Shown here in pieces: positions 1 through 64,000 of a stretch of 64,000 nt of DNA. Origin of the DNA: Octopus vulgaris (Eukaryota); contig OX597815.1 of assembly GCA_951406725.2 (NCBI GenBank), forward strand, positions 3,844,001 through 3,908,000. The letters run 5' to 3'. The translations under genes were made by a program, and so were the position numbers. The notes below the pieces were generated by a model that was given only the letters and a program-made list of their open reading frames with translations, did not search any database and had not been told where the DNA came from. Position 1 is the first letter of the stretch, and every line of letters starts with the position of its first letter.

Positions 1-220
1 GTGGAGTCGCGTGGCTTAGTGGTTAGGGTGTCAGCATCATGATCGTAAGATTGTGGTTTCGATTCCTGGACCGGGCGACGCGTTATGTTCTTGAGCAAAA
101 CACTTCATTTCACGTTGCTCCAGTCCACTCAGCTGGCAAAAATGAGTAACGCTGCGATGGACTGGCGTCCCGTCCAGCATAGAAACCGGGGAACCGGGCC
201 CATGAGCCTGGCTTATCTTT
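1..220 (+). mobile_element. tRNA-derived SINE (family 3)
   Basis: Pol III A box (TGGCTTAGTGG) and B-box-like GTTTCGATTCC, followed by a TTGAGCAAAACACTT...GCTCCAGTCCACTCAGCTG body. Related copies at about 10260-10582(-), 19020-19250(-), 20138-20525(+), 39255-39500(+) and 51570-51735(+). Confidence 0.8.
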
Positions 221-257
221 AAAAGGGTACATCTATTATATATATATATATATATAT

Positions 258-304
<47 letters not shown>

Positions 305-312
<8 letters not shown>

Positions 313-723
313 TAAATGAAAGAATTGAGTCGAACGAAGATGTTAACAAAATTCCTTTATTCTCGACATATGTTTCGAAGACAACATGTTTTCATTCCAA
401 AGGAATAAAGGGTGCATTATGCAATCTTCTCATCAGAAGATTGCATAATGAGAAGATTGCATAATGCACCCTTTATTCCTTTGGAATCAAAACATGTTCG
501 AAACAATCGAAACATATGTCGAGAGTATAGGAATTTTGTTAACATCTTCGTTCGACTCCATTCTTTCATTTATTCATATACAACACACATTTTCTACACA
601 TGAACCCGGAGTTTCTACTCTTGGACAGGTCGCTTCAACCGTGTTTCTGACGTGAATTTCCTACCCAGGTTTCGGTTAAACGAATTTTCCATGCTGACGA
701 TAAACATAGGATAATTCATTCAC

Positions 724-725
<2 letters not shown>
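305..725. mobile_element. Rearranged copy of the (TA)n-embedded long-stem-II hammerhead element, with a fold-back palindrome (arms about 305-432 and 447-580)
   Basis: Homologous to 34280-34550, 43475-43822 and 63043-63395. The minus strand has CTGATGA...GAAACATATGTC, but the 5' strand of stem I is lost at the fold-back junction. (TA)n on both sides. Confidence 0.75.
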
Positions 726-781
<56 letters not shown>

Positions 782-1250
782 CTTATATCTGCAGACATGC
801 ATACATATATACTTACATGCACACATACACATACACTCATATTTATAACACACACACATATACACACACACACAAACAGACTCACACACACACACATATA
901 CAAATCGGAAACCTTAGATGTCCTTCTATCATAAGTTTACTGTGGTCGCTGTCTATAAAGTCAGGGACGCCCAATGTTCATTTTGCAGCCCACATCTCCG
1001 AACTTGAAAATACTCGGGCGTGTGTGTTCGTGCGTGTGTGTATGTAGTGTGAATGGAAGCTAATGTCGGCCACGGAATCCTCTGTGGGTTCGCCTTTTGT
1101 TCGAGTCAATTAAACTGGCGATGATAAAGAGATTCTTTTTATCTTAGTAGGACAATGGAGCTGTAGTTTGAGACAAACTGTCTTGTTGACATTCGATTAC
1201 GCACTTCCTTCTGGGTTACGAGGCAGCTTTTGTTACAATGCATATTCATA

Positions 1251-1307
<57 letters not shown>

Positions 1308-1401
1308 ACATACTGACGCTCAAACATACGCACACTTGGATATATACACATTTACATGCCTACTTACAAACACACACTATCTCATGTACGTATATACATA
1401 A

Positions 1402-1509
<108 letters not shown>

Positions 1510-1685
1510 CATACATATATATATACATATATATATATACATACATATATATATATATATATATAATTACATATATATACACGCACAAATATTTCAATAT
1601 CTATGGAATATATGTATTATACATACTCATGCATAATAAAATATACATATGTTCACATACACGCATACAGAGGCACATAGGGAGT

Positions 1686-1717
<32 letters not shown>

Positions 1718-2174
1718 ACATACAAAAGTATATGTGTATGCACTTCGTTGTGTATATTTGAGTATATATGTGTGTGGATGTATATTTGAGTATGCTTCTT
1801 TCTTGTATGTGTATGTTCGTTTGTGTGTATCTGTGTGTATGTATGAATGTATGTATGTATGTATTTATGTATGTATGTATGTATGTATGCATGTGTGTGT
1901 GTGTGTGTAGGTGCGTATGTGTGTTTGTAATTCGCCCACAAACCCCAGACCCCCGTCTGTATGTATAGACAAATGTAGACAGCTCGGCAAGAGACAATAC
2001 AACGCAACGATGGCCGGGTTTCAACGAGGACGCGCCATTCTGCTGTTCGGTTGTGGATTAAATTCTTTTGTGAATTTCAATCTTCGATGGAGGACAAAAT
2101 TAATCCCTTCAATTAGTAAATTGTTTCCAGAAATATGTTATAGTGAGATGTGTGTGTGTGTGTGTGTGTGTGCG

Positions 2175-2236
2175 TGTGTGTGTATTATAAATATGAGCGT
2201 ATGTGAATGTATGCATGTCTGTAGATATAAGATATA

Positions 2237-2298
<62 letters not shown>

Positions 2299-2452
2299 GG
2301 TATGTATATATGTATGTATATATACATACATACATACATGCATGCATACATTTTTATATATGTCGAAATTATCAACATTAAAATTCCTGTATTTGTGCCT
2401 GTGTGTGTGTATGTGTGTTATAAATATGACCGTATGCATGTCTGTAGATATA

Positions 2453-2504
<52 letters not shown>

Positions 2505-2608
2505 TTGTATGTAGGTATGTATATATGTATACATACATACATACATACATGTATTGATATTTTTATATATGTCGAAATTATCAACATTAAAATTCGTGTA
2601 TTTGTGTC

Positions 2609-2610
<2 letters not shown>
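2175..2610. repeat. Local tandem duplication (two units of about 200-230 bp) containing microsatellites
   Basis: TTATAAATATGA..GTATGCATGTCTGTAGATATAAGA..ATGTCGAAATTATCAACATTAAAATTC occurs twice in tandem. Confidence 0.8.
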
Positions 2611-2677
<67 letters not shown>

Positions 2678-2951
2678 TTTGTGTGTGTGTGAAAAACAGT
2701 TTGTCAACAAGACAATTTGTCTGAAACCCGACGCAGTATAGAAAATATTACATATGCATATATGCTAATATTCAGGTATATACACACGGTCACGAATATA
2801 CACACACACAAACACACACGCGCGCGTACGCACATACACACGCACATACACACATACACACATATTTACAGACCGTAAAGTGCAATGTACTGACCTGTTT
2901 TACAAAAGAACAAACGGTCAATCTTCCACTTGTTATTATTCAAACAAATCA

Positions 2952-3131
2952 TGGCGGCGAGATGGCAGAATTGTTAGCACGCTGGACGAAATGCTTACCG
3001 GTATTTCGCCCGTCGCTACGTTCTGAGTTCAAATTCCACTGTGTTCGACTTTGCCTTTTATCCTTTCGGGGTCGATAAATTAAGTACCAGTGAAACACTG
3101 GGGTTGATGCAATTGACTAATCCCCTCCCCT
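2952..3131 (+). mobile_element. tRNA-derived SINE (family 2, MetaSINE-like central domain)
   Basis: GGCGGCGAG.TGGCAGAA head, GAGTTCAAATTCC B box and GACTTTGCCTTTCATCCTTTCGGGGTCGATAAATTAAGTACCAG-type core, repeated many times in the window. Confidence 0.85.
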
Positions 3132-3319
3132 TTAGTTCAAAGGATTATGCTAATAAATCTTCTTTCTACAAACGCCATTCGAGACTGGACTACTATCCTA
3201 TTATGAGCCAGAATTATGAGCCAGAATTTTCAGTCAGCCAGGTGTATTTAAAATATAACGGTATCGACCTGACCGTCAGATGTTGTTATACATCGCTAGT
3301 CACAATATACATATATTTG

Positions 3320-3510
3320 TGTGTGTGTGTGTGTGTTTGTTCCCCCACCATCGCTTGACTGGGGTGTTTACGTCCCTCCAACTTACCGGTTCGACAAAAA
3401 GACCGATAGAATAAGTACTAGGCTTACATAGAATATGTCCCGGGGTCAATTTGTTCGACGAAAGTCGGTGCTCCAGCATGGCCAGAGTCAAATGACTGAA
3501 ACAAATAATA
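3320..3510 (+). mobile_element. SINE family 1, 3' half
   Basis: GACCGATAGAATAAGTACT...GGTGCTCCAGCATGGCC.CAGTCAAATGACTGAAAC-type tail, matching the other family 1 copies. Confidence 0.8.
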
Positions 3511-3514
3511 GAAT

Positions 3515-3571
<57 letters not shown>

Positions 3572-3771
3572 AGAGAGAAATATAAAAAGATAAAAATATT
3601 AATTGGCACAAATTAAATTTAAATGCTGAAGTGAATCTAACAGTTTTTTGTGAGTTTTTTTAAATGTCTTATAAATACCTTCCAAGCTTCAATTGTTTTT
3701 GTTTCAGTACACGATCTCAGATCAAGTCACTTGTTATGCAAATACACTTCCGTAATATATGTATATATATA

Positions 3772-4248
3772 TATTATATTAAATTAGAGATAAAACCACT
3801 ATTAGGCAAATCAAACAATGAAAAACTTAAGCCAATACATAAAATTAATTAATTTATATTATTTTAAATATATATCAAAACTATTAAAAATTTAATAAAA
3901 GATAATGAGTAAAACACTACGATCGTTTCATGGCTGTCCAATTCGTAATAATTCGAGTTATGGTTACAGTCAATCTTCAGGTGATTGAAATATCTAAAAT
4001 ATAATCAGAAATATTTAAACAATATTTTTAAGATATAAATAATATAATAATTTTACTTATAATAAACTCTATTATCAAACTAGAAACATAGAACTTAACA
4101 ATTATGATTATATCAAAATCGACTGTTAAATATTAATTTTAATTTATAAGGTAGGAAACCCACCCATAATCTAATATCGGTATTAGTCTATATTTAATTA
4201 CATAAATATTTAAAAATGACTAATATATATAAATTATCAATAAATTAC

Positions 4249-4250
<2 letters not shown>
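3772..4250 (-). mobile_element. Putative PLE terminal-repeat remnant in (TA)n
   Basis: The start TAAATTAGAGATAAAACCACTATTAGGCAAATCA recurs at about 58655, 61863 and 62761. Contains a hammerhead motif and is TA-flanked. Confidence 0.55.
3912..3986 (-). ncRNA. Type I hammerhead ribozyme motif
   Basis: Minus strand reads AATCAC-CTGAAGA-TTGACTGT...ACAGCCAT-GAAA-CGATCG-TA-GTGTTT: canonical core, imperfect stems I and II, palindromic stem III. Confidence 0.65.
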
Positions 4251-4279
<29 letters not shown>

Positions 4280-4280
<1 letters not shown>

Positions 4281-5477
4281 TCTCAAAATTGGCAAATGTT
4301 GGAATCCGTGGAAAAGTTCTACACTGGATCAAGTATTTCCTGGCGAATAGAACACAACATGTTGTAGTTGATGGAGTCCACTCAAGCCCAGCAAAAGTCA
4401 CCAGCGGTGTCCCCCAGGGGACTGTCTTGGGTCCGCTACTCTTCATAATCTACATAAACGACCTTTCCAGTGTCGTACATTACTGCAAAGTGAAAATATT
4501 TGCTGATGACACCAAGCTCCAGCAAATCGTCAATGAAGAAGCAGACCGAACTCAACTCCAGTCTGATCTATATGCTGTGAGTCAATGGGCAGACAGAAAC
4601 AAAATGCAACTGAACGAGGGAAAATTTGAGCTGATACATTTTGGAAGAAACTCCTCACTAAAACAGCCATACTCTCTTCCTTCAGGGGAACCGCTCACAG
4701 CCTCTAACAACATCAGAGACCTAGGTGTAATTGTTGATGACGATATCAGTTGGAGTGCACACATCAACAAGAAGGTCGATATAGCTCGTAGGTTGAGTTC
4801 CTGGATCTTAAGAACTTTCCGGTCCAGAGAACAAGGTGTCATCATACCACTCTTCTCCTCCTTTGTACGGCCACACCTCGAATACTGCTGCCCACTGTGG
4901 TCTCCCCATACAAGACAAAACATCTCGAGGATTGAATCACCCCAGAGAGCACTCACTAAACGAATTGAAGGCATGGCTGCTCTCGATTATTGGGATCGCC
5001 TTAAAGCCTTGAAACTCTACTCTCTCCAGCGTCGCCGTGAGCGGTACATCATTTGTACGATGTGGAGAATATACCACCAACTTTGCCCAAACGACCTGAA
5101 CATAAGCTTCAAGGTTCATCCAAGACTGGAACCACGGGCCATACGTCCCCTGCCCAATTCAAGATCACAGCATACTTATACACTACAACATAATTTCTTT
5201 TCCTCAACAGGCCCTGCCCTATTTAACATTGTCCCGAAAGAGATCAAAGAGGAACAGGATCCCATCAACTTTAAACGGAGTTTGGATAGATTCCTTCAAA
5301 GAATACCAGATAAGCCACCCATAATTGGATACAACTCACCCAACAAAAACTCACTACTTGAATGGACCATAAGCAAAACTTGACTTAAACAGGATTCAAA
5401 TAATCCTATCAGGTGGTGCTATTAAGTTAGACATGGCCTGGACCAATCATTGGTCGAAACACATCTAAGTTTATCTA

Positions 5478-5483
<6 letters not shown>
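4280..5483 (+). mobile_element. 5'-truncated CR1/L2-group LINE (family A); uninterrupted RT C-terminal ORF at 4289-5383
   Basis: RT motifs GVPQGTVLGPLLF and IFADD, plus RDLGV, RPHLEY and SLQRRRERY. Short 3' UTR ends in TCTAAGTTTA repeats. (TA)n on both sides. Confidence 0.93.
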
Positions 5484-5545
<62 letters not shown>

Positions 5546-6562
5546 TATATAAGGATAAGTATATTAAAAGAGGTCCGTGGAAAGACTCGTTTAAAAGAAA
5601 GGTTTGGGAACCACTGTTGGGAAGCACTGTTGGGAACCACTGGTTTAGCTAGTCGAAACTTCGAAGTCACTGTCAGTACTATCCTTGTTAAAGAATAATA
5701 AATTTGTAGACTACGAAATGCACTGACTAATCCTTCAGATTAATGTAAAATTGTTTTTATGGTAATCTAAAAACAAACATTAATATGTATGTAAAATATC
5801 TTCTGCTTTATAAACGAAAGGCATTTTATTAACAACACATTTTCGCAAAAAGAAAAGAAAGAAAAAAAGCTTTGAGCGTATAAAAGATTAAATCATTGAG
5901 AGAGAAAAAGTGCTTCACCATGGAAACTATGAAAAGGGGGAAATGTGATGGGGATTAAATAGCAGGAGGTGGGGAGGGAGAAAGTAACAGGTTGTACACT
6001 TCAGAACAAATGGCGTGTTTAGCTGCACTTTGAGGACATGACTGCACAGGCATTAGCTTGGAAAATGGCCGGCAGCACTCGGTGCAGCAGCCACCCTATT
6101 ACTTGGGGCTCATTTCTCAGACTGGCCGCAGATATCCCTATTTTGAAGAGAAAATCAGCCGTGCAGGGCCGGAGAAAACCTGAAGACTCGACAGCCTTCG
6201 GCAGAAACTGATAGCAGCCGGTCAGGCTGATGTACTAGTTCATCTCTCTTCCCTCTGCGTTACTGGCGGGTTTTGCGACCCACGAAATCCCAAATAATTC
6301 ATCGCAGAGCATATAACATCGAGTTATTGCGATTTGTCGTTCTCTGAAAACAGGATTCCAATTCCTCAGACTTCAAACTTCTTAGAGTATGGTTCCTTTA
6401 ATTCCGTTCTTCTCTGTTGGAATTTATTGGAAGATCCTGTCACCTGGAACCATCCTGATACCATGGATTTGGGGTACGTTCTCTTATCATTCAATGAATT
6501 CCTTTGAGGTGGCTTTTACAGAAGCAAGAAAGGAAAAGAGAATATGAATCTAATAGCTTATT

Positions 6563-6800
6563 TGTGGTGGTGGTGGTGGTGGTGGTAGTGGTGGTGATGG
6601 TGGTGGTGGTGGTGAAGATGGTGGTGGTGGTGGTGGTGAAGATGGTGGTGGTGGTGGTGGTGGTGGTAGTAGTGGTAATGTTAGTGATGATAGTGTTGAT
6701 AGTGGTCGTGGTGCTGCTGCTATTGCTGATACTGATGATGGTGTTGATACTAGTGGTGGTGGTGGTGGTGGTGGTGGTGGTGGTGGTGGTGGTGGTGGTG
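6563..6800. repeat. Degenerate (GGT)n microsatellite
   Basis: Directly visible in the sequence. Confidence 0.95.
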
Positions 6801-7476
6801 TTTGTGGTATGCGGTGTTGTTTAGTCGCAGGTTTGATCTGAGAAGGATTTGACTACTCTTTCCAGCGGGTCAGTGAACCGTCTTGATCCTCCCCTGTTAA
6901 TTCACAACTGATTGTTTCAGACAAATGGACACCCACCGCCACCACCGTCGCCAAAATGGTCTGAGTCGGTCAACCTCTGTTTCCAAATTTTCAATGGCTC
7001 TTAGAAAGAAAACTGTAATCTGTTAGTAAATGTAATTATTAGACACCAGGCTACAAGGGATTCCAAAAACCCAGTCTTCAGTAAGAATAATATTCCTAGA
7101 AAGGACATATTCAGCTAGTGATTTCTCCTCATCATTTACAATCACACACACGAGCACAAGTACACAAACATACAAGCACACACATGTAATATATATACAC
7201 ACACACGCAAATATAATATATAAATATATACACACACACATACTGTTGTAGTGAAACTGATACTTCCCTTCCAACGTAATAGAGTGGTATGACTCAGCCA
7301 CTATAAAGTCAGACAGTCAGTCGTTGTAGGTCAGTTGTAGTAGAGTCGTTGTAGGAGTTCTCAGTTGGAGTCAGTGTCAGTTACGAGATATATACGAGTT
7401 CGAGTTACCGCCAAGGAAGACGCTTCAAAGTCATTGTCTTGCACATTTATTATTATTATTATTGTTGTTGTTGTTG

Positions 7477-7516
<40 letters not shown>

Positions 7517-7542
7517 CATTATTATTATTATTATTATTATTA

Positions 7543-7619
7543 ATCAGGTCAGTACCTGGAATCGAACACAGAATCTTGGGGTTAGTAGCCCGCGCTCTTA
7601 ACCACTACGCCATATGCCC
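7543..7619 (-). pseudogene. tRNA-like sequence (pseudo-tRNA or short SINE head) followed by (AAT)n
   Basis: Minus strand reads GGGCATATGGCGTAGTGGTTAAGAGCGCGGGCTACTAACCCCAAGATTCTGTGTTCGATTCCAG: A and B boxes and an anticodon arm are present, but the acceptor stem is poor. Confidence 0.65.
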
Positions 7620-8029
7620 GTGGGCAGTAGTATGTATGTATGTATGTATGTGTGTATGTATGTATGTATGTATGTATGTATGTATGTATGTATGTGTGTA
7701 TGTATGTATGTATTGGTTGAAACGATTATAAAGCAAGGGGAGCAATTCATCTTTTGTCTTGCGGCAAAATTTCCCTTGCGGCGAAAAATTCTGAGCCGAG
7801 TTTTCCTGCGGCAAAAATGTTTGTGGCAAACTTTCCCGATACGACAAAATATTGTGTTCCTGCCAGCAATTACTAGGAATGTTTTTGATATATAAATTGG
7901 TTTGTCCAACAGTATTACATCGTATTTAAGCAATGTGTTCCAGGACAATTTGTAGATTGTATGTGGGTCCGATGAAAAAGCAATAATTCCTGAAATATGA
8001 ATATACACCCATTTTTTTATTTTTTATTT

Positions 8030-8440
8030 TTTTATCTAGTTTCAGCTCACAAGCTGTGGCTATGCTGGGGCACCGCCATTTGGTGTTGCTACATGATTTT
8101 ACTTCACGAATGCTTTTTAGCAATTGCCATTTGGTGCATGTGAGAGTTCGATGCAGCTGCCCTCATCTGCACTTCCTGCCGTGAAGTTGGTTCATCTGGG
8201 ACACCTGACAAGAAGAGGTCCAGCTTTATCTTGAAGACATCGGCAGGTCTCTCAGGTCCTTAGGGAGGATATTGAAGAGCTGTGGACCTCTGAAGCCCAG
8301 GCTATTGCAGTATCTTGTCCTACATCTTGATGGCAAATTTGGAGTCCTTGGCACTATGCAGTGTAACTCTCGAAGCCAAAGTTTGGGACAAGTCCTTCCA
8401 GGATCTTCCAGATGTATATTATGGCATATCTTTCTCGCCT
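8030..8440 (-). mobile_element. CR1/L2-group LINE 3' fragment (family B), degenerate
   Basis: Minus translation RRERYAIIYIWKILEGLVPNFG...GPQLFNILPKDL...FKIKLDLFLSGVPDEP. The 3' tail is GGCGGTGCCCCAGCAT.GCCACAGCTTGTGAGCTGAAAC. Shorter copies at about 26745-26940(-) and 58235-58305(-). Confidence 0.85.
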
Positions 8441-8934
8441 ACTTAATTTTCTATCTTGGATCGCATTGTTTACATGGACATATTCATATGCGAAACGTTG
8501 TAACTTGTTTGCTGGCTCTAAATATAGAAAGTTAAAACAATTTAAAATTAAAGTGAAGATTTTACTCGATACTTTTAGTAGAGTACATATTTATCAACTT
8601 TTACAAGGAAAACGATGACTGTGACTTCGAACTTTTGGCTTGCTCGTCTTCACGAGACAGTTTGATAAAAAAAAAAGAACTGGCCAAAAGCTCACAGATG
8701 AATGTCTGTACGTTTGTTTATCACAAGTTAGCGCCAATCATCAGAATCTTAGTTTCGCAGATTCAAAATGTATTTGGTTGTCTTACATTATTAAATTCCA
8801 TATTTATTGACAGACAACTTTGAATATCATTCATATATGCATACCATATCATATTGTATCACATGATATACTTAAAGTACTTTACAATTTCTATATAACA
8901 TTATCGATCAATATAAATGTGTGTGTATATATGT

Positions 8935-8998
<64 letters not shown>

Positions 8999-9084
8999 TA
9001 TGTATATATATATGTATATATATATATATATGTATACGTATATATATATGTATGTATATATGTATATATATATATATGTATATG

Positions 9085-9119
<35 letters not shown>

Positions 9120-9269
9120 GTATATATGTATGCATATGTATATTACTTCACATATTTGTATATAATATAGATCAATACACACACACAAGCATATCTGTAT
9201 GGATGTGTATATATATATTGTATGTACGCGCGGGTGTATTATTGTGTGTACATGTGTTTGCATGCATGC

Positions 9270-9328
<59 letters not shown>

Positions 9329-10002
9329 TGTGTGATATTTTGCTTTCAGCGCCAATTAGTCGTAACACATTGGCAGAATCATATATCAACATTTTGTTAT
9401 TATTAAAAAAAAAAACCCTCCCTCCTCACCGCACATGTTCACCCACCCACCCACCACACACAGATTATCTCGCCTTCTCTCTTCCTATCAAACCCCCTCA
9501 TTACACCACCACCACCACCACCACCCATCTCATCTTCATCATCACTGTCGTCATCATCGTCGTCGTCCTCTTCATCATCATCATGAATATTATCATATTT
9601 GTCGCCGTGTTTGCTATTTTTGTCAACATTCTTGGACGCCATCTTTTTTTAAATTTTTCCTTTATTTTATTCATTTTTCTTCATTTTGTTTCAACGAAAT
9701 CTCACTGGGACCATAACTCACGCATTCGTACATGATAATATATTATTACAATTTACATAGTTTAGTAAAGAGCATGCAATGAAAACGGACGAATCAACAA
9801 ATGTAATTAGCGGGAATGAAATAAAGGTTTTATGCCGCGCCTCTTTGCATTGTTAGCTTTCTTTTCAATGACTTTTATGCCCACTTCCGGTAATACTGTC
9901 TGAGAAAACAACACAGCGTCGCCATTGCGTCTGATTACACATTTGTAATACGTTTATGTCGTCCATGTTGCAAAATAGCAAAAGCAAAACAAAGGAGAGG
10001 GC

Positions 10003-10047
<45 letters not shown>

Positions 10048-11589
10048 TAGAAGAATGAGAAGAATGATAATAATAATTGGTGTAAAACTATATGAAATAT
10101 TCGATCGAAGATAAAATAATTAAATAAATTATTATTCACTTTCATTTAACATGCCTAAGAAACTTCCATCGCATTTTAGAAGTGACAAAAACAAAATACG
10201 CATTTTGTCTTCTTGCGCTGGTAAGTAATTTTTCTGGTTTCTAGTTTAGCGCCATGTAAGAAAGAAATTCGTCCGATTACAGCAATGAGCGTTCCAGTTG
10301 ATCCAGTCAACAGAACAGCCTCATCGTGAAATTAACATGCAAGTGGCTGGGTACTCCACAGACATGCGTACCCTTAATGTAGTTCTCAGCGAGATTTAAC
10401 GTGACACAAAATGTAACAATACAGACCTTATGAATTACAGGTACAAGTCATTTTTACCAGTTGGGTGGACTGGATCAACGTGGAGTAAAGTGTCTTGCTC
10501 AAGGACAGTCTACGCCGCCTAGAATCGAACTCACGGCCCTACGATCGGAAGCCGAATACTTTAACTACTGAATCAGGTGCCTTCTTTGCAAGTAAATACA
10601 ATATGGCTAACAGCATCCTGGAATAAAGTATGAAACCCTAAATTTATTCTAAATAAACTGCTGTACGAGTGTTGTATATTTTGGTCAGAGCCATTGCCAT
10701 ACAGGAAGTAAAACATGTATTTTTAGCTATGATGTTTTGTGATAAACATCGGCCACCAGGGTGCTGCTTCACTGCTATGTTTTTGTTGTCATCTACTCAT
10801 TGCAAACAGGTGATAGATGGATGAACATATCTTTCATCTTTTAGGAGAATTTTCATTTAGATACATAAATGTTTCTTAAAGAGAAACTAGTAGACAAATA
10901 GTGTAAGACAGTTGTAGATTTTGTATGTTGGGGAAAGAGGTGTCATGAAATAATGTGACATAATCCTATAGCTGCCGAGATACCGGAAGTAATTTTTCGT
11001 AAGTTTGTGCTGACAGACTGAGATATTTTAGCTTGTTTTCAATATTTTATCACAGGTAACAATTATTGGGCCTAACAGGCTTATGCTTGTGTATATGTAT
11101 TTGTGTGTGCGTGTGTGTGTGTGTGTGTATGTGTGTGACTCAATAATCACAGGATTTAAATATAAGCTATCGTAAGTTTCACGCTCGGATATTACAATTA
11201 TCCAACGGGATTGTATATAGTGCTTAGTACTATTCTAGAATCGCTCAGGTTCAAAAATAAATATGGATGCTCTTTGAGAAAAATCAAGGAAAATGCAAAA
11301 AAAAAAGTAAAAATAAACAATGAGAGAAACGAGAAACTAAAGTAACCCTGCATACTCGGCCAAATGGGAAAGTATCTAGATTACTGAAATTACATTTTGG
11401 AGTAGATGCCTGGTGTGACCTACGCGTAATAATACTTTTCATGTTGTGGCAGCAACTATAAGAAATTTGCATGAAACATGAAAGATTTTCATATAACGAT
11501 GGCTATTCGGGAAATGCTTATCAAGGCTAGCAATTTTCAGCCTATATTTGTCTTAAAAGCCTAGGAGGAGGGAGTGCAAATTCATATAT

Positions 11590-11823
11590 ATATTTCTTTA
11601 CTACCCACAAGGGGCTAAACACAGAGGGGACAAAGAAGGACAGACAAAGGGATTAAGTCGATTACATCGACTCCAGTGCGTAACTGGTACTTAATTTATC
11701 GACCCCGAAAGGATGAAAGGCAAAGTCGACCTCGGCGGAATTTGATCCCAGAACATAACGGCAGACGAAATACGGCTCCGCAGTTCGCCCGGCGTGCTAA
11801 CGTTTCTGCCAGTTCGCCGCCTT
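11590..11823 (-). mobile_element. SINE family 2, full length
   Basis: Reverse complement of the family 2 head, core and CCCCTTGTGGGTAGTAAAGAAATA tail. Confidence 0.85.
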
Positions 11824-12061
11824 GCGTGTAAATTCGTGTAAATTCATATAGCCTTCTTAAGTCTATTTTTAGGCTTCATTTTTTTTTATATGGTCGAAGT
11901 ATACATTATTCTATCTTTAAAGACACTGTTAACCAAGGTGCTATTATAGTATTATAATAGAATATGTCCTTAGAAGAGGAGATATTAGATATCTTATTAC
12001 TAATATTAACTACAAGGTTTTAAAAGAAGATGGGAATGGTGACATGAATATTTTTACATAT

Positions 12062-12161
12062 ACTCTCTTTTACTCTTTTGCCGAACCGCTAAGTGACGGG
12101 GACGTAAACACACCAGCATCGGTTGTCAAGCAATGCTAGGGGGACAAACACAGACACACAA

Positions 12162-12248
<87 letters not shown>

Positions 12249-12420
12249 TACATATATACGACAGGCTTCTTTCAGTTTCCGTCTACCAAATCCACTCACA
12301 AGGCATTGGTCGGCCCGGGGCTATAGCAGAAGACACTTGCCCAAGATGCCACGCAGTGGGACTGAACCCGGAACCATGTGGTTGGTTAGCAAGCTACTTA
12401 CCACACAGTCACTCCTGCGC
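12062..12420 (-). mobile_element. SINE family 1 (tRNA head, internal (TA)/(TG) microsatellite, LINE-like tail)
   Basis: Head GCGCAGGAGTG.CTGTGTGGTAAG...GGTTCAGTCCCACTGCG. Further copies at about 15977-16350, 27445-27835, 29101-29488, 32660-33035, 42342-42803, 53450-53879, 56467-56757 and 57460-57925 (all -), and 38843-39198 and 40600-40752 (+). Confidence 0.85.
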
Positions 12421-14057
12421 ATATATATGTAAGTTTTTCGTTAGTTTTATGGCAGGGTGTTTTAGAATGTCAGAAAAGGCCAAGGGAAGCGTCTATGAAA
12501 TGACTTTTAGTGAGATTTGCGGCTGCTGTGATCCTCAGACAATTTGCTAAAGGTAGACACGAGTCTTATCTTAAATATGTCGATGGAATGGGTATCACAG
12601 CCGAGGGATATACCTAACCCATCATCACGGTATAGACCGATATTACTGAAAGGTATCTAAACTAGAGATTTACTTGATCACATATGTCTGCACTGTCATA
12701 CGAACCCTTCGATACATCGAGCAGTTCTTCTGGTTTAGATTTTTTTACCCATACTGAACTGTTACTAAATTGGAGGAATTTTCTCATGTATAAGTATTTT
12801 ACAAAAACGTATGGAGTAACTCTTCGGTTGAGTATTAAACTCGACATAAAAACACAGCATTAATATAGGGATATGTATATTTAAACACACATATCTATAT
12901 ATATAAATACATAATACATACATATATATATGTAGATAGACCTGAAAAACGCATAAACAATCATTTGTCTAGTTTTAGACTTTAACATAAGGCGTGTTGC
13001 ACAACGCTGTCTAGTAAAATTTGGGATTTGAAAGGAAAAAATAGCCACTGAACTTAATAGAATAAACCTCCTCCCCAATAGTAAATCTAAATAACAAAGT
13101 AAATTCAGTGATAAGAAATCTACCCATGAGTAAATATCATTTACTACCATGTTTCTGTCGATGGGATTTGCCTCTCTGTCTATATACCTACCCTCTTTGT
13201 AATGTTGGCAAATGGAATAAGTATATAAAAATGAATATTGACAATTTAATTTTAAAATTCCATTTGTGGCTGAAGATTGCTCTACATTTTAAAACTGCTG
13301 TAATACTTAACATTGTTTAATTAAATGAAGTAGCATGAAACGATTGTACTGCACTACCTTTGGATATCGTTGTACTTATTTTGATTACACATATATATAT
13401 ATATACACGCACACACGTTGTTTAGTCTCACCCCAGAAAAATTATCTAACGGAGCTATGATTCATGTCTCTCGAGAAGACTTGCAGCATGGGGGCCCGGC
13501 CATTCAGGAGGTTGCAAATGGCAACGGAGGGATTTTCACAAATCTAGAAGGATGATTGACTGCTGGAAATACTATCAAACAATCGATTAGTTAATTGGTT
13601 AAATAGTTAACCAATTAACTATCTTTAAAGACACTGTTGACCAGGGTGCTTTTATAGAATTATAATATAGTATTATAAACCATCAGACAAATAAATGATA
13701 CAAAAATGAGATAGAACAAGCGCGAGTGTTTATTACTTGCATAATGACCCTCCCTAGATACTGCATTATATAGATAGATAGATATAGACACTGATGTGTG
13801 TCAATGTGTGTATATTTATATATCTATGTATCTATATGTGCGAATGTATAAATATATATACATGTATATATATATATATATAGATATATATATATATATA
13901 TATATTTACGGGCGTTTATGTATATACGTGTGTATGTATTTGTCTCTCTCTCTCTATATATATATACGTGTGTTTATGCATATATTATGTATATATGTAT
14001 GTATTTATGTGTGTGTCTGTATATATGTGTTTGAGTGTGTGTGCGTGCGTGTGTGTG

Positions 14058-14090
<33 letters not shown>

Positions 14091-15059
14091 AGCCCGTAGG
14101 TCGCTAGATCACGTAAAACTCATGGAATTTGGCCTATATCTGCTGAAATCTCTGTGAATACGAGCAAGAAGTTTCACAGAAGCATCCACTTGAGATTCCA
14201 AGTTCTACTCGAATCTTCGGAAAAGCAAAACCAACAAAAACAGAAAACAACAGCAAATCCCTGTTAAGCACATCCGGAACATGAATAGGTTACAGCAACG
14301 AAATAATTTTTGTAAAAATACAAAAAAAACGTAACGAAAGCGAAATTAAATAGAACAGGTTAAGGTGAGAATTTATGAGGAAAGCCTACTCTAAATTTCA
14401 TCTTCATCATTTACAAAGGTTTAAAGTTAAGAAGTTTGTTTCGCAAGCACGTCGTTCTGCGTTCGATCCCACTTTCTGGTAATTTGTAGAAGGAAGTTAG
14501 AAACTTTAAGGAGAGTAGAACAACAGAAAATCTTCAGAGAAGAAACCCATCCCATTTCGTGCAAGTGTGTTGGTCCTTAAGTTCTTACACTCTAAAGATA
14601 CGAGGCCGTGTCCTGGTCATGACTCTTGAATGCCTCTTTGTTGTTACATTCTGTCCAACTGTCCGTATTGCAGTCTGCATCTGTCTAAGAGGATTAGGTA
14701 CCCCAGAGTGAAGGTAATTTTGATGTCATGACCATCTCGGTCTGCAACGCCAGTTGACCACAGGGTAAATTATACCTTTTGAAATTCGGTTTCCTTTTTG
14801 AACAGATCCGGTTGGAACTTTTCTCAGCTGCTTCTGTTTATTGCCTTAACAGTTTTGATTCTTTTTGCCAGAGACAGAAACATATTTCATAAGATCGTAG
14901 GTAGATTTGCCCACTAAAAGCCCTCGTTACCACCTCTATCACGAGGACTTTGGATTAGAAACCGGATTCTGTCAACTTGATGCTTTCAACCATAGAAACG
15001 GATCGGCAAAGATCTTGCGAACAAAAGTTGAAAGACGCAAAGCAATACAGAATCCCTTC

Positions 15060-15280
15060 AAGGCGGCGAGCTGCTGGCAAAATCGTTATCGCACCGAACA
15101 AAATGCTTAACAGTGTTTCGTCCCTCTTTACGTTCTGAATTCAAATTCCGCCGAGGTTGACTTTGTCTTTCATCCTTTTGGGGTCGTTAGAATAGATGCC
15201 AATTGAGCACAGGGGTTGATGTAATCAACATGCCCCCTCTCCCGAACTCGCTCGTTTTGTGCCAAAATTTGAAGCCAACA
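15060..15280 (+). mobile_element. SINE family 2
   Basis: AAGGCGGCGAGCTG head and CTTTCATCCTTTTGGGGTCG core. Confidence 0.8.
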
Positions 15281-15819
15281 TAGAACTCAACCGGATAGAT
15301 TGTACTGGACACGGGTGATGGATTTAACCCATCATTTGATTTGATAACACTATCCGGGGCGTGTTTAGGCAAGCTCCTCTCTCGTGTAAAACCCTCAACT
15401 TCCTTTCACACTCTAGTCTTGAGGAATATCACATGAGTTGCCTACATTTATTGAATGAGCAAAATACATTTAAGCAGACATATTGTCATTGGACCGTAGA
15501 GGAGATGCGATAGACACGGAAACGGTCGTTCATTAAGACAAGTCATTCATATTGATAAAAAGAGCAAATAACAGGTGACAGAAAAGGTATGGACATTAAT
15601 ATTAGGAAACTTCCACCACAACAACTCACGAAAAGAAACTGCTCTACGACAATTTTCATCGTATTCAAAGCAGAATCTTTACCTATGTGTAAATGGGTCT
15701 ATTTTACTTAATTTAAGAATATTTCTAAAAGTAGAGAGAAGCAATGCAACAAAGTGTTTTCATAAAAAATTAATATAATTATAATTTTTTCTCCTACATA
15801 TAGACGTATATAATTCTCG

Positions 15820-15872
<53 letters not shown>

Positions 15873-15907
15873 GTAATGCAATACGAGGTATTGCTTAGTA
15901 AAGAATA

Positions 15908-15977
<70 letters not shown>

Positions 15978-16209
15978 TCTTTACTCCCTTTTACTTTTTA
16001 TTTATTTCAGTCAGTTGACTGCGGCCATGCCGGAGCACCGCTTTTAATCGAGAGAATCGACCCCAGGACTTATTCTTTGTAAGCTTAGTACTTATTCTAT
16101 CGGTCTCTTTTGCCGAACCGTTAAGTTACGGGGACGTAAACACAACAGCATCGGTTGTCAAGTGAGTGTTGGGGGGGGGACAAACACAGACACACAAGCA
16201 TTTACACAC

Positions 16210-16285
<76 letters not shown>

Positions 16286-17945
16286 ATGTATATATACATA
16301 TATATGACGGGCTTCTTTCAGTTTCCGACTACCAAATCCACTCACAAGGCTATATATATATACACGCAAACACATATACGTAACGCGCATATACACATAC
16401 AAACACACATATACGAAATGCGTGCTAAGACACATTTAAGCATAAACATTGCCAGAAAAAAGATCTCTTACATATCCACTATACACACACACATACACGC
16501 ACATCTGCGTTCGTGCGTGTATATGTGCGTATGTCTACAATTATATTTAACACATTCGTGTACACCCGGCCGTAAGAAGACCGTTCACGTTCATAACCTT
16601 TTATAAATGCTGATATGCTCAAAGCTTGGTCAAACTGGAATGAATTACTTAGAAGAGCATAAAGCAATGTTGGATGAAATATAGGTGAGTTCAGTTATAA
16701 TTAACACGTACCTGCGCGCACACTCGGACGTAGGAAGACATGTCACTGTGGAGATAAGCTCGGGAAAAATGCTCCTCTAACATAAATATGTGTAAACACA
16801 CTTCATTGCACAATGATTGACGTCATTGGACTGTAGGACCCACGTGGTTTTACATCGCTACGCTTCTCAGCTATGGACATCGAATCGGTCGTTCATAGTC
16901 TACTTAGAAGTATCGTTCTTATAAATAAAAAAAGGGTAAAATGCACACAAATAATACAGGATTGGAAATGATCGTCAAATATAATTCCGAAAATGGCAGT
17001 TTTTTTTTCTCTTCAGGGGATCCCATTACTATTGTTGCAAAGGTTGCTGCGACATTGGTTCCCATTGCTGTGCCTAATATTTGAATATAATGCTGGTTAT
17101 CAATTTATATATTCTGACTGTATCAAGGAACTTTTGCAAAAGTTTATGTATGTATGTATGTATGTATGTATGTATGTATGTATGTATGTATGTATGTATG
17201 TATGTATGTATGTATGTATGTATGTATATAAATACACGTGTGTGTGTGTGTGTGTGCATGCATATTATCCATGTGACTGGAGATTCAAGTTTCGTTTGTT
17301 CAAAGAGCCGTGGGGCGAAACTGGAAGATCACATCAGTATAAACTTGAGAATAAATTTTATTCTACTCCCAGTATTGAGTACTCCCCAAACAAACAGAAA
17401 TTATTCCATTGTTATTCTTAAACTTACTTTAAAGTGACAGCATCGAGTAAAGCCACATTCACACATACGCACACACACACACACACACATACGCATACAC
17501 ACACACACACACACACATACATACACACTCATACATACACACTCATACATACACACGTATAATGTAATATTTATTCACTATTTGTGGATAAGTTGCAAAT
17601 AAATTTACATGCACTCGTTAAATAAACATACATTTAGCTTCGTTGTATAAACAAACACTCGGACTAAATCACGCGCAAGTTTCTTACTTGCTCTTTCTCA
17701 TTCTTTTTTTCCTTTAATCCACCTCTACTCTGTCTCTCTCTCTATTTCTCTCTTTCTCTCTCTCTCTCTTTCGTTCTCTCTCTCTCTCTCTTACTCTCTC
17801 TGCAGAATGAACTGGAAAACATGCATTAGTTTCGCCTGGTCATTTCCAGGTCATCGTTTATTTAAAACTGAATTTGATCATCATCAATACTAAAATAATA
17901 CACACACACACACATATGGATAAATACATAGATAGTTGTATTAAG

Positions 17946-17976
<31 letters not shown>

Positions 17977-18892
17977 ATAATTGTAAAAATTAAGTACGAG
18001 TTTATATAAGCATATATATGTATATGCACACTTGAATACATACAGATGTATATACCTGTGGTGTGGTGTGGAATGGTGTGGAATGGTGTGGAATGGCGTG
18101 GTATGTGTGTGTGTGTATATGAGCGTGTGAGCGTGTACACATATATCATTTGCCAATGGTCCTCCTGAAGAGGCTGTTCAGCGTTTCTCGCAAGAAGATA
18201 TACCCGTATCAAGCATCACGTGATTCGATAACTATTTTGTTCATTTGCTCGTTGTGTAACTTGTTTACATAATATACATTATAATAGCGATAAGAAATAT
18301 AATATATGATATGCGTTCATTATAATATCAACGATCCAACGCACTCTTGAAACAGCTGTTTAAATTATTTACGTTTACTTCCTGTAATATATTTGTAATA
18401 TCTCATGTGAATGAAATTTCTTTCATCCAAGATTGTCCGCCTTCCCTCTATAATTACATATACGTATACATATACATGCATGCAGGCACATACACACATA
18501 TATAGGAGAATTTGTTTTTGAAAAATGCACTTAAATTTGAAAAAACATGTAGTTGTTTTTAAATAGATTTATTCACAACAAGCAGGTGTATTCGTTTTGA
18601 CGATCGGAAAGATTGGAAAAGACTTTGATGTTTCGAGCCTACGCTCTTCAACAGAAATGTTTGAGAGGGAAAAAATGCAGAGAAATAAAAACGGCGAAAG
18701 ACAAAAAGGTGCAGGGAATATGAAATATACATTTCTTTTTTATCTTTTATCGTTTTACTTGTTACAGCGGCCATGGTGGGGCACCGTCTTGAAGAACTTG
18801 GGGCACCGTCTTGAAGAACTTTAGATGAACGAATCGCTAAGTTACGGGAACATAGATAGAGCAAGAACGGTTATGAAGCCGTTAGGGGTGGA

Positions 18893-18962
<70 letters not shown>

Positions 18963-19449
18963 TATTATATAAACAAATATCGATATAGGACTGCTATGAG
19001 ACCTAGGACTCATAAGGCCAGACTCATACCCCAGAGGTATGAGTCACTGAGCTTACAACACTCTCCCACCCCGAACGACACCCTGGTCCGTTAATTTCTC
19101 AGCAACAATTCGAACTCATTTACAGTTGTGTGGACTGGAGTAACAGGAAGTGAAATGTTTTTCTCACGAACACAAGGCACTGTCTGGTCCGGGAATCGAA
19201 ACCACAATCTTACGATCCTGAGTACAACATCATAACCTCACGACCAGACTCCTTTACATTATCTAATATAACTTTTCAATTATTATTCAATATGTTCTTA
19301 GTTTTTCAAGACGGTAAGGTAAGGATTGAGTGAGCTTTCGCTGCTATTTTTGGCAGATTGAGTTATTGCATACAGACACATAGGAAATACTACAAAATAA
19401 TGTAAATAATTCCTCATCTCTTAAATATAGAACTGTAAAAAAAAAAACG

Positions 19450-20013
19450 GTTCCAAATCTTTATACAAGGTCAGTAGTTTGGGGGGTGGGGTAAGTCGAT
19501 TATATCGACCCCAGAGCACAACTGGTATTTTATCGACCTTGTAAGGACGAACGACAAAGTCGCCCCCGGCAGAATTTGAACTCAGAATGTGAAGATTGAC
19601 GAAATACCTATTTCTTTACTACCCACAAAGGGCTCAACACAGAGAGGACAAACAAGGACAGACAAACCGGATGAAGTCGATTACATCGACCCCAGTGCGT
19701 AACTGGTACTTAAGTTATCGACCCCGAAAGGATGAAAGGCAAAGTCAACCTCAACGGAATTTGAACTCAGAATGTAACGGCGGACGAAATACCTATTTCT
19801 TTTATTGCACAGAAGGGGCTAAACACAGAGAGGACAAACGGATTAAGTCGATTATATCGACTCCAATGCGTAACTGGTACTTATTTAATCGACCCCGAAA
19901 GGATGAAAGGCAAAGTCGACCTCAACGGAATTTGAACTCAGAACGTAGCGGCAGACAAAATACCGCTAAGCATTTCGTCCGGCGGGCAAACGATTCTGCC
20001 TGCACGCCGCCTT
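19450..20013 (-). mobile_element. Head-to-tail trimer of family 2 SINEs
   Basis: Three successive GAATTTGAACTCAGAA / ATCGACC cores; only one copy retains the full head. Confidence 0.8.
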
Positions 20014-21194
20014 AAAATGCTATACAATAATAATTACTTCGTTATTTTGCAGTGTTAAACACAAGTCCTTCCAAGAATGTTGGCTGCCGAGAGAGATGGG
20101 CTGTGTCAGGTTGAACTATCTGATATTCACCTTATATGTGGAGGCGCAATGGCCCAGTTGTTAGGGCAGCGAACTCGCGGTCATAGGATCGTGGTTTCGA
20201 TTCCCAGACCGGGCGTTGTGAGTGTTTATTGAGCGAAAACACCTAAAAGCTCCACGAGGCTCCGGCAGGGGATGGTGGTGATCCCTGCTGTACTCTTTCA
20301 CCACAACTTTCTCTCACTCTTACTTCCTGTTTCTGTTGTACCTGTATTTCAAAGGGCCGGCCTTGTCACTCTCTGTGTCACGCTGGATATCCCCGAGAAC
20401 TACGTTAAGGGTGCACGTGTCTGTGGAGTACTCAGCCACTTACACGTTAATTTCACGAGCAGGCCGTTCCTTTGATTCGGATCAACCGGAACCCTCGTCG
20501 TCGTAACCGACGGAGTGCTTCCATCCATTCACCCTATGCAGTTCAATAAGTGCTTAGCTTCTTTGACTTTTTTGCTGTCTCGTCCAGTCCATGTGGTTGT
20601 TGTCGGTCACATAGAAACGCCTCAATCCATCTCCAACAAGATATGAATGTTAACCACGTCACAGACATAAACATTGTAATTAATACCTTACATTCTAGAA
20701 GTACAAGAAACTCAGGAAATTTTAAGTACTTTAGTGCCGTAGTACAATTAATAAAACATATTAATCGGTGACGGTTAGTTTCTTAGTGATAAATGCTTTT
20801 TAAATCTTTTACTAACGTAAACCTTAGCGCGCGCAGCTCTCACCTGCTCCGAGCTGACGTAAGAGGGTTGTGCGTCAGCAATACACATTCCGTCTGCTCT
20901 ACACACGGTTGTAATTAAGGTAAAAGCAGGTAGTTCTTTGTCATTGCAAACACCTCCTAAAGTGTCTGTGTCTGTCTGAAACGCGACCAACGTGTAAATG
21001 CGTGCAGGTTTTTTTATTTACCTTTACGAAAAACCAAATTGCCGGTGGTTATGGTGCAGTGTTTCGCTTCATCAATGCTTTAAGAGGGGTCGAAAGTTTC
21101 GGGGTTACAATAATTCACAGCTAAAACTCAACTGATGTGGAAACAAGTTGCACAGTCGAGTCTTTGAGTACAGCTTCGAAAGAAAGTAGGCCGA

Positions 21195-21237
<43 letters not shown>

Positions 21238-21297
21238 TATATATACATACATATACATATATATATATATATTTAAACATATGTACATAAATATATT

Positions 21298-21330
<33 letters not shown>

Positions 21331-21391
21331 CATACATACATACATACATACATACGTACATACATACATACCCATCCACACATCCACACAC

Positions 21392-21428
<37 letters not shown>

Positions 21429-21452
21429 CACACATGTATGTATGTATGTATG

Positions 21453-21501
<49 letters not shown>

Positions 21502-22375
21502 CAGGGTGCGGTGATTATATTGTTGTCTAAATTACGCAAAAATTTAAACAATACTGACATCTCATTTTAAGATATATTTGCCAAAATTACATAAAAATAT
21601 CTTGAATTACTAAAGAGTAAATTTATTCAATAAAATCGCCACTGGCCCCAACCACTGGCCTCAACCACAGCCTCCAGGCAACTTCGGAATCTCCTGCAAC
21701 TCTTCTAGACCTTTTTTTTTAGTGGTGAATGTTGCCATAATCTTCACTTCATTTTTGATGTCACAAGGAGTTTTGTTGATCTCTCACTCAACTGAACCCC
21801 ACACACAATAATCATGGGGGTTGCAGTCTGGGGAGTTATGTGGTCAGATGTTAGGGGTGATGTGGTTACAGAAATTACCTGATGGCCATGACTCGGTTCT
21901 CCTGCTTGTATGGCATTGGTGCAGAGTCCTGTTGCTAGACATAGGGTCTTCCAGAAGCCATCCCCTTCACCCAGGGCAGCACTACCTCCTCCAGGCACTT
22001 GATGTAGGCCTATGTATTGAGTATGAGGCTGTGTGGGAAGGTAAATGGAGGCATAACGTCTCCATCACTACTGATCACTCCAAACACCATGATGTTGACT
22101 GGCTGTTTGATTTTTATCACTCCCAGTACAAATTTTGGGGACAACAGTTGTTCTGTGTTGACCATCTGTTCGTATTGGAGCTTCCAGCACGAATGCCAAG
22201 CAGAACAGGATGTCATCTCCAAATTTCTGGTGGAGTGAATTGCGTCGTGGTACTGTTTTTCTCACAGACGATGCCCAACTGACCCTACTATACCGTGTAG
22301 TCGACAAAAAACAAAACTATGCACATGTGCGAAATTAAAAGTACGAAATCACGACAATTTACCCATCGTATCCTA
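21502..22375 (-). mobile_element. Tc1/mariner superfamily transposon relic (maT/DD37D-like), internally deleted
   Basis: Minus frames give PVNIMVFGVISSDGDVMPPF, QQDSAP and PHNSPDCNPHDYCVWG. Imperfect TIRs CAGGGTGCGGTGATTATATTGTTGT / ACGACAATTTACCCATCGTATCCTA, with TA flanks. Confidence 0.82.
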
Positions 22376-22391
22376 TATGTATGTTTTGTGC

Positions 22392-22430
<39 letters not shown>

Positions 22431-22592
22431 ATACACTCTAGAGTATGAATCGAGTACTCTTTTCTCATTCGTCCGACACACACAGAGTGTACAGGGTAAA
22501 TTTGATAGTTTCCATAAAATGAAAAGGAATCACAATGTCCCATCCAAAAATAAAGTATTAATAAAATTTTAAGGATGCTCAGTTTTCATTAA

Positions 22593-22812
22593 CCCACTAG
22601 TGTTTAAGCCAGCCTTATCTGGCCCAGATATTCTACATGTTTTATATTCAAACTGGCCATATCTGGCCCCTCACACCTAACCTACATTGACATTCTAAAA
22701 ATAAACAATCACGTCATTGAAACCTCAAAGCTATAAGATAATGCATGATTAATTCAAAACAATTTAAGTGAAAAAGTATTACATTTAACAGAGTAATCTG
22801 AACACTAAAGGG
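22593..22812. mobile_element. piggyBac-like MITE
   Basis: TTAA-CCCACTAGTGTTTA ... TGAACACTAAAGGG-TTAA: TTAA target duplication, CCC/GGG ends and imperfect 14-bp TIRs. Confidence 0.75.
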
Positions 22813-23588
22813 TTAAACCCGTCCTCTTAGCTGCTAACATTGACAAAATGCAGTTCAGTTCAATGTAGAGAGCAAAAGTGAGCTGTGTCTACCATATACA
22901 TTCGATTTCCGGTCTTCTTTCGATTCTTTGCAGCCTGATGGCTAAATAAGAATTTCCGATTTCTTTACGCTGTTCTTTGCACTTTTTATTGAACTCTGCA
23001 AAGTGTTTTATGCTGCAAGGATGGATTGGGTAGGTGTTGGGTAGACAAGGCAGTGATCCATAGTTTGAGGGCTGCTTCACATTCACGGGTGTGTGACCAA
23101 TCTCTTGACGTCATCTGACCGAAGCGACCTTTGATCTTCCCGTTCTCGTGGTGTTGAGTGTCTTAGACTGAGCCAACGGAGAGGCAATCAGCAAAGGAGA
23201 TTCTCATGTCAATTGGGAATACACATATATGCATATACATATCTATATAAATGTAGGTGTGTGTGCATGTGTATACACACACACATAATACGATTAGTAA
23301 ACATATAGATATATACATATATATATATATATGTATATTTATATAAGTGTAATGTGTATATGTATATATATAAGCATATATGTATGTACATATGTATATT
23401 CTTATGTATGTATGTATATATGTATGAATGTATATATATATATGTATGTATATGTATGTATATGTATATATATGTATGTATATGTATGTATATATATGTA
23501 TGTATATGTATGTATATGTATATATATATATGTGTGTGTGTGTGTATGTATGTATATGTATATATATATATGTATATGTATATGTATG

Positions 23589-23626
<38 letters not shown>

Positions 23627-23629
<3 letters not shown>

Positions 23630-24005
23630 ATATAAACGGCAGTTTGTCTGTGCGTGTTTCTGTGTGTCTGTTTTCTCGTACCCTCACCCTGACCACGGCT
23701 TTCAACCGATTCTGATGAAACTTGACACACACATAGCCCAATGTCATAATTCAAAACTAACGCAGCGAAAATTTTGAAAAGTTCCCCCAGTTCTGAAAAA
23801 AATCGATAAATTCGACATGGGGTCGAGAATTAGAAACCCAAACCACAGACCGTCTAGGGGACGCAACTCTACCTTTTTTAACTCTCAAAAAAAATTTACC
23901 ATCATTTGTTTTCCATTTTTTTGCTATTTTTTGGCTATAACTCTCTAAAAATGCTTTATAGTTATTTCCCTTACAAACCTGAGCAACGCCGGGCGATACT
24001 GCTAG
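23627..24005 (+). mobile_element. Non-autonomous Helitron-like element
   Basis: 5' TC(TATATAAA), 3' CTAG preceded by a GC-rich imperfect hairpin (CCTGAGCAACGCCGGG), inserted between A and T within (TA)n. Confidence 0.72.
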
Positions 24006-24156
24006 TATATATATATATATATATGTAAATGCAATGTATAATGTGAATGCATATGTATGATGAACTTAGACAAACTGGAAAATTTAGACAATCTTATACA
24101 CACGCACAAATATATACCACCGTATATACATCTATACACTGCGCCCAACCGCTGCT

Positions 24157-25628
24157 GCCACCACCACCACCACCACCACCACCACCACCACCACCACCAC
24201 CACCACCACCACCACCACCACCACCACCACCACCACCACCACCACCACCACCACCACCACCACCACCACCACCACCACCACCACCACCACCACCACCACC
24301 ACCACCACCACCACCACCACCACCACCACCACCACCACCACCACCACCACCACCACCACCACCACCATCACCACCACCACCACCACCACCACCACCACCA
24401 CCACCACCACCACCACCACCACCACCACCACCACCGCCACCACCACCACCACCACCACCACCACCACCACCACCACCACCACCACCACCACCACCACCAC
24501 CATCACCACCACCACCACCATCACCACCACCACCACCACCACCACCACCACCACCACCACCATCACCACCACCACCACCACCACCACCACCATCACCACC
24601 ACCACCACCACCACCACCACCACCACCACCACCACCACCACCACCACCACCACCACCACCACCACCACCACCACCACCACCACCACCACCACCACCACCA
24701 CCACCACCACCACCACCACCACCACCACCACCACCACCACCATCACCACCACCACCACCACCACCACCACCACCACCACCACCACCACCACCACCACCAC
24801 CACCACCACCACCACCATCACCACCACCACCACCACCACCACCACCACCACCACCACCACCTCACCACCACCACCACCACCACCACCACCACCACCACCA
24901 CCACCATCACCACCACCACCACCACCACCACCACCACCACCACCACCACCACCACCACCACCACCACCACCACCACCACCACCACCGCCACCACCACCAC
25001 CACCGCCACCACCACCACCACCATCACCACCACCACCACCACCACCACCACCACCACCACCACCACCGCCACCACCACCACCACCACCACCATCACCACC
25101 ACCACCACCACCACCACCACCATCACCACCACCACCACCACCACCACCACCACCACCACCACCACCACCGCCACCACCACCACCACCACCATCACCACCA
25201 CCACCACCACCACCACCATCACCACCACCACCACCACCACCACCATCACCACCACCACCACCACCACCACCACCACCACCACCACCACCACCACCACCAC
25301 CACCACCACCACCACCACCACCACCACCACCACCATCACCACCACCACCACCACCACCACCACCATCACCATCACCACCACCACCACCACCACCACCACC
25401 ACCACCACCACCACCACCACCACCATCACCACCACCACCACCACCACCACCACCACCACCACCACCATCACCACCACCACCACCACCACCACCACCACCA
25501 CCACCACCACCACCACCACCACCACCATCACCACCACCACCACCGCCACCACCACCACCACCACCACCACCACCACCACCACCACCACCACCACCACCAC
25601 CACCACCACCACCACCACCACCACCACC
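24157..25628. repeat. About 1.47 kb (CCA)n/(TGG)n array
   Basis: Directly visible; scattered CAT and CGC variant units and one register shift near 24861. Confidence 0.98.
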
Positions 25629-25924
25629 TATACAGCTACTCTTTAGCACAAGTTGTTTAACGGACGCTCTACAGTATTTGGTACGTGTTAAACAGCGGAG
25701 TATCGCAAACGCTTCAGAAACTCCTTCTTCCTACCCACGCCACGCCTCCAACGCACTTACTCTAGACAGCTTCTCGAGTGTACTCGAATTACGAAGTGGG
25801 GAGAGAAAAACGACGCTTCGCAAGCGCTGAGATACATTTGAAATTTAAAAAAAACAACAACAAAAACTAAAAACAAACTTGCAATAACTACAGAGTCTAA
25901 GAAGAGAGCAAAGCAAGAAAATAA

Positions 25925-25971
<47 letters not shown>

Positions 25972-26222
25972 GTGGGGTGAGTGGAGAAGCATTTGTTATT
26001 AATGGTAGTGATTGGGAAAAAATATTGCTTACGTCATAACTAATAAATATTTAATCACTTTCAAAGAGTTGTAGTGATGTTGTCAAGATGGCTGCCAAAA
26101 AAGTCAATATTTCGTTGTTAGACATTTTTTCGTGTTAACGTAAATTTTCAATTTGTAGGTATATGTGTCTTTGTGTGCGTACTATATATATTTATATATA
26201 TGTACATATGTATATATATATA

Positions 26223-26253
<31 letters not shown>

Positions 26254-26295
26254 ATACATGTATATATATATATATATGTATGTATATATGTATAT

Positions 26296-26359
<64 letters not shown>

Positions 26360-27259
26360 ACATACATGCATGTGTATATCTACATGCGTTTGTGTGCGTG
26401 CGTGTGTGTGCGTGTGTGTATGTGTGTGACTGTGAGTGTGTTTATACATGCATATATGTATCTATACTATAATGGAGAAAGCTGATTATTAATTAGTTGT
26501 GTAACAATTACTAAAAGTGCTAAAAGAAAGCAATTCTTAAAAGCTTGACCATCTGGAAATATTTTCATAAATTCATGTTCTCAGAAATTGCCTATAATTT
26601 CGATTTCTGAAGTTTATTGAATTTTTTTACTCCAAATCCTCGCAAATTTAAATATTCATTGCATTCAATTCTTCATAAATTTAAATATTCAATGCATTCA
26701 TTGTGAAGTAGATTTTAATGTTTAATATTTTTATTTATTTTTCATTTTTATCTAGTTTCAGCTCACGAGCTGTGGCCATGCTGGGGCACCGCCATTTGGT
26801 GTTGCTACATGATTTTACTTCACGAATGCTTTTTAGCAACTGCCATTTGGTGCATGAGAGAATTCGATGCAGCTGCCCTCATCTGCACCTCCTGCCGTGA
26901 AGTTGGTTGATCTGGGATACCTGACAAGAAGAGATCCAGTTTCAATTTAAATAGTGAATACTATTAGTTCGTTGCAGGCAATATTTTACGCTTTTATTTG
27001 CAACAGTCTCTCATTCTCACTCGCCTCTATTTCCATTAATGACAAATGGAAGAAAACACCGGAATAAAACACCGGGTGGCAGCACTAAGCAGTGACGTGT
27101 ACAAATACAAACTTGTTACCAGTTCAAACTTGTTAGCAGTTTAATAAAACACCAAATGGTCATGGTTGGAGTGTCTTTCTTGACTATTTAATTGGTTTAA
27201 TTGACTTGGGAGTTAAGCAACCTCAACAGCGGTTCTGTACAATAACTGCCATAGCAGAG

Positions 27260-27297
<38 letters not shown>

Positions 27298-27882
27298 CGT
27301 GTGTGCGTGTACGTGCGTGCACGTGTGTGTGTGTGTGCGTGTGTGCATGTGCGTGTGTGCGCGCGTGCGTGTGTGTGTGTGTGCATGTGTGTGTATGCGT
27401 GTGCGCGAGAGTGTGTGCGAGTGTATATGTGTTTTGGATATTCTTTTATTCTTTTACTTGTTTCAGTCATTAGACTGCGGCCATGCTGGGGCACCGCCTT
27501 GAAGACTTTTTAGTCGAATTAATCAACCCCAGTTTTATTTTAAGCCTAATAATATTACATCACTCTCTTTTTACTGAACCGCTAAGCTACGGTATTGTCA
27601 TCACAGCAACACCAGTTGTAAAGTAGCAGACATAAAGACATAAAGACGCGCTCACACACACACACATTTTGACGACGGGCTTCTTTCAGTTTCCGTCTAC
27701 CAAATCTACTCACAAGGCTTCGGTCGGTCCGAGACTATAGTAGATGCCTGTCCAAGGTGTTACGCAGGTGTGGGGCTGAACCTGGAACCATGTGGTTGGG
27801 AAGCCAACTTCTTACTACACATCCACGCATGCGCCAATATGTGTGTGCGTTTGCGTACGTGAGTGTACACCTTTAAGTTATC

Positions 27883-28114
27883 TATTTCTGTACTACCCAC
27901 AAGGGGCTAAACACAGATAGGACAAACATGGACAGACAAACGGATTAAGTCGGTTACATCGACCCCAGTGCGTAACTGGTACTTATTTAATCGACCTCGA
28001 AAGAATGAAAGGCAAAGTCAACCTCGGCGGAATTTGAACTCAGAACGTAACGGCAGACGAAATACCGCTAAGTATTTCGCCCGGCGTGCTAACGTTTCTG
28101 CCAGCTCGCCGCCT
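27883..28114 (-). mobile_element. SINE family 2, full length
   Basis: Matches the family 2 head, core and tail. Confidence 0.85.
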
Positions 28115-28278
28115 TATCTTTAAGTTATCATATGGCTTTAGTTATAATATGCGTCTGTATGCATGCATGTATGTATATCGATATGTACACACGCTACACG
28201 TACACGTATACACGTACACATTAGTGAGTGCTCACAAACATATACAGAAATATACATATAAAGAAACATACAAGCACA

Positions 28279-28335
<57 letters not shown>

Positions 28336-29489
28336 ATAAACATTAATGAAACTGGAGAAATCATTGGTTTCCTTACCAAAATATATAAGCGATCAGCAGC
28401 GATAGTTTGCGAAGTGAAATATCTGGAGATAATCTGTAACTCTATTAGAAGTCGCGAAGTAATATATTCATTGCTTCTGATAAGACTGTTTCTTTGAGCC
28501 GCTCTCGGATGCCGTCTGAATGCTCTATCTTCCGATCTGACAAACTCTACAAAGACTTTTCCATATTATATTGACGACATATACGTAGCGAGGGTGAAAA
28601 GGTTGAAGAAATCGTGTTGGGCTGTTGTTTTTTTTAGGGAGATTTGTTTTTGTGAAACCAACCGGGTGTGAAACGAGTACGTTTAATGGTGGCTCCTGTT
28701 ATTGTTTCTTGGACTCTATAGTGTTGTATTTTGTTTTTTGTTTTTTTGTTTTTTTGCCAAATAAGCACCAGATAATTAACTACTCTACACTATTTCTTGA
28801 AGGTTTAGGGACCGATTTAAAGTTTTCTCCATTGAATCGTAAATAGATTACTGCTTTCCAAAGGAGACTTCACTCAATTTAGAAGACGATGAAATATTGA
28901 CTTGTCACATAATTTTTATTCCTTTCCAATGTTTTGTGAATTAACACGAAAAATATTTTTATCGTAGAGTTTTATGGGGGCTTTTTGCGCTCCTATTCTT
29001 CCTCTACAAGCTTTGTTTATCGTTTTTGAAAATTGAATAAATTTTATCGCTTTTTAGATATATTACGATGGAGTGCCAAAGAGAAAAGACATTTTCGGCA
29101 ACTCTTTACTCTTTTTTTTTACTCTTTTTACTTGTTTCAGTCATTTGACTGCGGCCATGCTGGAGCACCGCCTTTAGTCGAGCAAATCGATCCCGGGACT
29201 TATTCCTTGTAAGCCCAGTACTTATTCTATTGGTCTCTTTTTTGCCGAACCGCTAAGTGACGGGAACGTATACACACCAGCATCGGTTGTCAAGCAATGC
29301 TAGGGGGACAAACACAGACACACAAACACACACATTCATATATATATACATATATACGACAGGCTTCTTTCAGTTTCCGTCTACCAAATCCACTCACAAG
29401 GCATTGGTCAGCCCGGGGCTATAGCAGAAGACACCTGCCCAAGATGCCACGTTGGTTAGCAAGCTACTTACCACACAGCCACTCCTGCT

Positions 29490-30130
29490 TCTCTTCACTT
29501 TCAATCAAGAGTACAAATCTGCCGAAGCGGTTTTAGAGTCTTTTGTGCCGGGTACGGAGAAGACGCCATTACTGAAAGAACTGCACAGAAATGGTTTTCA
29601 CGTTTCAAGGAGGGGAAATTCGATCTCACAGACTCTCCATTTTCCGGCCAACTTGTTCAGTTCCAGGAGGATCGACTGAATGAGCTCATCCACGAGGGTC
29701 CGCAGTAACCCTCTTGGGAATTGGCCGATCGGATGGGATGTTCCCATGATACTATCATCCGTCACCACTCGATAGGCAATCTAGCTGAAACCACCCGACC
29801 GGCCACACCACTGCTTGTCCCCACACCACCAATTTGACCGAAATTGCTCTTAAATAAGAGCTCGACTGCGAAGTTCTGCCGCGCCCATTATATTGTCTGA
29901 TACTACACCTTCAGATTATAACCTTTTTCACCCATTCCTCAACAGTCTGCCAGGTGTTTCGTTCAACAATGACATGGATCTGAAAATGCAGCTCGATGAA
30001 TTCTTCGAATCGAAACCCGAGGATTTCTATTGTCCAGACATTGACAAACTGGTGGAACGTTGGCAAGAAGTCGAGGGCGATGAAGGAGAATATATCAGGT
30101 CATCATATAAGTTCTGTCCGAATTTTGAAT
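29490..30130 (+). pseudogene. Degenerate mariner (DD34D-type) transposase
   Basis: Frames give TERTAQKWFSRFKEGKFDLTD (HTH region) and PSDYNLFHPFLNSL..FFESKPEDFY..IDKLVERWQEV..EGEYI (mariner C-terminus); stops and deletions present. Confidence 0.85.
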
Positions 30131-30339
30131 AAAGAAAACAAGTGATGAAATGTTATATTTAATTAAAATTTGTACTTTCCCTAATTATCTATGACTTCCT
30201 TCCATCTATTTACAAGCTGTGCAGTACCAACACGAAACCTAATGGTTACTTTTATCTCACTGTGAACCCAACGTTATTGTCACTAACCATTTCTGGATCA
30301 CGCAACTAAATTTCCCCTGTCTCTCTCTCTTTCTCGCTC

Positions 30340-30372
<33 letters not shown>

Positions 30373-30394
30373 TTTATATATGTGTGTGTGTGTG

Positions 30395-30450
<56 letters not shown>

Positions 30451-30484
30451 TATATAAACACACAGAGACACACTCATCTCTCTC

Positions 30485-30565
<81 letters not shown>

Positions 30566-31372
30566 AGGAGTGATAACAAATTCCAGGGATGAAGCTTTGT
30601 TTCATTGTTAGGAACCAACTCCTTCCATCCAGAAAAAAATATAATAAATGGAAAAAAACATCTCAAGACATTCAGTTATCGATTCATACCTACATACATA
30701 CATTCATATACGCATGAAATTATGTATACCTTTTTAGATACAATTTTATATGCATACATACACACCTACATACATACATAATTTTGTACATGCATGCATG
30801 CATGCATACATACATACATAATACATACATACATACATACATACATACATACATACATACATAAGTTCGCAGTGGCGCCGAATTGGTACTAGTTTTGTTT
30901 AGAAATATAAATAATATCGCTAGCAATAGGGAACCTAATGACATCAAAATGAAGAGCCTTATAGTAGACCTGTTGTTAACTTAACAGACTACATTGAAAG
31001 AGAGCTAACAGAAGTTATACATGCGTCTAGCGAACAATCAACATGGCCGCCGTGTTAAACTTTGATACGAGGTTTACGGGAGTTTAAGAGAGAAAAGTTT
31101 GTTGAAGATTACAATGCCAGACAAAAACGATTCTGTTTTGAATAAAATGAAGTCTTTCTGTATTCTTGAAAATATTTTGTTTAAAATAGTTGAATATTTT
31201 GAAAAACAAAATAGTGAATACTGTTGGAAAATTAGATTGTTACGTTATAGCGACTTGTTGAAAGGGTTGTATGTGAGAAATGTGGTGTTTAGTAAAGTTT
31301 GGTAACAAATATAATATTATATTGATTGTTTGTTATCAGTGGCTTTTGGTTGTTGTAATATTCTATCATTTA

Positions 31373-31808
31373 TAAGGCGGCGAGCTGGCAGAAACGCTAG
31401 CACGCCGGGCGAAAATTCTAAACGGTATTTCGTTTGTCTTTACGTTCTGCGTTCAAATTCCGCCGAGGTCGACTTTGCTTCTCATTCTTCCGGAGTCGAT
31501 AAATTAAGTACCAGTTACGCACTGGAGTCGATATAATCGACTTAATCCGTTTGTCTGTCCTTGTTTGTCCCCTCTGTGTGTAGCCCCTTGTGGGCAGTAA
31601 AGAAATAAGAAACGTTAGCACGCCGGGTGAAAATTCTAAGCGGTATTTCGTCTGCCTTTACGTTCTGTGTTCAAATTCCGCCGAGGTCGACTTTGCCTCT
31701 CATTCTTTCGGAGTCGATAAATTAAGTACCAGTTGCGTACTGGAGTCGATCTAATCGACTGGCCCCCTCCCACCAAAATTTCGGGCCTTGTACCTAGTGT
31801 AGGAAAGA
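31373..31808 (+). mobile_element. Tandem dimer of family 2 SINEs with two different 3' tails
   Basis: Two successive head/core units. The first tail is CCCCTTGTGGGCAGTAAAGAAATA; the second is CAAAATTTCGGGCCTTGTACCTAG. Confidence 0.82.
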
Positions 31809-32360
31809 ATATTTTATCATTTATTTTTTTTCTTTCACTTGTTTCAGTCATTAGACTGCGGCCATGCTGGAGCACAGCCTTGAAACCCTCTTAATCAAAT
31901 GGATCGACCCCTGTATTTCCTTTTTCTCTTAAGTCTGGTACTTTTTCTATCTCTTTGTCTGCTCAGTTGACATAAGGAATAACCAGGATAGCTGGAATCT
32001 GAACTCAGAATTCTAGGATAATGTAAGTAAATACTTGCTCGCTTCCACCGACATCGCTTTTGTAATTACAATCGTAACAATAACAGCAAGAATATGGTGA
32101 AGGAAAGCTTTGAAAAATGATTGGCCAAAAGATATCAAGTGACGGAAACGAGCGACGAACATGGTGTAATCTTGTCCATCGCAACAACTTTTGTGTTCGC
32201 TTCTACTCCACTACCTGTTTTATATTGTTTGTAGTGATGCTGTTATTGTTGCTGCAGTTGTGGTGGTGGTGGTGGTCGTCGTCGTCGTCGTTGTGGCGGT
32301 GGTGGTCGTGATGGTATTATTGCTCTACGTATTTTTAATCGCCCGCAGCTCGGCTTTTTG

Positions 32361-32400
<40 letters not shown>

Positions 32401-32596
32401 TTATTTCTTCATTGCCCACAAAGGGCTAAACACGGAGGCGACAAACAAGGACAGACAAACGGATTAAGTCGATTATATCGACCCCAGTGCATAACTGGTA
32501 CTTAGTTTATCGAATGATGAAGACCCCGAAATGATGAAAGGCAAAGTCGACCTCGGCGGAATTTGAACTCAGAACGTAACAGCAGACGAAATAGCG

Positions 32597-32654
<58 letters not shown>

Positions 32655-33075
32655 ATATTCTTTTATTCTTTCAGCCACTTTACTGTGGCCATGCTAGAGC
32701 ACCGCCTTTAGTCGAACAAATCGACCCCAGAACTTATTCTTTGTAAGCCTAGTAGTTATTCTATCGGTTATTTTGCCGAACCTCCAAGTTACGGGGACGT
32801 AAACACACCAACATCGGTTGTCAACCGATGGTGGGGGGGACAAACACAGGTACAAACATGTATATATATATATATATATACACGTCAGGCTTTTTTCAGT
32901 TTTCATCTACTAAATACACTCACAAGGCTTTGGTTGGCTCAGGGCTATAGTAGAAGACAATCGCCTAAGGTGCCACGCAATGGGACTGAACCCGGAACCA
33001 TGTGGTTGGTAAGCAAGCTACTTACCACACAGCCACCCATGTGTGTGTACATGTACACACACATACATACATACA

Positions 33076-33107
<32 letters not shown>

Positions 33108-33295
33108 CGAATGAATATAGCTTTATATGTGTGTACGTATATGTACGACGCATTTTATATGGGTTTTTGTAGTTACTATTATGATTGTCTTCGAATTTTG
33201 GTCGTCAATATAATTGTTGGCGGTGATGTTCATGTTGATATTGTTATTGGTGGTTTTGTTGTTATTATTGGGAGCAAGCTAAACAAAACCATTCG

Positions 33296-33419
33296 TCAGT
33301 GTGATCGTCATAGCAAAATATAATTTGCAGAACTATATACACAAAATGTCCGCATGAGATTGAACAGACATCCCGTGTATAGTTCTGCAAATTATATTTT
33401 GCTATGACGATCACACTGA
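33296..33419. repeat. Perfect 42-bp inverted repeat with a partly paired 40-nt spacer
   Basis: TCAGTGTGATCGTCATAGCAAAATATAATTTGCAGAACTATA at 33296-33337, with its reverse complement at 33378-33419. Confidence 0.92.
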
Positions 33420-33712
33420 GGAGTTGCGGAAATATACGTAAGTGATTACGTATGTGGTGGCAGCGAAACCTGGTTTGTGATTAATTTGTATATTTTGTAT
33501 CTCTTCATTTGTCTTCCTCGCTTACGTTCTGGCGTTTGCTAAGTTTTCTTGAGAACATTCCTTTCTTAGTGGTAATACCATAGTGAGTCGACTTCTAGCC
33601 TAATGGATGTCCACCGAGTGGTCATCCCACTTATACGTATGTATACATGTATATATGTATGTATCTATCTATCTATTCATATATATATTTATATACATAC
33701 ACAGGCATACAA

Positions 33713-33826
<114 letters not shown>

Positions 33827-34251
33827 CCACTTGGAGATGCCGAAGAGAGATAGCACAAGTACTTTCTAAATGAGTTTCTTTTTTTCTTTTTGTTTTTTTT
33901 TGTCTCAAACCCGTCAATATCAGTGACTGAGTTCCGCTCGCAGACGACTTGGTCAGACGAAACACAACGGTCTCCGCGCTAAGGAATAAATGAGCTTCGA
34001 AGTTAGTTAAAATATGTCTGTGAAATATTCCAACCCCTAAAAGCAAATTCGCTGCAGTTATCGGCGGAGAAAAATCTTCTGAGCATATTTGGTATTTTTA
34101 CGCTCTTTTAGCGAGAATTTTTTTTGTCTGCGATAACTTCATCGACCACAGTGCGTAAGAGGTACTTATTTAATCGACACCGAAAGGATGAAAGGCAAAG
34201 TAGACCTCGGTGCAGTTTGAACTCAGAACGTAACGGCAGACGAAATACCGC

Positions 34252-34279
<28 letters not shown>

Positions 34280-34283
<4 letters not shown>

Positions 34284-34550
34284 TAGTTGAATGAATTATC
34301 TTATTAATGATAATTCGAATTAACCGATACCTGGGTAGCAAATTCACATCAGAGCTATGGGCTCCGTGTGAGCAATCATCTAAAAGTTTTTTGTGAATTT
34401 TGATGTTGACATAAGTTCCTTGCTTTTCCTGATGAGAAAGCGGCATAATGTACTCCTTATTCCTTCGCAATTAGGAATATGCAGCCTTCGAAACATATGT
34501 CGAAAATAAAGGAATTTTGTTAATTCGTCGTTCAGCTCCATTCTTTCATA
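34280..34550 (+). mobile_element. Short non-coding (TA)n-embedded element carrying a hammerhead ribozyme (solo PLE terminal repeat or retrozyme-like)
   Basis: (TA)n-GAGTAGTTGAATGAATTATC...TAACCGATACCTGGGTAGCAAATT...HHR...CTCCATTCTTTCAT-(TA)n; four related copies in the window. Confidence 0.75.
34416..34514 (+). ncRNA. Type I hammerhead ribozyme with extended stem II
   Basis: Stem I TTCCTTGCTTTTC/GAAAATAAAGGAA; core CTGATGA at 34429-34435; stem II GAAAGCGGCATA/TATGCAGCCTTC; GAAA; palindromic stem III CATATG; GUC cleavage triplet ending at 34501. Confidence 0.85.
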
Positions 34551-34558
34551 TATTTATA

Positions 34559-34622
<64 letters not shown>

Positions 34623-34647
34623 CATATTACCATTATACGTGTATGAA

Positions 34648-34858
34648 GAGGCGGCGAGCTGGCAGACTCCTCAGCACGCCGGGCGAAATGCTTAGCGATA
34701 TTTCGTCTGCCGCTACATTCTGAGTTCAAATTCCGCCGAGATCTACTTTGCCTTTCATCCTTTCGGGATCGATTAAATAAGTACCAGTTACGCACTGGGG
34801 TCGATGTAATCTCTTCCCTCAAATTTGAGGCCTTGTGCTTCCAGTAGAAAGGATTATT
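34648..34858 (+). mobile_element. SINE family 2
   Basis: Head and core match. Other partial copies at about 32400-32600(-), 34130-34252(-), 36700-36900(-), and a cluster at 36985-37545. Confidence 0.82.
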
Positions 34859-35249
34859 ATGTGTGGATGATGTATACGTTTGGTTGCGTATTTATATATG
34901 TGTTTATAGGCGAGCGTGCGTGCGTTTGCGTATGCGCGCGCGCAGGGCGTGATGAAGAGAGAAAGGAATAGTGGGAGTAGATGGAGTATATTTCTGGTCA
35001 GAGCCCTCCCACGAAAGGGGTTAAACTCGGAGTATCGACGGAGTGAATCATCTGTTTCGAAGGAATAATTATACTCCAAATCATGTATTGAGTACTTTTC
35101 CCATTTGGATATCCAACCCAAGCGCATATATACACGCACACACACACACACACACATGTGCCCGTATATATATATATATATATATATATGCATGCTGAGA
35201 GATTGGCGAACACACACGGATACTTACACACACGCGCGCGCGCACACAC

Positions 35250-35303
<54 letters not shown>

Positions 35304-35308
35304 GTACA

Positions 35309-35384
35309 TAAACTTAGATAAACTTAGATATGTTTCGACCAAAGATTGGTCCAGGCCATGTCTAACTTAATAGCACCACCTGAT
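35309..35384 (-). mobile_element. Extreme 3'-end-only copy of LINE family A
   Basis: Reverse complement of ATCAGGTGGTGCTATTAAGTTAGACATGGCCTGGACCAATC.TTGGTCGAAACA.ATCTAAGTTTATCTAAGTT, with (TA)n on both sides. Confidence 0.88.
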
Positions 35385-35387
35385 GGT

Positions 35388-35490
<103 letters not shown>

Positions 35491-35493
35491 TAT

Positions 35494-35556
<63 letters not shown>

Positions 35557-35780
35557 TGTATATATATATATATATGTATATATATAAATATATACACACG
35601 TAGACATTGTTATATTTCTCTGTATGTATATTTGTGTGCATATGATAATATACATATACATACATACGTGTGTGTGTACAGGCACATGTTTACGTATGTG
35701 TGTTTTTGCGAGTATGTATGTATATATATGCATACATATACATATACATATATAAATATCTTCATATACATATACATATA

Positions 35781-35816
<36 letters not shown>

Positions 35817-35861
35817 TGTATGTATGTATGTATGTATGTATGTATGTGCGTGTGTGTTTGC

Positions 35862-35907
<46 letters not shown>

Positions 35908-37793
35908 GAGGGAATTACTGACAGGCAGAAACAGAGAGAGAGAGAGAGAGGAGGGGGGAGAATAACATTCGGAGAGAAAGATGGAAGATTGAAAGAGAAA
36001 TAAATATACAAGAAATAATATAAAAAAGAAATTAAATAAGGAAGAAAGTGCGAAGGTGGCAGTGTGTATGTGTGTGTGTGGTTGTAGAAGAGAAGGTCGA
36101 AGCAGAAGGCGGTGGTGGGTGGCGGTGGCTGGGGTGGTGAGGGTATGTAATTGTGGAAGTGGAGTCTGAAGTAGAACAAGTGGACTGTGTAAACACGATG
36201 GGTAAATTGACACAGGAAATTCTCAAGTCCGGGTATAACGGACAGGACGGTGTCTAACTCACGTTCCATTCTGTCTATTTGTTAATAATAATGAACAGAA
36301 GTAATGCAGCGGTGACGGTGACGGCGGCGGCGGCGGCGGCGGCGGTGGTGGGGGCCATGGGGGGAACGGAGGGGCGGATTTTGCTGGACGAAATGTTTTG
36401 TCTGATATTGCAACGTCCTTTTTATATGCCCGGTTCAAATCTCGCCTAAGTTGAACTGGACGTGTTACTTTCTAAGGCTCTGGTTTTCAACCGCGGCTCC
36501 CAGTCCCGCATGCGGCCCTCGAGCACCTTTCCGCCGGCAGCCCTCGACGGGTTTCCTTCAATATATATAAATTTTTCTTTTGACTTGAGTTTAATTTTTT
36601 GGGCTGCGAACCCCTAAAAAAAGAACAAAAACCATGTTTTGAATCAGGCCCGGATATTAAAATGGTTGAGAATAACTGCTCTTTTTTTACTTTTGGCAAA
36701 AGGGGCCTGCAATTTTGAGAGGAGGGGTAAGTCGATTACATCGCCCTCCCCTCTTCCCTCCCTGTATTTGACTCATCGCGAAATAATGAACGACAAAATT
36801 GATCTACGCAAAATTTGAACTCAGAACGTAAAGAGCCGGATGAAATGCCACTAAGCATTTTGTCCGGCCTGCGAATGAACCTGTGAGCTTGCCCTCTTAA
36901 ACTTTGTATAATGATGTGTGCCCGTGTGTCTTTATTTATTATCATTTACTCGCGCTAACGATTCTGCTGCCTCATTGTTAATCCAGCATTGGCTTCAAAT
37001 TGCGGCACAAGGCCAACAAGTCGGGCCAAAGGGGTAAGTTTGTTAGAAGGACCCCAGTGCTCAAATGGTAATTATTTTATCGACCCCGAAAGGCAACCTA
37101 GGGCGGAATTTGAACTCAGAAGGTAAAGACGGACGAAATACCAGTAAGCAGTTTGCCCGCTGGGGTCACGTCTTATACTTAACCCAATATTTACAATGGA
37201 TGTGGTATTTCGTCTACCGCTACATTCTGAGTTCAAATTCCGCCGAGGTCGACTTTGCCTTTCATCCTTTCGAGGTCGATAAAGTAAGTACCAGATACAT
37301 ACTGAAGTCGCTCTAATCGACTGGCCCCGTTCCCCAAAGATTTCGGGCCTTGTGCCTTTAGTAGAAAAGAATACCTACAATGGATGGCATGTCGTCCGTC
37401 TTTACATTCTGAGTTCAAATTCCGCCCGAGGTTGACTTCGCCTCTCATCCTTTCGGGGTCAATTAAATAAAGTACCAGTAAAATAATAGGGTCGATATAA
37501 TCGACTAATCCTCATTGCCTTAAATTCCTGGCCTGCTAAAAGTTTAAACAATATTCAGAGTGATTTTGACGAAATCCTAAGACCAGGCGTTCAGAGTTTA
37601 TCAAGTAGACATAGGAACGTTGATTTAATCTAATCATAATTTCCGGAAATGAATGCATGCCACAAATTCCCATTTATTTCTCCATTCACTAAAAAATATA
37701 TGGGTGATTTTGTCTCTAATGAGAAAGAAATAAGACAAAATTTTAATTAGGCAGAAAAATATGAAACATTAATATCATATATGTAAATATGTG

Positions 37794-37859
<66 letters not shown>

Positions 37860-37924
37860 CATACATACATACATACATACATACATACATACATACATAA
37901 TACATATACATACATGTATATATA

Positions 37925-37992
<68 letters not shown>

Positions 37993-38315
37993 AAGAAAGA
38001 AGTAAAGAAAGATGTTTAAAAAATGTTTATAATCCACCACGCAATTTGATATGGACGGTTCGACCCCTTGGTGTCACATGACTTGAAAAAAATGAAAAAA
38101 GTAAAACAAGGGAGAGAGAAAAGTCCAGTTTGAAATTCGAAACCAGATTGCCACTCACCACAGCTTAAATCTGCAGCTTTCTTTTCCTGCTTTTTTTTCT
38201 TTCTAATTTATTTGTTTTCTTTATTTCCGCCTGTCTTTCTCGCGTCTGTCCTTTTGCGCCATCATACCAAAATCAGTGTCCTTGTGTTATGTTACTGGAG
38301 CTTACATCATGTGGA

Positions 38316-38363
<48 letters not shown>

Positions 38364-38445
38364 GCATATATGTATATATATGTGTGTGTGTGTCTGTGTG
38401 TATGTATATATATGTATATGTATATGTATATAATATATATATATG

Positions 38446-38500
<55 letters not shown>

Positions 38501-38541
38501 CAGGCACGTATTATATATGTATATATGTGTGTATACGAGTG

Positions 38542-38577
<36 letters not shown>

Positions 38578-38580
<3 letters not shown>

Positions 38581-38778
38581 TTAATCCAAACAAGAAAGCA
38601 CGAAAAAAACACAACAACGCGAGGACGTGGAACAAATATAGTATTATTGGACGCTCAGGAAAGAAGGAGGGTTTAACGTTTCGAGCGGAGCTCTTCGTCG
38701 GAAACATAGGAGAAGGAAAGATCCAGAGAAGGGAAGACAGGGGAAAAAAAATCGCCAACGGTACACACGAGGTCACAT
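38578..38778 (-). mobile_element. Putative PLE terminal-repeat remnant with a minimal hammerhead (38671-38705)
   Basis: Near copy at 52348-52548. Minus strand reads GTTT-CCGACGA-A-GAGC-TCC-GCTC-GAAA-CG-TT-AAAC. Abuts (TA)n. Confidence 0.65.
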
Positions 38779-38781
38779 ACA

Positions 38782-38845
38782 GAGTGTAGAGGTAAGTATC
38801 CCCGCCTGTCATACGGGAGACCGGAGTTCGATTCCCGCCGAGGAG
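38782..38845 (+). pseudogene. 5'-truncated tRNA-Asp(GTC) pseudogene
   Basis: GGTAAGTATCCCCGCCTGTCATACGGGAGACCGGAGTTCGATTCCCGCCGAGGAG closely follows metazoan tRNA-Asp; the 5' strand of the acceptor stem is missing. Confidence 0.8.
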
Positions 38846-39014
38846 GCTGTGTAGTAAGTAGATTGCTTACCAACCACATGGTTCCAGGTTCAGTTCCACT
38901 GCGTGACAACTTCGGCAAATGCCTTCTACTACACCCTTGGGCCGTCCAAAGCCTTGAGAGTGGATTTGGTAGACGGAAACTGAAAGAAGCCCGTCGTGTA
39001 TAAGTGTGTGTGAG

Positions 39015-39065
<51 letters not shown>

Positions 39066-39636
39066 CATAGCGGTTCGTACAAAAGAACCCGATAGAATAA
39101 GTACTAGACTTACAAAGAATAAGTCCTTGGGTCGATTTGTTCGTCTAAAGGCGGTGCTCTAGCATGGCCGCACTGAAGCGGCAGAAACAAATAAAAGAAT
39201 GTATGTGTGTGTATATGTGTGTGTGTTTGTCTCTGTATGTGTATGTGTGTGTAGGTGCGTGGTTAAATTGTTGCTCTCCCAATTGCATGCTTCTGGTTTC
39301 GATTCCCAGACCAGACGTGCGTTTTATTCTCGAGCAAAGCGCTTCGTTTCGCGTTACCCCCACCCCTTCGCTTAGCTGCAACGGTCTGGTGCTCCGTTTA
39401 GGGGTAATCCTAACCCACCAAACCAGAGGGGGTGGCGTCAATGGAAGGTTACAACAATGCGGAGAAGCGCATTGTGACCAGCGGTGTATGACAACATCCG
39501 AAAATCTGGTCAGCGAGATGGAGGAGGGGTGGAGGAGGAAGAAGAGGAGGCAGAGTAGAATAAAATGAAAATTACAAGGAAGTTGACGACTGAGGCAGAA
39601 GAGGAAAAACCCTGTAAGGAAGGGACAAGACACATG

Positions 39637-39685
39637 CAATGATGATGATGTTGATGTTGATGGCGTCCATGATGATAATGATAAA

Positions 39686-39740
<55 letters not shown>

Positions 39741-39814
39741 GGGATGGCGATGATGATCATGATCATGATGAAGATGATGACGACGATGACGATGATGATG
39801 TTGATGTTGATGTT

Positions 39815-39846
<32 letters not shown>

Positions 39847-39853
39847 GAAGGGA

Positions 39854-39905
<52 letters not shown>

Positions 39906-40165
39906 CGACGATGATGGTGATGATGATGGTGACGATGATGATGAAGGGAATGATGATGATGAGGATGAGGAGGATGAGGATGAGAATGATGAGGATGAGG
40001 ATGATGATGATGATGATGAGGATGATGATGGTGGTGGTGGTGGTGGTGATGATGTTCATGATCATGGTGAAGACGAAGACGACGATGACGATGACGATGA
40101 TGATGATGATGACGATGATGATGATGACGACGACGACGACGATGATGACCATGATGGACATGATG
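39637..40165. repeat. Degenerate (GAT)n microsatellite
   Basis: Directly visible in the sequence. Confidence 0.95.
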
Positions 40166-40835
40166 AAACAGGGGAGGCAGCAATAATAATAACGACCTTT
40201 ACGTTTAGGAGACCATGCAATATAGGAAAGAGTAAGGCAGAAGAGAGAGAGAGGGGGAGAGGAAGGGAGAGAGGGAGAGAGAGGGGACGAGGAGCGCGTG
40301 AAGAGCAATATTATTAATAAAGGATATTGGAAAGATGAGAGGAAATGTAATAAAAACATTTATCATTGGTCGTAGTTGAGGTGATATCACACAGCGCCAC
40401 CATACGGCCGTCCAGCAAAGTAAGGTCATGCAATTCATGGAATTTTTACTGTTTTATGTTGGTCAACATTTAATTAGCCCTGACTAAAGATTAATAAACT
40501 ATAAATTGTCAATCGAACACGGCCAATCATCAACTCCAGTTACTGTCGTGGCGGGCGGCACACGTCCAGCAAATTCACTTCCTGTTTTGGTTCACATTAG
40601 AGGCGCAGGCGTAGCTGTGTGGTAAGAAGTCTGCTTCCCAACCAAATGGTTCTGGATTCAGTCCCACTGCGTGGTACATTCGCAAAGCGTCTTCTACTAT
40701 AGCTTCTGGTCGACTAAAGCTTTGTGAGTGGATTTGGTAGACAGAAACTGAAGTTTATACTTTTTTTAGTGATTAGGTTGTCTTTATTCCTTTTCTATGA
40801 TACTCTACCCTAACTGACTATTTTATTATTATTAT

Positions 40836-41633
40836 TTTTTTTTTCTTCCTTCAAATTTGCTTCCATTTCTTGCCGAGTGTCTTCCCGACTCCTAGGGCAA
40901 AGAAACTCATAGTAGTTGGTAGGCCATTAAACTAAACTCACTAGTTCGTTAATTTCTTCTTTTTTTTAAAGTTAAATTAAAATACATGAGTAGTAATAGT
41001 TCTCACATCGACAATGCTCTTCTCAATACGTGTGATGTACCAGTTCAGACAATCTTTTGCACTTCTTGCAGGGATGGTAAGCCAGGGATCATTCTCATAT
41101 AATTTTCGGTTCCCTTCTTGATCATTCCTAGTGCTCCTACGATCACTGGTATTGTAACCGCCTTGAGATGCCACATTTTCTCAATTTCAATGAGTAGGTC
41201 TTTATATTTTCTGAGCTTGTCAAACTCTTTCGCCGAGATATTATGATCACAGGGGATGCTCATGTCGATCAATAAGCAAACTTTATTATTTTGGTCTTTC
41301 ACAACAATATCTGGTTTATTGGCTTTGATGGTTCGGTCTGTATGTAAAGTCCCACAGAATTGTAACATTTTCTCCTTCAGTTACAGCTTCAGGGTGGTGA
41401 TTATACCACTTGTCGGCAGTTTTGATATTGTAATGCCGACTTATTAGCCAGTGTAGATATTGGCCAACTCTGTCATGTCTTAATTTATACTCCACTGGTG
41501 CTAAGACTTTACATCCAGAGATTAGGTGGTCCACTGTTTCAATCATGTCGTTGCAGAATCGGCATTTTGGGTCTGCTCCGTTTTTCATTACATTGGCCTG
41601 GTAGTTCCGGGTTAATAGGCTTTGGTCTTGAAG
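40836..41633 (-). mobile_element. 5'-truncated R4/Dong-like non-LTR retrotransposon (CCHC finger plus restriction-like endonuclease), frameshifted
   Basis: CRFC..ETVDHLISGC, RHD, KPDIVVKD, LIDMSIP, KLRKYKDL and PVIVGALG motifs; (TAA)n at both ends. Confidence 0.9.
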
Positions 41634-41704
<71 letters not shown>

Positions 41705-41706
<2 letters not shown>

Positions 41707-42266
41707 TGAGTGAGAGATCAGTACATGCCATCAAAGTGACACTGAGTTACAAATATACGAAACCCAGTATACCCGTCATGACTAACCGTCGGATAAGGGT
41801 ACATCAGGCACATCACAATCATATCTGTGCGACATGGTGATCTCATATCAAGATAAACAGCACATGACCTTGCAGGCGGGGGCCCAGTTAGAATTTTCTT
41901 CTGGTCGAGTAACCCATCCTGCTCAAAAGGTCCCTGAATAAGGATTGTTTAAGGATGTTGAACAAAACACCTATGTTTCCAGAGGTGAACCATTCAAACT
42001 CCAAAGAATCCCTCTCAACACATGGCTATGATGCTCCCCCACTACTTCTGCTCGTGATCAGAGATGCACATATCGTCAGCCACTAAGGGACATGCTCAAC
42101 TGGTTAAGGTCAAACAACTGACAAGCAAATCTGTGGTATTGAGCAGAATGTTTGCTGTAGCCCATCTTTTATACCAAGACAAAACAATGTACATGATAAC
42201 ATTTCCAATCAGTTAAGTACTGGTACTGCATCAGGGCATTTATGGTAGCTGTCTGCATCCCAACCA

Positions 42267-42268
<2 letters not shown>
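41705..42268 (-). mobile_element. Unclassified non-coding insertion bounded by (TAA)n
   Basis: Complex block of about 560 bp with long (ATT)n runs on both sides and no ORF. Strand inferred from the TAA polarity. Confidence 0.45.
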
Positions 42269-42335
<67 letters not shown>

Positions 42336-42560
42336 CATTATTTACCCTTTTTACTCTTTTATTTGTTTCAGTCATTTGACTGCGGCCATGCTGGAGCACC
42401 ACCTTTAGTCGAGCAAATCGACTCCGGGACTTATTCTTTGTAAGCCCAGTACTTATTCTATCGGTCTCTTTTGCCGAACCTCTAAGTGACGGGGACGTAA
42501 ACACACCAGCATCGGTTGTCAAGCAATGCTAGGGGGACAAACACAGACACACAAACACAT

Positions 42561-42634
<74 letters not shown>

Positions 42635-42803
42635 TAAATACGACAGGCTTCTTTCAGTTTCCGTCTATCAAATCCACTCACAAGGCATTGGTCGGCCCGA
42701 GGCTATAGCAGAAGACACTTGCCCAAGATGTCACGCAGTGGGACTGAACCCAGAACCACGTGGCTGGTTAGCAAGCTACTTACCACACAGCCACTCCTGC
42801 GCC

Positions 42804-42879
<76 letters not shown>

Positions 42880-43474
42880 TTATAGTAGCCTTAAATAAAT
42901 CTAATCTTTGTACCCCTATTAAATCGTACTCAGATTATATAAGGTAATACCGGTATCTCGACAACTTAAAATAGTTCAATTTAATTAAATCAGTGCATAG
43001 TTGATATGTCCTTTAACCTCAGTTGCTCCCTAATTAAATACCAGTTAAATCTAATTTATCAATCTCCATAGAAACCAAATAATAAGCTGATATTTCAGAT
43101 AAGTAATAAATAAATAAATATTAAACTATTTCTTTGCAATTGTCTTTTCCTCCCTCTATTGTGGTAAAAATTTGGTAAATACTCAAAATATCCAAAGTTT
43201 TATCCTTTTGTTAAAATTTCATTCTTAATAATCTTCTTGATTACCCTAAATTTTAACTTTATACAATAAGACAATATTGTTTGAAATGGTCTTAAGAAGT
43301 TACTTGATTTATGTCTTTCTTAAATGGCCCCACCCTCCTGATCTTCTATATTTATTATTTTCTCGGAGGAATAATTCTGTAATTATTGCTAATATGGACT
43401 TAAGATTGTAAATGCAATAACCAAAATACCCCATATATACATACATACTAACATATATATATATATATATATAT

Positions 43475-43820
43475 AAATGAAAGAATGGAGTCGAACGACG
43501 ATTTAACAAAATTCCTTTCTTCTCGACATATGTTTCGAAGACTGCATATTCTTAATTCCGAGGGAATAAGGGGTGCATTATGCCGCCTTCTCATCAGGAA
43601 AGACAAGGAACTTATGTCAGCATCATGACGAACAAAAAGTATTAGATGGCTTGGCTGCATTTATCTATAGTAAAAAAACACACAAATTTCCACACGAAAG
43701 CACGTGATTTCTGCCCTTGGCATGTAGCTTCAACCGTGCTTTCTGACGTAAATTTGCTACCCGGGTATCGGTTAACCGAATTATCCATACTAGGACAATT
43801 CAATCAACTACTTAAACATT

Positions 43821-43822
<2 letters not shown>
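43475..43822 (-). mobile_element. (TA)n-embedded hammerhead element, same family as 34280-34550
   Basis: Both terminal blocks are present in colinear order, with (TA)n on both sides. Confidence 0.75.
43512..43610 (-). ncRNA. Type I hammerhead ribozyme with extended stem II
   Basis: Minus strand reads TTCCTTGTCTTTC-CTGATGA-GAAGGCGGCATA...TATGCAGTCTTC-GAAA-CATATG-TC-GAGAAGAAAGGAA. Confidence 0.82.
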
Positions 43823-43887
<65 letters not shown>

Positions 43888-44716
43888 AGGCTACAGCAAT
43901 GGAAATCAAATTTACTAATTCTTTAAAGGGTAACCAGATTTGAAGTTATTTAAAAAATGATTGTTATTCGCTCACCATGGAAGGGAGAATTTAGTGAATC
44001 GGCAGAAATCATTAATACAAACCAAACAAGCAGCAAGCGTAGTCCCCGATGAACTTATCCATATTATTATTTACAAAATGAGGGACCATAGATGGTGCGC
44101 ATCCAAACTTTATCAATACTTTCAGAAGTAACAAGCAACGTTGTTGCAATGAGAATACGATCTATAAACTATACAATACTATGATAATTATTATTTTGGT
44201 TAATTAATTTATGTATATATATATATAATTTAGAATTAAATAAGGGGAGGAATTTGTATTAATCAATTAAAACCAGTGGCCTAGCATATTTTTTAAAAAA
44301 TTTCGATGATTAAAAATTTCTTTACATACAAAATTTAGAGGACGGACCACTGAATTTACTGAATTACTACAGAGACTATCGGCTTATCCAAGGAGATACC
44401 AGTTTGCGAATAGCTGACCTCTCATCGGGTATTCCGGTAAGTTAGAGCAGTATTTCTACTACAAATGGAGCGTCCGTGAAGATAGAAATGGGGGATGTGG
44501 GTGGGTGGGTGGGGGGGCAAATTACTGTTTTAAAAAGGGGTTTTTTAACTTTTGAAATTAGTCAAACAGCAATGTGCAGATAGGAAAATTGTACGGAAGC
44601 AAATGGATTAGTCACGGTTGGAATGTCTAGCATCGGTCAAGTGTAGCTAAGGGTTGAATACAAAGACAAATGTGTGGAAGTATGGTTGGCAGGATACATA
44701 TATTTGTGTGTGTGTT

Positions 44717-44762
<46 letters not shown>

Positions 44763-45117
44763 TGTGTGTGTGTGAGGGACATCTGTCGACGAACACCTGA
44801 TATTTTTGTCTGCAATGAGGAGAGAGATAACTGACTATCAGGTGATTACTATCAGCCTGGCAGGAAACACAATGAGTGGAATTTAGATATCAAAGTAATA
44901 TACTGTCGTATATAATAATTAACTATATATACACACATACAGAAAAAGTACCCATATACACATTTACTCGCTGTTTATCATTTAAGAATATATGACCATG
45001 TCTAGACATGCAACTGTGATGAGAATACATACATACATACATACATACATACATACATACATACATACATACATACATACATACATGCATACATACATAT
45101 ATACATACATACATATA

Positions 45118-45670
45118 TGGTGGCCGCCCCCTCGTTATCGAGTATGGCCATTGCACGAAGCTTAATCAATGTTGCTATCGTGCAATTCCTGTGCAAGAAG
45201 ATTTTTTTTAAAGTGAGGAAAGGCTGTGCACTGAGTCAATCCCATTCACTAAGCAACAGCAGCCATAATCCGAAAAGAAGAACAAGTCAACATAATCGGT
45301 AACCACTGAGCCGCAGGTTTTCTGTCGGAGTTATCACAGTTACCTGAGTTACCTTCTCCTAGAAGGATGCCCTAACAAAGGCTAGGAGTCTTTCACTCCC
45401 AATGGTTTAACCGCGCGATCGGGTATTCAGTCCGATTATTTCTATGTCCCCACGCATGATACAGCCTTAAGACATTTATTGGATGGCCGTTGACTCTCAA
45501 GAGTTCCTCCGCCCTTTGACGGGTTTTGTTTTTCATCCCGCAGGGTGTCCAATAGACACCCTCCTCACCAAGCAAGTTTGGTGGGTTTGCGGTTTAGTCG
45601 CCGACGACCCGACCATGCAACAGGTTGTACTATGTTACATGTTACCAGTAGCACTCGAAAGTGACCTGAC
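45118..45670. mobile_element. Unclassified GC-richer insertion bounded by (ACAT)n
   Basis: Complex block of about 550 bp between two long (ACAT)n arrays; no recognisable ORF. Confidence 0.4.
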
Positions 45671-45756
45671 ATAAACATACATACATACATACATACATAC
45701 ATACATACATACATACATACATACATACATACATACATACATACATACATACATAC

Positions 45757-46143
45757 ATCCCGGTAATTATTGGGACTCTGGGATATGTAGCACATTGCCT
45801 AAATACCAATATTGAGAAATTAGGCTTCTCAAAACCAGAAAGGAGAAAACTAATTCGAAGACTACAGATCCAATCTATCACTGGAATTGTAAAAATCTGT
45901 AAAACTTTCCAGAAGTTTATCTTTTAAATATATATGTCCATATCTACATATGTAGCTATATGCATGAGAAGGCACACATAAAATAAAACATACAAATCTG
46001 CATTATACATACATACATACATACATAGAAACAAAAATAGCCTGTTGTTGATGTTGAAAGTTCAATGAAGGAGCGTTGGATCTAGGTTAGAAACCGGTTC
46101 CTTCTCTATTGGCAAGAAATTTTGAAATGAAACTGAACAATGA
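45757..46143 (+). mobile_element. 3'-end copy of an R4-like RLE retrotransposon in (ACAT)n
   Basis: PVIIGTLGYVAHCLNTNIEKLGFSKPERRKLIRRLQIQSI plus 3' UTR, matching about 47827-48218; (ACAT)n on both sides. Confidence 0.82.
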
Positions 46144-46512
46144 CATACATACATACATACACATACCTACATATATGCATACACGCACACATACATACAT
46201 ACATACATACATACACAGACACTCACATATATACATACATACACACACTTACATACATACATAAATACATACAGGCATACACACACATAAATATATACAC
46301 AGACACACACACTTCCATACAGACATATACACACATACATACATGCATACATGCATACATGCAATCATACATATGTACATGTATACACGCACACACACAC
46401 ACACATACATACATGCATACATACAAACATACATACATACATACATACATACATACATACATACATACATACATACATACATACATACATACATACATAC
46501 ATACATACATAC

Positions 46513-48218
46513 TGTTATTCATGTTAGGGAAGTCTGAAGGATATCTCACTGGTTCTCAAGGAAACAGAAATACCAAAATTATACACTGTTTCTTTGCGGA
46601 TGACTTGGAACTATATGCCAAGAATATGGAAGAGATGAAAACGAGCCTTGATCCGGTTACATTTTCAAAGGATATTGGGTTGGAGTTTGGCCAGGATAAA
46701 CTTTGCTATAAGGTTCTGAAAAGAGGGAAAACTGTAAACCAGAGCAGCAACATCTCCATCAATGACTTCACTGTTTGCCCTGTATCTGGTGAGGCGTAGA
46801 TGAAAACCTATCTTACAATGATATCTCTGTAACAAGACACGTGTCACTAAAGCATATTACAGACGGATAAGGAAAATATGGACCTCGGAACTGTTTGCAT
46901 TCGATAAATCGGTGTCTCGCAATGCAGTACCGGTACTCACACCAACATTTGGGCTACGTGAGTGGATGCTTGATGAGATCCGAGCCATTGATGTGAAAAC
47001 CTGGAAGATACTGACGATCGCACATAATTTTCACATCAACAACGGCGTTGACCGCCTCTACTTCAAACGAAAACAAGGCGGCAGAGGATTGACATCGACC
47101 CAGACCGCCTTTGAATGTCATATTATATCCCTTCGGCAACATCTTTTAACCATCAAGTATCGAAGTGCACCCCCGACCAAGTTCGCATACATGAGGCTGA
47201 TGGCATCATAATACTAGAAAAGCAGCTTTTGAATCAACATTCCGTGTCTGATAACGCTGAATATATATACAAAGAAGTGGCACGATTCATCAGATGAAAT
47301 GATGAGTCTATATGAGCAGAAGACGATGCATGGATATGTTAGTAGAAGGCTAACACTTTCAAGGATGTGCGTTTGCAATCCAGGAATAAGAAATATCAAC
47401 CAACCACTTGATGCACAGAGAAAGGGACAGAGACGCAGGAAAAGCACCAAACTGTGAGAACAATGCAGATTTTCTCAAGTTAACACCGAACGTATCACCC
47501 AAATAATAAGCGGTTCTCCAAAAATGTCTTCAAGGTATTATCTACCGATGGGACATGATGTTGTAGCTAGGACACTGTATAACGAGGTTCGTCGAAAGGG
47601 TAACTCCGAGGACAAAGAAATAAGAACCCACAATATAGTAGAAGCCATAATAAAAAGGAGTACTGATGGAATTTGGGATAGAGAAGAGAAACTGTGTACA
47701 GTTGTGGAAATTAGCTGCCCAGCGGATGTTAACATAAAACTGAAGATCAGGGGAAAAGGGAACACCTATGCTGAACGATTGAGAAATCTGTAGTTACTCT
47801 ATCCAGATTACAAGTTCAGGTTTATACCTGTAATTATTGGGACCCTGGGGTATGTAGCACACTGTCTAAATACCAATCTTGAGAAATTAGGCTTCTCAAA
47901 ACCAGAAAGGAGAAAGCTAATTCGAAGACTGCAAATCCAATCCATCATTGGAACTGTATAAATCTGTAAAACTTTCCAGAAGTTTATCATTTAAATATAT
48001 ACGTATGAGCATGTCTAGATATGCAAATATATGCATGAGAATGCATACATAAGACAAAACATACAAATCTGCACATACGCTGACTCCAAATACTGCACAT
48101 ATACACACCTATATAAACAGATACCCTATTGATGTTCAAATTCCATTGAAGGAGTTTTGGATCTGGGTCGGAAACCGGTTCTTTCTCTAATGGCAAGAAA
48201 TCTTCATATAACTGAAAA
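46513..48218 (+). mobile_element. Degenerate 5'-truncated R4-clade non-LTR retrotransposon (RT plus RLE)
   Basis: HCFFADDLELYA, FSKDIGLEFGQDK, VDRLYFKRKQGGRGL, HDVVARTLY, VVEISCP and PVIIGTLG motifs; many stops and frameshifts. The 5' end abuts (ACAT)n. Confidence 0.85.
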
Positions 48219-48282
48219 ATCATATATATATATGTAATGTATGTATTTATGTACACGTATGTATGTATGTTTGTGTGTCTGT

Positions 48283-48357
<75 letters not shown>

Positions 48358-48408
48358 ATATATATATATATACATACACACATATATATATATGTATGTG
48401 TGTGTGTA

Positions 48409-48465
<57 letters not shown>

Positions 48466-48467
<2 letters not shown>

Positions 48468-48847
48468 CGGAGATATATTTGCATAGCAAGTGAATTTGAT
48501 CTGAGATCGTGTACTGGAACGAAAACAATTGCAGCGTGGAAGGTGTTTATAAGCCTTTTAAGAAACACACAAAATCCGTTCGATTCACTTCAACATTTGA
48601 ATTTAATTTGTGTCAAAAATATTTTCGTCGCTTTGAAACCGCGACCCGTTCACTGACAAAATTTCATGCTGCATCTTTTTTCTTTCTTTCTTTTGTTTTT
48701 CTGTCAGTACGAAATTTTGTCAGTGAACGGGTCGCGGTTTCAAAACGACGAAAATATTTTTGACACAAATTAAATTTAAATGTTGAAGAGAAGCTAACAG
48801 TTTTTGCGTGTTTTTAAATGGCTTATAAACACCTTCCATGCTGCAAT

Positions 48848-48850
<3 letters not shown>
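48466..48850. mobile_element. (TA)n-embedded fold-back element (arms 48525-48665 and 48711-48850) with a hammerhead-like fold
   Basis: Diverged inverted arms of about 140 bp; a related single-arm copy lies at about 3605-3755. Confidence 0.7.
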
Positions 48851-48884
<34 letters not shown>

Positions 48885-48892
48885 TTCATTTG

Positions 48893-48934
<42 letters not shown>

Positions 48935-49213
48935 CAAATGAAGTATATATATATATATATATATATACTTCATTTGTATGTATATATATATATATATATA
49001 TACATACAAATGAAGTATATATATATATATATATATAGATAAGAAAGTTTGTTTGGTAAAGCACGTGGGTGAATATATAAGAAAATAGTAAAGTGTGAAA
49101 AAACGACAGAAGGCTTAAATGTTAAAAGATATATATATTTGTGTCAAAATGTCTGGAGAATATTGGAAAAATTTTTTTCCTTTCCTTAAAATGACATAAT
49201 TTTTAAATTTTTA

Positions 49214-49253
49214 AAGAAATTACCGGTTTCGCGTGTAGCTTTTCAAATTTCTT
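49214..49253 (-). ncRNA. Minimal type I hammerhead (U3-A8 variant) in the PLE 3' repeat
   Basis: Exact reverse complement of 51285-51324. Confidence 0.7.
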
Positions 49254-49389
49254 GTGACGTTATGTTTATATTGCATGGATTTATCGTTGTTTTTATTTCC
49301 AGGAGATTTCTAAATAAGGGGAGGTAGTGAGTGATTTTTTCCGGTGTAGGGGAGATAATCGCTTAAAAATTTTTTTTCCCATTTCCTTG

Positions 49390-50780
49390 TTAATTTCTCT
49401 GTGTCAGTATGTTCGGATGGTTGAGTCTGGGTTTGTACTTTTCAATGAAGAATGTTTCCTTGTTCAGTCTCATTTGTGTTGATGATCCGAAAGCACATTG
49501 GTAAAATGGGAAGATTAAAAATTGTGGCAGTAGTTGCTTTGCGCATTTCTCAATGTGCTCACTAAAAGGTATCATTCTATATTCTGGGAATGCAATCTGT
49601 TGTCGATGCAGTGTGCATCTGCGCCTGAGTGATAGTCCCGTGGAACCCACGTAGTCTTGGTGGCAGCCCGAGCATTTAATAACATAAATTATGTTTTCAG
49701 AGGCACAAGTAAAGTTAGATTTGATCTTAAATTTCTGTCCTTCTTTAAAGAAGAATTCTGATCCTTCCAATAGGTTAGGACATGTTGCACAGTTCGATCT
49801 ACCACATTTTTTTACTTTTGCATCCGTAATTTTAGAAGACAATTTTGCCTTTGTGAGAATCTTTTTAAGTGATTTAGGCTGTTTGTAGCTTTTAATGATT
49901 TGGTGTATGTTTAGAATTTCCCTTAATTTTGGGTTTTTATGAAGTATTGGTAAATTCTGGGTGATGATGGTGAAGGCTTCTTTGTTTCTGGGGTTGTATG
50001 TAGATATGTAAGGTAGTATTTTCGGGGAAGGTGTGTTGTTGTGTTGAACTTTCCTTAAAGTTTCTATGTTGATTTCTGTTGCACGTCTGATCCCATCCTC
50101 TATGAGTTGAGCTGGGTAATGTCTGTCAATTAGGGTGTTTTTGAGTTCTTGCAGTCTAAAGTTCCTGGTATTTTGTTCTGACACTATTGTGCATATCCTT
50201 CTTGCAAGGTTGAAGGGTATGTTTGTTTTAGTGTGTCTTGGGTGGCATGAATTAAAAAGAAGGTATTGTTTGGCGTCTGTGGCTTTGTAAAAAATGTCTG
50301 TTTCTATTTTAAGGTTAATTTTTTTAATTAGTATATCCAAGAACGGGAGCTCCTTTTGGTTGTATTCCATTGTGAACTGTATATTTGGGTTTATGCTGTT
50401 CAATAGGTTTTTAAATTTTAGGAGTTTATCTATGTTTTCATTCCAGAGAATGAAACAATCGTCTAGGAATCGTTTCCAATTCTCTTTATGTATTGAGAGA
50501 GGGAGTTTCCAAAGATTGATAGAGATTCCTGGTAAATGATTATTTCCATGTATCCCATTGTTAAGTTCGCAATGACTGGTGCTGCCCTTGTACCCATAGC
50601 AATTCCGGATTTTTGACGGTAAAATGTATTGTCAAACATGAAGTGGTTATTGTGTAGGATGAATTCAATTGATTTAGTAATGAATTCCTTACTGATCCTT
50701 TTTGGTATTTCTTCCGGAAATTGGTCTAACCAGAATTGTATTGCCTCCAGTCCATAATTATGAGGTATACTGGTATACAA
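49390..50780 (-). pseudogene. PLE RT / GIY-YIG endonuclease ORF, with one frameshift near 50470-50500 and the N-terminus missing
   Basis: ORFs 50463-50780 and 49390-50403 carry consecutive PLE RT motifs in different frames. Confidence 0.9.
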
Positions 50781-51284
50781 GTTCTGTCCTTAAAGAAGGA
50801 CAGAAATTTAAGATCAAATCTAACTTTACTTGTGCCTCTGAAAACATAATTTATGTTATTAAATGCTCGGGCTGCCACCAAGACTACGTGGGTTCCACGG
50901 GACTATCACTCAGGCGCAGATGCACACTGCATCGACAACAGATTGCATTCCCAGAATATAGAATGATACCTTTTAGTGAGCACATTGAGAAATGCGCAAA
51001 GCAACTACTGCCACAATTTTTAATCTTCCCATTTTACCAATGTGCTTTCGGATCATCAACACAAATGAGACTGAACAAGGAAACATTCTTCATTGAAAAG
51101 TACAAACCCAGACTCAACCATCCGAACATACTGACACAGAGAAATTAACAAGGAAATGGGAAAAAAATTTTTTAAGCGATTATCTCCCCTACACCGGAAA
51201 AAATCACTCACTACCTCCCCTTATTTAGAAATCTCCTGGAAATAAAAACAACGATAAATCCATGCAATATAAACATAACGTCAC

Positions 51285-51324
51285 AAGAAATTTGAAAAGC
51301 TACACGCGAAACCGGTAATTTCTT
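51285..51324 (+). ncRNA. Minimal type I hammerhead (U3-A8 variant) in the inverted PLE arm
   Basis: AAGAAAT-TTGAAAA-GC-TACAC-GC-GAAA-CCGG-TA-ATTTCTT: perfect 7-bp stem I, 2-bp stem II, palindromic ACCGGT stem III, GUA site. Confidence 0.7.
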
Positions 51325-51457
51325 TAAAAATTTAAAAATTATGTCATTTTAAGGAAAGGAAAAAAAATTTTTCCAATATTCTCCAGACATTTTGACACAA
51401 ATATATATATCTTTTAACATTTAAGCCTTCTGTCGTTTTTTCACACTTTACTATTTT

Positions 51458-51498
<41 letters not shown>

Positions 51499-51774
51499 TT
51501 CATTTGTATGTATATATATATATATATATACATACAAATGAAGTATATATATATATATATATATATATATGGCTCAGTGGTTAGAGTGTCGGGCTCATAA
51601 TCATGAAGTAGTGAGTTCGATTCCCGGACCGGGTCGCGTGTTGTGTTCTTGAGTAAGACACTTTATTTCATGTTGCTCCAGTTCACTCAGCCGTAGAAAT
51701 GAGTTGCGACATCACAGGTGCCAAGCTGTATCGGCATATGTTTTATTTTATTTATTAATATATATATATATATG

Positions 51775-52285
51775 CACGATAATCCCTCGCCATATCGCGG
51801 TTCACCTATCGCATAACTCAGTACATCGCGGATTTTTCTGACATATATAAATTTATATCGCAGACTTCTCAGTACAACGCAGCTATCTGTGGCCGATAGA
51901 CATTTATATGTTTTTAGATTTTAATTATTTCTCTGTTACAATTATTTCTGCGGCCGAAAGGTATTTATATATTTTTAGATTTTAATTATTCTTGTGACAA
52001 ACACAGTACAGCACTGCACTGTATGACACAGTAATTAAAATATATTAAAAGCAAATACGCAGTGTACCGTAGATGGGTAAACAAAGAATCGCACATATTG
52101 TATGGAGAACGAAACTCGGGAGGCGAGTGCGTGGTGTTGTTTGGCATTTATAATAAAATAAACATATACAAATTATTAAAAATGATTTTAAAATATATAC
52201 AGTCCGGTACTGTTTCTACTTCGCAGATTTTCACCTATCGCAATGGAGTTTTGGGAACGTAACACCTGCGATAGTCGAGGGGTTA

Positions 52286-52288
<3 letters not shown>
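51775..52288. mobile_element. pogo/Tigger-like MITE
   Basis: Imperfect TIRs CACGATAATCCCTCGCCATATCGCGG / CCTGCGATAGTCGAGGGGTTACTG-TA, internal ATCGCGG-type repeats, TA flanks. Confidence 0.7.
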
Positions 52289-52347
<59 letters not shown>

Positions 52348-52352
<5 letters not shown>

Positions 52353-52933
52353 ATCCATACATGAAAACACAAACAGAAAACACAGCAACGCGAGGACGTG
52401 GAACAAGTATAGTGTTATTGGACGCTCAGGAAAGGAAAGAAAGAAGGAGGATTTAACGTTTCGAGCGGAGCTTTTCGTCAGAAAAATAGGAAAAGGAAAG
52501 ATCCAAGGAAGGGAAGACAGAGGAAAAAAATCGCCAACGCGGTCACATTTTGAATGGGGGAGGAATAGGGGATGGCGTGGATCTTCAAGAGGAAGCCACG
52601 GCGTGAGACGTGATGGCGGGAGAAACGGCTAAGAAAGGAGTTATGGCTAGAGTGGCGAGCTTTTTTAAAAAGCGAGAGAGTTTTTTTGCGGGTTGCAAGC
52701 ATTGGGGGGAAGGCGCAAGAAAACGGCAAATAAGGGATTGGAGGTGTTGGAGGAAGGAGTGCAGGTCAAGTATGGTGAGAGGGTGTGAATGTCTGTGTAG
52801 GTGTAAACGGTGGCGGCACAAGTAGAAAACTGGAAGTAGAAGAAGAAAGGTAAAAAGGGGACGAGAAAAAGGGGAAGAGTCACGGACAAATTTTTGATGA
52901 TTTACAATCACGATTACAGTGGAGTACTCCGGA

Positions 52934-52935
<2 letters not shown>
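52348..52935 (-). mobile_element. Putative PLE remnant: possible ORF N-terminus plus terminal repeat with a minimal hammerhead (52451-52486)
   Basis: Minus strand reads TTT-CTGACGA-A-AAGC-TCC-GCTC-GAAA-CG-TT-AAA. The peptide RHSSHNSFLSRFSRHHVSRRGFLLK resembles the H..FL..C....P.GF..K pattern of PLE N-termini (weak). (TA)n on both sides. Confidence 0.58.
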
Positions 52936-53015
<80 letters not shown>

Positions 53016-53658
53016 GTATGTATGTGTGTATGTATATATATATATATATACTTCGATTTTGGATTTGGTTTGCAAGATTCTTTATGTGAGTTCGTGTGTT
53101 GAAGCATATTTTGTTGAGTCTGGGGAGAGTCATTCTCTTTTAGTGCCTTTTAATTTGACACACTCACCGGTAAAGTTTCCACTCATTTACTTATTTATTT
53201 CGTTGCGTCCGGCAACTTTTTCAATAGTCGTACACACAGATGTATACACGTACACACATATGTACATACATGCATTTCTATACAGTTTTTTTTTTCTCTA
53301 GAATTATCTAAGCCTATTTACTGAACTTAGTGGTAGGTACAGATTCTAATATGAAAGGATGTGTATCTGTGTGTGTGTGTGTGTGTATACCTTTTTATTT
53401 TTACGCTTTAGACACTAGACTGCGGCTATGCTGGGACATGTGTGTGTATTCATTTATTTGTTTCAGTTAATTGACTGCGACCATGCTGGAGCACCGCCTT
53501 TAGTCGAGTAAATCGACCTCAGGACTTATTCTCTGTAAGCCTAGTACTTATTCTAGCAGTCTCTTTTTGCCGAACAGCTAAGTTACAGGGATGTAAGCAC
53601 ACCAGTATCGGCTGCCAAGCGATGTTTGGGCGGGGGACAAACACAGGCACACAAACCT

Positions 53659-53707
<49 letters not shown>

Positions 53708-53890
53708 CATATATACGACAGGCTTCTTTCAGTTTCCGTCTACCAAATTCGCTCACAAGTCTTTGGTCAGCCCGGGGCTATAGTAGAAGACACTTACCCA
53801 AGGTGCCACGCAGTGGGACTGAACCTGGAACCATGTGGTTGGGAATCAAACTACTTACAACACAGCCACTCCTGCGCCTATAAATATATA

Positions 53891-54777
53891 TAACTTAGAA
53901 TAACTTAGAATGGTTTTGGCCAGTATTGGCCCAGGCCATGTCTAACTTAATAGCACCACCTGGTGAAGTCTTTCAGTTCAGGATTTGGGGACCAAGGCCC
54001 ATTCGAGCAGAGAGTTATTGTTTGCGGAGACATATCCGGGTGTGGGTGGTTTGTCCGGTACTGTTTGAAGGAATTTGTCCAAAGACTTCTTGAATTTTGT
54101 GTGGTCAGTTTCTTTTTTGACGTGTCCTGGTGTAATGTTGAAGAGAGCAGGTCCAAATGAGGTGAAATAGTTGTGCCGTATTGTCGTTATGTGATGCGAT
54201 TTAGATTTTTGTTGTGGACGGATGGCACGTGGTCCAAGCCTTGGATGCATTTTGAAGGTGATGCCAACATCATTCGGACAGTGCTGATGGAATATTTTCC
54301 ACATCATACAGATAATGTAGCGTTCACGGCGTCGTTGGAGTGAATACAATTTCAGCTTCTCTAGTCTACCCCAGTAGTCAAGGTCTGACATGCCATCTAT
54401 CTTTTTTGTGATTGACCTTTGGGGAGCTTCAATTCTCATAATATTTTGTTTTGTGTAGGGAGACCACAGTGGACAGCAGTATTCAAGGTGGGGTCGGGCA
54501 AAAGTGGAGAAGAGAAGGATAATAGCGTGGGAATCTCTCGACTGGAAGGTTCTGAGAATCCAGGAACACATTCTGCGGGCCATTTCAACTTTGCTGCTTA
54601 TATGTGTAGCCCAGCTTATGTTGTTGTCCACTGTTACTCCCAGGTCTTTGATGTTGTTGGATGCCATGAGAATTTCTCCAGAAGGAAGGGAGTATGGGAG
54701 TTTCAGAGCGTCCTCCCTTCCAAAGTGGATCAGTTCAAATTTGTCTTCATTTAGCAACATGTTATTCTTTTCCGCCC
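53891..54777 (-). mobile_element. 5'-truncated CR1/L2-group LINE (family A); open frame 53978-54760
   Basis: KDLGV, RPHLEY and SLQRRRERY motifs; 3' tail of TTCTAAGTTA repeats; TA-rich flanks. Confidence 0.93.
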
Positions 54778-54828
54778 TTTTATATATATATAAATATTTA
54801 TATATATTTCATATATATATATATATAT

Positions 54829-56254
54829 ATCATCAAGGTATTTGAGAGGGTGGTGAGATCTCGAATAACCCAATCTCTGGAAAGCAACAGACGGCTGATC
54901 TCCAACCAACATGGGTTCCGTAATGGAAGGGACTGCCTAACGCAGCTCCTGCATCACTTTGAGGACATTTTGAGAGCTTTGGGAGAGGGCTCCAACACCG
55001 ATGTCATCTACCTTGATTTCAGTAAGGCCTTCGACAGGGTCGATCACAAGATCCTATTGAAAAAACTATCCAACATTGGTGTCTCTGGAAAGTTACTGAA
55101 ATGGATTAAGTGTTTCCTGACAGACAGATCTCAACATGTTGTAGTTGAAGGGGTAAAATCAAGCCCAGCCAAAGTCAGTAGTGGCGTTCCGCAAGGCACT
55201 GTGCTGGGCCCACTTCTTTTCATCATTTACATTAATGACATTAATGACATCATCAAGCACAGCAACATAAAAATCTTTGCAGATGACTCCAAGCTACAGA
55301 AGGTCATAAATGAGGCGAGTGACCGGACATGCCTTCAGTCAGATCTACTGGCTGTTATCCAATGGGCAGAAAAAAACAATATGCTGCTGAACGAGGATAA
55401 ATTTGAGCTAATCCACTTTGGAAAAGAGGATGCCCTGAAACTCCCATACTCCCTTCCTTCAGGTGAAACTCTCGCGGCGTCCAACAACATCAGAGACTTG
55501 GGAGTAATTGTGGACAACAACGTAAGCTGGGCCACTCATATAAACACCAAAGTTGACATGGCCCGCAGAATGTGTTCCTGGATTCTCAGAACTTTCCAGT
55601 CGAGAGATATCCACACCATTATCCTTCTCTTCTCCACTTTTGCCCGACCCCACCTTGAATACTGTTGTCCACTGTGGTCTCCCCACACAATACAAGGTAT
55701 CATAAAAGTTGAAGCACCTCAAAGGGCAATCACAAAAAAGATAGATGGCATGACAGGCCTCGACTATTGGGGTCGGCTAGAAAAGCTAAAACTCTATTCT
55801 CTCCAACGTCGTCGTGAGCGCTACATCATCTGCATGATGTGGAAAATATTCCATCAGCATTGCCCAAATGATGTTGGCATCACCTTTAAGGTACATCCAA
55901 GGCTTGGGCCCCGTGCCATCCGCCCAAAACAAAAATCGCACTCTCATCTCATAACAACAATACGGCACAATTATTTCACCTCAATTGGCCCCGCTCTCTT
56001 TAACATTACACCAAAACACATTAAAACAGAAACTGACCCTATAGGGTTCAAGAAGTCTTTGGACAGATTCCTTCAAGAAATCCCGGATAAACCCCCTACA
56101 CCCGGATATGTCTCTGTAAACAATAACTCTCTACTTGAGTGGGCCATAGTGCCCAAATTCTGACTTGAAAGACTTCACCAGGTGGTGCTATTAAGTTAGA
56201 CATGGCCTGGGCCAATAATGGCCGAAACCTATCAAAGTATCAAAGTATCAAAGT
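54829..56254 (+). mobile_element. 5'-truncated CR1/L2-group LINE (family A); uninterrupted RT frame to 56163
   Basis: QHGFR, YLDFSKAFDRVDH, GVPQGTVLGPLLF and IFADD motifs; 3' tail (ATCAAAGT)3; (TA)n on both sides. Confidence 0.95.
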
Positions 56255-56790
56255 ATATATATATATATATATATATACATATATATATACATATATATAT
56301 ACATATATATATACATATATATATACATATATATACATATATATATATATATACATATATATATACATATATATATACATATATATATACATATATATAT
56401 ACATATATATATACATATATATATATACATATATATACATATATATATATATATATACATATACTATCTTTTACTCTTTTACTTGTTTCAGTCATTTGAC
56501 TGCGACCATGCTGGAGCACCGCCTTTAGTCGAGCAAATCGACCCCAGGACTTATTCTTTGTAAGCCCAGTACTTATTCTATCGGTCTCTTTTGCCGAACC
56601 GCTAAGTGACGGGGACGTAAACACACCAGCATCGGTTGTCAAGCAATGCTAGGGGGACAAATACAGACACTTGCCCAAGATGCCATGCAGTGGGACTGAA
56701 CCCGGAACCATGTGGTTGGTTAACAAGCTACTTACCCCACAGCCACTCCTGCGCCTATATACATATACATATACATATACTTTTTTATAT

Positions 56791-56844
<54 letters not shown>

Positions 56845-57034
56845 AAGAGAGAGATTCAGATGAATATGGTACTTAAGTTGAGGCACCAGAATTTAGTACG
56901 GTTTTATCCATACAATTTCAAAATAAGGGATTAAAATCAAAATAAGCAACAACGATATCCAGATCCTTTTTGCTTATTTTGATATATTTATATATATGTA
57001 TGTGTGTGTATGTGAGTGTGTGTGCGTGTGTGTT

Positions 57035-57105
<71 letters not shown>

Positions 57106-57672
57106 CTCTGTGTGCATAAGTAACTATTCAAAGACAGGTGTCAATTTATTATGGTCGTTTCTTGGAACATGCCCTTCGCAAATTCCGAAGTATATTTTGG
57201 ATTGTATATTTAATAAAATAGACATGTCTGAATAGTTCAACAGCGGATTATACACTCTGCTGGGTCAAATCCGTTGTATGTACAACAGGGCTATCATTCT
57301 GCCGGTACTTCTGTAGTAAGGTGGTTGTTTACATAATGGTGTTGTGTGTGTATATCATTCCAACGTAACGAGGTACCTCACCTTAAGTACCCAATTCACC
57401 TTACTAATCTTACTGATGTGTATTATATATTATTCAATTATTCCTACTCATTTTCTGTATACTCTTTTACTCTTTTACTTGTTTCAGTCATTTGACTGCG
57501 GCCGTGCTGGAGCACCGCCTTTAGTCGAGCAAATCAACCCCGGTACTTATTCTTTGTAAGCCCAGTACTTATTCTATCGGTCTCTTTTTTGCCGAACCGC
57601 TAAGTGATGGGATCGTGAACACACCAGCATCGGTTGTCAAGCAATGCTAGGGGGACAAACACAGACACACAA

Positions 57673-57765
<93 letters not shown>

Positions 57766-58141
57766 TACGACAGGCTTCTTTCAGTTTCCGTCTACCAAAT
57801 CCACTCACAAGGCATTGGTCGGCCCGGGGCTATAGCAGAAGACACTTTCCCAAGATGCCAGGCAGTGGGACTGAACCCGGAACCATGTGGTTGGTTAGCA
57901 AGCTACTTACCACACAGCCACTCCTGTATGTAGAATATATGAAGGATTGTATTGAGCTTGACGGTTTTGGCGGTACCCAGCATGGCCGCAGTATTTCGGC
58001 TGAAACAGATGAATGAATAAAATACCCTTTTCCAGTTAGGCTTAGAAATGACCAACTGTTAATTTCTGAGATAAAATATATATACACACGCAACTATATA
58101 TAGACACACCCAACCACACATGCACACACACATATACATAC

Positions 58142-58179
<38 letters not shown>

Positions 58180-58302
58180 ATGGATATATATACACACATA
58201 TATACCTATATACATATATATTTTTTTTATTTATTTATTTAGTTTCAGCTCACAAGCTGTGGCCATGCTGGGGCACCGCCATTTGGAGTTGCTACATGAT
58301 TT

Positions 58303-58356
<54 letters not shown>

Positions 58357-58430
58357 GTATATATGTAGATATATACATATATCCATGTATATATAGATAT
58401 ATATATTATTATTATTATTATTATTATTAT

Positions 58431-58474
<44 letters not shown>

Positions 58475-58785
58475 TTTATATTTAGCAGAAGAGAGTGACT
58501 CGAGGTACGAGAGTTTCGCTCGTTTGCACTTAAGGTAAATATTAATAAAAATATATATATACTCATATTCTATACTCAGTTCTATTTTTCTTCTTAGCAC
58601 CAGCTTGCCTACATATATATAATATATATATATATATATATGAATCTATATTATATTAAATTAGAGATAAAACCACTATTATGCAAATCAAACAGTGAAA
58701 AACGTAAGCCAATACATAAAATTAATTTAAAAATATAAAAGTTAAAAATTAAAAAATTATTAAAATAATTTAAACTTATAAATTT

Positions 58786-58838
<53 letters not shown>

Positions 58839-59006
58839 ATTTTTATATTTATATATTATTTTGTTTATTAAATTGATTAATTAATTAATTTATTTATTTA
58901 TTTATTTATTTTTTATTTATTTTTTATTTATTATTTTTTTTATATAAATATCAAAAGTATTAAGAGTTTAATAAAAGATAAAGAGTAAAACACATATATA
59001 TATATA

Positions 59007-59060
<54 letters not shown>

Positions 59061-59062
59061 TA

Positions 59063-59106
<44 letters not shown>

Positions 59107-59764
59107 CATCGAAACTGAAGGGGTGTATTCCCTCAGTTTAGATTTGTTTTTCGCCTTCATAGCACCCCTATTTGCTAACTGTGAACTATATAAAAGACCC
59201 TTTTCACCTTACCTAACTTTGATATGGGAAAAGCCTACAACCTTTGACGTCAATAAAATAATTTTTGTTCCAGAAAGTTGTTTCTCTCTTCATACCTACC
59301 ACGGACTACTCGAAGCTCATTAACCGCTTATACATAGATCCTTGGGTCTTACAATTACACACACACACGAACACATATGCATATATATCTCACACACATA
59401 CATACATGCACACATACATACACACGACTTTATTATTGCGTGTACATCATTAACTGCTGACACGATAAATGCCGATAATATTCTCCATAATGGAAAAACA
59501 AAAAGTAGGAACCAACTAGCGTAACAACACAAACTGTACAATATTCAGGAACATCCCAAAGGCATTCATGACACATCCATTATACAAGAGTTGAACATTC
59601 AGTAAGATATATATATATTGCACTGTACTCCATAGTATTAAGATAGAACATTTTATATATGACCTATCACTATAAAAGGGTTCTATAGTGTGTACTGACA
59701 TATGAAGGGGTATATAAGTAACACAGGTTTGTGCATTACTTACTGCGTCGAAGACGGGTGGGGC

Positions 59765-59783
59765 TAGATAGCTAGATAGCTAT

Positions 59784-59819
<36 letters not shown>

Positions 59820-59824
59820 GTAGG

Positions 59825-59898
<74 letters not shown>

Positions 59899-59910
59899 TA
59901 AAGATAGATA
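59765..59910. repeat. (GATA)n microsatellite
   Basis: Directly visible in the sequence. Confidence 0.95.
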
Positions 59911-60206
59911 GTTTGATTTATTGATTGATTGATAGGGAGAAAGAGAGAGAGACAGAGACAGACAGACAGATAGATTCTGGTACAACCACAACTATCTCTG
60001 CGTGTGTGAGTGTGCTTGCTAATATATCCTCCGCATTTACTTTTATACGTTTCATACGTGCGTCAAATTATTTGACGCACGAACGAGAGATTTCTTGAAA
60101 GAAAAAAAAAACAACAATACACATTTCTATGCATACATACACGCACACATGATCCCACGCACCTGCACATACCGTGTGTATTATATGTGTGTGTGTGTGT
60201 GTGTGC

Positions 60207-60250
<44 letters not shown>

Positions 60251-60259
60251 GTACATGTG

Positions 60260-60299
<40 letters not shown>

Positions 60300-60388
60300 T
60301 ATATAATGCCTGTATGTATACATACGTATGTATGTATGTGCGTGTATGTATGTGCGTGTATGTATGCACCTATGTACGTAGCTAGTTA

Positions 60389-60436
<48 letters not shown>

Positions 60437-60439
60437 TTA

Positions 60440-60489
<50 letters not shown>

Positions 60490-60697
60490 GTATATATGTA
60501 TATATACATATATACATATATACATATATACATATATATATATATGTATATATGTATATATATATGTAAATATATGTATATATATATGTATAAATATATA
60601 TATATATACGTATATATATATATACGTATATATATATATGTAATATATATATGTATATATATACGTTTATATATATATGTATATGTATATATATATA

Positions 60698-60732
<35 letters not shown>

Positions 60733-60868
60733 ATAATAAAATAGGGTAATAATAAATTATTATTACCAGTGGCCTAGCACAAAAAACGAATTAGTCATTA
60801 GACTATATATCATTCATATAGAAATACAATAAGAAGCCTCTTATTGTATTTCTATATGTACATGTATG

Positions 60869-60957
<89 letters not shown>

Positions 60958-61245
60958 GCATATATACATGCAAAGACCTACACAAACACGTGTGTGTTGG
61001 TTTGTATGAGTCTAGAAAGGTGTAAACAGTTTTGGAGAGAGAGACTTGTGAGTTGTTCAAACTTCAGAGAGTTACGGTCGTGACCGTTTGTTATTGATAT
61101 TTACTTCGCACACAGACTCACGCTCAGACACGCACACACACACACAAACACTTTTAAACGGTCATATTACTGAAAATACAACTAATTTTCATCTACACAT
61201 GAATATACATATGTATATATACATGTGTGTGCGTGTGTATCCATA

Positions 61246-61310
<65 letters not shown>

Positions 61311-61812
61311 GTGTATATAAAAATATCTATATATTTACATAGATATATATGCATATTATGCATGAATATAAATGCATTTATACATACGTATGTGTATGTA
61401 TATATATATTTATATATACATATATATATTCCCGTTCGTTTAAACATTTATGTTTTTAACTTTTATATATATGTTTATATGCATGTATGTATATATGTAT
61501 ATATATGCATGCACGTATATATATATTTATTTATACATATATCTTTGTATATATACAAACAAATACATATGCTACTTACCACACAAGCACTCCAACGATG
61601 ATATATAAGAATATACACACATATTCTTATATATCATCGACCCAAAACTATGAGCTCTCGTCTCTATTAAATGAAATAAAAACGACCGCAGTACCACTGC
61701 ATACTAGCCACCATCTTTTTTCATCAACATGTGTATGAGGGGATACTTACGTAATTGTATGTGTGTGCGTGTATATATTTGTGTGCATATATATGTACAC
61801 ACACACACACAC

Positions 61813-61862
<50 letters not shown>

Positions 61863-61936
61863 TAAATTAGAGATAAAACTACCATTAGGCAAATCAATAT
61901 ATATACATAAACATATATATATATATATATACATAT

Positions 61937-62031
<95 letters not shown>

Positions 62032-62195
62032 AATGAGATAGGGGTTGAAAATTCAACCCACCATGGGATAATATATATCCAATATACTGCTAGATAGGTA
62101 CCCAACAAGACTAATACATAGATGTTAAAAATTGCCAAACAATCAGTTCATCTATTGTATTATATGGGTAAAGGTAATAATATTACCGTAAATTA

Positions 62196-62406
62196 ATACT
62201 ACAAAATTAGAGAATGGAGAAACATACTTAAATCAATAAAACATCAACTATCAGATGATACCCAATCAATACTTTAATACACCAATACATATCAGTAAAG
62301 GCGCCTTTACTGATATGTAATGGTGTAATAAAGTAATGTTTGGGTATCATCAGATAGTTGATGTTTTATTGATTTAAGTATGTTTCTCCATTCTCTAATT
62401 TTGTAG

Positions 62407-62409
<3 letters not shown>
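62196..62409. repeat. Spacer-less palindrome with 107-bp arms, centred at 62302/62303
   Basis: ...ATATCAGTAAAGGC|GCCTTTACTGATAT...; the right arm runs into (TA)n. Confidence 0.92.
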
Positions 62410-62440
<31 letters not shown>

Positions 62441-62641
62441 CACATATATATCTATATATACTTATCTATATATGAAACAATACGTGATTAGACGTAATAT
62501 AAAATCCCGAAAGGAAGAATTCAGTTGTCACTAATAGTGATTTAGGGTGCATTGTAGCACCTACATTGCTAGAAATTAGTGTGAAAGACCCTTAGAGCCA
62601 GAGCCACAAACATGGCACAAGTCTATGTACACAGTTATATT

Positions 62642-62676
<35 letters not shown>

Positions 62677-62750
62677 AATATTAGGGAATAAATCCAAACT
62701 TACAGGGAAAAATCAGATTTAGAATTGAATCCAATTTTATAGTAAAATAT

Positions 62751-62973
62751 TATATTATATTAAATTAGAGACAAAACCACTATTAGGCAAATCATACAAT
62801 GAAAAACTGAAGCCAATACATAAGATTATTTAATTTATATTATTTAAATATATAAATTATATTTTTTTAATAATTTTGTTATATATTTAAATAATATAAA
62901 TTAAATAATCTTATGTATTGGCTTAAGTTTTTCATTGTATGATTTGCCTAATAGTGGTTTTGTCTCTAATTTA

Positions 62974-62983
<10 letters not shown>
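62751..62983. repeat. Inverted repeat (arms of about 105 bp) of the element end also seen at 3772, 58650 and 61863
   Basis: TAAATTAGAGACAAAACCACTATTAGGCAAATCATACAATG and its reverse complement. Confidence 0.9.
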
Positions 62984-63045
<62 letters not shown>

Positions 63046-63203
63046 AGTAGTTGAATGAATTATCTTATTAAGGATAATTCGAATTAACCGATACCTGGGT
63101 AGCAAATTCACATCAGAAAAAACATGGTTGAAGTTACGTGCCTATGGCATAGTTTACATGCTTTCGTCTGGAAATTTGTATGTTTATTTTAAAAATATAA
63201 ATA

Positions 63204-63250
63204 GGCCTGGGCCAATACTGGCCAAAACCTTTCTAAGTTATTCTAAGTTA
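63204..63250 (+). mobile_element. LINE family A 3' tail only
   Basis: GGCCTGGGCCAATACTGGCCAAAACC.TTCTAAGTTATTCTAAGTTA, matching the tail of 53891-54777. Confidence 0.8.
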
Positions 63251-63284
63251 TGAAAGAATGGAGCTGAACGACGAATTAACAAAA

Positions 63285-63384
63285 TTCCTTTATTTTCGAC
63301 ATATGTTTCGAAGCGGTGCATATTCCTAATTGCGAAGGAATAAGGAGTACATTATGCCGCTTTCTCATCAGGAAAAGCAAGGAA
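63285..63384 (-). ncRNA. Type I hammerhead ribozyme with extended stem II
   Basis: Nearly identical to 34416-34514 in reverse complement, with CTGATGA...GAAACATATGTC intact. Confidence 0.82.
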
Positions 63385-63670
63385 CTTATGTCAACATATA
63401 CATATATGTATATATGTATATATACATATATGTATATATGTATATATGTATATATATGCAAACACATACATATATGTATATATATATATAAAATTTATAT
63501 AAATAAGGATAAGATCGTTATTTAAAATACTGATCATATCAAGTGGCTAGCATGGGATTAAAATTTCAAAGGTAATAATTATTATTAAAATTATAATTAA
63601 GGGTATCTAAAAGATACCATCATGCTATCTTTAGCATGATGGTATCTTTTAGATACCCTTTATTATAATA

Positions 63671-63722
<52 letters not shown>

Positions 63723-64000
63723 GATAGACAAATATACCTATATATATATATCATCATCATCATCTTTTAATGTACTTTTTCCAACCTGACATGGTTTTGA
63801 CGGTTTTGACGGGATCTGGTAAGGCCTGCAGCTGCACCAGGTTCCACTGTCTACTCTGCCATGGTTTCTATAGCCGGGCGCTCTTCCGGTTTACAGAGTG
63901 CGGCACTGGCACAAGTGGCGTTGCCACAAATCTTGCAATACGTAAAAGAAAAATGAGAGCAAAAGGAAAGGGAGACGACCGAAGGGCGGTCTTGTTTTCT

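What the first reader, a model, noticed from the sequence alone, without database searches (positions are those of the whole stretch)
34280..34550. Non-coding element of about 270-350 bp built around an intact long-stem-II hammerhead (retrozyme-like)
Four copies in 64 kb; three keep a perfect CUGAUGA/GAAA/GUC core despite divergence elsewhere. Stem II is unusually long, with a one-sided bulge and an inner TATTCCT/AGGAATA hairpin. Stem III is the palindrome ACATATGT. No ORF is present, and the size is in the range of animal non-LTR retrozyme monomers, which yield circular RNAs. No tandem copies are seen here, so a solo PLE terminal repeat is equally possible.
Basis: partly seen in the sequence, partly recalled or inferred. 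Interest (0 to 1): 0.75.

Follow-up and report, generated by a model that had tools for sequence, protein, structure and literature searches.

The report
Long-armed hammerhead in Penelope-like retrotransposon end
A predicted self-cleaving hammerhead ribozyme with an unusually long second helix lies in a dispersed repeat that is likely the broken, partly inverted tail end of a Penelope-like retrotransposon rather than a self-contained circular-RNA element.

Summary
The hammerhead is there: CUGAUGA at 34429, a 54-nt helix II, palindromic helix III, predicted cut after C34501. The family has 4 loci (5 ribozyme arms) in the window; 4 of 5 arms keep the core.

The '270-350 bp element' is not a unit. 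Two other window loci and public contigs show the family's natural order. At 34.3 kb the first 73 bp are an inverted piece of the family's far 3' end, joined to a 5'-truncated hammerhead segment. In contigs the hammerhead segment runs upstream into other sequence (1.8 kb in one).

Truncation, inverted arms, one-sided extensions and (TA)n targets match Penelope-like elements (PLEs). An ORF-bearing PLE of another family at 49-51 kb has the same layout. No ORF could be tied to this family, so PLE membership is inferred (about 0.8). No tandem copy was seen, but tandem units longer than the laid stretch and circles were not testable.

Unusual points: Rfam misses this hammerhead, and the two 3' ends lie about 150 nt apart (30-40 bp in the papers read). 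Likely a new variant of a known kind. Interest 0.32.

The parts
34252..34280 (.). (TA)n run, left target flank
34281..34353 (-). Inverted arm: last 73 nt of the family's 3' end, its terminus facing the (TA)n run
   Evidence: 72 of 74 identical to the end of the collinear 63-kb copy; contigs of 4 of 4 runs continue it past 34353 into the segment seen in the other copies (table 7)
34354..34404 (+). 5'-truncated start of the sense arm; in other copies it is preceded by different, longer upstream sequence
   Evidence: loose ends before 34354-34355 in X1, X9, X13; contigs reaching 155 nt (X9 record 26) and 1841 nt (X13 record 10) further upstream
34405..34428 (+). Helix I, 5' strand (pairs with 34502-34524; 21 bp with a 2x2 loop)
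34429..34435 (+). Hammerhead core box CUGAUGA
   Evidence: no listed variant in contigs
34436..34489 (+). Long helix II (54 nt): 12-position base with two mismatches in this copy, 12-nt bulge, inner hairpin
34490..34501 (+). GAAA box, palindromic helix III (34493-34500), predicted cleavage 3' of C34501
   Evidence: self-duplex of the palindrome -7.0 kcal/mol
34502..34549 (+). Helix I 3' strand and conserved downstream segment
34550..34565 (+). First 16 nt of the natural downstream continuation; inner 3' end (inferred internal priming site)
   Evidence: 34551-34565 identical to 63203-63189; 13 contigs of X1 continue past 34565 into the same segment
34566..34619 (.). (TA)n run, right target flank
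63043..63398 (-). Collinear 5'-truncated copy (ribozyme, then 210 nt to the 3' end), interrupted at 63204-63248 by a 45-nt piece of another repeat's 3' end
43474..43824 (-). Older copy (132 of 147 identical over the ribozyme segment) with an inversion whose two arms share 7 nt at the breakpoint
306..735 (+). Collinear 5'-truncated copy 441-735 (core broken) plus inverted ribozyme arm 436-306 (core intact), joined at a perfect hairpin

Best explanation
The predicted hammerhead likely lies in the 3' terminal repeat (pLTR) of a (TA)n-targeting Penelope-like retrotransposon family, and the 34.3-kb locus is a truncated copy whose first 73 bp are an inverted piece of the family's 3' end, likely made by priming at two sites. 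SHOWN: the order upstream - ribozyme - about 210 nt - (TA)n; two classes of 3' end, 49-61 nt and 208-210 nt past the predicted cut; variable inversion junctions; (TA)n flanks. INFERRED: a PLE reverse transcriptase/GIY-YIG protein nicks both strands of a (TA)n run. One nick primes at the terminal site and the other at an AU-rich site just past the ribozyme. Both cDNAs stop early and are joined head to head through a few shared bases. In the parent RNA the ribozyme would cut after C34501, likely only as a dimer through the palindromic helix III or with protein help, because a competing hairpin hides the core in the monomer. This promoter-less, mismatched copy is likely inert.
For: Order: 63398-63043 (minus) and 441-735 (plus) are collinear; the 45 extra nt at 63 kb match other repeats (97.9% to 53890-53937). 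The last 15 nt of the 34k arm equal the start of the continuation, and 13 contigs run on past 34565. Variable junctions: 5 forward joints listed, 4 of them from 34341-34354 into different places of the ribozyme segment, plus loose ends at 34486 and 34507. Upstream extension at 34354-34357 in contigs of 4 of 4 runs, up to 1841 nt (tables 7-8). 7 of 8 outer ends lie within 10 nt of (TA)4 or longer, against 11% of the window. Same layout in an ORF-bearing PLE at 49.0-51.5 kb: RT and GIY-YIG relatives, inverted arms 99% alike, one arm 40 nt longer, minimal U3-A8 hammerhead-like motif. Literature: 5' truncation, inverted copy, one-sided tail and (TA)n bias (Craig 2021); hammerheads in pLTRs with palindromic helix III (Cervera 2014); two internal initiation sites downstream of the hammerhead and protein-assisted cleavage (Frangieh 2024). 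Core conservation: 0 of 19 core positions against 31 of 126 others carry a listed variant, Fisher p 0.007, with 16 rows of that table not shown.
Against: No RT or endonuclease ORF was tied to this family: two frames of the 43-kb copy found no relative; 120 PLE proteins hit no ribozyme locus by tblastn; the 1841-nt extension could not be read and may be host flank. The gap between the two 3' ends (about 150 nt) is far longer than the 30-40 bp tail in the papers read. Covariation among 4 arms does not beat the shuffles (419 of 500 reach 89.5% paired). Tandem junctions at the true 3' end were invisible because the tool skipped 34264-34289. Arkhipova 2013 argues that head-to-head palindromes arise on an antisense template, so the template strand is not settled.
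Confidence: 0.72

Rival explanations
1. A non-autonomous, ORF-less PLE derivative: a longer non-coding RNA that keeps the pLTR and is copied in trans by a PLE protein. Same insertion mechanism, no ORF of its own.
For: No ORF link found. 2092 contigs of one DNA run laid on 305 bp, so the family has many variants. pLTRs suffice for mobilisation in trans (Arkhipova 2013).
Against: One contig extends 1841 nt upstream, the scale of an ORF. ORF-less short copies are what 5' truncation of an autonomous PLE gives (Cervera 2014).
Confidence: 0.13
2. A non-LTR retrozyme: tandem masters elsewhere give circular RNAs, and the window holds dispersed, truncated monomers inserted by PLE machinery.
For: Helix III of 2 bp plus tetraloop as in invertebrate retrozymes; mussel retrozyme hammerheads also lack the usual loop contacts (Cervera 2020). 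Dispersed monomers are common and retrozymes derive from pLTRs (Li 2026).
Against: 0 of 4 loci tandem; 0 of 5 listed joints go back; no fixed monomer length; upstream extension far beyond the 150-450 bp unit size quoted by Cervera 2020.
Confidence: 0.11
3. A fold-back or MITE-like DNA element with inverted ends that happens to carry a hammerhead-like fold.
For: Inverted pieces at 3 of 4 loci.
Against: No locus has two complete matching ends; junctions vary; copies are truncated from one side; core bases are the least variable.
Confidence: 0.04

Closest known systems
pLTR hammerheads of endonuclease-bearing Penelope-like elements (Cervera and De la Pena 2014, PMC4209133; Craig 2021, PMC8557442)
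   Same: Type I topology, small palindromic helix III, G10.1-C11.1 pair, mostly single motifs in truncated copies, opposite-strand pairs 100-700 bp apart, (TA)n targets, inverted truncated arm, extension on one arm only.
   Different: Helix II region 53-55 nt against 6-8 bp stems; helix I 21 bp against 4-6; one-sided extension about 150 nt against 30-40 bp; ORF not seen.
Poseidon element PAc of Anolis (Frangieh 2024, PMC11167929)
   Same: Two 3' ends downstream of the hammerhead; AT-rich target; core needs help to fold.
   Different: In PAc the ATG inside the core box starts the ORF; here that frame stops after 25 codons in the 34k copy and the 43k frame found no relative. Helix II is far longer.
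Deviant hammerheads of PLE-X1_sMoe and PLE-X1_sTam (Craig 2021, File S2)
   Same: About 50 nt between the two core boxes, so a long helix II has precedent in PLEs.
   Different: Spike moss, endonuclease-less, 28S rDNA-targeting; other helix III.
Animal non-LTR retrozymes (Cervera and de la Pena 2020, PMC7229834; Li 2026, 10.64898/2026.07.22.740005)
   Same: Type I hammerhead with weak helix III, low GC, no long ORF in the copy, PLE connection.
   Different: No tandem units, no fixed monomer, long upstream extension, circles untested.
Published octopus Naiad and Hydra PLE consensus sequences (Craig 2021 supplement)
   Same: (TA)n preference; Naiad_Ovul and Naiad_Esco are flagged 'HHR_half_core' (boxes 35-50 nt apart).
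   Different: Four hallmark words of this family had 0 hits in that file (line breaks can hide a hit), and the cephalopod Naiad 3' ends read by eye do not match. Hydra-1_Obim has a 7-bp helix II.

Membership tests
Type I hammerhead ribozyme | CUGANGA, GAAA and UH boxes at a three-helix junction | tested here: met
   4 of 5 arms
Type I hammerhead ribozyme | Helices supported by compensatory change | tested here: inconclusive
   89.5% of cells paired, 2 pairs changed on both sides, not above shuffles with 4 rows; contig variants fall on both sides of 3 proximal pairs and repair 2 mismatches, but linkage is not shown
Type I hammerhead ribozyme | Match to an Rfam hammerhead model | tested here: not met
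   0 at gathering score in the window; none among 14 matches up to E 10; likely due to the long helix II
Type I hammerhead ribozyme | Self-cleavage 3' of C17 | not testable with these tools
   needs an in vitro assay or raw RNA reads; all listed runs were contigs
Penelope-like element (EN+) | Hammerhead in the terminal repeat near the 3' end | tested here: met
   208-210 nt from the terminal end; that this end is the 3' end is inferred from truncation polarity
Penelope-like element (EN+) | 5' truncation, inverted head-to-head arm, extension on one arm only | tested here: met
   3 of 4 loci inverted, 1 plain truncated; extension about 150 nt, longer than published
Penelope-like element (EN+) | Insertion into (TA)n or AT-rich DNA | tested here: met
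   7 of 8 ends against 11% background
Penelope-like element (EN+) | Linked RT plus GIY-YIG ORF | tested here: inconclusive
   none found; an unread 1841-nt upstream extension exists; no genome held
Non-LTR retrozyme | Two or more consecutive units, each with a hammerhead | tested here: not met
   0 of 4 loci; 0 of 5 listed joints go back. Rest of the genome not searchable
Non-LTR retrozyme | Defined monomer of 150-450 bp | tested here: not met
   boundaries composite and variable; family continues upstream
Non-LTR retrozyme | Circular RNA | not testable with these tools
   contigs cannot show it
Naiad PLE | N-terminal GIY-YIG ORF upstream of the 3' end | not testable with these tools
   upstream sequence unread; no match to published cephalopod Naiads

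The most novel reading that the evidence does not exclude
Cephalopod (TA)n-targeting PLEs carry a class of working hammerheads with 40-55 nt helix II that Rfam and short-spacer descriptors cannot see (two families in this one window), and the parent of this family is a Naiad, a clade reported to lack canonical hammerheads. The published 'half-core' cases would then be complete ribozymes, and the PLE tail would be a variable 40-150 nt interval between two priming sites.
Probability: 0.12. Interest if true: 0.58.

Novelty: new variant of a known kind. Interest (0 to 1): 0.32.

Why it matters
If right, it corrects a tempting misreading: solo hammerhead 'monomers' between (TA)n runs can be inversion products of PLE 3' ends, not retrozymes. 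It adds an abundant hammerhead form that Rfam misses, so hammerhead counts in PLE-rich genomes may be too low. It also gives a natural test of the two-site initiation model of PLE insertion, with sites about 150 nt apart and junctions readable in many copies. It would not be a new kind of system.

Tried and rejected
No whole genome is held, so no genome-wide search for arrays or ORF-linked copies.
Rfam: 0 at gathering; only microsatellite-driven noise up to E 10.
Collection scans: viral 0 and 0; metagenomes 0, then 3; prokaryote genomes 2. All 5 loci are unrelated: no helix I, no PLE protein hit, no model hit. Phage records: no match.
Sequencing runs: no RNA holder listed on record; three runs guessed to be RNA were laid and are used only for what their contigs join, not as evidence of expression. 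Depth was not used to rank parts.
Protein searches with two open frames of the 43-kb copy: none; three hits were unrelated repeat proteins. Coding in the terminal segment rejected: the frame is not kept in the 63-kb copy.
First idea that the 63-kb copy was the inverted one and the ribozyme antisense: dropped once the 45-nt spacer proved to be a foreign insert.
A second ribozyme or conserved fold in the terminal segment: no descriptor hit, covariation term unfavourable in both orientations.
One search had one row on the wrong strand and was not used. The sigma-70 scan is irrelevant to an animal genome and at chance level.
Earlier scan notes: nothing.
Literature: 7 searches showed no paper on this family. 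The O. vulgaris repeat library (PMC13282606) is on Zenodo and could not be seen; the Li 2026 supplements were closed; Repbase and Dfam were not available. The family may be in those under a Penelope label.

Full report
OBSERVATION. The window is AT-rich, microsatellite-rich animal DNA. A PLE protein in it has close relatives annotated from Argonauta hians (53-54%) and bivalves, so a cephalopod source is likely; the SINE beside the finding looks like an octopus SINE (recalled, no call). At 34429-34501 the plus strand holds a type I hammerhead: CUGAUGA, a 54-nt helix II, GAAA, helix III of 2 bp with a palindromic tetraloop, C17 at 34501, and a 21-bp helix I. Four loci carry the family, with five ribozyme arms; 4 of 5 keep the core. 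The helix III 17-mer has 5 matches against 0.43 expected. Rfam finds nothing.

HOW GOOD IS THE RIBOZYME. In contigs of 4 runs (4 of the 24 listed, 20 of which hold the stretch), 0 of 19 core positions and 31 of 126 other positions carry a listed variant (16 rows were not shown). Listed variants fall on both sides of three proximal pairs and repair the two helix II mismatches of this copy, but contigs do not show that they travel together. With only 4 aligned arms, pairing (89.5%) beats slid controls (42-48%) but not shuffles (419 of 500), so covariation is not established. In 4 of 4 arms with an intact core the 5' strand of helix I can pair with the 5' strand of helix II and hide the core. The active monomer fold is 3.2-6.7 kcal/mol above the minimum in the three full arms, worst in the 34-kb copy. 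With helix III formed between two molecules the gap is 1.2-2.6 kcal/mol for the 63-kb and 43-kb copies and 9.0 for the 34-kb copy. This fits dimer- or protein-assisted cleavage as described for PLE hammerheads (Cervera 2014; Frangieh 2024). Cleavage is untested.

THE ELEMENT IS NOT A UNIT. The 63-kb locus, read on the minus strand, runs from the ribozyme segment through about 210 nt to a (TA)n run; its 45 extra nt are a piece of another repeat's 3' end, 97.9% alike to 53890-53937. The arm at 441-735 has the same order. The last 15 nt of the 34-kb locus equal the start of that continuation, and 13 contigs of run X1 carry on past 34565 into it. So 34281-34353 is the far 3' end of the family, inverted. 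The 43-kb locus is a like inversion whose arms share 7 nt at the breakpoint. The 0.3-kb locus has an inverted ribozyme arm joined at a perfect hairpin. In contigs, joints between the terminal segment and the ribozyme segment fall at different places (5 forward joints, none going back), and sequence upstream of 34354-34357 is something else, in 4 of 4 runs, reaching 1841 nt in one contig. The 3' ends fall in two classes: 49, 55 and 61 nt, and 208 and 210 nt (after removing the insert) past the predicted cut. 7 of 8 outer ends touch (TA)n, against 11% of the window.

WHAT THIS MATCHES. 5' truncation, an inverted truncated arm, an extension on one arm only and (TA)n bias are the described marks of PLE insertions (Craig 2021; Arkhipova 2013). 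Frangieh 2024 traced the extension to two initiation sites downstream of the hammerhead. The window holds an internal control of another family: an RT/GIY-YIG PLE at 49.0-51.5 kb with inverted arms, one 40 nt longer, and a minimal U3-A8 hammerhead-like motif. Five more palindromic inserts between microsatellites have one-sided extensions of 60-120 nt, so long extensions are common here, though those five are not shown to be PLEs. The mechanism I commit to is two-primer target-primed reverse transcription on a nicked (TA)n run, like L1 twin priming (concept recalled; only the reference line was seen).

WHAT IS MISSING. No ORF was linked. The long upstream contig could not be read and may be host flank. 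Tandem junctions at the true 3' end were hidden because the tool skipped 34264-34289, and contigs cannot show circles. Published cephalopod Naiads and Hydra-1_Obim do not match. Odds: end of an autonomous PLE 0.72, ORF-less PLE derivative 0.13, retrozyme with tandem masters elsewhere 0.11, DNA fold-back 0.04. Li 2026 argues that retrozymes derive from pLTRs, so the first three lie on one continuum.

NOVELTY. Hammerheads in PLE ends are known, also in an octopus Hydra element, and about 50 nt between the core boxes has precedent in spike moss PLE-X1. Not found in the papers searched: this family, its 21-bp helix I with bulged 54-nt helix II, and a one-sided extension near 150 nt. A second long-helix-II hammerhead (42 nt) of another family lies at 33416. 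Craig 2021 allowed a spacer of 7-17 nt for core detection and flagged eight Naiads with boxes 35-50 nt apart, which is the opening for the bolder reading. Verdict: new variant of a known kind, interest 0.32.

WHAT I SAW OF EACH PAPER. Li 2026 (10.64898/2026.07.22.740005): parts 1-3 of 5, supplements closed. Cervera 2014 (PMC4209133) and Frangieh 2024 (PMC11167929): parts 1-2 of 4 each. Craig 2021 (bioRxiv 10.1101/2021.04.23.441226 and PMC8557442): passages; supplement parts 1, 2, 24, 25 of 59 and word searches. Cervera 2020 (PMC7229834): passages and section 14. Arkhipova 2013 (PMC3846280), PMC8967140, PMC13725137: passages. PMC3649969: one reference line.

Noticed in passing
window 33395-33490 (+), inverted repeat 33293-33422: Second hammerhead of an unrelated family with a 42-nt helix II (core CUGAGGA at 33416, 7-bp helix I); single copy in the window, preceded by an inverted duplicate arm.
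   Followed up: partly
window 49040-51460: PLE with RT and GIY-YIG ORF (49390-50631, minus) and a 99% identical inverted truncated arm; one arm 40 nt longer; minimal U3-A8 hammerhead-like motif near 51290-51320; relatives in Argonauta and bivalves.
   Followed up: partly
window 52350-52540 and 38581-38760 (minus): Two copies (85% alike) of a short repeat with a minimal hammerhead-like motif; core box intact at 52481, mutated at 38.7 kb.
   Followed up: partly
window 62079-62406, 62676-62979, 48465-48851, 63491-63670, 60730-60858: Five palindromic inserts between microsatellites, each with an extension of 60-120 nt on one side only; likely head-to-head 3' ends of other PLE-like families; no convincing hammerhead.
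   Followed up: partly
window 63204-63248: 45-nt piece of the 3' end of a LINE-like repeat inserted into the 63-kb copy; related ends at 53890-53937, 56204-56256, 5435-5481, 35311-35357.
   Followed up: yes
window 53903-56238: Two LINE-like RT fragments, 86% alike, in inverted arrangement; a related RT ORF at 4244-5383 hits Pfam RVT_1.
   Followed up: no
window 16994-17104 (minus): Short decayed PLE RT fragment, about 65% identical to relatives of the 49-kb protein.
   Followed up: no
window 24158-25628: (CCA)n array of about 490 units, 96% matches; unusually long, could be inflated by assembly.
   Followed up: no
window 46137-47211 (+): Broken ORF pieces that look like a non-LTR retrotransposon of the restriction-endonuclease type (recalled motif); no Pfam hit.
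   Followed up: no
L003:1960-2021, L004:3488-3549, L005:1068-1129: Three metagenome contigs share a near-identical 62-nt stretch with both hammerhead boxes but no helix I or II pairing; unrelated to this family, probably chance.
   Followed up: partly
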